In this document: piece by piece, positions 1 through 64,000 of the stretch
Layout: each line of letters starts with the position of its first letter
Position numbering within the stretch: position 1 is the stretch's first letter
DNA from: Fimbriosthenelais zetlandica
Lineage: Eukaryota
NCBI GenBank assembly: GCA_977030845.1
Contig: OZ365114.1
Span: forward strand, 19,034,001 to 19,098,000
Length of the DNA: 64,000 bases
Reading direction: 5' to 3'
Notes under the pieces: model-generated
What the model saw: only the letters and a program-made list of their open reading frames with translations
What the model was told of the DNA's origin: nothing
Database searches by the model: none
Made by a program: the position numbers and the translations under genes

Positions 1-399
1 GATGGCGCCCAAACGTATCTAAGGTTGACCTACATTTATTTTTTAATGTTTAATTCTGATTAGAATAAAGCAGGGAACTCCAATTTGACCATACCGATCA
101 ATTACCAATATTGACCAGCGTCAACCGACAAAATATTGAATGTGTATTTGACCATTTAATAGGATTTTGAGCCATTTGAAAAAATGACCAACAGGTCCAG
201 CTAGACACACTAAAGAAGTCGAGGACTACCGAGTAGTCTTCGACAAAAACCAATGCTCTGATGTATGACAAGGACTGAATTAACAGCAAGAAAAACCTTA
301 GTGTGGAAAAACCTCTCATTGGGCTCTCTTGGCAAGGTCTTAGTTGCGAACCTCTTGGGAATAGTCTGAAAATAGCCTGACCAAGTCACGACTCTTCCC

Positions 400-2300
400 A
401 TCCACCATAAGCAACACATGAAACTACATACACTAAAAACCTGTCAACGTTTCCTTTACTATCAATTTTTGTGGAAATTCCAATTCTAACAATGTTCATT
501 ATTTTTGTTTATGTTGGTTGTTACATAGTTTTGCATGCATTGATGCACACAGGGGTAGTTCATTTGAATATGGAACGATTAATCGGGAAGGATGCCCAGT
601 GCATGGATGCTGTACTGGAAAATATATGAAGTGTTTGATTTTTATCGAATTACAAGTTGTTGATATCAAAACACTTCCTGTGACAAGTATGTCGAGAATT
701 TTTCACTATTCATCAAAAGCTCTCAACCCATCATTCAACTTATGAATCATTTATGTATGTATAGCATACATTCTTTTGGTAATATCCCAAACAGCTATAA
801 TATTCCCCTAGGGACATGGGAAACATTGCATATGTCTGTCTATTTATGCCGACATAGACTGATTTTAGCAGTACCCTATCCCTACTTAGGCCGACATACT
901 GCAAGAGTTCTTCAAATGTCGGTTTTGAATGTAAGCTTGATTCTACGGAGCCAAAGATAGAAAGCTATATTTTCTCAGAATACATTGTGTAAACATTTAG
1001 CCTTTGATTCGGGCATTAATGTATGGATGTTTTTTCTAAAGCTATACCATCTAGTGTCCATCTAATTCTAATTGCAGCACAATAGACATGCTTGAAATAC
1101 ATCAATTTAGTGCCATTGTCTGGGTCTATATTCTGGAGTTGGATATCACTCTCTAGTTGCAAATACGAGGCAGATTTCTTGTTAAGAAGAAAGCATAGAG
1201 TTGCAGAGTCTTTGGGTCGTTAGATTTGAAATGATCTTATACTTCCTGCTAAGTCATTTGAGTATTTTACTGTGGTCCTTTTGACAGTGCACTCTGCAGA
1301 AGGAAGCCCTGAATTGATAGTGAATATCAATGTAAGATTTGCCCCTTTCGTCGTATGCACCTTTCAGAGGAAACGCGTAGCGATTTTGTCGGATAATCAA
1401 CCGTCCCATTCACAGTGAGCATCTTCACCTATCTCTCCAGATTATCCCCGGGAAGGAGATAATCAAATAGATCCTCGCAGGACAGCATTTGTCGGGTACA
1501 GGCAGGATAGGTGTGACCTTCTCCTTCTCAGAAGACCAGGGAGAAATGTGAGCTGTAAAAGGTCATGATATTACCTATATGGAAGGTCTAGCAGGAGAGA
1601 TCATTCCCTGCTGTAATCATCTATTGCAGGAGTCAATATCTCCGGTATTACTTCCGGTAAGACCAATGGCTCATCTCCCACAATGCTCCGTCTGGCTGAT
1701 ATCTGAGCAATTACATTAGATATGAGCTGTGTTAATTCATCTTTCCATGCAAATAATAGTAGCTATAGGCCTATATATAGATATGAGGGCCTGGTTGCAC
1801 ACAGAGCTTCAGTTCCACCCACTTTGAAGGAAGTATTAATTTATTACTCTTATAGACTGCACTCGTTACAGACATTCTTTGTTTTATCAAAAATCGAAGA
1901 TCGCCTTGCAAGGCCCTGTTGGATATATGGGTTGCTTTCTCTAGATTAGTGTGGCCTTAAATACGCTAATAGCACCAGATTTCTGTATCGTCAGGCGTCT
2001 GAGGGATATTGATTATCATTTGTGGTTTTCCCACCCGGGTATAGATCCATCAAATGTTGGGAAGTTTTCAAAAAGCTGATCAATACACCTAGATAGATGC
2101 CATCTCAAGTGAATGTGACATCTTTATGGTGTAGACTATAACATCTTGTAGGCTCTATACTCGATATACCGAGGAAGGCCTCTGTTTCTACACATGTGCA
2201 TTGTCTTAACAACAAGATTAGAAACGATAATCCTGAACATCCTTCAGGAAGAGAGGAAAAGTTGGGGACAAGTTCTGTGGAAGAATCTGGGTCATTCATT
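400..2300 (-). mobile_element. Highly decayed non-LTR retrotransposon (LINE) relic, mainly endonuclease region
   Basis: Minus-strand ORF 2105-2329 reads CVETEAFLG...CYSLHHKD, resembling the APE 'cvtETWL...gYslfRkDR' segment. SIYRP occurs near 1765-1780. Many stops and frameshifts; boundaries approximate. Confidence 0.35.
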
Positions 2301-3302
2301 GCCTTACTTACACTAAAAACATGTTGCACCTGTTCATCGGTTCTGTATCTTTCTTTACAAAAGATCGTCCACCGTTTAATTTAAACCTGAGTAACATATA
2401 AATAAAGCCAAAGTTACTATCAGGTCATCGAGGCAATGACAGACCAGCGTTTATGATCTGTTTTTACTGCAGATCTATACATGTGCATGGTCAATATGTA
2501 GTCTGATATGGCATCCATTATCGCCTTCCCTAATATATAATTACGTTGACATTCTTAGTAATCTTCAATACAGAAAAACATGCTGATAATGGTTATAGTG
2601 ATAAACTCTTACATCATTAAATTATACATTCAGGATTGGAATCCCAATATACAGCAGAACTTTGAGGCAAGTCTCTTTTTGCCCGCAGACCCACCGTCAA
2701 GATGTCTGTCAGATCTAGAGCAAGATGAATATCCTCGAGTGTTCTTATTACGAGAGTCAAGTTTTTACACCTAAAGGATCAATTAGAGCATGAACAGGAG
2801 TCTCCTCTGTTTTTCCCCCTAACGAATATAATCCAAATTGATTCAAACTGTCTAGCACAGGTGTCTCCGAAGCATGTCCCGAAGCAGTTCACCTGTTGTT
2901 TCAAAAGGTCTGATTCAATGTTCTAATACCTAATAAAGGTGGTCAATATGGGAGATCTCATCCTCATGATTATTAATGATACTATCTGAACAGGATAATG
3001 AAAGGGATAAATATTGTATTGGCAGCAATGCCAGATCATTTATCCCCCAAATTAAAGGGCGGAACCATTCATAGGTGTGACTCTGGGTACAAAAACAAAT
3101 GATGTGATATCTAATAAAGATCAACACAAAACTCCTGGTTGGCTGCATGAAACCGATATCATGGTTCAGGGTCCATTACATGGAAACACAAATGGGCAGG
3201 GACACATATTGATTTGGCCATTTCTGATTCACATGGCATTCATTTTGACCATGGAGAGATTTTGTCAGGGCCTCATGCTTGACTGCTTAAGAAAATCAAC
3301 TA

Positions 3303-3382
3303 TAGTCTGTCCAAACTAACTTGGACCGAAACCACCGTACATTTCTATGGTGGTTTCGGTCCAAGTTAGTTTGGACAGACTG
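3303..3382. mobile_element. 80-bp hairpin MITE, Tc1/mariner-like
   Basis: Perfect 33-bp inverted repeats at 3304-3336 and 3349-3381 with a 12-nt spacer. Flanked by TA on both sides (3301-3302, 3383-3384). The right end reads CAGT inward, like Tc1 termini; the corresponding left base is T. Confidence 0.7.
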
Positions 3383-3399
3383 TATACCAACAACATGTT

Positions 3400-6300
3400 C
3401 TATAGTGATCTGGCATTCAGCCATTGGTGTCTGTTCTATGTCCATAATATTTTGTTAGACTGGTCTTGAAATATATTATTATCCAACTGCGGCATTAGAT
3501 AGATCTGTAATAAACGCTGACTCAGAGTTAATCAAATCTTACCTCTCAGTATGGCTGGCTCCACCAATCGCCCCAGACATGTTCTGAAATGAGAGATTAT
3601 TAAAATAATTATACACTTCAGCTCTTCATTATTGTAAAAGAACTATACAATGTGTAGGCTGTAAAAAGCCTCTGGTACAACTGTCTGCTGTAGATGCCTT
3701 CGTTTTTGTGGAAGAAAAGTAGCTCTCTTTTGCACTGTACGCCAGAGTAAAATAGCTCTTCTCTAGTTTTTAGTCATTGGGGGCAGTGTCGAATACGCTC
3801 ATTAGAGAGGCACTTTATCCCTCTATTGGTGAGTGGTTGCTGTGGCTCTATGGGACGACTGAAGAAAAGCCCTTCGCCAAGGTTATAATCAAGAGTAATC
3901 TCTTTCCCACAATACAAGAGATAGACATTCTGTTCTTTTCAATGCCTGTCTTACTGAATGATCTGTATATGAGACGCAGAATTGTTGTCATCAGCCGTCT
4001 CCATAGCAACTATGTGGACATCTTAATGTTACTTAAGGCATACTTGCCTGGGGACATTCCTTATATATATGTCAGCTAAGATAGGAGAGGAATGAAATGC
4101 CCTCAGACAGTTCTATGACACCACGACAGGAGTAAATTTAATAATGGTGATTTCTGCTTGGCATTTTCAGGAATAAATACTGAAAGAAAATCCATTCATG
4201 ACAATCCAGGAAATGTGGAAACATTTATGAGGGGAAAAGATTTTAAACAATCTTTGTTAAAGAACACCGGAGCTGTAAGCCTTATTTGAAATGGCAAATA
4301 CTATTGAGACATTTATTTATCTTAGTAAACTCATCCTCTTCACAAATCGTTGAAGGCAATTTGGGAGATGGGATTCATCATTTTTGTAAGGGATGGGCGA
4401 TTGTTTCTATTGAAAGGAGAAATCAAATAAATGAATCCAAATAATTTACCATGAAAAGATGTCTGGAAATAAAGGCTCACATTAATCCAATCTCCACATG
4501 TTGAAACAGGACGCCTCTTGAGGCATGGAACTAGAGAACTGGATGATTAGCCATGTTTTGCGATTCCAGTTCATTTTCCTGATGATCTACTCGAGGAATG
4601 GCATCAACAAACACAGCTTCTGATCTTTGTTTGAAAACATGGAGTTCCTTAATTGGCCCATGGAAAAACAGTTATCTCTGAGAAAACCCTTTGGATAAGA
4701 CTTCAAACTAATTCTATTCACTGTCATGGTTCTGTTAAAGACTTGGTACTGTACATCATTTAAAATCAAATCAATTTCAAATCAAATCCATGTCTTCTGG
4801 AAAGAGATCACCTACACGTACACACATGTACATGTTGCTGTTGACATTGATCCGGTCTGATGTTGAAAAGAAGCGAAATATCTGAATTGCAGGTTGCCAC
4901 AAAAGTATGAATTATTGACTGTGTTTTCTCGTTGAAGAGGAAGAAATCAGTGGCAGAAATGGGTTACTCGGAAAATCCAGTGCAACCTGAACTCTCGCGT
5001 GAAATCTTACTCTTCTCTTGTCCATGAAGATCATACATACTCTGATTTCCCACGTGACTTAAAGCTTTACATTCAGATTCCATCAGTAAGATTGAAAAAA
5101 GATGAACATTTACACACATACATATACCAGAACCTTAATAAAAATGTTCTATAAGCCATCTTCCCACGGCAAGGGTTCTGTCACTCGTTAGCAACTCCGT
5201 CATCTGGACCTGCTATGCCTATGGGAGGTTGCGCACATGCCCCTGTAAAAGTACCTATATGCAGTGCTTGCTTACAATCATTGTTAGATTTTTTAATCTT
5301 CTGAAGGTAAAATAAAGGTAAAACATGTTGTTACGTTGTTTCCTGTTTTGGATGCAGCCCATAAAGGCAAATTTATAGAACCTTCGACAATGACAATGAA
5401 ATGCCTAATGGAAATGGAAAAATGCCTAAACAAGACACATGCATGTTCCTTATGATGTGTGACAATCAACTCCTAAATGGGACACACAATGTGAACATTT
5501 CCTGTTTCGGGAGGTTCATAGATATGTTCCAAGAAGTGCCACCTAGTGCCACTACTACTAAACTTCTTAGCTCCGAGCATGCCCAGTACAGAGCACATTA
5601 TCTTTTCTAAGAAAACATGTGGTACATATTGATCCTTTAATAGGGCAGGAACATAAAGGCAATAGAGGAGAGAGGTTGAGCATTTGGATGAAAGACATCT
5701 CTGGTGAACCTGGATTATAGAAGGTTCCATTATGTCAGGGTCTTTTCAAACAGAGTCTGAAGAACCCGTACCTTACCTCGCCAGTATAAATAGCATCATT
5801 TACCAGCTCTACAATAGGCAGAGCAATAACAAACGGCCCATATATTCTTATATCTAAAACCTTGTGTACAATTTGTTCCCATGATTTTATCAATATTCTC
5901 CCATACACAGATTCTTACTCCTCAAACAGTCGTGTACTATTAGCTACATTAGGGATTTTTAGAGCATACATCGGGATAATATTTTCGTCAGATAGTTTCT
6001 TTAGTTGGGAGAGTATGCTCTGTGATTGCAGTTTTCAGCCATTGATTTTACATCAGTTTTTCTTGGGGATTCTGAGACTTGATAAAGGAAAACGGTAGAT
6101 AATGTGATGCACTTCCTTGATGCTCTGATTGGCAAATATTTACCGTTTCCTGCATCAAGATGGTTCTAGTGCTGACTTTATGGCACATCTGATGATACCA
6201 TGATAAGAAGAATCACTCAGGAAAAACTGATTCAAATGGTTCAATTGTATTATGATTTGAATGGGTTAAGGTATGATGATACGTACCTCTGGTATGTTTT

Positions 6301-7000
6301 GGGCATTATCTCATTGAGGGCTTTTCGAGTCCCAAAATGAACCTTTAATCTATTTCATAGGGTGCCCCACACTTCCTCTGTAACTAGAATTGGTGGGTAT
6401 TTAAAGGCATTTTATGCGCACCACTTCCTGAGTTCAAGAATAATTCTTTCGGTACAACCATACAACCAGTGGTGAAACTAACAGCTGTGTCATTATTTCA
6501 TAATTCATGAAGCCAAAGACTGGTCTTGTAGTTGACCTGTCGTGTTTGTCATCTGGCTGTTTTCCAACAGTGGAGTCAGGAGAGCAAGAGAAGATTGCCT
6601 CAAATTAGCCTCCTGCCTATAGTTTCCGAACCTCCAGCAGGCAAAGCAGGACTTACGATTATAGGAGGGCAATTGATGTAAAAGATGACCCAAGTTGGAG
6701 GACGATCATTCCCATGCTCCTTACAGACCTGCAAATTACCAACCCACTTATTCCAGGCTTAAATGAAGCAGGTGTAATGAGCGTTCAATTTAAGCTTGCT
6801 TAATTTATTGGAGTAGAACAAATCTCTCTTTAAAGTCGGTTTGAGGAGGCGCCAATGATTTTCTAAGAGAGATGTTAACGCTCATGAGAGAGATGTACTC
6901 CTAATTTGGCTCCTTAAATGCTTCACTCTATGAATTAAGTAATTGGGAAGCGCTAGAAAGAATTTTAATCAAGGAAGTAATTATTCGTATGTGAAAAGTA
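3400..7000 (-). mobile_element. Decayed LINE ORF2 relic (endonuclease + RT)
   Basis: Motifs appear in ORF2 order on the - strand: YINCPP (~6670), GIAGPDDGVANE (5184-5219, cf. KApGPDGIxNE), NPFLPLIS (~4940-4965, cf. NYRPISL) and ETADD (3987-4001, cf. YADD). Many stops. Confidence 0.5.
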
Positions 7001-7249
7001 TATATTATATCGGGATGTTAATAGGAGCAGTGTCTTATCTCTTCCCTTTGTTACCAAGGCATTGCCTCTAATGATACCTCGGGAGAGATAGGCTAGGTAA
7101 AAGGTGTCAGTATGCAGTATGATTATTAAGGATGTTAAATTCAGGTACATATGATGTTATTACCTGTACACCATTGCCATGCAACCATTAGGTCAAATCC
7201 GCTATGCATGCTGTCCCTCCTCTAATACAAGAATCCACTATATCTTGCT

Positions 7250-9900
7250 GTAGGACAATGAAACCAATATAGATTAAATCATAGGGTCAGATAACATGAA
7301 TGGGCACAATGTCATGCCTTATCAGTGTCACAACACCCATGTCCTTACCACTCCGTCAGTTTCTGTCAATCACTTGAATAATATGATTGTTCTTAAAGCA
7401 TCAACTGGTGCAGGTCAGGACAGGTTATCACCCTTAATCCTGCAGCCAAATTCAAAAGCATTAGACCCCTATGAATTATTACTCCTCTATCTCCTGCATT
7501 CACTATCAGGAGTGATTATATATTGAATTTTCGACCAGTTTGCTCATTCCAAGGATCCCACATTCTCATACTCCATAAGCCGAGACCACAAATCAATGCT
7601 TGAGACCTAAGGAAATATGGGTCATACAAAAACCTCATGCAAAACCTGCTGCAGCATACCTTTTAAATCCCTTTAACACTACTCTTTATTTGGGTGCATT
7701 TTAGAGTAAAAAGTTACTGAATAAAATAAATGATTCTCCTGTTAAATCTAGTGTACAATATATATTATTGCCAGGGAATCTGTGGAAAGCTTGAGTATCA
7801 TGGTAAATGGAACTTCTTTAAGTGTTAAGAGATGCTGGTGAACTCTCAAGGGGGATGGCTTGATAGGCCAGGCCGTGCCAGTCGATTCCGCTGACAATTC
7901 CAAACAGTTACCCCGTTTCCAACACTGACAGATTGTTTTAAAGGCTTTTCCCCATTGACCCTTAATCAATTCCTTGAGGATGGTTGTTCTCCGCGAATAA
8001 TGACCCTTGGAATCAATTTGAATGTTGGAATTGTTACATAATTTACCTTCAGTCGACGAATGGTAATGGGAGAGGATTGTTCTGAACAGTGTTCGCGCTC
8101 CGTTAAATAAATTTTACATCTGACTCTGCGACGGCTGCTGATTGTGTAGAAACAGAGTTAGTCTTGATGCTAACAATGATCAGATTCTGATAACTTATTT
8201 AAAACTGAGATCAATATAGAATCGATCAAACAAATTGTCTTCATTTTGATCTCTTTTGGATGACTTGAAGTCAATGTTTGCCCATGATACACTTGACTCG
8301 GAGATAATCATTGAAACATCGAATATTCTAAATGTAACGCCACATTTTGGAAGGAATAAATTCCCAAAATGTTGAGTAGTTCTGAAGGCAAATATATTGT
8401 GCAAGAGGATTTGGGAGAGAAATGTGGGAGGGAAACGAAGAACTATTTTCCAGAGCCTTTTCACCACATCAGGGAGAAGATTCGCACATACCTACATATG
8501 AGCCCCATATATTGTAGATGTACAAGAGTTAATTGAATAGCACTAGGGACTAGGGTCGACAATCAGCTTCTGAAAGGCATTTTTACCCCATCTGTTGATC
8601 TATAATCCTCTTTAGAGACCGGGAGGAATTCTCAATATATTTTATTTAAAATCACGAGTTCTTATAAGGAAAGGGGGCTGGGGTCTTTTGATGTTGCTCT
8701 TCTAATAGGTTCTTATCCTTCACCAGGCTTTGACACCAGATATGGAGGTCCTGTCTGGCTGTAAAAGTGACTTCATACTTAGAAGGGGAGGAGGCGGGGA
8801 AGAGCTGTAGGTGGCCTTAGAGTGTGAGAGCATCTGATAAAATCCTTTCATGTGAAGGTATTTGGTGTGGGAAATCCTCCAGCCGAGGTAGTACTACCCA
8901 GACATCTGTGAGATATTATGAATTTAAAAAACACTTTTAAATGGAAAATATGTAGAGCAAGAGCAACCTGCCTACTGATGCCTGCCAGAAATCTCCCAGA
9001 TCCCCCCATAACAGATAGTTTTGCAAAAACCTTTCTTGTTCAATTTCAATGTAATGTTTTTGGTTGAGAGTATTCAATTTCGTCACAGAACAGTTTTAAC
9101 ATATATGATAGTTCTGTTCCTAAGTTATAGCAGCCTTTATTAAATAAATTGCCGAATGTATAGGCCATATCTGAACTTTTGGGATATTGTGGACATTTCC
9201 ATCAATCATTCATACAGTGTCAGATCTCAAATTCCCCGTCTATCAGATCTGTGGACAACTTCTGGTGTCAAGCTTCTACTTTCAACACGACTGCTTTCTA
9301 ACACACTTTCCTGAGGCCTGACCAAATACAGCGTGAACGCTATGGCTGATATTATATTTAACATTGAATATCGCTACCCTAGTCCCATGCCATCAAGCAG
9401 GCCTGCTTTTTGCTTTGAAGTTGGATGGTCACAGCCAGCAGTACGATTTTACATTCTTAATTCAGGCTGCTTCTAAATGGGTACGTGAGAGCAGACGCAG
9501 AAATAATGTTTTTGAGTTAATGATACAACATTGCACATCCGGTATTTTCAGCTCAATGTGTAATTTCGATGACAGGGAATGAAGATAAAACTGACAACAT
9601 AACGATCTATATCTTCAGATTAATGATGTAAATAACTACATCTCCTTGATATCTAGATAATCAGAATCAGCATACTCATTGAATAACAAATTTACCAGCG
9701 AAAAAATAGTTGGGTATATTTGACATTTTTGGGTCAAACCTGGTATTTTTAGAGTGTGGAATTTGTGCACATATAAAGCAAAGTGGCATGCAAAGAACCC
9801 ACTATCCTCGCCATTCTTTCATAGGCAGTTGCTGCCAGGGTTATTCAATAGCTGACCGGCAGTTGTTGGCCCGATCTGCCATTAGTGAATAGTCGTCCGC
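7250..9900 (-). mobile_element. Decayed LINE ORF2 relic
   Basis: Minus strand: HRSDRRG (9233-9253), SSPITI (~8060-8080, cf. YRPITI), GKAFKTI in ORF 7748-7969 (cf. SKAFDTV). Degenerate; boundaries approximate. Confidence 0.4.
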
Positions 9901-10299
9901 AGGCGGAGCCATATCATACGTTTATGGCATTTGCTTGAATGTGCACATCACACACAATATATTTAAGCCCTTTGTGTCTGCAAAGGTTCCGGGCCTTGAT
10001 GCTGTGTGAAAACATAGATCCTAAGGAACACAGTGCAGGAGGCTAAGGCTGCCCTAGCAAGTTTGCTCTATTGCTATCAGCAGCTATCTTTGATATTCAT
10101 ATCACAGCATACATTGTACGATTGGATTCTGTACACAGTGGAACATCTAAGCCCAGTTCAAGGTGTTCATTTTTCAAAGTCTTTCAAATTTAATCTTGTA
10201 GGCCTACTACCCGAATGTCATTAGGGAAAACTCGGGGAACATCTTCGAATCAAAAGATTTTTTCAAGCAAATGTGAGCCTTTAACAGTTTAGTTATACA

Positions 10300-12700
10300 G
10301 CAAATTAAAATTGCCATAATGTTTAGTAGAGCTTCCAAGAGCTTAAAATTATGAAAGATGTGTATTTAAGAAAGCAAAATCTCAAATACATCCATGTCTA
10401 AAGCAGCCCACATCATTCACACCTATGGGTTAGGTTCTACCATGCATGGAGGTAAAGACTGGGAAATTATAGGGAATGAAATCCATTGTGGGTATGTTGG
10501 TGGTTGGTTCGTGGCTCATTGAATCCTACAGCTGGGAGAGGGAAATTCGCCCCTGAACAGCGACGCGACTACTCATAATGTTCCCCAACACACATTTGGA
10601 CGAAAATGGAATTCACAGAAGTGTGGAATCCTTCCCTTAAATCGATTCCCAAACCTCACTGATTGACTGGTCTCCGCTTGAAGACAGCATGGTAGAGATG
10701 TTGGGTGTATTTTTCTACTAAATATATCCTACTTCACACGCGCCTCTTCCGGCTGAGACTTGAGGACTTCGACAACTCGCATTTCATCAAATATGCTGAC
10801 TACAACCATCGATCGTTGAGGCAAGCAATTAGGGAAAATCAAATGCATATTAGAATATTATAGCCTAATGCCTATAGAAACAAAATATTTATGAACAATG
10901 GAAGTATAAATGTATTAGATATTTCCGTAGACAATGCGTACTGTGTACCAAACCTCAATTTCTTGACTATTGACCACAGGACAGACCTAGTATAGAAGGG
11001 ATCAGACAGGTCATACAGTCTAATGTTGATCTGTAGGAAATCTTCCTGATTACTTTCATACCCGGGAGAGAGGTGGGAAGTGAGAAAGGGAAAGGAGGGA
11101 TTCATCTGGCGCCTATTCCACTCCTGGGAAAAATGTTACAGTGGATACGGAAACTGATCAATTATTGATGTCAGTAATCCCGACTGCCTGCATTTCAAGA
11201 GCGAATATCTACCTCACTAGAACCAAATGTTTGCTGTTTCTTAGCAACAACATCTTCACCATGATCTTGCAAGAGTTCGACCTTAACAAACTTCTATATA
11301 ATCTGAGTTGTCTTTGGATCTCCAGCCTTGAGTCAAGCCAACTTAGGTTTTCTCAGTAGGACATTACAGATTGCACAAATGCAATTTGCCTTCATCTAAC
11401 TTGGTTCAAGTTTTGCTTAGCTTCAAGCATGGAATAGCTGACCTCGTTTCAAAGTTTAACTCTGAGGCCACCCACTTATTAATTAGAATATTCAAAATAT
11501 CTCCAGCTTATTAACACATTCTTCAGTAATGATAATGCTTCAAGGTAGGGTTTTATCATATAGCAATCAGGAATCCCATGTGAACAAGGGTGTGGGAATT
11601 CAGGAAGTTCTATAGCTAGTCCAATTACTTTGCTATGCATGGAGAATGGGATCTGAAGACAGTTTTTGGGAAGCTTCCTTGGGGTATTTTCGAGAGAGTT
11701 TTCAAAGCTTTAGGTCAAGAAGAACTGCGGAACAATGAAAACTCCCGGGGGGTTCAACTATTAAGTCATTCTTGCCATTCTAGTCTTGGGGATGTAAGGC
11801 ATGCTCACTCAGTTAATGGAAGGTAATCAATTTTGTATCGGAGGATTAACCATCTGGAGTCATGGCAATGAGTTGTTTGTTTGTGCCAGTTTCCAAGGAA
11901 GACATCAGGGGGAGTTTCCTAGTGCTGGTTACTATAGTAAGCCTGCACCTGTAAACATCGGGATTATATTTCTCAGGGGAAAATATTAATTAACCTCCCC
12001 TTGTAGGGCGAACAAAGCCGGGTGTTTTCATCGCATCTCATTATTCCATTTATATCTTCATTAAAATTACTGCTGTGTCATAATAATTGTAGGGAGCCAT
12101 CACCATAGGCCATTGTGACATATTACATATACCAGATAGATGTACGAATCCACTCGATTTTATCAATGGATGCCTTTACATAATTGCCCAAAGGCCTTTT
12201 GACCGCTTAGATACATGGGATCACGAAACTGGATTTTCCCAGGTAAGGCACGCCAATACCTCCATGAAGTCACCGTTTCCTGGTTCCGTAGAAACCAATT
12301 GATCAAAACATAACAAACGGTGAGGTAGGCAGGCCTTTCCAGAATACTACCTAGTTTACAATTGAACATTTTCTAATTCTAAACTCCCAGTAAGATAATA
12401 TAATGACACCTTTTATAGCTCATGGTGTCTTGAAGAATTACCTTTTGTTCAATTCAGTAGACGTGCTGGAAGCATTGGATTGAATTCAACAGAACATTGT
12501 CTTACTAATATTTAAGTAGATTGTGAATCTAATATTTCTATCAAATAAGACAAAGCGATGCTGATTGTTGTGTGTGAAATATTCATGCACAGATTTAATC
12601 AGCTTCATGTTGAGGAGCTATTAGTGTGGAATCACACTCTGCCAGTGAAGTCTGTTGCCACCACACAGAAACAAGCAAATGTAATCTTAAGAACAGCAAA
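10300..12700 (-). mobile_element. Decayed LINE relic, L2/CR1-like
   Basis: Minus strand: GNGDFM (12263-12280, cf. hGDFN), LSDPF in ORF 10872-11105, L*SAY (10791-10805, cf. LQSAY), QGRISLSQL (~10530-10557). Confidence 0.4.
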
Positions 12701-13849
12701 GCTTTGTTCTTTCATTGTTCTGCCTGTGATAGGACGATGCTTAAACAAGCAAAGATTTCAAAGTGACTGCTTTGGGATTCCATTTGATTGTCACGCTTGA
12801 TGAGAGGAAATGAATTTAAAATAGCAGAAGCGAAATTGGGAATAGAAAGATTGGTAAATTTATACTCAGATTGTTGTGTTGCTAAATCTGAAATCCTTCT
12901 ATTCTTCAGTTCGTCCAGACAGGTTAATTCACGCTTGATGAGATACATTAACTCGTTAATCTTCACTCTCCTAAGTTTGGTTTGTATTGTATAGGAATTA
13001 TTCCGAGATAGTTGTAACAAAAGTTTACTGTGGTGACCTTACATACTATTGGGGACATGACCTGCCTTGGTATGTTGATGAGTATTCCTCATATTATAAC
13101 AATACCTATTAAAGCAATAGTTCAGCGGGTTCAAATGAAAGTGTAGTGGGTTCTATATTATGTGGGATGTATATGGAACCATTCTCTTTGATGACAGGAA
13201 AGTCGGTAGCAAAACAATATTTAAGAGAATTATTTAAGGGATATTGGAACAAACGTCAAAAGTAGGGACTAAAGGGTTTTAATTCCGGTGGGCGGACAGG
13301 AATTCAAAAGATAATTTTCCGTGACTGTCCCTTTACAGTTGACCTCCTCTTCCCTGCAGTTTATTTATCGTTACATACATGTACACATGGTATATCATGA
13401 CCTTTTGCACCAAGTCACCCATACATAACTTTATCAGGGATAACCTGGGATCACAGAGGCTATTGTATCTTGTTCCCTATGAATGACAGTCCACGGTTAC
13501 AACTGGGGACAAAGATCAACAACCGGAAGCGGAGGTCAATTCAAGGTGTATTACAATTCAATGGGCTAAACAATCTTTGATGCAGTTTGTATTTGAGGAG
13601 AAAATCCGATTTAAAGATATCATGCATGGGGTATAGCATCAATGGTTTATATCGATACACCTTCCCTTAACACTTTTAAAAGCTGTGTGATACAATATAA
13701 TAATTATAATTGATTAATTATTCTTATGAATTTCTTCTTCCAGTGATGACATCTGAATATATTCCATACATAATTTCCATATGAACGCTTGTTTGAAATG
13801 AATTAAATCATTAATTCTATCACAGAGTGTTTCTTTCAACCTCTCCACT

Positions 13850-16800
13850 TTGAAGTAGTTGAGTTACAAATGGAGGTACAAGAATAGTACGTGTGTTCAG
13901 AGGAAGAAGAACTTACGGTCCATTTCTTCTCCTTCTGTGTGTCCTTGCCCTGATGGCTTGAGCAGCTCATTGTATGAGAGATAGACCCAGCAGTTGCTTT
14001 TGGACAGAACTTCTTTCTCTGCTGCCATTCAGTCATTATCTCCTACAAGTGACCAATGTCGGTTTATCTCTGCGGTGCATGCACCATGCATGGAGACACA
14101 GTGAGTGTACTTCCAGGCAAGCTTCTACCAGCATCTCTCTATGGACATCTCTGTGGACAGGGGTCTGCTGTCTTAGATAGCATTGTCCTCACTTCATTGC
14201 CCACCAATGTCTCGTTTGAAGAAAGGAGCTCATGTTGACACACCAGCTATTCTAGAACTGATTGTTCTTCTATGATTGGCATCCTATAATTAGGAGAACG
14301 GTCTAGTGCGGAATGCCGATAACATAGAGGACGATGCCAATGTCTCCCCAAGATAGGACTCCAAGCCTGGGACACGAGGGATGCTGCAACTTCAGCCAAT
14401 CTTATCACTTGGATATTCAACTTTTCAAAAAGTACTTTTCTAGTGTTAAGAAGTGCAGCTTTTCTTGCTCATTTAAAAAGCACTGATTGGGATGTCAGTC
14501 GATCCATTACATCTTTCGTGTTGGGATATGAACATACGAATACTTCTTCTTTCCATTAAAATCTTATTGTTAGGATCGGTCAACTATCGACAAACTTACA
14601 TACACAGAAGGATACATTAATCTATGTAATTTAGTGAAGAGGTCTGAGTGGGGCTATAGGTATAGATACCACAATGTAACTGAAACATTGACATTATGTT
14701 TCATAATTGGTAAACCTATGGGACTGACAACCCTTATTTACCAATCTCACTTCGAAATACACTTGTATGAGAAAGGAAGTAATAAGCACTCCACACTAGT
14801 CCGTCTCGGGTAAACATTGTCAATTATTCCGCTTGGATGAACAGGGAGTGTCACTTATGAAATAACATGAGGTCTCGTGATAAATGATGACTAGACAGCA
14901 CCGTCGATCTCCTTAGTGGATATAAGGACAGCATGCACTGCTTTTATACAATGCCCCCACAGAACATAATATATCCTTCCCATCCAACCAGAAGTGTGTC
15001 AGGTCTTTTCACCTACCGCATATCAATTTTTTTCTGGCTCTTTGGCGCCTCAAGAGGAGGGGAATAAATCTCACACATCCCACACAAAGGGCACTATAAA
15101 TCTCCATACGTGAGACTTCGAAAACTGGATGGGTTTTTAAGAAAAAATGTCGAAAAATATGTTGGCATTGTATTGGACCCTGAAAGATTCAAGCTTTAAT
15201 GCAAAATGCCATCTGCGGTTTAAAAAAGTAGTAGAGGCTTTTGGAAAGGTTGGGTTGTTTGATTTGCCACAGCCTTCATCCGGTGTCTTGTGGCACTTCC
15301 AAAGTAGAGTGGCCACCTGCAAAGAACCCAATATCTGAACAGCTTTCAATTCGATTCAACATAGACAGGAATGTCTGTGATCTCTTCATTGTAGTGAAAA
15401 CCTTGATTACAGTCTTAATTTCCATTTGACAAGGGAGGAAGTAGTGTTGGTGGGAAATATAGCAAACAGGTGTACATCGACCTGTTGTCTCCATTCCCGT
15501 GCTGTCCATTTGGTAGCATGTTCTTACGGGAACAGTGTTAGCATTTTCATTTAGACTGTCTTAATCATTTTGGCCAATCATTTAGATGGGGAGAATCTAC
15601 CAGACATAATAAATCAGTATAAGTTGAAACTGCAGCTGTATGAATGGGTCTGGATCTTATAGGTGTATTGATATAAAGGTGAATCATGCTGAGATTCATG
15701 TTTGTCCTTGTTATACCTTCTACACACGATCCCCTTTCTCCACCCTCCAAAAAGGGGCAGGCAAATAAATGGATGTGGGTGCATGAGGGGCTTATAAATA
15801 CACTATGTGATCTCTTGTTCTGTTCATCACATCAAAGGGTATGCATACTGAGTCCTTTCCTAAACACAAAAGGCACAGGCAATGTTGTACAGTATCCAAT
15901 ACTGAAACTTCTTTCAGTGAAATATATAATACAATAATCCACTACGGAATTTAAGAGTTAATAAAAGAAAATCTATATGTGTGCATATAAACCTCATATC
16001 GGGAACAGGGGTATTAAATAGGAAGCTTTGCTTCTTTGATGTATCTTCTGAAAAATGGAGAAAAAAGTTCATATGCATAATTATGAGCATTATACTCTTC
16101 GCCCTTCATTCTGAATGAAGGTATACAAAACCTGGTTGTACCCATGCCAGCCCCCTGGTTAACATTCCTGGCCTTGACCTTGTGGGGTCAGTTAAAACCA
16201 GGTGAATTCCAGGTCATACTAAATAAGGTTGATATTTGATATGGGTATCAACATAACCCTGCTAGCAAACAGGTTTCCAAATGGCATATAATAGTACCAC
16301 GAGCCTTAAGGTTGCAATGTGTTTATGTATAATTGTGTTGTCACAGGGAAGATTGAATGATTCACTTTGGTCTCCAAACATTAAGGGGTGAAGTAGGGAA
16401 ACACTAAGGTTCAAGTTATGTGGGACATGCAGGGAAATGCATATAATTGTCTCCAGTGAGGCGATCATGTTTGAACTCTTATCAAAATTAGGTCTGTTTT
16501 GATCTGAATCCTGTCACAGTATAATAAATCAGCCAAACTGGGCCAGTATTTAATACCATGGGAATGTTTTCCTTTCGAACACATGCTAAAGAAAAGCCCT
16601 GTGACCTGCCTTTGCCGAGGAACCGAGTTCAGCACCTGACACTGCAACAAGACTCCATTCACAAATCTGTATGAAAGGTATTGCTGAATTTCAGTATCAG
16701 CTGCTTCTTATTCACAACTTCTCCAATTGATGTTATTTCATGAAGAATGCATATACCAATCACGGTTACTGAAGAAACTAAGCAGACCTGTACTGAATTA

Positions 16801-17450
16801 TGAGATGGCCAAACTAAGTAGACACAATTATGCCAACAATTATGTACTGTGTCCTTTCCCTTGCCAAATTCAGCTTTTGGACTTCCGGTATGTGATCATG
16901 ATACTCTCAACATCCTGGAAACAGTTGGCATGAGCTTCATTTTAAAATGGAAAGAGTATACAACATAAATTAACTAGTCAGACTGAGCCATGCTGTGGCA
17001 GGCAGGTCATAGTTTAAAAATTGCAATATGGCATAGGATAGACTCCAAAGAACGATTTCTTAGTTCCCTCTCTGAAGAATTGGCTAATGCCCAGAATTCT
17101 GGGTGTGTTTCACTGTCTGAAGCTATATTCTGAGCGGTGGCCTGATTTATGTGTACACATTAGGTAGTCTGTTGGGTAAGAGACGGCACTGAAACGTGAC
17201 CATAAAGATAGGATTCTACTCTGAAGAAAATTGCTGCTTTGACTGGCGGCAGACTTGCAGACTACTGTCCTTTGAAGAGGGTGGTTGGGATCAAGGGTTA
17301 GTGGGTCTTTCCCCAAGCTTATATTAATGTGAGTAAAGACAACACACCAAAATGCTCGTCTAACCTCAAAGTACAGTTTAGACCAGAGGGCAGGACATCC
17401 CTACACATGATGTCCTGAAGCAAGCTGGGTGGAAAGTCTAGGATCCACTA
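13850..17450 (-). mobile_element. Decayed LINE relic
   Basis: Minus-strand ORF 15137-15349 contains KTPDEG and SFRVQ (cf. KSPGPDG, NYRPI). YSPLRPL near 14640-14660 resembles the PLSPLLF motif. Very degenerate. Confidence 0.3.
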
Positions 17451-18048
17451 TACCGGCTTTCAGTATCAAAATTCTTTGATGCAGCCATTGGAGGCCTTCT
17501 TTGGTGATGGAAAACCAAAACTTACAATAATTATTAGGATCCAATATGTTCTAAATTCTTCTTAATGCATTAGAATTTGTATCGGCCATAAGCAATGAAG
17601 ATGAGATGAGACAGAAATGATGATGGTCTGTGATCTTGATTAATGGTCCAAGATCAACAGTACCCAAAATCAGTGCTCTGGTGATAAGTTGGTTGGCGAT
17701 TTGTTGCTGAACTGAAGCACCTCATTTGGGGTCTGTTCCATTGATGTCATGTTTAATTGAACTATCTTGAACATAGTCTATAAGATACATGCATGGTTTT
17801 ATAAGTATCAATTGAGGAAGTATATTAAAGTGGATGTGATTATGACCAGGTGTCTGGCAATTGTGGCAATTATCTTTTTTAATTACCTCATTAAATCGAT
17901 ACTTTAAAAACTTATGTTTTTGTTGTGTATATCCTCGAGGGGAAACAATCAACAGTTTCAATGTAATCTGTTTAAAATGAAGGTAAACAAATTCATGATA
18001 AATTTTATGATAAAATGTGTCTAATATTTTTCATTATTTACTTTGCAG

Positions 18049-21000
18049 TGACGTCAGAACAAGTTTTGGTGTGGTCACAACATTCTCACAAATGGACAAA
18101 ATTACGTGGTCTATTCGGTGAAACTGACTGGCAATCTCAAAGCAGAAAAAGATTTGTGACAAGTGAATCCTCCAGGGATAAGGTTTTTAACAGTTTAGGA
18201 TACGATCACAAGACAAGATACTTATATTGGCATGACAGTACGACTAAGGCCATCTACCGTCAGCATGTCAACGACAGCCTGGTGATGAGGAGAGATGATA
18301 ATATAGAGTTAGTATATGATGGGACGTCAGGTGTGGTTAAAGGCCTGGCCGTCGACTGGATAGGAGGTAATGTGATATGGGCAGACAAAAATAAAGAAAC
18401 AATCCTCATGGCCACAAGAAAAAACAAGGGAACCCAAGTTTCACGTGTGGTTATGACCAATGTCGTTGAACCAGTGGGGTTGGCTGTTGATCCAGTGGCA
18501 GGGTAAGTACAAAAAGGATCCATAAAAGATGTCACACATTTTTTTGGCAATTTAGGACACCCACCCTTTTGTCCTTGGTTCCTTCCTATTCTAAAACATT
18601 GCGTGTCACAGAAACTGGACATCCCCACCCCAAAAATGTATGACGTCTTATATTGAGGGCCACTATGTAATTTATATTAAAATAAAAATATCAGCTCTCA
18701 GCTATCTTCTCCAGCATCAGATGTGCCGACACGCAAAAAGTATAATTGGCAAAATGGTTATTTGCAGTCTGATCTACTGGGGAACAAATGACTTCCTTAG
18801 TACCAAGATTGAGAGCTGCACATTCAACGGGGAGGGACGGATGACCCTGGCCCAAAATCCTGATGTCAGTAACATGCAATGCCTGAACCTTGACCGGTCT
18901 GAGAATGCTCTCTACTTCATCCAAGTTTTCAACGAGGTCTACCTCAGCAAGATGAACCTTGGTGATCGCCAAATCACCAATGTTCGCCCCCTCAGTGGCA
19001 GCCGGTATGCAGCTGTAGCTTCACATGGTGTAAGTGTAACTTGGTACATGTATAGGACATTTCAATTGGATTTCTTGGTCTCTTGACTTTTAGCTTTGGA
19101 TATGTGCTTTGAAACAGCTATTTGTACAGACAATACAAGGGTGGGATACGCAAGTTAACAGTTTGGTGATGTCTGCTATCTTCCCAAATATATATCTATC
19201 TTTCTTATTTATCCTGTAGGATTACATATATCTGCTATACGCAGACAATTTGGAACTCAAAGTTCTCAATAAACGAGGACAGGATGTCTATAATCATGTC
19301 ATTGATGCCATTCCACACGACATCGTGGTCACTGACCCCCTCTTTCCTATAGACCCACCAGACGGTATGTCACATCAAATCATATTTATACCTTTGTACC
19401 CTTTCTGATTGCTCTATTGCATGCTAATGCAAAAAAATGTATATACGCATAAGTTAAGAAGGCGAAAGTTATAAAGATTTATTGAATCGTTAGAATCCAT
19501 AAGAGCCTATACTGAAGCTCCAGGATCACGTTTCAAAACAAAAATGAGCCATAGGCTTAGCATTGCTAATTTTCCTTTCGAAATAGGCGACTGAATTTAC
19601 TTTAGCTTTACTAGCTCGGTTTCCATTATGTTGTACAATGAATGATAATGTATTTACCTTTTTTATTGTTGTCAGATTGTGTTAGACTTGACTGTGGTGA
19701 CTTCTGCATCAGTAAGGGTATGTCTGATGGAGACTCTACCCGGGTCATGACCGAATGCCGGTGTCGAGACAAATATTACTTCGAAATGGATGAGCGAACC
19801 TGCGCATGTAAGAAAGTACACTCCATCAGATTATGAACAGTACATCCTTTTTTACAATGAATATGAATATCATGAGGAATATTATGGAGCTTATTATTAA
19901 GTAATCAAAAGCCAATCTAGTGGCAAATGAGACACTAGATTACAGAACATATGGGGGTTCAATATATGAATGTGATGCATTCTTAGCTGATGGAATAAGA
20001 TAGACCCTAGAATGACTCTCTCAGTGGCTCTAACAAAAGTTCTATAATTCATTTACAGCAAGCATGCCTCGGTACATATACAGTGTAGATGGGGATTTAG
20101 TGAACCTTGTAGCTGAGTTACCCATGCCCTACACTAATGGAGAAGCCCAATTGACGCAGATTGCCAGTGACTACTCCCGGATAGAGGCAATTGGTTATAA
20201 CTTCATCCAAGACCAGATTTACTTCTCAGACACTCTAAAAGAAGCCATATATCGGGGAGCGGTAGACACAGAGGAAGACTCATTCGTGGAACATACAGTG
20301 AATGAATATAATGTTCAAGGTAAGGGGGATATGTCACTTATGTTTAGGTAGTACAACTATGAGAATACCGTAACTGTGAGTAAAATTGTTCATGGTTAAC
20401 ATTAACATTAACGCAAAATAATTGTAGTGGGAACTATGCATACATTGACGTTTTGGTTTTCAGGTATTGCCGTTTGTTGGCTCACTGATACTGTATATTG
20501 GGCTGACGCTGACCTGCGACACATCATGCTTTCACAGAAGGATGGACGGTATCATAAGGTGTTACTGGAAGATGTTGGTACACCACGAGGCTTGACGGTT
20601 GATGCTAGCCATGGGTAAGTTGGGTTATAACCAAAAAACATCAAACTGGTTCTTATGGCATTTATGCTCTTCTCAAGTGAATAGGTGACACTGCACTCCA
20701 CCCTTGGGTACCCATTCTCCCACTCTCTTGGTGTGGATGACTATCATTCCACTACTATTCCTCTGCCTGTCCTTTTCATACTACATATTGCATACTACAT
20801 ACTACTCATTTCAATTTGCGAAACATGTCAAAGGCAATATGAGAAGTCTCTAATGAGGCAACATAGTATTCCAAACGAAACAATTTTTTGAAAAGAATCT
20901 TATATTATTATGGACTTCAGATTAATTATGGGTATACCTCATCCTTGTTATTTAGATACCTGTTTTATGCTGAGGATGATGAGAAGGCCATTAAGCGAGC

Positions 21001-24000
21001 AAATCTAGATGGGACAGATCTGAAAACCATTGCTTTTGGTTTGGTTCTCCCTCATGCAGTTGTAGCGGATCCCAGAAATGACAGGTAAGAGTCAGGATTT
21101 TAAATTTTCTCTATGAAAGTCTCTTACCTACATGTCAATCAGATTATCAAGTCTCTCGTATAACTGTTTGATATTCCGTCGAATATTGAAATGATTAACT
21201 CCCCATTAAAATGTCACATCTCACTATGTTCCAGGATCTACTGGGCTGACGGGACAAATGTGAAAAGTGCTGCTCTAGACGGCAGTGATCTGAAGTTTGT
21301 CACAATGCTAAATCAAATGCCTTTTGGCATCACACTCTGGGATGTAAGTAAAGCTCTGAGATGAAAGGTCATGACTTGTTAAGGATACTCCGACAATAGT
21401 CTACCCTGAATCTTCTATTGATCTATTAACTGTACAAAGAGTTTTCACTACTTTTCTGTGACTGTTCGAAATGATTTTGGTACTAAAATGTAGTCTTTAT
21501 CAACAGCAAATGCTGACATGGACCGAATCAAACACAGCTCCTGGTTTTCTCAGGCACACCTATAACCAGCCGATATCTATGAGCTATCGACCAGATAATA
21601 CCCACGACTTCAAGATAAAAACCTACGCCATAGTGACTTACAATGATTACTTACAACCTCCTTTAATAGGTGAGTTCATGGCACCACTGTTACTATCATA
21701 TTAATTAGGATTCTGTTGACCACGAATTTCTAAACTGACAAAACATCATCTTGAGATTGTATGCCTGACATTCAAAATGTTTGAATTTCAGGGGACTGTG
21801 TAAAAAATGGTGGATGTCAACAGTTGTGCTACCCTCTACCCCAAGGACATTCATGTGGATGTGCCATAGGTTACACGTTAGACACCGACAAGAAATCATG
21901 CAATACAAGTAAGTTCAACATATTTTTAACCACCTTGTAATCCGCCTATCAAAATACAGATAATCTTTTTACATATTCCAATAGAAATCTGAAATTAATG
22001 TTGCTAATAATCTATATACATGTAATGAAATGTGTAAAAATGTAGAATATATAGGCCTAGTTATTTTGTCATTATATTTACATATATGTCTTCCCTTTCG
22101 AGGTTTTCCTGTATCTAATATCATACACAATTTTCCCTAAAACAGATAATTATAGTTTAGTACCCGGAACTAAAGGTATGATAATAGACGATAAGACCTC
22201 TTTGACTTAACTATTATGTTGACTGTGATTGCAATGATATGCATCCAATCCCCCGAATATGATCATATTCCATTAGGAGATAAGCAAGCTTGGCTTTTTG
22301 ATTTCTTTTTGTAAAATCGTGCACTTGTTATCTTTATCCTGACGATCAGAAAGCTGTCAGAGATGTCTGTATAGTTAATGTAAGCACTGGATTCACTTCA
22401 CATGCCCGAAATGAACAAACTGTGGATCAATCACTATCATTTCGATAATCCTTTTCAAAAGCTGTCGCATGCAAATCTTGCTAAATGTAAAGAAATGCAA
22501 TCATTATGATTCCTCTTGATGAGCAGGAAAAGAAAATAGGGCAAACGCGGATGTTCTGAAGTAATATTAAATATGTTTTATACTAGGAGCGTGTGCCTTT
22601 TTGCTGTGAGAAATAATGTGTGTGAAGAAAACATCTCACTGATTTCTTCTTGTGAGAAATAGTTCAACCTAGTGTGTAATAACAAAAGGCCTTCATATGA
22701 TAACTGTTGGAAGTAATATTACATCTGTATATCAAACGATACAAATATCATAGCGGGACATATGAAAAAGCGTCCAACATATATACTGCTTTATATTTCC
22801 ATTGATAAAAAGAGGAATCGGATAATTATTCGTCTAGCAACCTCCCCCATTAACCTTCTAAGAAGGTGGTCATCATTTAGGTAATTGTTAGGCTTTGGTT
22901 ACACATTATCATTCGCGGTTTTTTCTTATCTTTCCTGTAGAGGTGGCCGAAAACAACTATGTGCTGTTTATGGACCCCTATCATAAGGCTCTCTACCAAT
23001 TAGACATGGACGATTCGTGGACAACCAATGCTGTGCCCATTAGAAATATGGATTTCCCCATTGCCTTTGATCTTGACCGCAGTAGTGGAAAGATATATTG
23101 GATTGATCTAATTAAAAAGAGTATCAGATCGAGCTTCACGAATGGATTGGAGGAGAGATCGGTCTGGAGATTCCAGAAAGGTATACATCATGGTCTTCGA
23201 TTCATTATGTTATTGACATTGCTCAATCTACGTGGAAAAGTTTTTTTGACTCATCATAGAAATAGAAATGTGATACAAAGGTAGTCCACTCTTTTGATGT
23301 AGGACGATAAGATGGCGTTTGACAGGTTATCCTCTGTGACTATTAATTAGGGAACTCATACTCATTAGTGAACTAGCACCTGACAATTGGATAAATGAAA
23401 CGATTTGTCATACAATATTTCCTTTTTCTATTTCTCCCCAAAGGTCATAAACCCATGAAACTAGTCCATGATCACAACTCTAAAACCATCTTCTTCTTGG
23501 ACGATGATAAACAAGCCTTGTATAAAGTGGGTGAAGATGGACAAGGCCTGTCAGAGGTCGTACCTAACATAGCCAGACCCTCAGCCTTAGCCATAGACAC
23601 TGAGAAGAGGTAAGTCATCCTTCCTTCCCACTTCGAATTGTCATGTCTTAAGGTGGAATAGTCACTCTGAAGATGGAAGACAAACATGCATCTACACATA
23701 TAAATGCCTTATAATTATTGATATAGCAATGTTTCAAGCATCTTTGTAATGATCTTTTTGTCAGGCTAATTTACTTCGCCGATTTGGGGATGACGCCATC
23801 TGAATCAAAGATAAGCATGGTGAAGACTGATGGTTCTAGGCTTACTATAATAGCACAGAACGACGTTCGTGATCCAACGGCACTCACATTACATGAAGAA
23901 GGTACATTATTCACAGTTTAACCTTTTTTCATAAGAATGCAATAAACAATAAACCTCAGTCTAAAAAGATGGTACAACTGCACTTGAAAGGCCTGCTGCC

Positions 24001-25804
24001 GTAATCCAACATGGCGGCCAGAAGACTCGTGAGACAAGGCGCTTAGCAACGGAATAATTTCAAGTGAATAAGAGCATAATTGGTCATTTTATAGGTATTT
24101 AACCTAACCCTAAACCCCACCTTATGTGTTAGGGGTTAGGGTGAGGTTTAGGGTATAAAGCTAACCTACCGGTATAATCTCCAAAGACATAATTTACCTG
24201 ACCTTAGTAAGAGGGGTCTCGCGAGATTTGGCCGCCATCTTGGATCGCAGGCCCTTAAAGTGCAGTTGAGCCCTTATTATCATCACCATATTGAGTTCCA
24301 ATGTATTTACCATTTTCAATATTCAATTACAGACAAAGTATTGTATTGGTGCGATGGATACTCCCAAATGATCTCCGTATTTGATATTGAATCTAAAAGC
24401 AATATTTTGTCATTCGTCATCGGAACGAATGGAAAGAACATAATAAGTCTGGCAGTTGATGACAAAAATATCTACTACACAACAAGGGACAAAAAGTAAT
24501 CTATTAATTTTTAATATATTTTGGCAACATTGAAACGTAGCCTTTATATAGAAATGTCTGTTGTAGAGAAAAAATATATTCAAATATTATGTTATTATAC
24601 TTGTCATTGTAGGTCAGTATTCAAAGTATCTAGGAATTCATCAGGAACTATTGTTGGAGAACCACTAGATAAGCCAATTTTTGCCAGAATCACTGATGTA
24701 AAGGCCTACCCAGGAATTTCACTTCTTCCTCCACCTCGTAAGTTTACTTAATAATACTTATATAGAGGTAACTGTTATGTTCAACGTTAGTATTGACTAA
24801 GCATGAGAGTTTCTGAAGCAATAATTATTGGACTTATAATGTACAATAATGCTTGATTTTATTATCGACAAGATGTTGGGGACCCAAATGAATGCAAGGA
24901 ATCCATATGAAACATGCCAGACAACACAGAAAACCTTTAATTGAGAATTAATCACATTCTCTTTCATTTTTCAGCTATACCTGTGGGTGGAGCAGAGGAT
25001 TTCCCTGTCATGTGGATTGGGATTGCTGCAGCTGCAGCTGTTCTCCTTGCCCTTCTCTTCCTCCTACTTGCCTTCTGTGTTGCTCGTAATAAGAAGAAGA
25101 AGAAGCCACAAGGAGCTCCCCACACCAATCCAGAGGCAGCCATGAGCGGCTTTGACCACCCAGAAGAAGAAGTAGAGAGGGAGTTCATTGGTGTGGACAA
25201 CCCTACAATTTATGCCATGAAGCATAACGGTCATGCCAATGGCACTGCCGATGTTGATGTGATGTACGTGAACGTTCCTAATGGCCATGCAAATGGTGAT
25301 ACAAACGGACACGTTAATCCTGTTGTGTCTTCAGCACCGGAGCTTCGAGAAGGTTTTAACGACATAAACGAACCCCCCAATGATCTAGCTAATGCAGCTG
25401 CAATGGTGGTCAGCACAGGGGCCTTGAAGAAAACAAAATATGATAAAAAGCACAATCCTCGCCGTGATCCCAACCAGTTTGAGATGGATGGTAATAAGGT
25501 TGCAACTGTCATTCAGCGAATTGCCAACCGACTGCGAACAGGGTTGGACTCAATTCGGTGGAATGGAGATCCAGATGGGCGCTCAAGCCGGGGTCGAAGT
25601 TCTCTACCACCAACTGACCCTACAAGTGATGGAGAACCTAATGCCTCAGACACACACGGTGGTGGTAAATATGCTAAAAACCGACCACCACTGGGTCCCA
25701 TGAAACCTCAGCTCCACCGATTGCCTCAGGGCTTTGCCCCAGCCTCCCGTGTCACGCCTTCCAATGTGAAAGCCACATTCGGGAGGATTAAAAAACCAAC
25801 TTAA
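18049..25804 (+). CDS. LRP-A: LDL-receptor-related type I membrane protein (3 YWTD propellers, 2 EGF, TM, ~240-aa tail); 5' signal exon not found
   Basis: 16 GT-AG exons in a consistent frame: 18049-18502, 18768-19029, 19220-19364, 19676-19807, 20059-20319, 20464-20614, 20956-21084, 21235-21343, 21507-21669, 21792-21908, 22941-23180, 23444-23609, 23765-23901, 24333-24495, 24613-24737, 24975-25804 (~1190 aa). YWTD-type motifs (GLAVDWIGGNVIWAD, VYWAD, IYWAD), EGF modules (CVKNGGCQQLCYPLPQGHSCGCAIGYTLDTDKKSC) and a TM segment (IGIAAAAAVLLALLFLLLAFCVA). Confidence 0.88.
23975..24268. mobile_element. Non-autonomous inverted-repeat element (MITE-like) in an LRP-A intron
   Basis: Imperfect ~55-bp terminal inverted repeats (caactgcactt..ggcctgc..tccaacatggcggcca..ctcgtgagac / gtctcgcgag..tggccgccatcttgga..gcaggcc..aagtgcagttg). 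Internal inverted telomere-like tracts (taaccctaaaccc / ggggttagggtgaggtttaggg). Confidence 0.75.
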
Positions 25805-26749
25805 TACCTGAGGATTTGAATCAGCTCCAAGAAGCAACTGCTGTTCCCAAGAACTCGGCAAGGTATTAAGAGGCATTGTCTGGCTGGAAGCAAGCTGCTG
25901 CTTCATGGCACGAACCCAGGGGCTCTTCAAACAGTTGAACTTTTTACAGGTCATCACTCAAAGCATGCGAGTGACTTGTCCATGACTTTCAGGTCAGAGC
26001 TGATGAGACGAAATAATGTGATATAGTTAATTATATTAACTTTCTCGTGGACATAAGGCTTGGAGGCTTATCTTAAGTCCAAAAAGCACAATGTTCACCG
26101 CCTTAACATAATCAACAATGTGTTGTCTTCCATCTCTCCTTCAAGGGATTGTTATTACATAGTGTACCTTGATAACAGTCATCGAAGGAAGCACCAATGA
26201 ACAGTTCTAGTATAGGAATGACAGGAATATACCTAATGGACCGATTACATGTATATGCCAGACAGTAGACAGATTTTGGTGCCAATATTAGCTGGTTCTG
26301 CAAAGGAATAATCAATCCCAGTTCCAGAAGGTATAATGTAAACTGCAGTATAATAAACTCAGATGTTAACTTCCGGGAGAAAGCATGAAACAGGGTACGC
26401 AATATGGGTTGTTATTTAGGAGTGCTCTGTCACTTAGTACTAGAAAAGTAGAGGGGCGATACCAGCTGGACTGGCAAGACAAATTTGTTTCCTTTAACTA
26501 CACAATAGACCAATCAAAATTAGATTGAGGCACATGTTTACTCAACTATTATTGTTAAAGGCATTTTTAAAATCCTTTCTTAATTTTGACGACAATCGTC
26601 AAATATTTCTTCTGTTTTTCATACAGATCCTACAAGTAGGTAATATCGACCTACGTGTTTGCGTGCGTGGTTTGCGTTTGCAAAATGTTACCTACCATAG
26701 GAAATTTACTCGTAAAATGGCACGAGTTATGTGCCAGTGCTATATATCT

Positions 26750-29100
26750 ATCTACTGTGAAATTATTATAACTTGTACAGATTACTAACAATCAGACAGA
26801 TTGTACCCCTCTCGTATTGCCAACACAAAGGGTCATCTGCTAGCTTTGGTTCACTTTAACTGTTACTATTATACTTTAAAGTGAATGTGTTTGTGGGTGC
26901 AGAACCAAGCTATTTCACATTAAATCATAGCCATCTAATGGGTCGTTGGATACCCAGATGCCAATTCACAATTATAGATAATTATATTCATATCGGCTGA
27001 CCTGATAGAATAATTTAATTTATTGATTCATTTAAAGACATTTTTCTTGGCTTGTACCTCCTCTTTCGGTGATTAAGTGTATAATTTGCATGATTAGTCT
27101 GCCTCTGCCATATATAATGCTTGTTTAAGAAAGTGAGCCACGAATTTGTCTATATGGCTAACACTTGGACAGTTTTACTTGGATTTGTTCAGGAGGGACA
27201 TAATTATGGGCATTCATTAGACCAAATGGAAACATGACATGATGGGTGGATTATTCTGTAGTTCTGGGAACAAGGGTATGAATTGAGACATGAAGATTTC
27301 AAACGGGTTGTAAAGAATGAATCTTGTGTGTAAACCGTGTAATTATGGTGCTTGATATAAAGGAATATACTCACATACTTTGTTACAATTTTCATGTATT
27401 TAAGACGCAATAATGATGTTGCCACATCCTTTGGAAAAATCATAATCAAACAGTTCAGTGTTATCACACTTGCTTGTATGCTAAAGAACCCCAACAATGG
27501 GTTCCTCATGGCAATCAATGACATCACTCACAATCAGAAAAAAATACGTTGTAAATAGCAGAAAAATCTGGGCGTCACTTGAATATTTAGCCTGATTTAT
27601 ACCACATGAAACTTGGTTTGCTTGAATAAGATTTTGGATGGTATGCATTTTGAGTGGGGACTATGAAAACTATGCATGAATAGGACTAGCCTACCATGAG
27701 GGTATTCCATTCATTCAATCAGCCCTGAAAACTATCACTAAGTTGTAAATTTGCGCTAAGGGTTGCAGTGTCTTAATTGTGATAAAGCTTTATGATATGT
27801 AGAATGTAGATGTACCCATTTCTATTGGAAAGAAAGATCATATCATATAGTTGAAAGAGGGTCCGAGAGAAATCGCATGAGTCCATCCGCTTTACCATTT
27901 CATACATCCCATTACATGCCATCCCAAAGCTTTGGGATTTAATTAATATCTGACAAGATGAGAGCTCCTATTGAATATTCTATAGTTTGATTTGTACATA
28001 AATGAAGGAACATAATATATTGCTAAGAAATCGAAATTGAGTGTATTAATTGAGCATAGTATTATTGTCTTATATCAGAAGGAAAATAGTAATCTTGCAT
28101 ATATATTAATAATATAAAGTGCCGCCATATGAATATGGGAAGATTGACTTAACTAGTTGTTTTATAACTAACCATTAATATTCTACCGTTACTATCGTTA
28201 CTAAGATTGTTACGTCCAATTCATTTATGGATACCAAGCTAAATCAATAAGAATATTTGTACATTATATAATATATGACTTCTTAGAGTGGTAATGCTAT
28301 TTAATTTAAAGAGATATTTGTAAATAATTAAAAACTACTCTACTTATTCCTGAAATGTTAAAACAAAGATAATTTATGTACCTTTTTAACCCTCAATTTA
28401 CAATAGGCCCTAATAATATGTTCATGTCGAAATGTATTAAACTGAGTTTGCAGTCCTGAACATCCTTTTAATTTGGTGTAATTCTGTATTTACAATTTCT
28501 ACTTTAGTTCTAGAAAGTTTTGTTCTAAGACTTATGTCCTTGTAGGCTAGGGACAGGACTCAAGAGAGGAAGAAATATTTCCTGCTCATTAATTTTGGAA
28601 ATATGTTTTCAGTGGTATAGCCTACTTTCCTATGCCACCAATAGGTATCCACCGTTTGTCAATAAAACAGTGATGCAAAATGATCCGTAATTCTTATTTC
28701 CCACCTTACAAAGTACAAAGGCGAATCCCCTTGGGGGAACACTAGACCGGACTTGGTATATAGTCTAGACCTACTATTTATTAAACGAACCATTAAAATA
28801 AATGAGTCGGCCTATGTTTAAGAAGTGTCTAAAATAGTATAGTTGAGTAACTGTAAAACAGCGCCATTTAACTTAGTGGCCACGAGTTGAACTAAGGTTA
28901 GCAGATATGCTCACACTGGGGCCTCCAGTTAACCAGCTCTGGCCTGCCACCTCGTGTCAGTCCAGGACACCACAAGGAACTCCTGGATCGGGAGTAAAAC
29001 AGATCTACAATATTGATGAGTGCAGTAAATGCTAAAATAAAGGAACAATTAAATTAGGACTGGATGGATTTGGGTTTGACCAATTGAACTCTGGTTATGA
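26750..29100 (-). mobile_element. Decayed CR1-like LINE relic
   Basis: Minus strand: KLADD (26832-26846), SGYPTT (~26940-26958, cf. SGVPQG), RNPLLGFFS in ORF 27204-27527. The upstream extent is uncertain. Confidence 0.4.
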
Positions 29101-29251
29101 AATCGGTAGATTACCTTTATTTAGGCCTAGTGTTTCTGAAATTTTTGCCTTAAAATAATTATACCCCCTCGCTTCCCCACCGAACCCAAGTGATTTTCTC
29201 TATTGAGGCCCCCTTCATCCCCAGGGAGTTGAAAATGAACTGAAATATGAG

Positions 29252-29472
29252 GTTCAGTGCTGATTGGCTGTATCTCAGAGAGCGGGAAAACTTTCGCGCG
29301 GAGACAGTTCAGTTGTGATTGGCTGAATCTGACAGAGCGGCAAAATTTTCGCGCGGAGACAGTTCAGTGTTGATTGGCTGAATCTCAAAGAGCGGGAAAA
29401 TTTTCGCGCGGAGAGAGTTCAGTGTTGATTGGCTGAGTCTCACAGAGCGGGAAAAACTTTCGCCCGGGGACA
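29252..29472. repeat. Tandem repeat, 4 x ~55 bp
   Basis: Units 29252-29306, 29307-29361, 29362-29416 and 29417-29472. Consensus GTTCAGTGTTGATTGGCTGAATCTCACAGAGCGGGAAAATTTTCGCGCGGAGACA. Confidence 0.95.
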
Positions 29473-29540
29473 GGAGGCGCATGCGTAGGCGTACTGTCGT
29501 GGCACGTGACGTCAGAGCCAAGTGCTCCAACGGCAGAGAT
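29252..29540 (+). promoter_or_regulatory. CpG-rich promoter with NF-Y, E2F, NRF1, E-box/CRE and MYB-like motifs
   Basis: Four TGATTGGCTG (reverse CCAAT) boxes and paired GCGGGAAA / TTTCGCGC E2F-type sites. GCGCATGCGT at ~29477-29486, overlapping CACGTG / TGACGTCA at ~29503-29514, CAACGG at 29528-29533. Motif matches only. Confidence 0.7.
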
Positions 29541-29616
29541 CGCTTTTCATTATGCAGTCTTGGAGAGTTAACATCAGGTGGCGTCACAGAATAGTCTCAG
29601 GGATTGCACATTAGGC

Positions 29617-29698
29617 ATGTTTAATGTTTACATATACTCCTTAACTGTGGTAGGCCTACTACACAGTGTCCATAGTTTTCACTTAACCACTTATATCA
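29617..29698 (+). CDS. Candidate first (signal-peptide) exon of LRP-B
   Basis: Encodes MFNVYIYSLTVVGLLHSVHSFHLTTYI, a hydrophobic core with a VHS|F cleavage-like site. It ends in a phase-1 donor (A|GTATTC, weak) matching the phase-1 acceptor at 38520, and lies just downstream of the promoter. Confidence 0.5.
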
Positions 29699-30399
29699 GT
29701 ATTCGAATAAATGAGGCCCACCACACCCATATTATAGTTTGCAACAATGGACAACATTCCTCTCCTTAAAATGAACTGCCCAAGGCCTCTTGCATGAAAA
29801 CCATTCTAGCGTCCAAAAAAACTAGTAAGACACATTCCTCTACTTTTGAGGAATCAGTGTTCAACCCTTATAATATAGGGTGGCTTACATATTTTTTAGG
29901 AGTTTGGACACTAGCATTGAGGGCCATTACATATTTATTTCACTCCTCTTTGTTCTTGAACAATAAATTTCAAACTCAAAGAAAGTATCTGTTTGAGAGT
30001 CAGTGGGGAGATACTTTCAGTAAAGCATCGTGCTACACAATGTGTCTAGTCGTTCCTTTGGCAACAAAACGCATAACAACAAGAGAGGATAAATTATTCA
30101 GGCCATCTAGTGGTTAGACCTAAAAGAGCCTGTTGCTATGTCTACCCTGTAAATAATCAGGTACTCAGACAATGGTAGAATTACTAACAATAATTTTACT
30201 TCACTGAATTATTGAGGGAGTGAAAATATCAATGATTCCATATCCGGTTCTTGACAGGGCCCTTTATATGACTTACACAAAAGGCAGTTCCATCCTAATC
30301 ATAGACCTACATATTTATGATGCATTGGAATGGAGAAGAATTGGGTCTTTTATGGGACATTTATTCATGTTAGAATCTATTCAATGCAGACACCTACAT

Positions 30400-31700
30400 C
30401 ATTTGATCCCATTCTGCAGAAAATTGAAAATAATGGGAGAGACATGGTCGTGAGTTCCAGTTTTTCATGATCTGTGTAGAGACTATAATGCATTCCATCA
30501 TTATTTCAAACGAAATGTCAAATAGACATGCATAGCCATTTATAATATGGACGGGTTTTGAGAGGAGGATACTAAAATTATCATTATGATAATAAAAGTT
30601 GAATTTCTGATATTACGAAACAAAGACACAATATTTAATATTATTCTCTCTTAAGAGTACATTGGAGAGGCAATGCATGCATGGGTAACTATATCCCCTC
30701 TCCCGCTGTTTACCGTGTAAACTCCACGAGAGATCCTTTTCCTGGGAAAGAAAGGACAACCATCTACATCAAGCTTCATAAAATGGGCCCTAGCAAAGAA
30801 AAGGTACATTCACATGTGAAGGGACAGTATTAAGAATGTCAGTTATTTCCTTCGCTAAAGGAAGACACCGTAGTGCTCAATTGCAGGCTTCCCATGCATC
30901 CTCCAAACACCTTTTTGGGACCAATTACATAACTCCGGAAATCTGAGCCGGAAACTCATTGTTTAGAGGTTAAAAACAAAGAGTGCAAAAGTGCATCTTG
31001 ATTTCGTCACGCTTCAACACCTGTCTCACTTTTCCGTGTCCATCTAAGGAACATGAAAAATGTCTTTTTAGACCTGATCAGGTCATCAGGTCACCTGGAT
31101 TTAAAGGAATCCCCAGCCCCATAATTTCACTGTGAACCCAGTCCAAAGGGCCCGAGCAATGTGATAAATGTATAAAGCGTGCAAGTAGTCATAAGACTCA
31201 AATGAGGTGTTCTTGTGTGGCAGATATTTGTCAATCTTTCCAGGTCATGCTTTTGGCATCCTCAATGATGCCTTTGTGAGTGTAGGAGAAGGCTGTGGAT
31301 TTGGATGGCTCCCCGCAACCATGGCCACAATCAGGCCAGGGTCCCTCACATCCCGCCCCTTCTATTACAGCTATGTTCCTACACCTTCATGTTCCACGGG
31401 TCACCTCTTTTACTCATCCAGGTCACCTGATTTTCATATGGGGGCCTGAGGGCTCAAGTGCAAGCTATTCTTGTTTCATGTATCTACAGTTGAGATCAGC
31501 TGTCTCAGATATGCTTCCCAAAAGATGTCAAGATTTTTGTGGCCGGAGCATTTCAACAGTTAAAGATTCTTATGTCACTAGCTTTTCCGAAGTCTTGAGT
31601 TGAAAAGTGGCAGCTTTCAGTGAGCTGTCCAAACCTAAGTTTGGAGGGGAAAGGGACAACAATAGGCAGGACATTAAATACAGAAGAGTGAGCAACGTAT
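30400..31700 (-). mobile_element. Decayed LINE RT relic
   Basis: Minus strand LGPIL at 30779-30793 (cf. QGSVLGPILF). The rest is degenerate. Confidence 0.35.
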
Positions 31701-32299
31701 AAAAAATGGAGCCAAAAAGTCAGGAAGATATATTCCTTAAGAGATATTTCAAAGAAAAGGGTCGCTTGCTCAAAGGAATCCAATTATCTGTCTCTGTGTC
31801 ACCTTGAATAGTATCGATTAAATTTAATGGGATGACTGAATTTATTAAATAAATCTTTAGCGACTTTATCACATACGCCACACCAACGGGTCGAGACAAT
31901 GGTTTATGTCATTATAGGGACTCCCAAATTCTATAGTCCTGACAAATTCCATACAGGTACAGAACGTGTTTATTATTCGTCCCCAGTCATTATATTATAA
32001 GTATAACAGCTTTAAAATGAATCTATTGCGTTTTGGCACACTTATGGCATTATGAAGGTCAGATGACATTGCCAGTGACAAAAATAGATATGCCAGAAAT
32101 CACGATTTAGGAATTTCAAAATCACAACTTCATAAAGGCAATATTAAGATACCTGTTTTAAAATGAACCCAATGGGACATCTGTCTCAGTCAAATTTATC
32201 AGAGTGAAACCATTTTTTTCTATTTCAATAAGAAAGATGGACGACTTAAAGAATGTCATTAATAATAAATTTCAGTCGTGCCTGGATCAACATCGTTGG

Positions 32300-35200
32300 A
32301 ATCTTTTTTCTTTGTGTACGTGGTTACCTGCCAGAGATTTTGATTACAATTTAAAAACATATAAATACTTTTTAAAGACCTAATTTATCATTGATTAACT
32401 CAAGATTTAAATGTATCCGACCCAAATATATCTAGGTTCTGGTATGTCTTGGCTGAAAATTAGTTTCATGTCATGACACTGGAGAATTCTGTACAGATAG
32501 CCCTATATATGCAGCTTGGCTAAAAATTAAAAAAACATCTTACGGTTCATTTTAAAATAATGGACTGCTGTCTGACTAGAGCTGAATGACTTGATCTATG
32601 TGCTCAGTAAGCTATGTGCTCAGTCTCGTGCTCTTTCGGTTGAGGTATAGCAGAGCCACCCTCAGCGAACCATTCAGTATAGAAGGCTGGATTTCTAGGT
32701 TCGCCCTCAGCCAAGCGTGTCCACCATAACAAATACAAGGGATCCATGCGCTTCTCCTCCATACTCACCTGTCTCTCTCTCCAGTGCTTAAGGATTTCTA
32801 CAGCACACGAGGCATTTATGTACATATATGAGTTAGAACAGGTTTCGTTTTATCTATCCTACACGGACTTCAAACTGAGATTGACAAATTACCCGGACCC
32901 CTCGGATTTCATGCAACCCCTGCAATCTGAGAATATAATAAGAGGTTTTGATCCTCAAAATGAAAGGATTTGGTCTTTTACTAGTGATTGTTTTACTGCA
33001 TTTGCGTGGAGGATTCTCTGACCCAGGTAAGCTCTATTGACTTGCATATTAACTAGGCTTTGTTTTAGATAGGGATTAGAATTAGATCATTATCATTTAA
33101 CACAAATCCCTTTGCCAGTTTTCTTGCATCATCACTGAACGCCAAAATAGAGGAGGGGAAAAAGCAAAAGAATTTTAATCAAGTAGAGTCTTGTATAATT
33201 ATATGAGACATTATTATACAATTCATGAAGGAAAACACTAATATCCATAATAATAAGGTGATATTTAAAGTAAATCTGGCAAAGGAGATATTAATTATAG
33301 AAGTAATTGCACCAAACTGGTGATGCATATGACACAGTGCATTTATATGGATGACATAATTATTCTATTATGCACAATGGGAAATGAAGGGAGATAATTA
33401 TAGCTCAACATGGGTTTAGTGGAATAGAAGCACTGGGTTTCAATGCAAGGTGAATAAATCTATAATAGGTTAATGGGAATTACACAGTCTTAGCTTTAGG
33501 AACTAACATCTTAGAACTCACTTATACTTAGTCTTTGGAATTTCTTGGTTAAAACTATTCTTTACGGCAATTATTATCATTGTATATGAAATAACATAGT
33601 GTTAATACCGAAATGCAAGGTCAAAGTCATTTAAAGATGATCGTGTGAAATGATTTAGATGGCATCTAAATTTCTAACGCTTGGACCTGTGTATACCTCA
33701 TATAGATTATTATACTTCACTGGATCCTGATCCTCCTCCTCAAGGTGAGATTAAACAGATCTTTGTGAGTTAAGTCTCAGACAAAAAGAGATTCACTTTA
33801 CAATGCATGGTCTCTTCTCATATAAGCTCCCATATATATGGCGGACCTCACTGACTCCTGCCTCTCATTTTATTCACCCTTTGTGTCTAGTCTCTAGATC
33901 ATGTTGCATTTTACAGAATATTTTATATATCCTCTAAAGGTTTACATCTGGTTTTCATCTGCCATTTTTATTTGGGATTGATTATGCATATATATTATTT
34001 TTCTTTTATTTCTGGCAAGTACATAGTATTTGTACATATTGTGGTAAATTTCTGCATAAAAAAGATACTGTAAATTCTGTGATCTGCATTGTAAGGAATT
34101 CAAGTGACAGATCTCAATATACAATGGCAATGTGAAGCTAGAAAAACCTGTAGCGGATGTATTCTATAAAGCCTTTATTCTTGCTTCAGGTTGCCTGTTT
34201 TTCATTTTGTGCTTTCCCTTTACTTCTAATATCTTCCGATCCTTGACAGCATAGTTGTTTTTGGATCGATAGATCCATTGCAACCGAAACAGTTCTTGGG
34301 CAAGATCTAGGAGTTTTGATGCATGCAGTTTATGCATAGTTTATACATGTTGTATAGTAGGGGTAGATGAGGCAGTGCACCATGTGCAGCTCCATTATTG
34401 ATGTCGATATTCCCAGCACTATCACTGGATGTTAAAATCCAAGGGGCAAAAATGGGGGACAAATTAGACCCAATAGAAATAGGAATTCAAAATATTCTAT
34501 GGACTTGGTCCAAAGAACTTTATGGGCATCCATCATCTTGGCTCACTCGGTCCAAAACCACTTATTGCTGTCAGGGAAATGTTTCCAATGGTAATGGTGT
34601 TTTATGATGTCATTGTATTAAGCGTTATCATCTGTGTTTATAAACTTACTCTGTGAGCATCTTGATAACTTCAGTGTTAAAATGCCAATAATGTTGAAAT
34701 AATCAATGCCTTCCCAGTATACCATTTACATGTGCTAAACTTCAAATGTACTTTGTTATAAAATTGCTTCAGGCACCAAGCACACGAGCAATTAAATAAT
34801 CATGTTTTCACCTTTCCATCTCGTGATGTAGCTATTTGACTAAGTATGCTTTACACCAATTTCTTCTTTTTATCCATTACTTATATGTTTGCTATCTTGA
34901 AGTATAAGCCATCTATTTGACCACACCTTTTGACATTGTTTAGGAACCATTCATTGTTTTCCCAAGGACAGTCCACGGCGGGTGTGAGAAAAGGAAGGCA
35001 TAGGATATAATGACTGGCCTTTACTTATTGTGATGCATGGATATTATGGACATGTGCTAGTATGACCCTTGGACGGTCTAAGTAGTACTTTGCATGGGAC
35101 CTTTAAGCATGCAAGCATTGCTTCGTATTTGCTGGATCCCATGGATCTTGGCCTGCACGGAAAACTGAGTGTGTGAGGGGATTGATACACATCCTTAAGC

Positions 35201-36900
35201 GCCTTAACTCCCCCAATGAAGGCAAAGATAAATTGCCTGGGAAATGATCTCTTTGTTGCCTCTACTTCACAGTCTATACGTCAAGAGTTGTAGGCCTCAT
35301 GCCTACTAACTTCGTTAGTCGTCAAGTATTTACACACAGTCCTACTCGAGAATGACTGAACAATATTTTTCAGATAAATCTCGCTTACTTACACTAGTTT
35401 TTCTCAAAGAATTTCAGTTTTTTTCATTAAAAAAATGAATATGGAAAACTGTTCAAAGCATGGTGATTAATAACCCATCCATTCATTAGATCTATATCAA
35501 AGTCATGGGAAAACTGGTTCTATTAAATAGGGGACTCCACTTAAAATTCTTTCTGGATCCCCTGGAGAAGGACTCAAAATTCCGAGATTCGATTGAAGTT
35601 TAAGATATACTCTTCTTCAAAGACTGAATCTCAATCTCCTCTGGATGTCAAGGTTTAAAGACCTTTTCACTCTCAAAGGATTCTAGGTGAAGGGAATTCT
35701 TATTATAGGGTGAGATACTGCGCAGCAGTATTTATTGCGCGCTTATGGACATTAACATCCCCAGGGTTCCTCAGAGGGTGTACCCTAATACTAATTCCAA
35801 TCCTGATGCTAATTGATGATTCGTATTATAAGAAGATAGACCCCAAACCCACCTATATTATATATTAGTTTATTCTATACTTTGTTGGAAGTCAATATAC
35901 CCCATAGCAGGTAAATGTTTGCCCTTTGTCATGACCCAATGGTCATCTAAGGTGAGCTGACCTCATATTCACTTCCCTGTATCATGTCCTTCTCATGCTT
36001 TGTCAATTGCCCCCCATATGTGTTTGCATTAAGTTAACAATGAAAAAGTAAGACAGATCTCCCCAAATCCCCTTATGACCAGAATGTGAATGATGAGGTT
36101 CAATTGTCATTCAAATCTGTCACCAATTCACCTCATTCCTCCCTCATTACTTCCCTTAATTTATACAATTGTGTGTCCTTGTCTTACCCACAATTAATTG
36201 GGACTCAATCAATAATCCTTTCAGAATAAAATCAAAATATTTCAGATATAAATAAAGCTGGAGCAGTGAATGAACAAAGGAAGGAGTCCAGACCATAGTT
36301 CTCAAAGGTGTAAACCGTAGCTGTGAAGAACACAAAAATACTGTATTTATTTCTGATGCTAGATAAACCTCGAGTTAACCCGAATTATCGAAAGCAATTG
36401 AAATGGATAAGGGTTAATGGCCCATCAGTTTGGTCTCTGAGATGGTGTACCCTGTTTGAATACATTTAGAGGGTTCAGAGGAGCGTGACACCAGCCATTA
36501 CGGGTTATTTACGTGTAAGATGGCTAGAATCTGTCATAATTCACACAAAGGAGCCAGGGCTCCATCACATTAGGCGTTGGTACCCGTCCTTGGTCGTTGC
36601 TTCTCTGGACTCCCTCCCTTGACAGATTCATGAGAGATGGGAAGTAATAAGCTAACCTTGGCACACATACTGTCCCAAATGGTTGTACAATGTTAAAATA
36701 TGTTATCTATAATAGCAGATGTCTGCCAAACCAGCACATCTATACACAAGATAACAGCTGATGATATACTGTTGTTGGGTCACTCAGTTATTGACAAATT
36801 GTCAATTTCTTTTAGACCTACTTCAAGTATGTGCCTATACATCAAATGGTTATCAAAAATTAACCTACTGGTTTAAACGTGATTATTAATAATGCAAGTA
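32300..36900 (-). mobile_element. One or more decayed LINE RT relics
   Basis: Minus strand: EGEPRNPAFY in ORF 32604-32825, DPAN (35127-35138) and QDDGCP (~34523-34540, cf. QGCP). Weak, frameshifted matches. Confidence 0.3.
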
Positions 36901-38519
36901 ATGTCAGTGTGTCCACAATATTTACAATCCTTGTAATAGGACAGAACGAGAGATGGCTATTCAAAGGATTCTTTTAGTACAACCTGTTCGGCATATGCAA
37001 GACAAAGAAATCATTTTTGTGCCCCGACTTTTGGAATACAATGCTTTCTGTTTCTTTTCCTATGATGGCCTTGGGCAGGAAGCATTGTGCGTGTTCCTTG
37101 AGGTCAGAACCAAGGGGAAGCTTTGTCTGCCAGAGACCTGTATACATACTCAAGAATGCCATGATTAACACCAAATCAATGCTTGATTTGAATTAAATAG
37201 GAAGTAGCCTGTTCTCTTCGCAGTCAAAAGTTTCACATGCACTCCGCTGAACTGATCGAGATTAACCCATATGATTGTGAACACATGTTCTTTCAAGGGA
37301 ACATAAAAAGTAGGTTTATGTAACTTGGTGAAAAGTCCGTGCACTATTTGAATTGAAAATCACTCGTCATCTCATGATCTCGGATGACTGCATGCTCTTA
37401 CGTTTACGTGTGTAAGAGCATACAATGTAATTATTAATCTCAATAGATAAGACAAGATGGTAATAAATCAAGAGTATTTGGCAGGTTAACATTGTCCTCA
37501 ACATTAAGGTCACTTGGGTACAAATGATGAGGGATCCCCTGTTAGTGAAGTGAATGGAATGCGGCGGGTCTTTCCTTTACAGGAGATAATTCACCCCATA
37601 AGTGCACAAGTAAGAGATGGATAGAAGTAGGTTCATTGGCCCAATCCCAACTGTAAGTGCGTTCACAATCCACAATCCAACCTTAATAAAGTGGGTATTT
37701 CCTTAGCATATTTTAGTTAAACCTTCAGATTTGATCATTATATAAGATTGGATTTAATAATCCTAGAATATTTGAAATCATCAAAGCAATCAAACCAATA
37801 CTAGGGGAAATGATCCTACGGGACTAATGGGGCCCCCACTGCTGGCTGAGGACAAAGGCAGTCCTATTCATGCCACTGACATCGCCTTATGACCAGCATA
37901 AAGTGCATTTTACAACAGGACAGTTAAACAATATTACCCTGATCTGCTGGTCTATGAATAGCACACTTCTCAGACAACCAGGGGAGACATGTAACTGTCA
38001 ACATGTCATTAAAGTATGACAGTGTGAAAACCGTCATCATTTGACACAGTGACACCCTATCTTCAAAACATTCTTTGCGTGGCTTCAGTTGTATTGTATA
38101 TTTTTTTTACAGCCAAGTACCCATTTGTCCTTACTTGGCCCTATACTAAAAGGTCTAAGAGCTGTCAAAGGAGGACAGTGGTAATGAATAAAACCTATTA
38201 TGTGTATACATGTGTACAGAACATTGACAAAAATCTAACCAACTTCAACTCAAACCCCATATTTAACTATGAATTAATATGACAACTCCTGAAATAATAT
38301 GTATAATTGCATACCATCGTGAAATGACATTATAATATTAACTTTGAATGTCCAATTTGAGGGAGAAATCCACTGGGTCACAATATATAACAGGCAAGGT
38401 GCAAACAGAGCAAAGATAACTACAATATTGGAGTTTCATTTAGGAGTACTTTCATGTACATATATTTTGAGGCATAAATAAATATTAATTGCTTGGGTCA
38501 ATGTGATCTTTCATTCAAG

Positions 38520-41500
38520 TGTATCATGAGCTAATGCTGATGTGGACAGAGATGGCACCAGATAACAGAGTACAAGTGGTCGCCATAGAAGGGGAGCCAG
38601 AAGGCTGGATCGAGTCCCAGAGTCCCAGGATAATTGGAGAGAACGCGGCCCCCAACAGTTCGTCCCTCTATTCCTCCAGGATAGCCTTGGGCTTTAATTA
38701 TGCCAAGCAAGAAGTCTACTGGAGCGACATTGGCTTTAAGGTAGAAAATCTGTTATAACTCTAAAATATGATATACATGTACTGACACTAATACCAACTT
38801 GAGGCCTAATGCTTAACTTAGAAATAAAACCTGACATGTGCCATACTAATTATTATAAGGATATCAATCAACAGTGCCAACAGAACTTCGGGAAAACTTC
38901 CTGTGCAGTATTGGGATGATGACCTGGTTTTCAATTCTATGTTTTTTTTAGGAAATCCACAAAACTGTACTTGCTACCAAAGACCCCAAGGCAAGTGATA
39001 CTCCAGCGAGCCTGGCTAGAAGGGCCAGTGTTCAAAAAGTCTACTCTGGGACCTCACAGGAGGTGAATGGACTGGCAGTGGACTGGCTGAGTGGCAGTGT
39101 GTACTGGACAGATGCCCTCTACAACTGGATTAGTGTGGCCTCAGGTGCAAACAGTGAAATCCACCGTCAACTTGTACTGACAGGACTAGACAAACCCATG
39201 GGATTAGTTCTTCATCCAATCAAAGGGTATGCTTTCATCTCCTCATCATAACAATATATATAACTTCAATTATCAATGCACTTTATGTCTAAAAAGGGCC
39301 TTGGTCTCTGATTTGATCATTTCTTCTGCTTTTATATTCACAGGACCATGTACTGGAGTGATTGGGGAGCAATACCAAAGATTGAAGCAGCTACACTCTC
39401 AGGTGAAAATAGAAGGACCCTGCTAGACACAAGTCTAGACCGCCCATTAGGTCTGGTCATAGACTTCAGTACTAACGACCTTTTCTGGGTGGATGACTTT
39501 CTTGATACTATTGACGTCCTTAACCTCGACACTGGCAGCAGAAGAGCTTTTAAAACAAATGAGGGCAACCGACCAGGTCCAGCCTCCTACTTCAGTATAG
39601 CCCTCTATGAGGTAATGTGAATTTTATTTTAAAATAAAAGAAAGACTTATAAACATTTGAGTTGCAGGGTATTTCGAAGAGGTTGAATGAAAATCATGAA
39701 TTTTATAAACATTAATAATAGCATGGATTGTAAAAGAATATATTACTTGGAGAAAGTATATACTTTCTCCAAGAGATACATACATGTACATGTTCTTTTA
39801 TGTAATATTATGCAGAGTCGTTAAACTTGGTAGTTATGGTAAGCTTTCAGTAATTACTTTTGGAAGACCGCCCCTTCCTTTTTGCCTCTGCCTAATTCTC
39901 ACGAATGTTATGTCAGTAGTACTCTGGCTTTAGAAAGAATTCTGAGATAAACTGAATTGTTCCTGCGTGTGCTATTTTTAGGCAAAGTGTTAGGCCTACA
40001 CAACTAACTTTCAAGTTAGCAAAGAACTTCGAGAAGAAGAGCTCCAAGAAGTTTACCGTCTCATTTAGCAGGGTTGGTGGGTAACCATCTATGTGAAATC
40101 GTAATGAAGTGTCTCTTTTCATCTCCTCCACCAGAATTACCTATTCGTGACAGACCAATTGAAGAAGATCATTCAGGTGTTCAACAAGACATCTGCAGGA
40201 CATATCCAAGACATTTTCCTGGGCCGGGTGCCATATGACATTATCATGTACGACCAGAGTCAACAAAAACAAATATCATGTAAGTCTCAACTTATAGATA
40301 AGCCAAAATACTAACAATTCAGGCTTTTAAAATGATGCTAAACCATAAATATAATAGAGCTTGAGGGGTGTTTTCGTTAGGGAATGGTGAAAACTTACTT
40401 TCAGCAAAGGATAAAATATTTAACTTCGATGGTTTCCTGGTAATCAATATGATTACTTCATCAGCTGAGTTATCCGCAAATTAAAAGAATAATGCTTTAA
40501 AATAATAACTTTTCAGCTGAATGTCACACGTTAAAATGTCATCATATGTGTGTGAGTACTGGACAAGGGAAAGGACATTGCATCTGCGCCAATGGCTATC
40601 ATCTTACCTCTGACAATAGAACATGCAAAGGTACGTAGACAGACACATTTCAAACTGAATAAGCAATTATGGAGCTAAACCAAGTGATATTTCTGATTGA
40701 TTATCATCCTTGATTCAATGGATAAAGCTCTTATGTCACATCTACGACTATTTAGCCAACAAATCCATATTGCAAGAACTGTGGGAAGCAGATTAGCTAA
40801 GACTATTTGATCTATCATCCCTACATGATTATGTCTATATCTTTGCAGCCAGTGGGGGTATTCGTGATCCAATGTTCGTGTACACAATAGGAAAATCTAT
40901 ATGTGCCACCCCCGTCAACGTGCCGGACAGGGAGTTCGTGGACCTTCAGAGGGACGTTCGCTGCTTCCTCAATGGAACTGGGTATGTCCTCTACTCTATT
41001 ATTTATCTCTACATGTATAGCTCTTTTCTCCCGGGATAACCGGGGCATGACCTGCACAATTGAAGCAGGACAGAATAAGAGATTTTGATTTACAGAGCGA
41101 ATTTATGTCGGTCAAACAATCAATGAATGGGTGAATAAAATGGGAGCAATGTCTAACATTCCTCATATTAATGCTGGTTTTGCAGAAGTGTTTACTAATA
41201 TCAAATCTCATAATATATCAAATGAATATATCTCACATATACATACATATCATCTATTGTCATATATCTTTCCATCCATTTGGAAAAATGAAATATAAAA
41301 TTTAATTGACAGAAATGCGGTGGCAATGGCAGCTGATGTGAATGGAAAGTCAGTCTTTTACTCTGACAGAGTGAAGGGCACTATCACCAGAGTGAGACTC
41401 ACATTGGAAGCCCGTACAGATATCATTACTGCTCAGACAGGTGATGTTAAAGGTGTGATCATTATTATAAAGTGAAACATTAACTTTGTAAGATCAACAA

Positions 41501-44500
41501 TGACTGTTATGAACTCCCCAACGAATTTACAAATGTGCATCACTTGTTTTTGCAAAGCAGTATAGGTAATAACCACCCAAACATTTTCACATTTTTGCCA
41601 TTCATTATAGGTCTTGCTGTGGACTGGTTATCTTCCAATCTGTACTACACTGATAACTCATATGGCTACATCATGGTATCCCGTCTTCACGGACGCTACC
41701 CCACCATCCTCTGTTCAAAGATTGGATCTCCTGGTGGTATCGCCCTCGATCCAGCCAAAGGGTACTCCTACATTTAAATGATTTATTCAGCTAACTTATC
41801 TTCAAGCTTATGATCATTTATGAGAAAAATAGCTACAATGTATGCATCATTGCATGAAAGCTAATGCCTGCTAATGTAGCATTATATTTTAAAGGAAGAT
41901 GTACTGGATCGATACTCAAGAGAATGTCATATGGGCAGCTAATATGGATTGTTCAAATAGAAGGTCATTAGTACAGCGTGCTGTGGGAGCAGAGGGCATC
42001 GCCATTGACCTTCATGAGAGGAGGTCAGTCACTAAATATGAAGTCATCAAGGTGGACATTTGACATAATATGAGTGACATGTGGTCAGCTGAGACCTATA
42101 TAGCCACTCTATGTGATTATTATGTTTAAATATTACTATAATGTTTTATTACATTCTACGTAGGTTATACTGGGCACAACAATCAGGCCTTATATCAGTA
42201 GCTCTGGATGGAACAGACAAGAAAACCCTGATAGATGATTATGGCCGTACCTACAAAGATGTGGCTATTTACCAGGCAAGTCACAGCTAAATAATGGTAC
42301 AATGTATTACCGGAATTGCTTCACTGAGAAAGTTGTAAATATGAATTCGCATAAATCCCATTTTTGCAGGAGTATTTTGCCTGGAGTGACGGGAGGAATG
42401 GCATCTTTTTCGGGGAGAAGTCATCCGGCAGGGTTCTCCGTGGGTTCAGACATCTAGAGGCTAACGTTTCTCATGATATTATAGGCTTCTCTATCTATCT
42501 TCAACCAGTTTCTGAAGGTCAGTCTTATGTGGGCCTCATTTATACTTTTATCATCAATTCAGAGCTGAACGAAATTGAGCCATATCTGACCTATTTGCAG
42601 TCAGCTGAGGCTATACGGATTTTCATTTCGAGGACAGAAGGTTTCTAATTATATATGTCCGTAGGATTGATTATGAGTGAAATTGTATGAATTATTTTGT
42701 AATTTAAGGCGGGTGTGATGTGAAAAACGGAGGTTGTCAGCAACTGTGCATCCCACTACCCTCAGCTCATCTGTGTCGCTGTGCTCTGGGTTTCAAACTG
42801 GCAAACGACAAGAAGCACTGCATTTCAGGTGGGTCAAAATGTCCACATATCTTTGGGCTAAATATAACATGCAATGTCATAATGCACTACAAGTTTGCCT
42901 TGATGTTGTAGATTTGGTAAGAGGGAGATTTCTCCTGGTGGCTGACCCATACCACAAACAAGTCTATCAGATAAATCTGGAGGGAGAAAAACTGGAACCC
43001 CAGGGTCTGGGTCTGGACTCGCCTGAATTCCCCACAGCCATGGACATGGACACAGTCAATGAGGTGAGACCAAAGTGAGAAGTATAGACAGGTGTCCCCT
43101 CTATTCCCCTAACCAGAATTGCCTACAAGGCGTCTACAATTCTAGCATAATTCAATGTACATCAAGAAAGATCTGATAATACATAGTATTTGTCTTTACC
43201 AGGTAATATACTGGAGTGATGCCAGGGCTGGAGTGATCAATGCAAGGGGACTACTAGATATGGGATCGGAAAGAAATATCCTCGATTTTGGAACTAGTAA
43301 GTGTTATCTCAGTCGAAAGTCTAATGCATGAAAAATAAAGACGGTTCAAACATTTCTAAAACGTTCACATCATTGGCAGATATGACAGTGACCAGCTTGG
43401 TCGTTGACGGGCGTGTAGGGAGGATAATGTTCACCCTGACAGACCAGAGTACAGGGATGAGTGGTCTACATGTGTCAGATGAGGCTGGACACTGGAGGAC
43501 CATCCTAGAACCTATACGCATGGGTGGAGGCATACTCGCCTTGGATCAACGGAGTGGGTAAGAAGATAGAAAATTGATATGACTTACCGTATTTGTACTA
43601 TCTGCTTGTATTTCCTGGCCCATACATCGGAAGTTCTTTGTCTATAACATCTGATGTTCTTGGTCTTACTCATATACAAGATTCTGAAATGAAGTAAAAA
43701 TAGATATATCAAATCTCTGTTAAGCATTGATCAACGGCAAAAATTGTTTCTTTCAGATTCTTGTTCTGGTCAGATATGGGGAATAATGGTCGATGGGAAA
43801 TAAAAAGACTGGCTAGCCGAACACAGGACGGCAATATGGAAACATTATTGAATGATCTAGATGAAATCAAAGATATAACAGTCTCTTATTCAGGTATACA
43901 TCCTTAACAATACTCAATCGATTAATTCTAATGTGAGTATTAAATGTCAGATATAAACCTGATTAACTTCAAGGTAATGATTAAATATAATGGGTAATTT
44001 GCAGAGAATAAGCTGTACTGGTGCAGTGGACAGACGATTTGGAGGGCTGATATGAAAGGTGGCGATGTGGAGATGGTGTATACCTATGATAAAGGTGGCC
44101 TGACAGGCCTGGCAGTGGTGGGAGATGCCATATTCCTTAGTATAATGAATGAGAAGTATGTATCAGACAGTATTAATTAGTCCCATGCTTGTTATACGGA
44201 GAAAATTATCCCTCGTAAATGCAAGAATCTTCCCTTTCCTGAGCCTCATTTTATATGGAATTCTTGGGATTAGAATACACCAAAAGAATTCTTTTATTAC
44301 AGGTCCCTTTTCCGTTTGACTGTCTCAAAAAATATCACCGAGCCAGTGACTGAACCTATATTCGCCAGCATATCAAATATAAAAGAATACTGGAGGCTAC
44401 CTCCAAAACCTTTACGTGAGTGAAACGACTTAAAATCATATTGATTTTTAAATAAGAGAATTAAGCAACCTGGAATTGAATCTCAAACAAACACAAATAG

Positions 44501-45280
44501 CATCAATCACTTATAATATATAATCAATGATTTATCTTGGTTTGCCAGCTCCATCCCGTGGTAAATTTGATATGTCATCTACAGAGCTACCACCAAATCA
44601 AAGTGAGTATTATTTAATTTAAGTTTTTAAAAAGCCATACAGTTCTGTGTTCGATTTCTGACAATGAAGATTTTGAAAATGCCCTGGAGTGCTCCCAAAA
44701 TATATGACACTATGCCTTTTCCCCGACAGATAATTCAGGCAATCCCACTGCTGTTGAAGGTTTCCTTGGGACTCATGTGCCCATGCCTATAGTCATAGGG
44801 GCAGCAGCAGGAAACCTACTCCTTCTAATCATTATCATCCTGGCAGTGGTATGTGCCATTAAGAAATATCGTAAAAAGCCAGCCCCGCCTGCCCAGGCAG
44901 GGTATGGGGGACCCTCTCATGACAATCCTACCTATGTGACCACTGAACTGGCCACACTAGAGAACTTATACGAGGGTTTACCTGGGGCCACCGCTGGTCA
45001 GATCAGGGACCCAGACCTGCCGGACATTGTGACGGACAAAGATGGGATGCCATTAGAGGGGGAGTTGAAGGCCCAGCCCCCACCCGTGCCCTCACCCAGG
45101 TCAGCCAGTGACCAGGCTGGACCTCTACCTTCTAAAGCCAACCCCGTGGTGGTCAGTCCTAGTGGACCCGAGAGTCTGGCTGGCATGAGTAGTTTTATTT
45201 TCCCTTCTGATCAGGAACAGTTAGTAGTGGATTTACCCGAGGAGGATCAGAGAGATGATCAACCAAGAAGTGAATTATGA
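38520..45280 (+). CDS. LRP-B: LDL-receptor-related type I membrane protein (3 YWTD propellers, 2 EGF, TM, NPxY tail)
   Basis: 20 exons in a consistent frame: 38520-38740, 38952-39226, 39344-39611, 40135-40279, 40517-40630, 40849-40981, 41313-41452, 41611-41761, 41895-42023, 42164-42275, 42370-42517, 42709-42828, 42912-43063, 43203-43296, 43380-43557, 43757-43893, 44005-44155, 44303-44415, 44549-44602, 44730-45280 (~1127 aa). Motifs GLAVDWLSGSVYWTD and MYWSDWG, two EGF modules, TM segment IVIGAAAGNLLLLIIIILAVVCAI, NPTY. Confidence 0.9.
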
Positions 45281-46624
45281 GGATTTTCCAACTCTCGGTT
45301 TAGAATTTTCTCAGTACCGGTAGCAGAATTCAATGCAAAGACATCAATGGAAAGACATCAATGCCCTGTGTGATATAGCGCTTGGAGATTTAAGACATTT
45401 TGTGGATAGAACTACTTATGTGTATATTAAAGATGATGCTCATCCTTTGCAAAGGAGCACAATGAGGTGGATGAAAATGAATATGCCGATTTATGAAAAG
45501 ATGTTCTTGACCAGCATGACCAGGACCTAAATGCTTACATACATACAGGCTTCTGCACGATATTATTCAGGCTAACGATGGTGTATGTAATGGTCGTCTT
45601 GTCAAAGATGTGAGTGTACAATCATGATGTATTATAATGTAAATATTAAGCCCTAATTAATTAACTTATTGGAACTAATTTAGGCAAATGTTATTATAAC
45701 CACGAGTATATCTATCAATCTGCAAAATGAGAGACCATTATTAATCTGGAATTAAAGAAACCATTTGTTCATAGCATGTGTATACCCGCGTACATATCCC
45801 TTTATAGAAATCCAGTGAATCATAGTCATGCATGCTAACTTTTAGCCAAAATGTTTTAGATAATACACACTTGACGTTCAGTTTCATCGCAATTCAGCCC
45901 TGTACAGACAATTATACAGAGGAAGACTAACTAGCTTAAATGTAAATCCACAAACTTTAATGAAAATGTGATTCATATAAAATAACCAAATCACTACATG
46001 TGAAAATGCCAACAATAATGACGCACACAACTTTATTGCGATAGGTTTCAAAGTTCAATAATTTCCCAGTGACCTGCACCATGAGAATTTACTATTTGAC
46101 CCTTTGTGTTCAAATCGGCACAACGTAATATGCAGTTTTCTCTTCAACAGAAACACATACTGCTACATTTTCATTTGCTACACATATGCTACATTGCTAC
46201 ATCTTGTGCGTGTATATCAACTCTTGATATTAAAAACCTGTATACAATGTATTAATAACGATATGAAAATCTAAACCCTTGTCAGTATAACTCATGTGTG
46301 CGTGACCGTCATGTAAATTTATATCTAAAAGATATTAGGCTAATAAATGATTCATCAACATCCTAAAATATGTAGCCTACTTTGTGCAAATAAATTGATT
46401 GATAATAATGTTTCCTGAATACACCCCAAATGGAGAAAAGATCACATTACAATCATTAATGACTGGGGGAATAATTATGATCCTTGGCACGCGAGATTAA
46501 GACTGTATACATGAGACGAAATAAATAAGTTTTACCAGTTATATACATGTATGAAGATACACCACGATGCCTTGGATTTTTTAATCCTAATAGAAAAAGG
46601 CTTTATTAAAACCGTCGTTAAAGT

Positions 46625-49546
46625 CTATCGCCCCCGTCTACCTTTTGTAAGGGTGATTACTCGTTTACAGGCGCACAACATATTGTCAATCATGTCTCCC
46701 TGCAAAGTAATAACAGATAAAAATAAACTATAATATCATATAGAGAGGTCCAAGAAACACAGAAGATAGATTAATATTCAGAGTAAAACTATTAAATCTG
46801 TTTTTAATTAAAGTCTCTTTAATTACTTTAATGATATTTTCTCCAGTACCATTATAGCGATTATAATAATTATATTATTATGAATTACCTCTCTGGAGAA
46901 GACTCGGATTTTCTCCATTGCTTGTGAGTCAGGGTTTGTGTAGTGGATGAATACAGCAGGCATCATGGTCCGTGACTTCCGCAGCTCCTCTGGTGGTGGC
47001 TCAGCAAACTGCCATTTAAAGGTTCCGTGAGGCAGAGTCAGGCGCAGTTTCTACATGTAACGAAAAAAACACAATGTTACAATAACTAGGCTGTAGGTCT
47101 AGCTGGAATGGCGTGGACATGTGGCGAACAATGTCACAGTAGCTCAAGGCTTTCTCGTTAACAAGGCAACCGTTTTTATTCAGTGTAATTGTGACTTACC
47201 ACATCATCCATGTCAGTGATAAAGAGTGCAGTCATATTGATGGCTACATACACAGGATCATCATCACGGAACCAGCTGGAGGCCTTCTCCATCTGACCTT
47301 TGAAAAAGGCAGCCCTGAGAAAAAAACGGATACATCAATAAAAACACGTAGAAAGGTCTGAGGAAAATGCTTAAAAAATTAATCTGTGTTTGTAATTTCT
47401 TGCAATTTTTTTTATAAGAGAAATAGATTATCGCCTTACCCATAGAAGGGTAGATTCCAGCAGTGTTCTAGGTAGGATTGTTGGCAGTGCCTCAAGGCTT
47501 TCTCGTTAACAAGGCGACCAAAGGAACGGTAGGCCTTGTTAAAGGAATGCACCAGTCGAAATTCGGGATCATCTTTCTTCTTGAAAAGACGGAAGCCCTT
47601 CTCATTGGCTACATGATTTGGATAATAGTCATCAAGTTTTTCTCTGTATGGAAAAAGGAAAATAAATTTATATGTTTTTAAATTACATCAAAATGTTGAT
47701 ATAACTGTGGGAAAACAATAAAACTTAATTTCAATTTTAAAAGAATCTGGACTTACCTGAAATGTATAGGCGTGTGCGTTTGGTCGTCAAAGTGCTTATA
47801 GTCGATTAGTGCCTTGAGACCAGCTAAAGAATCATACTGTATCATAGTCATAGGGTAACGTCCATCTAGCACATTCTCCTTAGCTTCATGATACAACAAA
47901 CGCAGCACTTCGGGTTCTGTTATCTTTATGAAAATAGAAAATACTCATTCAGGCTTCAAGTTTATAATCATTGACTAAACAAATGTAATGGTTAACAACA
48001 TGGAAGTTTCGGTTATAAATATTTAACTTTAAATGAAATTGAAAAGTACCTTTCTTTCTTTTTCTAGAGGGAAGAAAGCATTCCTTTGAAACATGACGAG
48101 GGGCTCATCTGAAATGTAAAAGATAGCTTTTAGTTAGATTGTCATAATTCAGAAGAAAAGTGTTAAACAGTCAGTTAGAGTGATGTCAGTATAAGGTAAC
48201 GAAAGAAAATAGGCTCACCTCGATCACAAGTTTTCAAGTCTTCGGTGGTATATTTCTCCAACAACTCGTCCCAGAAACAGGCAAGTTTGAAGGGGCACTG
48301 TGCAGGTTTCAATTGTACCTCTGGAATGAAAACAACAAAAGATATAAACTAATTCAAGATTTAGCAATAATTTTAAAATATTTTATCAGAGAAATGTATA
48401 GGTTATTTCGATATACTTGAAGATTAATTCTCTGAACTCACCCAATAAGTCGGAGACGAGCCATAGAGAGAATACATGGCGTGCTATATCAGGTAGAGCA
48501 CAGGCGTTCATCACTTCTTCAAAAATATGACCAGCCTGCCACTCCTCTCCACCCTTCACTGCCATAGTCAAGTATTCATTGTCCATGAAGTAGACAGCCA
48601 TCTCCAAGGCTCCACCAGCTACAATTAGGAAATTAAAAAGTTAATATCAGGCATATTACATTTAAAATATGATATTAAAATCTAATAGTTCTAGTATTGG
48701 GACAACACGACGTTTGGATGAGAAATACCACTTTCCATAATTTTGTGAAAACCATGCCTTATTTCGGTATATATATATACATTTTACTGTTTTTAATCTT
48801 ATCAATTTGAAGATGTAAAGATATGGAAGTACTCACCACTTCTCGGTTTTGTTTGAGCAGGTCTGTCCACTCTAGCCTCGTGTACATTTCCGCCCACAGT
48901 AATCCGCTCTTTGCCATAATCGTCGCCTGGTAGACTTACTATGGTATGACCACCTAGTTGTACGGGTAGTGTCCCATCCACCTCCTTCAATGGTATGTGA
49001 CTCCTATCTCGAAGTGGTGGTAACTTCCTACCTGTCAAAAAATTAAGATATTATAAATAATTATAAATTGTCATCAATATTAATTTTCATCAAAATTAAA
49101 GTTGTTTAAAAATATTCAGGGAATTTTAATTATATTTGATTCCAAGTATATGGACAAGATAAAATTTTGGTAAACATACTTTTGGGGGGCTTCCTGTGAT
49201 AAGCTACATCATCTATTTCACCATCTGCATGGTACTTTGGTTTCCTGTGAGATCTCCTGTGATGCTCTTCCGCCCTCTCTTCCTCGTACCTTCTCTGCTC
49301 CTCATAACTTCTCTCTTCCTCGTACCGTCTCTGCTTCTCATAACTTCTCTCTTCCTCGTACCTTCTCTCCTCCTCGTACCTTTTCTGCTCCTCGTACCTT
49401 TTCTGCTCTTCGTACCTTCTCTCCTCCTCGTACCTCCTCTCCCCCGTGTCAACTTGATTCCTCCGTATTGATTTCCTATTGGAGTCAACTTCATCATTTC
49501 CCCCTCCACCTCCCCCGCCACCAATCCTGTACCTCTGGTAAGACAT
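46625..49546 (-). CDS. FRMD8: FERM domain-containing protein 8 (iTAP/Bili) homolog, ~540 aa
   Basis: 10 exons: 49180-49546, 48837-49031, 48442-48618, 48219-48320, 48050-48108, 47757-47923, 47440-47643, 47200-47314, 46889-47050, 46625-46699 (1623 nt, in frame). Peptides LPDIARHVFSLWLVSDLLEVQLKP, DEPLVMFQRNAFFP, EVLRLLYHEAKENVLDGRYP and LPFYGAAFFKGQMEK match recalled FRMD8 sequence. Confidence 0.88.
49275..49441 (-). repeat. Coding 18-bp tandem repeat (~9 units) encoding [EQ][RK][RS]YE[EK]
   Basis: ERRYEE ERRYEE QKRYEE QKRYEE ERRYEE ERSYEK QRRYEE ERSYEE QRRYEE in the first coding exon of FRMD8. Confidence 0.93.
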
Positions 49547-50849
49547 TTTCTCTGGAAATGACAAATATTGAAAGATGATTTATAATAGTAAAAGTTGGCT
49601 ACATTTTTTGGCTAAATAATTGGCTACCTTCATATAATTCATCGTAAAGAATGGAATAATCAATGTGGCCCAAAACGTGGATGTCAGTATTAAATTGTCG
49701 TGCATTTTAATCCCCAAGGGTAGGTGTGCAAGCTAACATGACTGTATTGATCCATGTAATGTGCAGGCTAAGCGTAACTAACAAAACCATTTTCCATAAC
49801 TTAAAATTGGACCGAGATTAATAATAAGGCCTCATTATAATTATACCTGTATACAAGTTAGACCAACTCGTGGTTAATATTATTATTATTTTCATATTGC
49901 TAACATGTTAACCCAATGCCAAGTAGAACTGTGTTAAACTAAAAAAAAAAAATATGACATTACTCACCTGTGTCTATGCGTATTTAAATCCCTTGATCAC
50001 ATAAACTCCAGTGTGGAACTGTCCGATCCCAAAGGTGTGTTGTGAATGTGATGCCCAATGAATCACAGGTAAATCTTCTTGTGAGAAGTGGAAGTCCCAC
50101 TGGTAGTGTTAATCCATGATGTCAATGTCGAGATAATAAAGTGACGGAAGGGGGAATACCTAGGAGGGATGGTTAGAGTAAGGCTTTCCCAGGTAGGCCT
50201 ACTCACTATAGGACAGGCTGTCAACACAGCGTTTCTAGGGGGAGGGGAAGGAATAACAGAGTGGCACTGGCCTCAAAGCATTGACTGCGAAAGCTTTCAG
50301 TGCATGTCGATACCTGCCCATGCATTCACTCAATCAAGCAAGGTGGGCCTGGGTCTGCTTTTTCAGAGAGGGGGTGGGGTTGGGGGTTGCACAAGAGTGA
50401 CTTTAATGCGAATGGGTGCATGTTTGTTGGAGGGGGGGGGGGGTGTTATGTGCATGCAGGTAGTGTGGGTGAGTGGTAGGGAGGGGCTGCTTGAATGGCA
50501 CTTTTACGTCATATAATTATAGCCCTCTATATGTAGGTGAATTGGCAAGATTTAAAAGTTAAATGGTTGAAAGTATCCTAATTTGGGAATGTTCCTGGCC
50601 TAGCCTATAAGGTAGAGGATTTCTGGGGATTAATAAATTAAATATAAAATTGTTTTTCAGTATAATTAATTAATGTTTTCCAAAATGTTTATATAGGCCT
50701 AGGCCTACATAGGAAGTCTCCCGGGAACTTTCATTCCGCACTTCTTCCATGTTTCTATCTCTAATTAGCCCATTATTTGCAGTGTAAGCTATAAGGGATG
50801 TGTACCATTAATAATGTTCCCATCCAGCCTCCAGCAACTAGCTACAATA

Positions 50850-50995
50850 GGTCAATAACCCAGCCGGGAGGGGAGGCCTCTCCATCCCAGCTGAGGCGGG
50901 AAACGAGCGGGAGGCACCACTAGTGGAACTCTCCTATGAGAATCGCTGGAGGCGCAAAAGGCGTGCAGGCCGGAAGTGGGAAACGAGTCAAAATG
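50850..50995. promoter_or_regulatory. Putative bidirectional CpG promoter between FRMD8 (-) and TMEM60 (+)
   Basis: GC-rich segment with GCGGGAAA (E2F), CCGGAAGT (ETS) and AAAATGGCG (YY1-like, overlapping the ATG). A FRMD8 5' UTR exon donor lies at ~49968. Confidence 0.6.
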
Positions 50996-51373
50996 GCGAC
51001 CATACACCGAGCTCTGTTTACTTGGTTTATGTTGTTAATGTTCGTCATCCTCTTAGTTTTACGCCTGGACGAAAGAGTGAAATGGAACTGGTTTCTTATA
51101 TGTCTGCCCATGTGGATTTTTGATGGGATTCTTATCGTCTATATCACCTTTTACATGGGTTCACACTGCAAAAATGGCTTTGACACTAACGACCAGAGTA
51201 TGGGGCGTAAAGTGGCCTTCTTAGCGGGCATGTTTCTCAAGCTGAGCTTTCAGGTTTTACTGTGTTTAAGACTACAATACTACACAGCACAGCTGAACCT
51301 GTATTATGTCATGATCCCGGCCTGGATGCTGCTTATAGGTTTGATTATTGACATCTCGTTGCGCCTCCGGTGA
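50993..51373 (+). CDS. TMEM60: Transmembrane protein 60, single exon, 126 aa
   Basis: MATIHRALFTWFMLLMFVILLVLRLDERVKWNWFLICLPMWIFD...HCKNGFD...LKLSFQVLLCLRL...YVMIPAW matches the recalled TMEM60 pattern (LLTWLFTLLFLIMLVLKLDEKAPWNWFLIFIPVWIFD). ATG is in AAAATGG context. Confidence 0.9.
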   Translation: MATIHRALFTWFMLLMFVILLVLRLDERVKWNWFLICLPMWIFDGILIVYITFYMGSHCKNGFDTNDQSMGRKVAFLAGMFLKLSFQVLLCLRLQYYTAQLNLYYVMIPAWMLLIGLIIDISLRLR

Positions 51374-51586
51374 CCGTACGGTGGGCGACCCGTCAAGTTG
51401 AGGTCGGACGTCGGGTACACGCGAGTATCCACTAACGTCACTGGCCCTGACGCTCAACTACTGAGAAAAAGATCCCAAAATACCCAGAACAGAGACGTGG
51501 ATGAAGACGAGGCAGATATAGATATCCTAGATGTGGACGACGAGTATGAAGACGATGATATAGGCAGTCTGTTCGTCAGTTTATGA
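51374..51586 (+). other. In-frame 70-codon open extension after the TMEM60 stop (candidate readthrough region)
   Basis: After TGA(51371-51373)-C the frame continues PYGGRPVKLRSDVGYTRV...DVDEDEADIDILDVDDEYEDDDIGSLFVSL to TGA at 51584-51586. Confidence 0.5.
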
Positions 51587-53699
51587 TATTAATGGATTTG
51601 TGACGGGGGGTTAAAATTAGTGCATTGATCCCAGTCTGAATCTAGCATTGTCATTAGCAGTTATAAAATATGTCACATCTTGGTCTAATCATAGATTGAA
51701 TGTACAGGTACTACATTTTAATATTCCCCTTGAGCATTTAGTTCGTAAGAACATATCAGATCATGTATAACCATCACATGTAGCCCCATGTTAAAAAGAT
51801 TTTACAAGATTGTCATTGAGTCATTGTCACAATCCACCAGAAAAAAATACTAGATTGGAATAACATGAGTAACATGTAGGCCTACAAGTCAGTTAGTGAG
51901 TGTTAAGTTAAAATGATTCATTGCAAGGAATTTGTTTTGAAGAGACATGTAAATTTTAACCCTCGTCACTCCATGTTAAGAAACTCAAATCTGGTGCTCT
52001 TAGGTTAGATTTGGCATGATCTAAATATGTAGTCACAGAAGTACAGAGTTCCTCATAAATTGGCAACGGTGCGCACAAAATTAAATAGCAGAATAATAAT
52101 TCATTGACGAATATGCATATCACAAGGACTTTAGTTAGGAAGGAGAACGGTTATAAAATTATGGTGCTATGAAACAGATTAATTGGGATTGAAAATTTCT
52201 TAATTTATATCCTGTTCAAATAAGATTTTAAACTTTCTTCGCACATAAAAACCACCTGTCAACTAATTCCTCATCATTTATACCTGGTCTTCTACGTCTG
52301 ATATTATTAGAATGGCTCAAGTAGTGACTATTTTAATCTACTAACTGATTCCAAGTTTTAACAGACTTTCTCTCTCTCGTCATTCTTCTTGGTCGGATAT
52401 CGAATGTAACAAAAAAGAAATGGGTTAGGATCTTTCTGTGGGAGAATTCCTTTTCTCAAACGGGTCGTCCTTTGTATTTAAACTTGTGTAAATATTGTAT
52501 ATATAATAATTCACCTTGTATACGGGATGAATGTATGGTTATAGGCTGTGGTCCTTGGCTATGAAAATCACTTGGTATTGTGAGATATATTATGACAAAA
52601 TCATGTCAGATCTAGTGTTTTCGCAATGAAAAAGAAAGTCAGATTGACTTATAGGGTTCAAATTCAGTAATTACGCTCTAAACAATTTTAAATTCAGATC
52701 TAAATGCATTTCTCAGGAGAGATGATATATTAATGCATTCTCATGATGGATTCATGAAACCAACATAAAATACCGTACAGTGTAAATATTGGCAAATTGA
52801 ATTGAAAGCTTGCCAAACATGATTTGTATTTGAAACTAGTCCCCCTCTGGGTAAATTATGTAGTTGATGATATGAGTTATTGTGGTTTGTCTACAGAAAT
52901 ATCTATGTGTTGAGACACAACATTGTTTTTAGATAATTCAAACATAAGTGTTACATATAGACAGAAAATCGAGGAGAGAAGATGAACAAAATGTGATGAA
53001 AATAGATCTATGTATTTATTTTTGTATCGTGATATTGTAGTGGCCTAAGTTAAAGAAAAATGTATATATACTCTGAAATATATGGTCCTTGGTTCTATTC
53101 CCTGGACAATTGTTTGTATCAAAATCTGCTGATATCAGTCTGCTTATAAACAAGTTATTTTCGTGGTAATATTTTTTTGTGGGAACATAAGAGATTGTAT
53201 TTATGTTACTTGGATATTTGGAACGATGCTTTGTGCTGTTTAGAGTTTTGGGTGGAGTATACTGTTAAGTTCAGTCATAGAATTGTATCACATTAGATTA
53301 GTTGATGATTGTAAAGTTGTCTATCAATGAGAAATATATATATGCGATATTAAGATACTCAAAGTTGTTTTCCATATGCTATGAATACAGTTCATGTTGT
53401 GCGTTGGCCAATAAAATGATTACCAAAACTGTACCTTGGAGATTTTATGCTAATTTGATCACAGACGCGATAATCTCATCAGTCGATTTATTTCGGATCT
53501 GAATTTCACGTCATTGCAAAATATGATGACTAAAAGTTATGAAAATAGTACTCCTTTACGAATCGCTTATTTAGTAATAATGGTACATCAAATCTTATGA
53601 ACTAAGTTAGTGGCATGCTATGTAACAACTGGGTACGAGACTCAGTGCTTATCCTATTCCACTTGTATCAGTGGATTATATAATAAATATAACTACCTA

Positions 53700-56600
53700 T
53701 CAGATAACCTGTAATCTAGGGACGGGTTGAGAAGGTGCTGCCATCTGTTTCTCTAATTCAGAGTATTCTTTTATGACTGAATTAAGCGACTCGAGGCTTT
53801 CATCAAACTGACATTTCTCCATGCCATCCACGTGTGTATAATGATGAATATGCGCCTGGAAAAAATGGAGATAGTTGTAGCTTTTAATTGTCAAGGCAAA
53901 TTACTTATCGCTCAAACGACGGTGATCAATTTATTTGTAGGATAAACATTTTTTGAGCAATTTGTTCACAAAGTTCAGGCTGTTTGTGAATAAAGATGGA
54001 ATGGAAATTTTATTTTCTAATCGTCCCTTGGCTCACCTTGCGTTTGAAGAGTTTGTGGAATCTGTCACGAAGCTCGGAGAAGTTATTCTTGACGCACGTG
54101 TTGTTGGCCAAGGACAGTAAGGAGAAGGGATGATTGACGGGAGGTACAGAACACAGACCCGTCTTCCAACCTTCTTGATTCCAACTTATGAAATTTAAAG
54201 ATGGACGGAGTCTGCAAAAAAAAAAGAGGAGCACATAATACGTGATAAGTCTGAACACAAGATGCTGATTAGTCTAATTTAAATATGAACCTTAAAATGT
54301 GTTATAATATTTCCAAAATTAGACTTTCTTCCTGGGTGTAGGGATACATAGGCTATTAGAAAGGGGAAAGACAAGGACTACCTGCTTCGTGTAGAGGGGT
54401 AAGATAATACCTACCTGTCTATATTTCTGCGTATATCTGAAGCCTCAATGTCTCCTCGCACCATGAGGGCGCAAGATAAGTAAAGACTGTGTTTTGGATC
54501 GGCCTTGATCATTTGATGGTCCCTAGAAAATGCATCTGTGAACATTTGGTCCAGCCTGAAAAAAAGTTCATGAATGTGTAATACATGTGTCTAAATGTTA
54601 ATTCTTCTTGGATTAATCTATACCATTAAAGACAAATTTTCGATCCATTCCACTTGAAGAAAGAGCAGTCGGGAGCAGTTCAGATCTAGTGATGAAATAT
54701 AGCAAACGGACCTGTTTCTTGGATTTTTTATATCTTTCAACGCGTAAAGAGGAGTTTGACTAGAGACGAGGTAGTGGAGACGGGGGAAGGGTACCAGGTT
54801 CATGGTAATCTCATTCAAGTCAACATTCAGATAGCCATCAAACCGAGCAGAGCTGAAAGACAGGGACGAAAACAAATTAAAACATAATATTTTATATCTA
54901 AAGTTGACTACATTATACTGTGTGAAATACATTTGAATTGTATAATTATAAATGCCGGTTCTTCTTGTTAGAATATTAAAAATTGCATTTTCGTAGAAAA
55001 GACAATAAGATGTTAAGAGGAAAAGTTATGGCTAACTTGTGATGAATTTCATTAGAATTACATGAGATGTAACCATCTGAACAAGAGAAAAGAACTAATT
55101 ATAGAGAACTACCTTGTCATGTTGAGGAGGAGATTGGCTACAATGTTATTCATGCCATCAAAGGGTTTCTCATCCCTGACCTTGGTGGCGCCACCCTCGC
55201 TGGATGTGATGGCGCTCTCTGTTTTCACCCTCACAGCTCCGGTAGAGGTGTACGTCCTCTTACCCGTCTTACTGGATGGGACCGCATCGTTTATCTTATT
55301 GACCAACTCCACCAGAGCCTGAAAAATAAACCATGGAAAACAATGCATCATTTATATTATATTTGTCTTATTGATTTTCTCAAACTTACCCGATATATCA
55401 TCTGAATATTTTATCAGGTCTGTGTTAAAATATAACACTAAATAGGCTCTAAGATTTTTAATGAGATAATGTATGGAAATCTTTTCCTTGGAGAAATTAT
55501 TGCACTAGATGTTAAGAAAAATCTATTAATGTAAAAATGATTAATGACCTGGTTTTCTACAGGCAGCACACAGTCGGCATGATTGGTCAGTTCATTCATG
55601 GCCAGAACGCTGTTATAGGGGGAAGTTATGACGTCATCATCACAGGACGGATATACCGCTGTAACGAATCTGAAATTACATCATTTTGTTATTAATTGTT
55701 AACTCAACTACGAGTGGAATTAAGACATGGATTGGTGATCATAGAAGCCTTTAGACGGCCTAAAATGTATGCAATAAGATCTACAATTTATGTAATAAGA
55801 TCTGTAGATGCTATATTTAGTATCGAAAGGCAATTAATTTAGCTAAATTACATAATATAAATGACTGGGTATGCACCTGTAAACGTCTGGAAATTCGTCC
55901 TCAAGAATATTAAGTACTGCAGTGCCCAAACCTGAACCCGTACCTGATGAAAGAAGGAACACATTCATGAACTTTACTAAAAGTTATTAAAGCAAGATTA
56001 TAAATTGAGATTTACGGTAATTTGTGGGGATTTTTATTCAGTATGCCCAGGTTTATTCCCAGAACTGACTGTGAAATTTTCTCAGGTAGTCTGACCCTTT
56101 GGTTGTGTGTTGGGATGGGGAGAAGCCTTCCCATGACAACTTGAAGTAAACATTTAAAGCTACCAATCAATACGGATCTCACTGCGGTAGTCATGGCAAC
56201 TTAAGTCAACATCAGGAAGCGTGGAGAATCCACTATACTCATATCCCATACTCACACCCAGTGAAATGTCTATAGCACCTCAAATATTCTTCAAAATCAC
56301 AACAAATTTTTAAAGAAATAAAAGCTTTAACACATTGCGTTTACTCCACAAAATTTCTTAGGCTTCCAATTGATTTGGTCATTGTGGGAGTGGTAGTGGT
56401 ACCATTATGAATTCAACAATGGGAATATTTGTTTGGCACCATGGTAATGAATAGTCCTACATTGAGTCACAACCTCGAGAGTATGTAGACAATGATCTCA
56501 ATATACCATGAGCTAGAGCAGCCATGAGGTTAACATGATTAAACGGGGAATTAAACTACAAGTGAAACTGTTCAACTTTGATCCCAACAAAATCTACTTT

Positions 56601-59600
56601 TGTGATTTTTAATATGGAAGTCCCCACTGCTCACATACATGATCAATAGCCAAACAATACTGGTCCACTGTTACATGACCTGTAAAAGCTTACTGGGGGG
56701 ATTAGGAAGTGGGAGGGAGGAGGGGTAGAGGCATACAACGGTGAAATCTATCTGGTCACTTTGGTGCAAATATGAATATAAATTATGGTGCAAATATGAA
56801 TATAAATGATAGTACAATATCTAATTAACTGCCTTGTAATTTGACCTGTGAAGTGTCCAAATATTTTTGTAATTTGTCACAATCGAGAACGAAGGGATAA
56901 CAGGACTATCCTTTTAAAATTCTCAAACGAGCGGAAAGGTACCACCCGTAGAGAGCCCCATGAGTACCTTGAGCCCAGCCAGGTGTGACGGGAGTGGAGG
57001 AGGGAATAGTAGCATGTAGGATTGACGGGACTGGACTAGCCCGGGCCAGGTAACTGACAAGGTAACTCTATATCTGGTAAACCTACCTCAAATCTAAGAC
57101 CAACTCTCTCCTCCAGGACCCACAATTTGAGCTCAGGCATACCTATCACTACACTAAATTGCAGGTAAGTTATCGTATATAAAATGACATATGTCAGACG
57201 TTTTGATCATGGTTTCCATGTTCATATATGTCTAACTTTCCATACATATACATACATGTATTGATCAATTTATGGTCACAGCGTTTAGTCATAGTGAAGC
57301 AGACTTGTGAGGCAGTGGCTTGTTTACATACATGATCTGACAGAGGCATGAATGTAATACATTCCAAGTTACATTCTACCCATATGTCACTTTTAAATTT
57401 TACTTAAGTTAGCCATCATATGTTAGGAGTATAACGGCAACTACATTTTCATTCAATACTCCCGTTACAAAATGAGGATAGGCCTTATATTAGGCCGATA
57501 ATTTAATATTGAATTATAAGAAACAAATCAATATTCAGTGACACTAGTACAAATGTCAATAAATACACTTATTGTTACATCTATGTAATGTAGTTAATCA
57601 ATTTTTAGTCAATAGCTACATTATACTGGCCATTATTTATTTTAGCAACATGTTGTTGCACATAATGATGTAGCTTACACTTGGCCTAACATATGTATCA
57701 GATTCCAAAGGACTTTGTCTGTCCCTTTGTTTGGATTTAATCAAATTGATATTCCATTTATGTTATAATCTATACACATGCGCGAGATCAGGCACATGCA
57801 TGTAACATTATATTTATAATGTATTGAATATATTTTCAGACTGATGTGAAGCAAGGAGCAAAGGACAACCATCTGTATGGATACAAACAAGTAGTAGTCA
57901 GTTTTCAACAGAGCACAAACATGGAAGCTATGGGTTCAGAACTGATCAGATTTCGTGGTCCAGACTCTGACGAATACACGATCACAAGAAGGATCGAGAC
58001 AATCGTAAGCTGTGCCCTGTGTCGATTACCTTACAAAGAACCCAAGACTTTACCATGTGCCCACACCTTCTGTAAGAGATGTCTGGGGGACTATGTCCTA
58101 CAGCAGAGAATGCAGGACTCTAACAGGTGTCCTGCATACTTCCCCTGTCCTACATGTGAGAGGACCTGTCCTGTCCCTGCCAGGTGGGCCAACCTCCCCA
58201 GTCAAGAGATTCTGAAGACATTGGCTGAAACCGTCAATTCCTCAACCTCCACTCAGGAATGCACTATATGTGGCAGCCAAGGCAAGCGTTTGGCTTCCTC
58301 ATATTATTGTGTTAAATGTGAGGATTTTCTCTGTGAGGAATGCTCCAAGAGCCACAAGAAAACCAGGATGACCTGGGATCATTTACTGGTCAGGATGACT
58401 TCCATGCAATACGCTCAGCAAACCCAGACCAGTGCCACTAAGATGTTCGCCAAATTTGGTCGTCACGGCGAGGACCTCAACTTCCCTCACAGTATTTGCA
58501 CCAACAAGGCTGATGATGTCATTGTTTCAAATGATAATAATGAAATAACAGTGTTTACTGCAGGTGGGTCTTGCAAGAAACACTTGAACCAGCAACCCTT
58601 TTTTGGGGACACCACCCTATATCCCCATAACCCAAATCGTGGCATTGCCTTCACTCAGGAAGGGTACGTAGCTGTGGCCATTAGGAAGAAAGTGACCAGT
58701 GATTCCATGACATGTGTGGCAGTGATTGAATCACTAGCCAGTCGGGAGATAGGGAACTGTCAGACTAAAATCAGTGACTACGGCTCCTGTCAACCGTCAG
58801 GAATTGCCATCATGGTTAACAACTGTATAGCGATTTCCGATGCTGGACTTCACTGTGTTTATATCTTTGATGAAAAGTACAAATTTGTTAAAAAGTTTGG
58901 CAAGAAAGGGAGTGGGGACAATAAGTTTTTATCACCATATTATGTTGCAGTTAATAGACGCAATGAGATTCTAGTCTCTGACCATGGTAACCATTGGATT
59001 AAAGTGTTCGATTCCAAGGGCAAATTCAGAAGAAAGATAGGTGGTATGGGACTAAACAATGGCCACTTCCTGCATCCAATGGGCCTCTGTGTTGACCCAG
59101 ATGGTAATATCTTGGTAGCTGATAGGGATAATCATCGCATCCAAGTTTTCGATATTGCGGGCAAATATATCTGCACCATAGTCAGGGAAACCTTTGAGAA
59201 AGGCAAGGACATAAGGCCCATTGATTTAGCCTTTAATAACAGTGGCCAACTCATAGTCCTACTCAAAGGTATAGAAGGTGAGGACTTTGCTGAAATCAGA
59301 GCTTATGACTATGACCTTGACGGGACAAAGAGGAGAAAGAAGAAACAGGCTTCTATAAGGAGTGGGAGATATGGAAGCGCTCCAGCCAGTGGTCACAGAT
59401 CCAGACCAGATGAATACACCGAGGAGGAGGAATTCCAGAACTTTGAAGGGCACGCATCACCATCTCAGAGGTCAGGAAAGGGGAGATTATCGAGGCCTGC
59501 CCTTCCTCCCATTGGAGGGTCTACACATAAAATGTACGAGCGACCACTTCATTTTGTGGCTAATAATGGAGAGCATTCCCGGGCACCCAGTGCTCCTGGC

Positions 59601-62600
59601 CACCGTATTCGACATGACACGGACAACGACGAGTATGAAGAGATCGGCAGGACACCTCCCAGCAGGAGGCGGCGGAGGAGGAGGAGTGCTAAAACCAGAA
59701 CAGTACAACCCCCAGCCTCGAAAATATGTAGCGTAATGTGATGAGAAACTGCATAAATATTTAATTTTTAGTCTGAAGTGAATATCTTTAGTCATAGTCA
59801 TGTACATGTATCTTACAATTATCCTGATGTATATCGAATATCAGAATGCAAGACTTAATAAATTTCACTCTTAACTGTGCAATGTTTTCTTGGCAATCAT
59901 ATACTATTCAATATGTAGATATGGCCAACTCAATAGCTATGTTTTACGGTGAGAGATTTCAAAAGAAAGCTTTAGTGAAAGCTATTTTCTTTTATCTTTA
60001 GATCAAGGTTGTCTCCAATGTTCCCCAATTCTTCCACACGTTTATTCTCTAGTTGTTCAACGTGGTGTAGACCACTAAGCCTGGCAGGCCATCAAAGGTA
60101 TTATAATCATAGAAATGTCAGAGGATTCTATATATATGGTGGACCAGCTCACCTGTATTGGATGCTCTGACATTCACTCAAATGAATTCTACCTGTTTCC
60201 TAGACATAATTGGGCTGTCATATCGGCAAAAATTGTGAAATTTAAACGGACAGAGAATTAAAATAGAATATAATTTCCTTCAGACCGCCATTTCATAAAA
60301 TCATATAGGTAAACCAGAAAGACATACTAACTGATAACCATGCAGAAATAAATCCCAGTCAAATATAGAATTAGGGTACTTTTAGCAAGAACTTTTTCCT
60401 AGCCATAATTTCATAGACAGATCTGGGTAACCACAAGAGACTGACCGATTAAAACGGGCATTTAAAACAGAGGTTAAATATACAGATGGGCAGATACTCA
60501 AATAATAGAGGGATTAGGGTCTGGTAGTGAGAAATCTCAGACGTTATGGCCTCCACATCATTGATCCCCCAGGCCAACACTCCATGCAGGTTGATTTTGG
60601 CCCAGTGATAACAACCACCTTGTCTGTGAAAGGCAGGTAAAAGATAACAGGTACGCTAAGACCCCGCTACCACACTCCCTCAAATGGCACATACAGCTGC
60701 ATATTATAGTTCACCAATAAAGGCAATGATTGAAAACGGAGGTTCTCTTGAAAAGTAATGAAAACAGACGATATGTTGAAGTTTATAAACGTTGGCAATA
60801 AAATAGTGTGTAAGAGACTCAATTTGAGAATGAACGGTTTAGTAGCAAGTATACGGTAGCATTAAAAGTGATGCTCTATGATCAAAATCTGCCTCAGTCC
60901 CGGCTGAGGCACGAGGCGTGACACAAGACAGGGACTGTTTGGGTGGCTAAAAGTAAAAGGATATCACAGTAAACGGACTCGAAATTGCACTAAATTATTA
61001 TACAGACATAAACAAAGGTAGGTTTTGGGGCATGAAAATCTGGATAGAATCTATTGGATTACTTCATCCATATGATATATATTGTGAAGTTTCATGTGCT
61101 CGAGTTGGGGGAGCTGGTATCTTTGAATAATTATATATCATTTTTCTATTTCAGAAACACTGGAGAAATATTAAATAATTATGACCTCATTTACAAAGTG
61201 ATATTAAGTAACACTTGTGAGCCTAAAATCTTCATTATGGAGTCCTCCTTAGCCACTCAGATACAAAACGAGTGTCTGACGTGTGACATCTGCAAATGTT
61301 CTTTTATTAAACCAAAAGCTCTGCCTTGCCTTCACACATTCTGCTGTGAATGTCTAGACCGCTATGTCCATACTAATGTTGCTAGGTACCTCCCGTGCCC
61401 TGTGTGTCGGCGAAGGTTTAAAGTGCCAAGGAAAGGAGTGAGTATCTTCCCAAGTAACCATCTTATTAATGGCATATCTGAACTAATAGACAAACATGTG
61501 GCTCATCACGGCCAGTACAAACAACCAGACGCCTGCGTGCCTTCGGGAGGGATTAAAGGAGCCAATCTTCTATCAGAGCTAGTTGGAAACTTCAACGAGG
61601 ATGGAAATGAATGCCCATTCCTCGGTACCAGCAATAACGAAGCAAGTCAGGACAGACAGGAGTCACTTGCTGAGAATATAACTCAAAATCTAGCAGGGGC
61701 AAGTGTAGAATCCCGCCGGTTGAACCCACAAGATGTGCACGTGTCCAGACCTTCTCTGGCGGCTGTGAGCCGTACTGAGATATTCGTGGATACCAGCGGT
61801 CGTTCACACTCTGAGAGCAGCTCGGAGCTTAACCTCTCTCCTGATTTCATCTGGACACAGAATATGTCTCCACAGAAATGTCCCCATCATGAGGCTTTAG
61901 CCTTCTGGGTGGACACTCATCTGGTGGACCAGGAAGCCCTACATCGCTTTGGTCAGTATGGTGCTAACCTGGCAGACTATACAGCCCCTATGAGTCTAGC
62001 TACAACCAGCACCGGGGAAGTGGTCGTCTCTGATTTAAGAGAGAACCGAGTGATTGTCCATAACAGGGAAGGTGGCCTTTGTGTGAGTTTTCAATGTCAG
62101 GAGGAGATCCGAGGCATTGCTGTCACAAGTGACAAGGTTATAGTAGTTGCGGTGGCTTACTCTGACACAGACGCCATCCACTGCTATAACATGGGTGGAG
62201 AACACATTCACTCGGTAGTCAAAAACTCACCCTATGAGCAACCACATGGCGTGTCAGTGACGCGGAACAATAGAATACTTCTAACTATGGTTGATTCAGG
62301 AGATGTGCATTCAGTGGAAAGTCTGGCCATAGGGGAAGGGGAGCCTGGGGTTCAGCCTAAATTAACTTGTAAAATATTAAACCCAACTGCAATGAAAGTT
62401 ACTCCCTATTACATAGACACTAGCCATAATGGTAACATCATAATAGCAGATGCAGAAAACAAGGTGGTCCGGGTATATGATGAGAAGGGGGAAGCGCTGT
62501 TCACATTTGGAAGCAATGAACTGAAAGCACCTAGAGGAGTATGCACAGACTATAAAGATAACATAGTGGTGGCTGATGCAGAAAGGAGGGCTGTGTTACT

Positions 62601-63822
62601 GTTCGACTGTAAAGGGAAGTACCTTAGAACCATTATGCAGTACTCCATGGACAGAAATAACCGGTTTCTTCTATTTCCTATTGATGTGTCTATTAGAAAT
62701 TTTGAACTCTTTGTTCTGGTTGTAGCACCTTTCTATTGCCAAGTCCGAGTTTATGGTTATAGACCCGTGCCTCTGGCTGGAGAGGCGCAAACTTCCATCT
62801 GTTCAACTATGTGAAATATACTGGTTCAAAAGAAGACGGAAACATGGAATCTGTAGGAATCCTACGTGTTATGATTTTTTTTTCAATTCAACCTAGAAAC
62901 AAAGCCCAAATTAAACCCCAAGTCCTATAGAAGAGGGAATTAAAGGAAAATAAATAATATGTTTTGTTCATTGTTACTTATTTCTACCCCCTTCGTTTAT
63001 CCCTTCCAGTTCCAAATACAATGTACAGAGACTCTGTACTGTACTGTGAACGATGGTTCCACTCTTCTACTTCCAAGAGCAATTCCCTGCCCTGGGAGAC
63101 ATGGACAAAATTGTTTAGTATAATTAAAGATTTGATCATAAATTAGTACATACCTCCACCCATGGAATGAAGGACGAAGAAACACTGTAAACAGTCACAG
63201 AACTCGGCAGATCGTCTAACTATGTCTGAAATATGTTCCCTGTAGCGAGTACCGTAGTCCATGTGTCCAACAGCCCTGAGGATTAAATAAAGTATTTATT
63301 AGTATTTCAGGACTAAAAGAAAAAGGCCGCCTATAATTTTCAAAGCGTGGATACACTGTAATATAAATAAGTAAAAACTGACGAGGAGCAGGAAAGGGAT
63401 TTTATTGAATTATTAAATAGTAGAATTAAATTAAAAGTACTGACCAGTTATTCCCTGAACCAGACACGTCTGTAATGTGCTGTCTGTGATCGAAAACATC
63501 TTTCAGTGGACCTTTCATTATCTCACTGACGACACCTTCCTCCATATCAATAAGAACTGACTGAAAGTAAAGATATAATAATGTGTCAACGATAGTCAGA
63601 AATCCGAATTAAGGAGAACTAATTGAATTTCTTGGCCATAACGAACCTAAACTATCATTTTTAGTATTATTTATCATGGTTCATACAAAAAAATTAGCCT
63701 ACCCGAGCTTTGAGAGAGCGTATTCTGCCAGGGACAGACCCCAGTGGGATTTCAGCAGGGTCGTCATAGCGTGTGTCCACATTTCGGAAGAAACTATTCA
63801 TAGACTCATCGAAGATTCCTTT
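53700..63822 (-). CDS. TUBE1: Epsilon tubulin (5' exons lie beyond the window end)
   Basis: 10 exons: 63703-63822, 63445-63560, 63154-63275, 55877-55943, 55549-55669, 55113-55318, 54712-54852, 54415-54555, 54037-54211, 53700-53855 (455 codons, in frame). Peptides SFFRNVDTR, VLIDMEEGVV, SGSGNNWAVGH, HSMGGGTGSGLG, DVITSPYNS, SWNQEGWKTGLCSVPP. Confidence 0.95.
57921..59741 (+). CDS. RING-B-box-NHL (TRIM-NHL-like) protein 1, 606 aa, intronless CDS, C-terminal CSVM
   Basis: RING CALC...PCAHTFCKRC...CPTC; B-box CTIC...CVKCEDFLCEECSKSH...DH; NHL repeats (FLSPYYVAVN, FLHPMGLCVDPDGNILVADRDNHRIQVFD). The ATG at 57921 lies downstream of a splice acceptor at 57840. Confidence 0.9.
   Translation: MEAMGSELIRFRGPDSDEYTITRRIETIVSCALCRLPYKEPKTLPCAHTFCKRCLGDYVLQQRMQDSNRCPAYFPCPTCERTCPVPARWANLPSQEILKTLAETVNSSTSTQECTICGSQGKRLASSYYCVKCEDFLCEECSKSHKKTRMTWDHLLVRMTSMQYAQQTQTSATKMFAKFGRHGEDLNFPHSICTNKADDVIVSNDNNEITVFTAGGSCKKHLNQQPFFGDTTLYPHNPNRGIAFTQEGYVAVAIRKKVTSDSMTCVAVIESLASREIGNCQTKISDYGSCQPSGIAIMVNNCIAISDAGLHCVYIFDEKYKFVKKFGKKGSGDNKFLSPYYVAVNRRNEILVSDHGNHWIKVFDSKGKFRRKIGGMGLNNGHFLHPMGLCVDPDGNILVADRDNHRIQVFDIAGKYICTIVRETFEKGKDIRPIDLAFNNSGQLIVLLKGIEGEDFAEIRAYDYDLDGTKRRKKKQASIRSGRYGSAPASGHRSRPDEYTEEEEFQNFEGHASPSQRSGKGRLSRPALPPIGGSTHKMYERPLHFVANNGEHSRAPSAPGHRIRHDTDNDEYEEIGRTPPSRRRRRRRSAKTRTVQPPASKICSVM
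61237..62814 (+). CDS. RING-NHL protein 2, 525 aa, intronless CDS, C-terminal CSTM
   Basis: RING CDICKC...PCLHTFCCEC...CPVC; NHL repeats (PRGVCTDYKDNIVVAD, PYYIDTSHNGNIIIAD). 5' UTR intron 61018-61154 (donor AAG|GTAGGT, acceptor TTTCAG). Confidence 0.9.
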   Translation: MESSLATQIQNECLTCDICKCSFIKPKALPCLHTFCCECLDRYVHTNVARYLPCPVCRRRFKVPRKGVSIFPSNHLINGISELIDKHVAHHGQYKQPDACVPSGGIKGANLLSELVGNFNEDGNECPFLGTSNNEASQDRQESLAENITQNLAGASVESRRLNPQDVHVSRPSLAAVSRTEIFVDTSGRSHSESSSELNLSPDFIWTQNMSPQKCPHHEALAFWVDTHLVDQEALHRFGQYGANLADYTAPMSLATTSTGEVVVSDLRENRVIVHNREGGLCVSFQCQEEIRGIAVTSDKVIVVAVAYSDTDAIHCYNMGGEHIHSVVKNSPYEQPHGVSVTRNNRILLTMVDSGDVHSVESLAIGEGEPGVQPKLTCKILNPTAMKVTPYYIDTSHNGNIIIADAENKVVRVYDEKGEALFTFGSNELKAPRGVCTDYKDNIVVADAERRAVLLFDCKGKYLRTIMQYSMDRNNRFLLFPIDVSIRNFELFVLVVAPFYCQVRVYGYRPVPLAGEAQTSICSTM

Positions 63823-64000
63823 CTGAAGTGAAAATGTGGATACAATAAATACAACTAAGTGATAAAGCAGAACAAAACACTGTAAAGAAACAGGAATACA
63901 ATGATAGACATGGCAAAAAAATGTGTATCTGTAGTGTAGACTGCCATTACATGTAGGCCTAGTAATAGTATTATATGTATAGTACCTGTTAGCCATCAAT

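Follow-up and report, generated by a model that had tools for sequence, protein, structure and literature searches.

To our knowledge, there is ample documentation of conserved stop-codon readthrough for insects and for a handful of genes in vertebrates, and hardly any for lophotrochozoans. The conserved readthrough genes of insects were defined by comparative genomics (Jungreis et al., Mol Biol Evol 2016, PMC5100048). The locus described here, a TMEM60 gene within a 64,000-nucleotide stretch of DNA from Fimbriosthenelais zetlandica (hereafter the window), resembles these genes in that its stop is kept across species in the preferred UGA-C context and is followed by an in-frame coding signature which extends to the next stop, for which no SECIS element was found and splicing is an unlikely explanation. 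It differs from them in that the organism is a lophotrochozoan-type animal and in that two species are compared rather than 12–21. In aquaporin-4, the stop lies in a UGA-CUAG context and the tail behind it comprises 29 residues. AQP4ex, the readthrough isoform of this protein, carries an extension that governs the site at which the protein is anchored (PMC6444679). As in AQP4ex, a multi-pass membrane protein would here acquire a C-terminal cytosolic extension by readthrough of a UGA. Unlike in AQP4ex, the post-stop context is UGA-CCG and not the well-studied UGA-CUAG, the extension of 70 residues has no sequence similarity to that of aquaporin-4, and an effect on localisation is only inferred. 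In tombusviruses, pairing between a proximal and a distal readthrough element is required for readthrough (Cimino et al. 2011, PMC3234231). The TMEM60 locus likewise features, just 3′ of the stop presumed to be read through, a sequence complementary to a far-downstream 3′ element; however, the tombusvirus partners are separated by ~3.5 kb in a viral RNA genome, whereas here the gap between the partners amounts to 1.07–1.26 kb in a cellular gene. Readthrough has also been proposed for the EFLGa neuropeptide precursor of the annelid Platynereis (Conzelmann et al. 2013, as cited in PMC5100048). As far as that citation goes, the likeness consists in the proposal of readthrough in a lophotrochozoan, while gene and product are unrelated.

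The tail itself was likened in the original prediction to those of LIR-bearing ER-phagy receptors, which include FAM134B, SEC62, TEX264 and others. Like these, it would be the disordered, acidic cytosolic tail of a membrane protein and would present an F-x-x-L core. The aromatic residue of a canonical LIR comes immediately after acidic or phospho-acceptor residues, whereas here the core is preceded by G-S-L and forms the very C-terminus. No link between TMEM60 and translational readthrough was found in the literature searched.

The TMEM60 gene and the open frame behind its stop

The core coding sequence of TMEM60 occupies positions 50993–51370 on the plus strand and specifies, in 126 codons, a TMEM60-type protein of 126 amino acids with four hydrophobic segments, ending in LRLR. 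The protein scores 44.7 bits against the Pfam family PF10269 (Tmemb_185A; cut-off 23.1) and shares the four-helix architecture and the length of ~130 aa of this family. Its identity to gastropod proteins named transmembrane protein 60 by NCBI and to a Capitella protein is 54–63%, and that to mollusc proteins named TMEM60 is 54–57%. A further in-frame ATG is located upstream at 50936 and would, with the intervening segment 50936–50992, give rise to an ORF of 145 aa. Since interspecies conservation begins only at 50989, the ATG at 50993 rather than that at 50936 is taken as the true start. Given the four hydrophobic segments and the distribution of K and R, the N-terminus, the basic middle loop and the C-terminus should share one side of the membrane, and according to the positive-inside rule the C-terminus should be cytosolic.

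The first stop is a UGA at 51371–51373, directly followed by C51374. TGA-C is usually the least favoured and leakiest termination context. As the original prediction had anticipated, this stop is located near the point at which TMEM60 proteins normally end, all 36 homologues of the core that were found terminating within a few residues of it, and it is followed by exactly 70 sense codons (51374–51583) whose product would be basic near the stop, acidic further on and invariant at the C-terminus. The frame is closed by a second TGA at 51584–51586, which is followed by TAT and by a further in-frame TAA at 51590–51592 as a back-up. The AT-rich composition noted behind the second stop was likewise confirmed, with GC content falling from 0.505 in the extension to 0.32 over the next 2 kb. 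The probability of encountering 70 open codons by chance is 2.7% at the composition of the extension itself and 0.3% at that of the flanks. At its C-terminal end, the tail reads DDEYEDDDIGSLFVSL, in agreement with the original prediction.

TGA is an ordinary stop in this genome and ends two proteins of the window directly after a CaaX box, as well as the convergent gene. The long plus-strand ORFs at 57828–59741 and 61048–62814 have the CaaX-type C-termini CSVM and CSTM directly before their TGA.

Coding constraint and the origin of the extension

The one close relative present in the sequences searched is represented by the Logan contigs L001 and L002, which stem from two sequencing runs and encode a core protein 94% identical to that of the window. 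Among these sequences, the tail was found only in this relative and in the species of the window, and the substitution statistics given for the extension compare the two. Synonymous sites of the core are essentially saturated between the two (pS ~0.70), with a dN/dS of 0.015 at a pS of 0.695 for the core. The TGA-C is identical in L001 and L002, and the relative also retains the reading frame, the second TGA and the back-up TAA; the motif that spans the tandem stops, TGATATTAAT, is identical in both species. Indels within the extension are confined to one of 3 and one of 9 nt. Across the 66 alignable codons, differences are distributed 7/6/26 over the three codon positions (26 of 39 in third positions, p = 2e-5), synonymous changes account for 27 of 39 (p = 6e-10), and dN/dS is 0.063 at a pS of 0.615. 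The two shifted frames of the extension show an omega of 1.6–1.7 and contain 4–8 stops. On the opposite strand, the antisense frame that shares third positions with the sense frame reaches an omega of 0.174 and bears a conserved internal stop; antisense coding was rejected, and this signal regarded as a shadow of the sense frame.

The boundaries of this conservation are sharp. By blastn, the 7.1-kb contig of the relative aligns to the window in three stretches only, namely 50989–51593 (from the TMEM60 core through the back-up stop), 53709–53858 (a coding exon of the convergent minus-strand gene) and 52427–52511 (a small island). The first of these alignments ends at 51593, 7 nt past the second stop, and the 200 nt flanking 50989–51593 on either side are identical at shuffle level only. 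The in-frame coding signature lies between the first and the second stop and ends at the latter. The last coding exon of the convergent gene, used as a control for ordinary exon conservation between the two species, is located on the minus strand at 53700–53894 in the window and at 6494–6739 in L001 and is 77% identical. This gene ends ...PRLQVI-TGA in the window and, one codon further on, ...PRLQIVS-TAG in the relative; no Pfam family match was obtained for it.

Judged by these patterns, the extension is protein-coding in the TMEM60 frame and stands behind a stop kept by selection. With neither a sense codon at the stop position nor a frameshift or a stop within the extension, the relative lends support to the readthrough reading put forward in the original prediction. 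Its conservation also excludes the base error, the recent nonsense allele and the CpG-island artefact that had been raised as caveats. That the stretch is instead conserved as a regulatory element of the 3′ UTR, acting as RNA or DNA and not translated, is in keeping with the nucleotide-level constraint on 51368–51403 and with the complementarity of this region to a distal island. Such an element nevertheless fails to explain the third-position bias, the 15 of 15 C-terminal residues that are identical over nine synonymous changes, the indels in threes, the frame that is open in one phase and the boundary exactly at the tandem stop, and is highly improbable as the origin of this conservation.

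Alternative splicing could also excise the stop and so attach a coding extension to TMEM60 or to a different upstream exon, be it through a 33-nt micro-intron (G/GTGACC to TTGAG/G) or through an acceptor at 51397 or 51402 in another transcript. Frame-preserving GT..AG pairs common to both species do exist, the shortest being the 33-nt one, but such pairs are expected by chance. All of them were enumerated and none was found to have credible signals: the acceptors follow GC- and purine-rich sequence devoid of a polypyrimidine tract, and the donors are poor. Moreover, 33 nt would be very short for an animal intron, and the ten codons inside the would-be intron carry synonymous third-position changes only. 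Splicing, which would in addition render both the match with the TMEM60 frame and the conserved stop context coincidental, is considered quite unlikely.

Alternatively, the tail might be produced as a separate small protein, not fused to TMEM60, by reinitiation or by initiation at a non-AUG codon such as the conserved TTG at 51398. This TTG is codon 9 of the tail, and ORF callers list an ORF of 62 aa in the window and of 60 aa in L001 at this point. The separate protein would, however, have to do without a conserved AUG: the tail of the window is free of ATG, and the only one that occurs in the tail of the relative is not conserved. A one-in-three coincidence of frame and an open stretch reaching back to the stop would be required in addition, and the residues before the TTG are conserved as well, with one synonymous change. 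Since it would also leave the retained leaky UGA-C and its invariant context unexplained, independent initiation is a decidedly unlikely source of the tail.

A conserved in-frame UGA followed by conserved coding sequence is also what a selenocysteine codon would look like. The search for a SECIS element proposed in the original prediction yielded none in either species: Rfam returned no SECIS-family match at E<=10 in the 2.4–3.4 kb downstream, a hand-written SECIS pattern scan returned no candidate, and the only conserved downstream island is devoid of an AUGA core. All other homologues terminate at the position of the UGA, and no redox-type motif surrounds it; decoding as selenocysteine is exceedingly unlikely.

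A-to-I editing of A51373, converting the stop into UGG (Trp) before translation, would yield the same in-frame fusion as readthrough. A51373 lies within a 10-nt palindrome (51373–51382), and the long-range duplex discussed below starts 10 nt downstream. In contrast, no conserved double-stranded partner extends over the stop codon itself; a pairing of 51369–51371 is found for the window and not for the relative, and the palindrome permits a hairpin of 3 bp only. An edited stop therefore appears very unlikely. As an observation in its own right, the palindrome, ACCGTACGGT, is perfect, has the A of the stop as its first letter and is unchanged in the relative.

Because splicing, a SECIS element, an independent ATG and editing find little support, programmed stop-codon readthrough is favoured and is likely to be the correct, as it is the best, explanation of these sequence patterns. 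A stop has been kept in place of a sense codon presumably because both isoforms are needed. The TMEM60 mRNA would bear a conserved leaky UGA-C stop at which most ribosomes probably terminate, giving rise to the ordinary four-helix membrane protein of 126 aa. In a fraction of ribosomes, the UGA would be decoded by a near-cognate tRNA, and translation would proceed for 70 codons up to the tandem TGA/TAA. The product would be an isoform of 197 aa with an added tail that would most likely be disordered and lie in the cytosol, the likeliest role of this tail being to alter the sorting or the binding partners of the protein.

RNA features around the stop

An invariant run of 26 nt (51368–51393, plus strand) reaches from the last sense codon across the UGA and 20 nt beyond, and no other stretch of the gene is identical over such a length. 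Synonymous changes in the gene are sparsest in the windows at codons 126–133. The original prediction had pointed to complementary pentamers behind the stop, ACCCG (51388–51392) with CGGGT (51412–51416) and CGACC with GGTCG, as a potential stimulatory hairpin. The pentamers are present at the coordinates given, but the local hairpin did not hold up: compared with shuffled sequences in RNAfold, its stability corresponds to a z of +0.46 in the window and +1.70 in the relative, and the pairing of CGACC with GGTCG is broken in the relative by a G-to-A change at 51403. A different local stem-loop at 51396–51459 (plus strand) was returned by RNAalifold and RNAfold, with the same basal stem in both species and one double change from G-C to A-U. 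This structure is weak (z only -1.4 and +0.15); it was rejected for want of significance and retained only as a possible competitor structure.

Duplex scans instead brought up a distal partner. Between TMEM60 and the convergent gene, no non-coding sequence is conserved other than an island with an invariant core of 19 nt at 52452–52470 (plus strand). This core is complementary to a proximal segment at 51383–51403 (plus strand), with which it can form a duplex of 17 bp, consisting of 11 bp (51383–51393), a bulge of 4 nt and a further 6 bp (51398–51403). Within the proximal segment, the relative differs only at 51394 in the bulge and at 51403, where a G-U pair becomes A-U. When all downstream 30-nt windows were scored against the post-stop region, the island emerged as the best partner in both species, at -34.0 and -31.1 kcal/mol (z = -5.4 and -4.5). 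In the reverse scan of the 19-mer, the post-stop segment was the best partner over 8 kb of the window, at -25.9 kcal/mol (z = -6.1) versus -17.4 for the next, and likewise in L001, at -27.0 versus -18.8 (7–8 kb scans). The complementarity, which resembles the PRTE-DRTE arrangement of tombusviruses, is conserved, and the two segments are reciprocal best partners with z = -4.5 to -6.4. An origin of the island from a repeat or transposon was rejected, the 19-mer and the 26-mer each being unique in the window.

It is tempting to speculate that pairing of the invariant segment 10–30 nt behind the UGA (51383–51403) with the island ~1.07 kb downstream (52452–52470) sets the level of readthrough in a cellular animal mRNA; on the strength of the complementarity this is a possibility, albeit a doubtful one. 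The pairing would compete with the local stem for the same UUGAG. An AATAAA/ATTAAA hexamer is found on the plus strand ~490 nt past the second stop in both species. Because this poly(A)-signal hexamer stands upstream of the island in both, the island may be confined to transcripts with a long 3′ UTR, in which case alternative polyadenylation would be tied to whether the short or the tailed protein is made. The island could, however, belong to the 3′ UTR of the convergent gene instead, in which case it would share sequence sense, and not complementarity, with the post-stop segment.

The tail, its distribution and its possible role

From the stop onwards, the tail consists of a proximal block, the basic stretch L-R-K-R-S-Q, an acidic run that varies in length and, at the C-terminus, the invariant DEYEDDDIGSLFVSL. 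The first 21 residues of the proximal block are identical in both species. Within this block, the codons at 51416–51427 (plus strand) specify Y-T-R-V, 15 residues past the stop, which may be read as a motif of the YxxΦ type. The last 15 residues (51539–51583, plus strand) are likewise identical in the relative, and the 9 nucleotide changes found in 8 of their codons are all synonymous. Taken together, a cytosolic sorting or docking tail would be the most economical reading of these elements.

The original prediction was right in that the tail ends with F-V-S-L, a core of the LIR type ([W/F/Y]-x-x-[L/I/V]) located at the very C-terminus and invariant in both species. The pattern [WFY]xx[LIV] is very common, also by chance. 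The three residues preceding the core (-3 to -1), G-S-L, include one Ser and are not acidic, the acidic run being located at -7 to -5. A function as LIR and ER-phagy receptor would be a possible reading of the F-V-S-L core; in view of YTRV, RKR and the acidic cluster, a general sorting tail in the cytosol would be at least as good a reading. A class II PDZ ligand, an acidic-cluster signal or an FFAT-like motif would be equally eligible.

Homologues of the tail were sought with HMMER among 1.84 billion representatives and by a word-indexed search of 5.8 billion proteins, in Pfam and the ESM Atlas, and in JGI metagenome contigs by peptide and by an invariant 23-mer; from all of these, only the relative's own ORF was recovered. 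The comparison was widened to eleven further loci encoding other TMEM60 homologues, with DNA for ten of these, and among them only a capitellid pair shows anything, and that weakly. At the five nearest other homologue loci with DNA (~60% identity), 2–13 open codons follow the stop and no tail is present. Because these nearest homologues are devoid of it, the tail is, as far as these sequences indicate, lineage-restricted, and its function is not inferable from relatives. In the protein tree, the clade of the window groups with tail-less sequences and not with the capitellids.

In the capitellid pair, L008 (Capitella teleta KB291874.1, 2391–2513) and L010 (934–1056), the frame behind TGA-C stays open for exactly 39 codons. 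The two extensions have aligned second stops and share a Y-x-Q-L-P ~14 residues past the first stop; their nucleotide identity is 42%, with no codon-position bias and an omega of ~0.6. They may represent a second, fast-evolving readthrough tail of the TMEM60 family, for which these features are suggestive at most. In one metagenomic homologue, TGA-C precedes a frame that is open for at least 31 codons, a feature that its own relative does not share. Overall, the stop context is TGA-C in seven of 12 TMEM60 loci (L004, L007, L008, L010, L011, the window and L001), or in 6 of 10 distinct genes when L001/L002 and L005/L006 are each counted once; this set includes two genes with only 2–3 further codons before a second TGA. 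Another TMEM60 lineage, exemplified by the ENA homologues P0025 and P0026, has an ordinary, stop-free C-terminal tail of ~25–30 residues, ending ...IRNPPR-x-SER-x-SF in both. C-terminal tails have therefore been gained more than once by TMEM60.

The locus constitutes a clean case, in which the first stop, the frame and the second, tandem stop have all persisted despite saturation at synonymous sites. If the long-range pairing is functional, a cellular mRNA of an animal would be using a distant readthrough element of the kind found in viruses, of which we know no earlier example. For TMEM60, a protein without an established molecular function, the tailed isoform would provide a testable handle, and pull-downs with the tail could reveal the trafficking or autophagy machinery that the protein meets.

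Follow-up and report, generated by a model that had tools for sequence, protein, structure and literature searches.

The TRIM-NHL and RING-NHL ubiquitin ligases have been studied as soluble regulators of mRNA, the cytoskeleton and development, and to our knowledge none of the characterised TRIM-NHL ligases is lipid-anchored. NHLRC1/malin, the product of a single-exon gene, is a minimal RING-NHL ligase without a coiled coil. TRIM13 and TRIM59 are RING/B-box ligases held on endomembranes by a C-terminal transmembrane helix. MGRN1, which is N-myristoylated, and LRSAM1/Tal are RING ligases whose P[ST]AP motifs bind TSG101. Within the ubiquitin system, the proteins known to be prenylated are mainly F-box adaptors, UBL3 and a small number of hydrolases. 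Among the adaptors, FBXL2 and FBXO10, two F-box substrate receptors of SCF ligases, are geranylgeranylated: a C-terminal CaaX box puts the ligase component on membranes for compartment-specific substrate targeting (PMC9988375, PMC11573457). They set a precedent for prenylated ubiquitin-ligase subunits. However, both are cullin-RING adaptor subunits, whereas the two proteins described here, which have no sequence relationship to them, carry the RING on the CaaX-bearing polypeptide itself. If prenylated, such a protein would represent a new way to place a ligase on membranes. The initial annotation had proposed both genes as undescribed candidate prenylated RING-NHL ligases; consistent with this proposal, our full-text literature search found no paper on a prenylated RING, TRIM or NHL ligase.

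We analysed a 64,000-nt stretch of DNA (the window), in which gene 1 and gene 2 lie within an intron of about 7.2 kb (55917 to 63152) of a host gene on the opposite strand (Table 1). The host is a divergent tubulin-family gene; its Tegillarca counterpart carries the Tubulin Pfam domain and there is a weak alpha-tubulin match. Nesting in the tubulin intron is common to the window, three further loci (L001, L007 and L013), Pomacea and Tegillarca. We favour the reading that the two genes are tandem paralogs in an old, compact, tubulin-intron-nested RING-NHL ligase family that is prenyl-anchored through its CaaX box, with a probability of roughly three in four.

Table 1. Features of the locus, in window coordinates.
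Feature	Position	Strand	Basis or remark
Host gene 3' exons, divergent tubulin-family	53709..55917	-	tblastx vs Pomacea, Tegillarca and other loci; matches 53709-53873, 54031-54258, 54408-54563, 54705-54858, 55055-55327, 55534-55674, 55870-55917
Gene 1 CDS + stop	57921..59741	+	single exon, 606 aa; ORF, Pfam, ortholog alignment, AF2 model
Gene 1 RING finger	58008..58190	+	about residues 30-90; Pfam zf-RING_UBOX and zf-C3HC4 above cut-offs
Gene 1 candidate B-box-type zinc finger	58248..58400	+	about residues 110-160; Pfam hits below cut-offs, Cys/His spacing by eye
Gene 1 six-bladed NHL beta-propeller	58434..59315	+	residues 172-465; Pfam NHL E 2.6e-23
Gene 1 disordered tail	59325..59726	+	residues 469-602; pLDDT < 40, fast evolution except three short motifs
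KRRKKK basic cluster	59328..59345	+	residues 470-475, directly after the propeller; sequence, alignment
LPPI motif, gene 1 tail	59502..59513	+	LPP[IL] in most clade members (alignment)
PSAP motif, gene 1 tail	59586..59597	+	P[ST]AP at the aligned position in 8/13 clade members
Seven-Arg run (R7)	59664..59684	+	R582-R588 of gene 1; not conserved among orthologs
Invariant Ser S600	59718..59720	+	three residues ahead of the gene 1 CaaX Cys; alignment
CaaX box CSVM + stop	59727..59741	+	TGT AGC GTA ATG TGA, gene 1 end
AATAAA, candidate poly(A) signal	59857..59862	+	116 nt past gene 1 stop
Gene 2 CDS + stop	61237..62814	+	single exon, 525 aa; ORF, Pfam, AF2 model
Gene 2 RING finger + next helix	61237..61509	+	residues 1-91; Pfam above cut-offs, pLDDT 72-90
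Gene 2 disordered linker	61510..61926	+	residues 92-230; pLDDT < 40
Gene 2 NHL beta-propeller	61927..62766	+	residues 231-510; Pfam NHL E 7.6e-10, pLDDT ~90
CaaX box CSTM + stop	62800..62814	+	TGT TCA ACT ATG TGA, gene 2 end
AATAAA	62949..62954	+	one among several candidate poly(A) signals past gene 2
Host gene 5'-ward exons	63152..63876	-	63152-63277, 63444-63566, 63700-63876; tblastx

The DNA and the ORF list show each gene as one unbroken plus-strand ORF opening at its first ATG, and the start of gene 1 aligns with that of its 75%-identical ortholog. Gene 1 encodes, in order, a RING, a candidate B-box, an NHL propeller, a disordered tail and the CaaX box; gene 2 encodes a RING, a long disordered linker, an NHL propeller, a short tail and the CaaX box. 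Both RINGs have a full set of C3HC4 ligands, and they match in the PDB the RING of TRIM2 (gene 1) and those of TRIM2 and TRIM56 (gene 2). The gene 1 propeller is modelled by AF2 with pLDDT mainly 82-96, and its best Foldseek matches are the NHL domains of TRIM3, TRIM2 and Thin (TM ~0.83). The gene 2 propeller matches the TRIM3 and TRIM2 NHL domains in the PDB, where E values for NHL matches across the two genes are 4e-54 and 1e-22. The initial annotation rightly called the two proteins highly diverged with tails differing by more than 100 aa: they are 25% identical in the NHL region and 33% in the RING, and their post-NHL tails are ~140 aa (gene 1) and ~15 aa (gene 2).

TRIM2, TRIM3, TRIM32/Thin and TRIM71/LIN-41 share the RING and the six-bladed NHL with our proteins and give the best sequence or fold matches for both domains. 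Gene 1 may resemble them further in its candidate B-box, for which the Pfam matches (19.7-20.7 bits) stay below the gathering cut-offs (24-27), while the Cys/His pattern is full, H145 and H154 are almost invariant across the clade alignment, and pLDDT is 77-85. Unlike the TRIM-NHL ligases, neither protein has a coiled coil or a filamin domain by Pfam and the AF2 models, and gene 2 has no B-box by Pfam. In the gene 1 model an 11-residue helix (159-169) alone precedes the propeller, and in the gene 2 model residues 92-230 are disordered. A full TRIM identity is therefore ruled out, with the coiled coil missing from both genes and the B-box from gene 2. By description, gene 2 is closer to NHLRC1/malin, being likewise RING-NHL and intron-less, but it differs in its CaaX end and its 140-aa disordered linker, which is 19% identical to that of its ortholog. 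TRIM13 and TRIM59 have a transmembrane anchor rather than the predicted prenyl group of genes 1 and 2, and no NHL.

The proposed ends, CSVM for gene 1 and CSTM for gene 2, are borne out by the DNA at 59727-59741 and 62800-62814, with the Cys exactly four residues from each C-terminus. Both tails are predicted to be disordered (pLDDT stays under 50 in gene 1 from residue 469 to 606 and in gene 2 from 514 to 525), so the CaaX boxes would probably be accessible. We checked the proposal that the boxes are under selection against the homologues retrieved. A Cys at -4 occurs in 13/13 gene-1-clade members and 4/4 uninterrupted gene-2-type proteins, as against 5/392 (1.3%) of the other homologues; the 111 TRIM71/TRIM2-like homologues that gene 1 retrieved all lack it. 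In the background set, Cys frequency is 1.5% over the last 30 residues. With the tails excluded, the tree recovers a monophyletic gene-1 clade (100/100) and supports the gene-2 superclade at 100/99.

Terminal Cys loss among orthologs would have spoken against selection; we find the Cys kept in both clades while the boxes vary. All 12 other gene-1-clade members (37-75% identity, synonymous sites saturated) have a CaaX end, namely CSIM, CVVM, CVIM, CVIL, CLIL or CVIS, of which CVIL is the commonest; X is Leu in about half of the clade. The three uninterrupted gene-2-type relatives found end in CALM, CSII and CPCM, the last at L013. X alternates between Met and Leu from subclade to subclade around a constant Cys, which fits selection for prenylation as such. 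Comparing gene 1 with its closest ortholog, for which dS is saturated, we obtain dN values of 0.50 for the tail, 0.09-0.10 for the domains and 0.11 for the last 8 codons. The 140-aa disordered tail has thus evolved ~5x faster than the folded domains, while its last eight residues are as slow as the domains, and L528, P559, S600 and C603 are its only invariant columns in the clade alignment. Judged by this conservation, the CaaX ends of both genes are a real, selected feature. Every close relative found retains the box, and gene 1 and gene 2 are thus probably members of an undescribed, lipid-anchored ligase family.

The same conservation might instead reflect a PDZ ligand, a C-degron, or chance and descent. 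The S-x-M and V-I-L ends do look like class I/II PDZ ligands, and the shared ancestry of close relatives means that the counts are not independent. However, an invariant -4 Cys is needless for PDZ binding or known C-degrons, positions -3 to 0 vary, and the Cys persists over saturated divergence, in two clades, and on a dedicated micro-exon in molluscs. We regard a non-lipid role as highly improbable.

The initial annotation had read a box with X = Met as a farnesylation signal, and human Rheb indeed ends in the same CSVM, a validated signal of this kind (PMC7255682). Human prenyltransferases expressed in yeast modify CSIM (the prelamin A box), CVVM, CVIM and CVIL, with CVIL fully modified; CSII is 100% farnesylated in yeast, and CALM scores high. 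CSTM and CPCM are non-canonical at a2 or a1, and CKTQ, the farnesylation motif of CENP-E, has Thr at a2. The yeast FTase rejects D/E/K/R at a2 and K/P/R at X, and no box of the family, CSTM included, has a rejected residue at either position. Since this enzyme accepts most CXXX sequences, a motif match adds little beyond the conserved Cys. The family shares identical tetrapeptides with Rheb (CSVM), prelamin A (CSIM), N-Ras (CVVM) and K-Ras4B (CVIM), and in it, too, a flexible, hypervariable tail precedes the box. It differs in having no conserved polybasic or palmitoyl-Cys signal, and the cargo is a ligase rather than a GTPase or a lamin.

The suggestion that polybasic clusters provide a second signal does not hold for the family. 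KRRKKK and R7 are present in gene 1, but R7 is confined to the window gene 1, and net charge over the 20 residues before the Cys runs in the gene-1 clade from -2 to +9 (gene 1 has +9, its 12 fellow members -2 to +4) and in the gene-2 clade from 0 to +2. Across the clades examined, we find no conserved polybasic stretch ahead of the CaaX. As neither R7 nor charge is conserved, a K-Ras4B-type combination of farnesyl and polybasic signal is out as a family property. The H/N-Ras type, farnesyl plus palmitoyl, is also out, as no Cys is conserved just upstream of the CaaX; only two relatives (P0283 and P0122) have one within 20 residues of the box.

KRRKKK could alternatively be a nuclear localisation signal that, together with a farnesyl group, takes the gene 1 ligase to the inner nuclear membrane as in lamins. 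The cluster abuts the propeller and is part-conserved in the four closest orthologs only, which end in CSIM or CVVM, the former being shared with prelamin A. Against this, gene 2 and the more remote half of the clade lack the cluster, it lies ~130 residues away from the CaaX, a lamin-like second cleavage context is not evident, and the signal itself is putative. We therefore consider a lamin-like gene 1 very unlikely.

A somewhat less improbable, though still unlikely, alternative is that the prenyl group serves not as a stable membrane anchor but as a handle for protein-protein or chaperone binding (Spindly, CENP-E/F, PDE6-delta/GDI-type shuttling). Farnesylation of Spindly and CENP-E/F serves kinetochore targeting instead of membrane binding, one farnesyl alone binds membranes weakly, and a second membrane signal is not conserved in the RING-NHL family. 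On the other hand, roughly half the members of the gene-1 clade have the X = Leu, geranylgeranyl type of box, and a geranylgeranyl group by itself binds membranes firmly; the long flexible leash, too, suits a tether.

Returning to the prenyl-anchored ligase, we infer its prenylation, location, ligase activity and partners from sequence as follows. The RING would dock an E2, the six-bladed NHL propeller would capture a substrate or RNA, and the flexible tail would present the CaaX. Cytosolic farnesyltransferase would lipidate the Cys when X is Met, and geranylgeranyltransferase-I would do so in the X = Leu relatives; the last three residues would probably then be trimmed and the new C-terminus methylated. 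The lipid would hold the ligase at the cytoplasmic face of endomembranes, leaving the RING-NHL head, on a leash of ~140 aa in gene 1 and ~15 aa in gene 2, to act on targets close to the membrane. With no conserved polybasic or palmitoyl signal, a Rheb-like endomembrane location seems likelier than a K-Ras4B-like one at the plasma membrane. The short tails, which can be fused to GFP, and the natural Met- and Leu-type variants offer a clean test system.

The P[ST]AP of the gene 1 tail is a candidate ESCRT-I (TSG101 UEV) binding motif, and with LPP[IL] in the same leash it hints at ESCRT-I or endosome-linked partners. In this, the gene-1 clade resembles MGRN1 and LRSAM1 as RING proteins with P[ST]AP, and its predicted lipid anchor recalls that of MGRN1, but those ligases have other domains and another lipid, and TSG101 binding by the clade is putative.

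The probable transcript of the closest gene 1 ortholog runs colinear with its gene to a CSIM terminus, while the C-terminus of the molluscan relatives depends on splicing. In Pomacea and Tegillarca the CaaX comes from a terminal micro-exon whose splice junction falls within the Cys codon; when this intron is read through unspliced, the protein has a non-CaaX end. The annotated Pomacea isoform X2 ends in CAVA, through splicing of a donor within the Cys codon to a strong acceptor, and the annotated gene end coincides exactly with the stop of the micro-exon; both assembled Pomacea transcript contigs (2/2) represent the unspliced, non-CaaX form. Tegillarca has the same TG|GT break, and its only strong downstream acceptor encodes C-FVL. 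In Mytilus the candidate aaX micro-exon is weak, and in the P0124-type lineage (L015) our search for one found none.

Taking these features jointly, we tentatively raise a more elaborate and rather doubtful scenario, a lipid-switchable family. An ancestral Cys-splitting micro-exon would let splicing, as against read-through or intronic polyadenylation, set anchoring; molluscs would retain this switch, and the window lineage would have lost the intron, fixing the anchored form, and duplicated the gene. The P[ST]AP/LPPx of the long-leash copy would then recruit ESCRT-I to make a prenyl-anchored ligase of endosomal sorting or budding. Gene calls that ignore the 13-nt terminal micro-exon hide the CaaX in annotated molluscan proteins, and molluscs provide a natural isoform pair, with and without the CaaX.

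Both RING-NHL genes of the window, gene 1 and its neighbour gene 2, are uninterrupted reading frames ending in a CaaX box, and the coordinates and residues of the initial annotation were all correct when compared with the ORF list and the DNA. Pfam detected RING and NHL domains in both proteins, and weak B-box matches in gene 1. By sequence, the two genes are distant paralogs, sharing 33% identity over the RING and 25% over the NHL region. We obtained AlphaFold2 models using the family alignments as input, and neither a coiled coil nor a filamin domain was found in the model of either protein. The nearest solved structures, by sequence and fold, were the NHL domains of Drosophila Thin (TRIM32), TRIM2, TRIM3 and TRIM71, and also the TRIM2 RING. 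Thus, the proteins are of a RING-(B-box)-NHL type related to TRIM-NHL rather than full tripartite-motif proteins, and the "TRIM" label used at first was too broad, as both lack the coiled coil. The AATAAA positions would fit compact single-exon transcription units. Searching the whole window by tblastn, we found no further RING-NHL copies or pseudogenes; the window has no N runs and no Rfam families. A 163-aa ORF at 18015-18503 (+) gave a sub-threshold SGL/beta-propeller Pfam match (E 0.002) and did not detectably resemble the RING-NHL genes.

Features of the two RING-NHL genes, their host gene and the tandem pairs of other assemblies
Feature	Position	Strand	Basis or remark
Gene 1 ORF	57921 (ATG) to stop 59739-59741	+	uninterrupted, 606 aa
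Gene 1 LPPI	59502-59513	+	LPP[IL] about 25 residues upstream of P[ST]AP, conserved in gene-1 tails
Gene 1 PSAP	59586-59597	+	P[ST]AP at the aligned position in 8/13 gene-1-clade members
Gene 1 invariant Ser (S600)	59718-59720	+	three residues before Cys, across the gene-1 clade
Gene 1 CaaX, C-S-V-M	59727-59738	+	DNA sequence
Gene 1 AATAAA	116 nt past stop	+	sequence
Gene 2 ORF	61237 (ATG) to stop 62812-62814	+	uninterrupted, 525 aa
Gene 2 CaaX, C-S-T-M	62800-62811	+	DNA sequence
Gene 2 AATAAA	~135 nt past stop	+	sequence
Tubulin-family gene exons (divergent)	53709-55917 and 63152-63876	-	tblastx
RING	gene 1 residues ~30-90; gene 2 1-91		AlphaFold2
B-box-type zinc finger	gene 1 ~110-160; gene 2 none		AlphaFold2
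RING/B-box to propeller	gene 1 short helix only; gene 2 disordered linker 92-230		AlphaFold2
NHL propeller	gene 1 172-465; gene 2 231-510		AlphaFold2; gene 1 pLDDT mostly 82-96
Tail	gene 1 469-606; gene 2 ~15 residues		AlphaFold2; gene 1 pLDDT <40, gene 2 disordered
Tandem pair, locus L001			boxes CSIM, CALM
Tandem pair, locus L007			box CVIL; neighbour's tail beyond the fetched locus
Tandem pair, locus L013			boxes CVIL, CPCM

Querying 5.8 billion proteins with gene 1, we retrieved nine close homologues (37-75% identity), and every one of them has a terminal CaaX box: CSIM (two), CVVM, CVIL (four), CLIL and CVIS. Cys at -4 was found in 0/111 of the more distant TRIM71/TRIM2-like matches. An exhaustive profile search of 1.84 billion representatives, in which giant multi-NHL proteins swamped the top matches, added only two members to the gene-1 clade, P0283 and P0309, with the ends CVIM and CLIL. 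The profile search with the gene-2 alignment gave no new members and also missed the downstream gene of L007. The two nearest homologues of gene 2 end in CALM and CSII, and the gene-2-type gene adjoining the gene-1-type gene in L013 ends in CPCM. Hence, orthologs without the terminal Cys, which the initial annotation had held to be damaging to its reading, did not appear in either set. Among 392 other retrieved homologues, five have Cys at -4, and three of these are plausible CaaX boxes, all in molluscan isoforms.

We also checked how the tail evolves. Only L528, P559, S600 and C603 are invariant columns in the gene-1 tail alignment. Between gene 1 and its closest ortholog, the tail reached a dN of 0.50, against 0.09-0.10 for the folded domains and 0.11 for the final eight codons; these are dN contrasts rather than dN/dS ratios, because saturation of synonymous sites affects every comparison, this one included. 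Subclades differ at X, one having Met and others Leu, but all retain the Cys. Such variation beside a fixed Cys would be expected from selection for prenylation as such and not for one tetrapeptide. The slow end of a fast tail and the constant Cys bear out the early suggestion of selection, and at the sequence level the CaaX feature is real and under selection.

The boxes resemble known prenylation signals. The gene 1 box, CSVM, is identical to the farnesylation signal of human Rheb (PMC7255682). In yeast, human FTase modifies CSIM (prelamin A), CVVM (N-Ras) and CVIM, and human GGTase-I fully geranylgeranylates CVIL in the same system (PMC11152559). CSII was 100% farnesylated in yeast (PMC10320760). 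For CALM, the yeast screen of 8000 CXXX sequences gives heat-map scores of 3.84 and 16.2, both higher than those given for unmodified sequences. The main restrictions in that screen were D/E/K/R at a2 and K/P/R at X, and none of the family boxes breaks them. CSTM and CPCM are the least canonical boxes of the family; the CENP-E motif CKTQ has Thr at a2 (PMC4384735). In summary, the conserved CaaX and its match to known signals support the central proposal of the initial annotation: gene 1 and gene 2 are well-founded candidates for prenylated RING-NHL ligases, their lipidation, location, ligase activity and partners being predicted from sequence. N-myristoylation was considered and rejected: starting at the second Met gives MGSELI, in which position 6 is not the small residue that is usual there, and the ortholog does not have this sequence.

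In full-text searches on CaaX or prenylation with TRIM, NHL or RING E3, no description of a prenylated RING or TRIM-NHL ligase was found. The ubiquitin-system candidates of the 2007 PRENbase survey were UBL3, USP32, a plant E2 and FBL2, with no RING or NHL protein among them. The closest functional precedents are the geranylgeranylated FBXL2 and FBXO10. A RING-NHL ligase and a CaaX anchor are each known by themselves; what the two genes would bring is their combination.

A polybasic/NLS-like second signal had also been proposed for gene 1, and this part did not hold for the family. The R7 run occurs in the window's gene 1 alone, and partial conservation of KRRKKK is limited to the four closest orthologs of the alignment. 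Over the 20 residues preceding the Cys, gene 1 has a net charge of +9 and the other gene-1-clade members -2 to +4, which rules out a polybasic signal of the K-Ras4B kind conserved across the clade. Nor is a Cys conserved upstream of the CaaX. Taken together, these features show that a two-signal mechanism of the K-Ras4B or H-Ras type is not a family property. Although the gene 1 tail evolves fast overall, it contains two further motifs, PSAP and LPPI. The TSG101 UEV domain is classically bound by P[ST]AP, and the presence of this motif suggests, as a hypothesis, a TSG101/ESCRT-I-type docking site in gene-1 tails. Some Rho and Ras GTPases have a phospho-switch beside the CaaX, and by analogy the invariant Ser could be one. 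Molluscan tails have comparable Ser/Thr residues (..STT-C).

The closest gene 1 ortholog (75% identical) is represented by contigs of equal length (2027 nt) in independent assemblies of two sequencing runs. Each has 22 nt 5′ of the ATG, a colinear ORF running to CSIM and about 200 nt past the stop, with AATAAA ~40 nt from its end. By its sequence, the contig looks like an mRNA.

We removed the last ten residues from all complete sequences, but not from the partial L007 row, and built a maximum-likelihood tree. The gene-1 clade was monophyletic (100/100), with CaaX in every member. Gene 2 clustered with two retrieved homologues, P0121 and P0122 (93/72), and the L007 neighbour joined this cluster. 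Its sister group (superclade 100/99) holds nine sequences, including proteins of Pomacea canaliculata, Tegillarca granosa and Mytilus edulis, all without CaaX as called. The gene-1 clade and the gene-2 superclade were joined weakly (77/46). The nearest named relatives are molluscan, though the window's genes are not part of their group. For the CaaX-clade members looked up in cluster tables, no source gave a protein name; the one named relative with a CaaX is Pomacea isoform X2, labelled "TRIM2-like".

The tandem pair keeps its order and orientation in three other assemblies (L001, L007 and L013). In L014, a 585-aa reverse-transcriptase-like ORF (retrotransposon; 16777-18534, -) occupies the expected gene-2-type site downstream of the homologue P0004. 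By tblastx, both window genes lie within a ~7.2 kb intron of a tubulin-family gene on the opposite strand, and the same nesting was seen in L001, L007, Pomacea (gastropod, L008) and Tegillarca (bivalve, L011). Tubulin Pfam matches in the host or neighbouring gene of L011, L013 and L015 support the nesting. This shared location makes the molluscan genes positional counterparts of the window's genes; the window probably comes from a metazoan that has this nested locus in common with molluscs. The Mytilus edulis P0130 gene lies outside the tubulin gene and is not nested.

Whether transcripts splice to different C-termini, a point raised at the outset, has a divided answer: the ortholog contig is colinear up to CSIM, whereas Pomacea isoform X1 ends in ...DSTT-WYFVN and isoform X2 (XP_025088909.1) in ...DSTT-CAVA. 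In the Pomacea genome (GCA_003073045.1, L008:11505-12620), a donor splits the Cys codon (ACC TG/GTACTT, the slash marking the break). About 1.09 kb downstream, a strong acceptor (long pyrimidine run and cag) is followed by T GCT GTT GCC TAA, and the annotated gene end is exactly the stop of this 13-nt terminal micro-exon. Thus, the CAVA end arises when the micro-exon completes the split Cys codon. If the donor is read through, Trp-Tyr follows and translation stops a few codons on, as in X1. Both assembled Pomacea transcript contigs are of the unspliced form, so the CaaX form is an alternative isoform, possibly a minor one.

In Tegillarca (GCA_029721355.1, L011:11330-11995), the annotated end HWSPPVF is a read-through of CAC TG/GTCC. 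The only strong acceptor in the interval, 630 nt past the break, would encode C-FVL-stop. This end is a prediction absent from the annotation, and the deposited model probably misses a CaaX micro-exon. Mytilus has a break of the same type (GCA TG/GTCC), with only a weak CNIA candidate downstream. In the P0124-type gene of L015 (11200-11254), ..SMT-C runs into GTAAAT, so that a good donor immediately follows the Cys codon; a search of 6.7 kb in all three phases revealed no aaX micro-exon. The tails of P0130 (Mytilus edulis TRIM2_3; L012:14150-14264) and P0132 carry Cys clusters, CCSCC and CNLMCC, that resemble S-acylation sites.

All nine tails called "non-CaaX" have Trp at the point where similarity ends. 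This is the residue that TG/G read-through would give, and the molluscan "non-CaaX" tails would then be read-through products. A possible history is that the CaaX was gained twice, independently, since the tree needs two changes either way. The most economical one is a single old CaaX origin in a nested ancestral gene, followed, in the window's lineage, by loss of the intron and by duplication. CaaX-type ends were also seen in unrelated TRIM45-like isoforms, Patella vulgata TRIM45 X3 (P0175, CVVA) and Octopus bimaculoides TRIM45 X5 (P0227, CLLQ); alternative ends that encode a CaaX may be a recurrent feature of molluscan TRIM genes.
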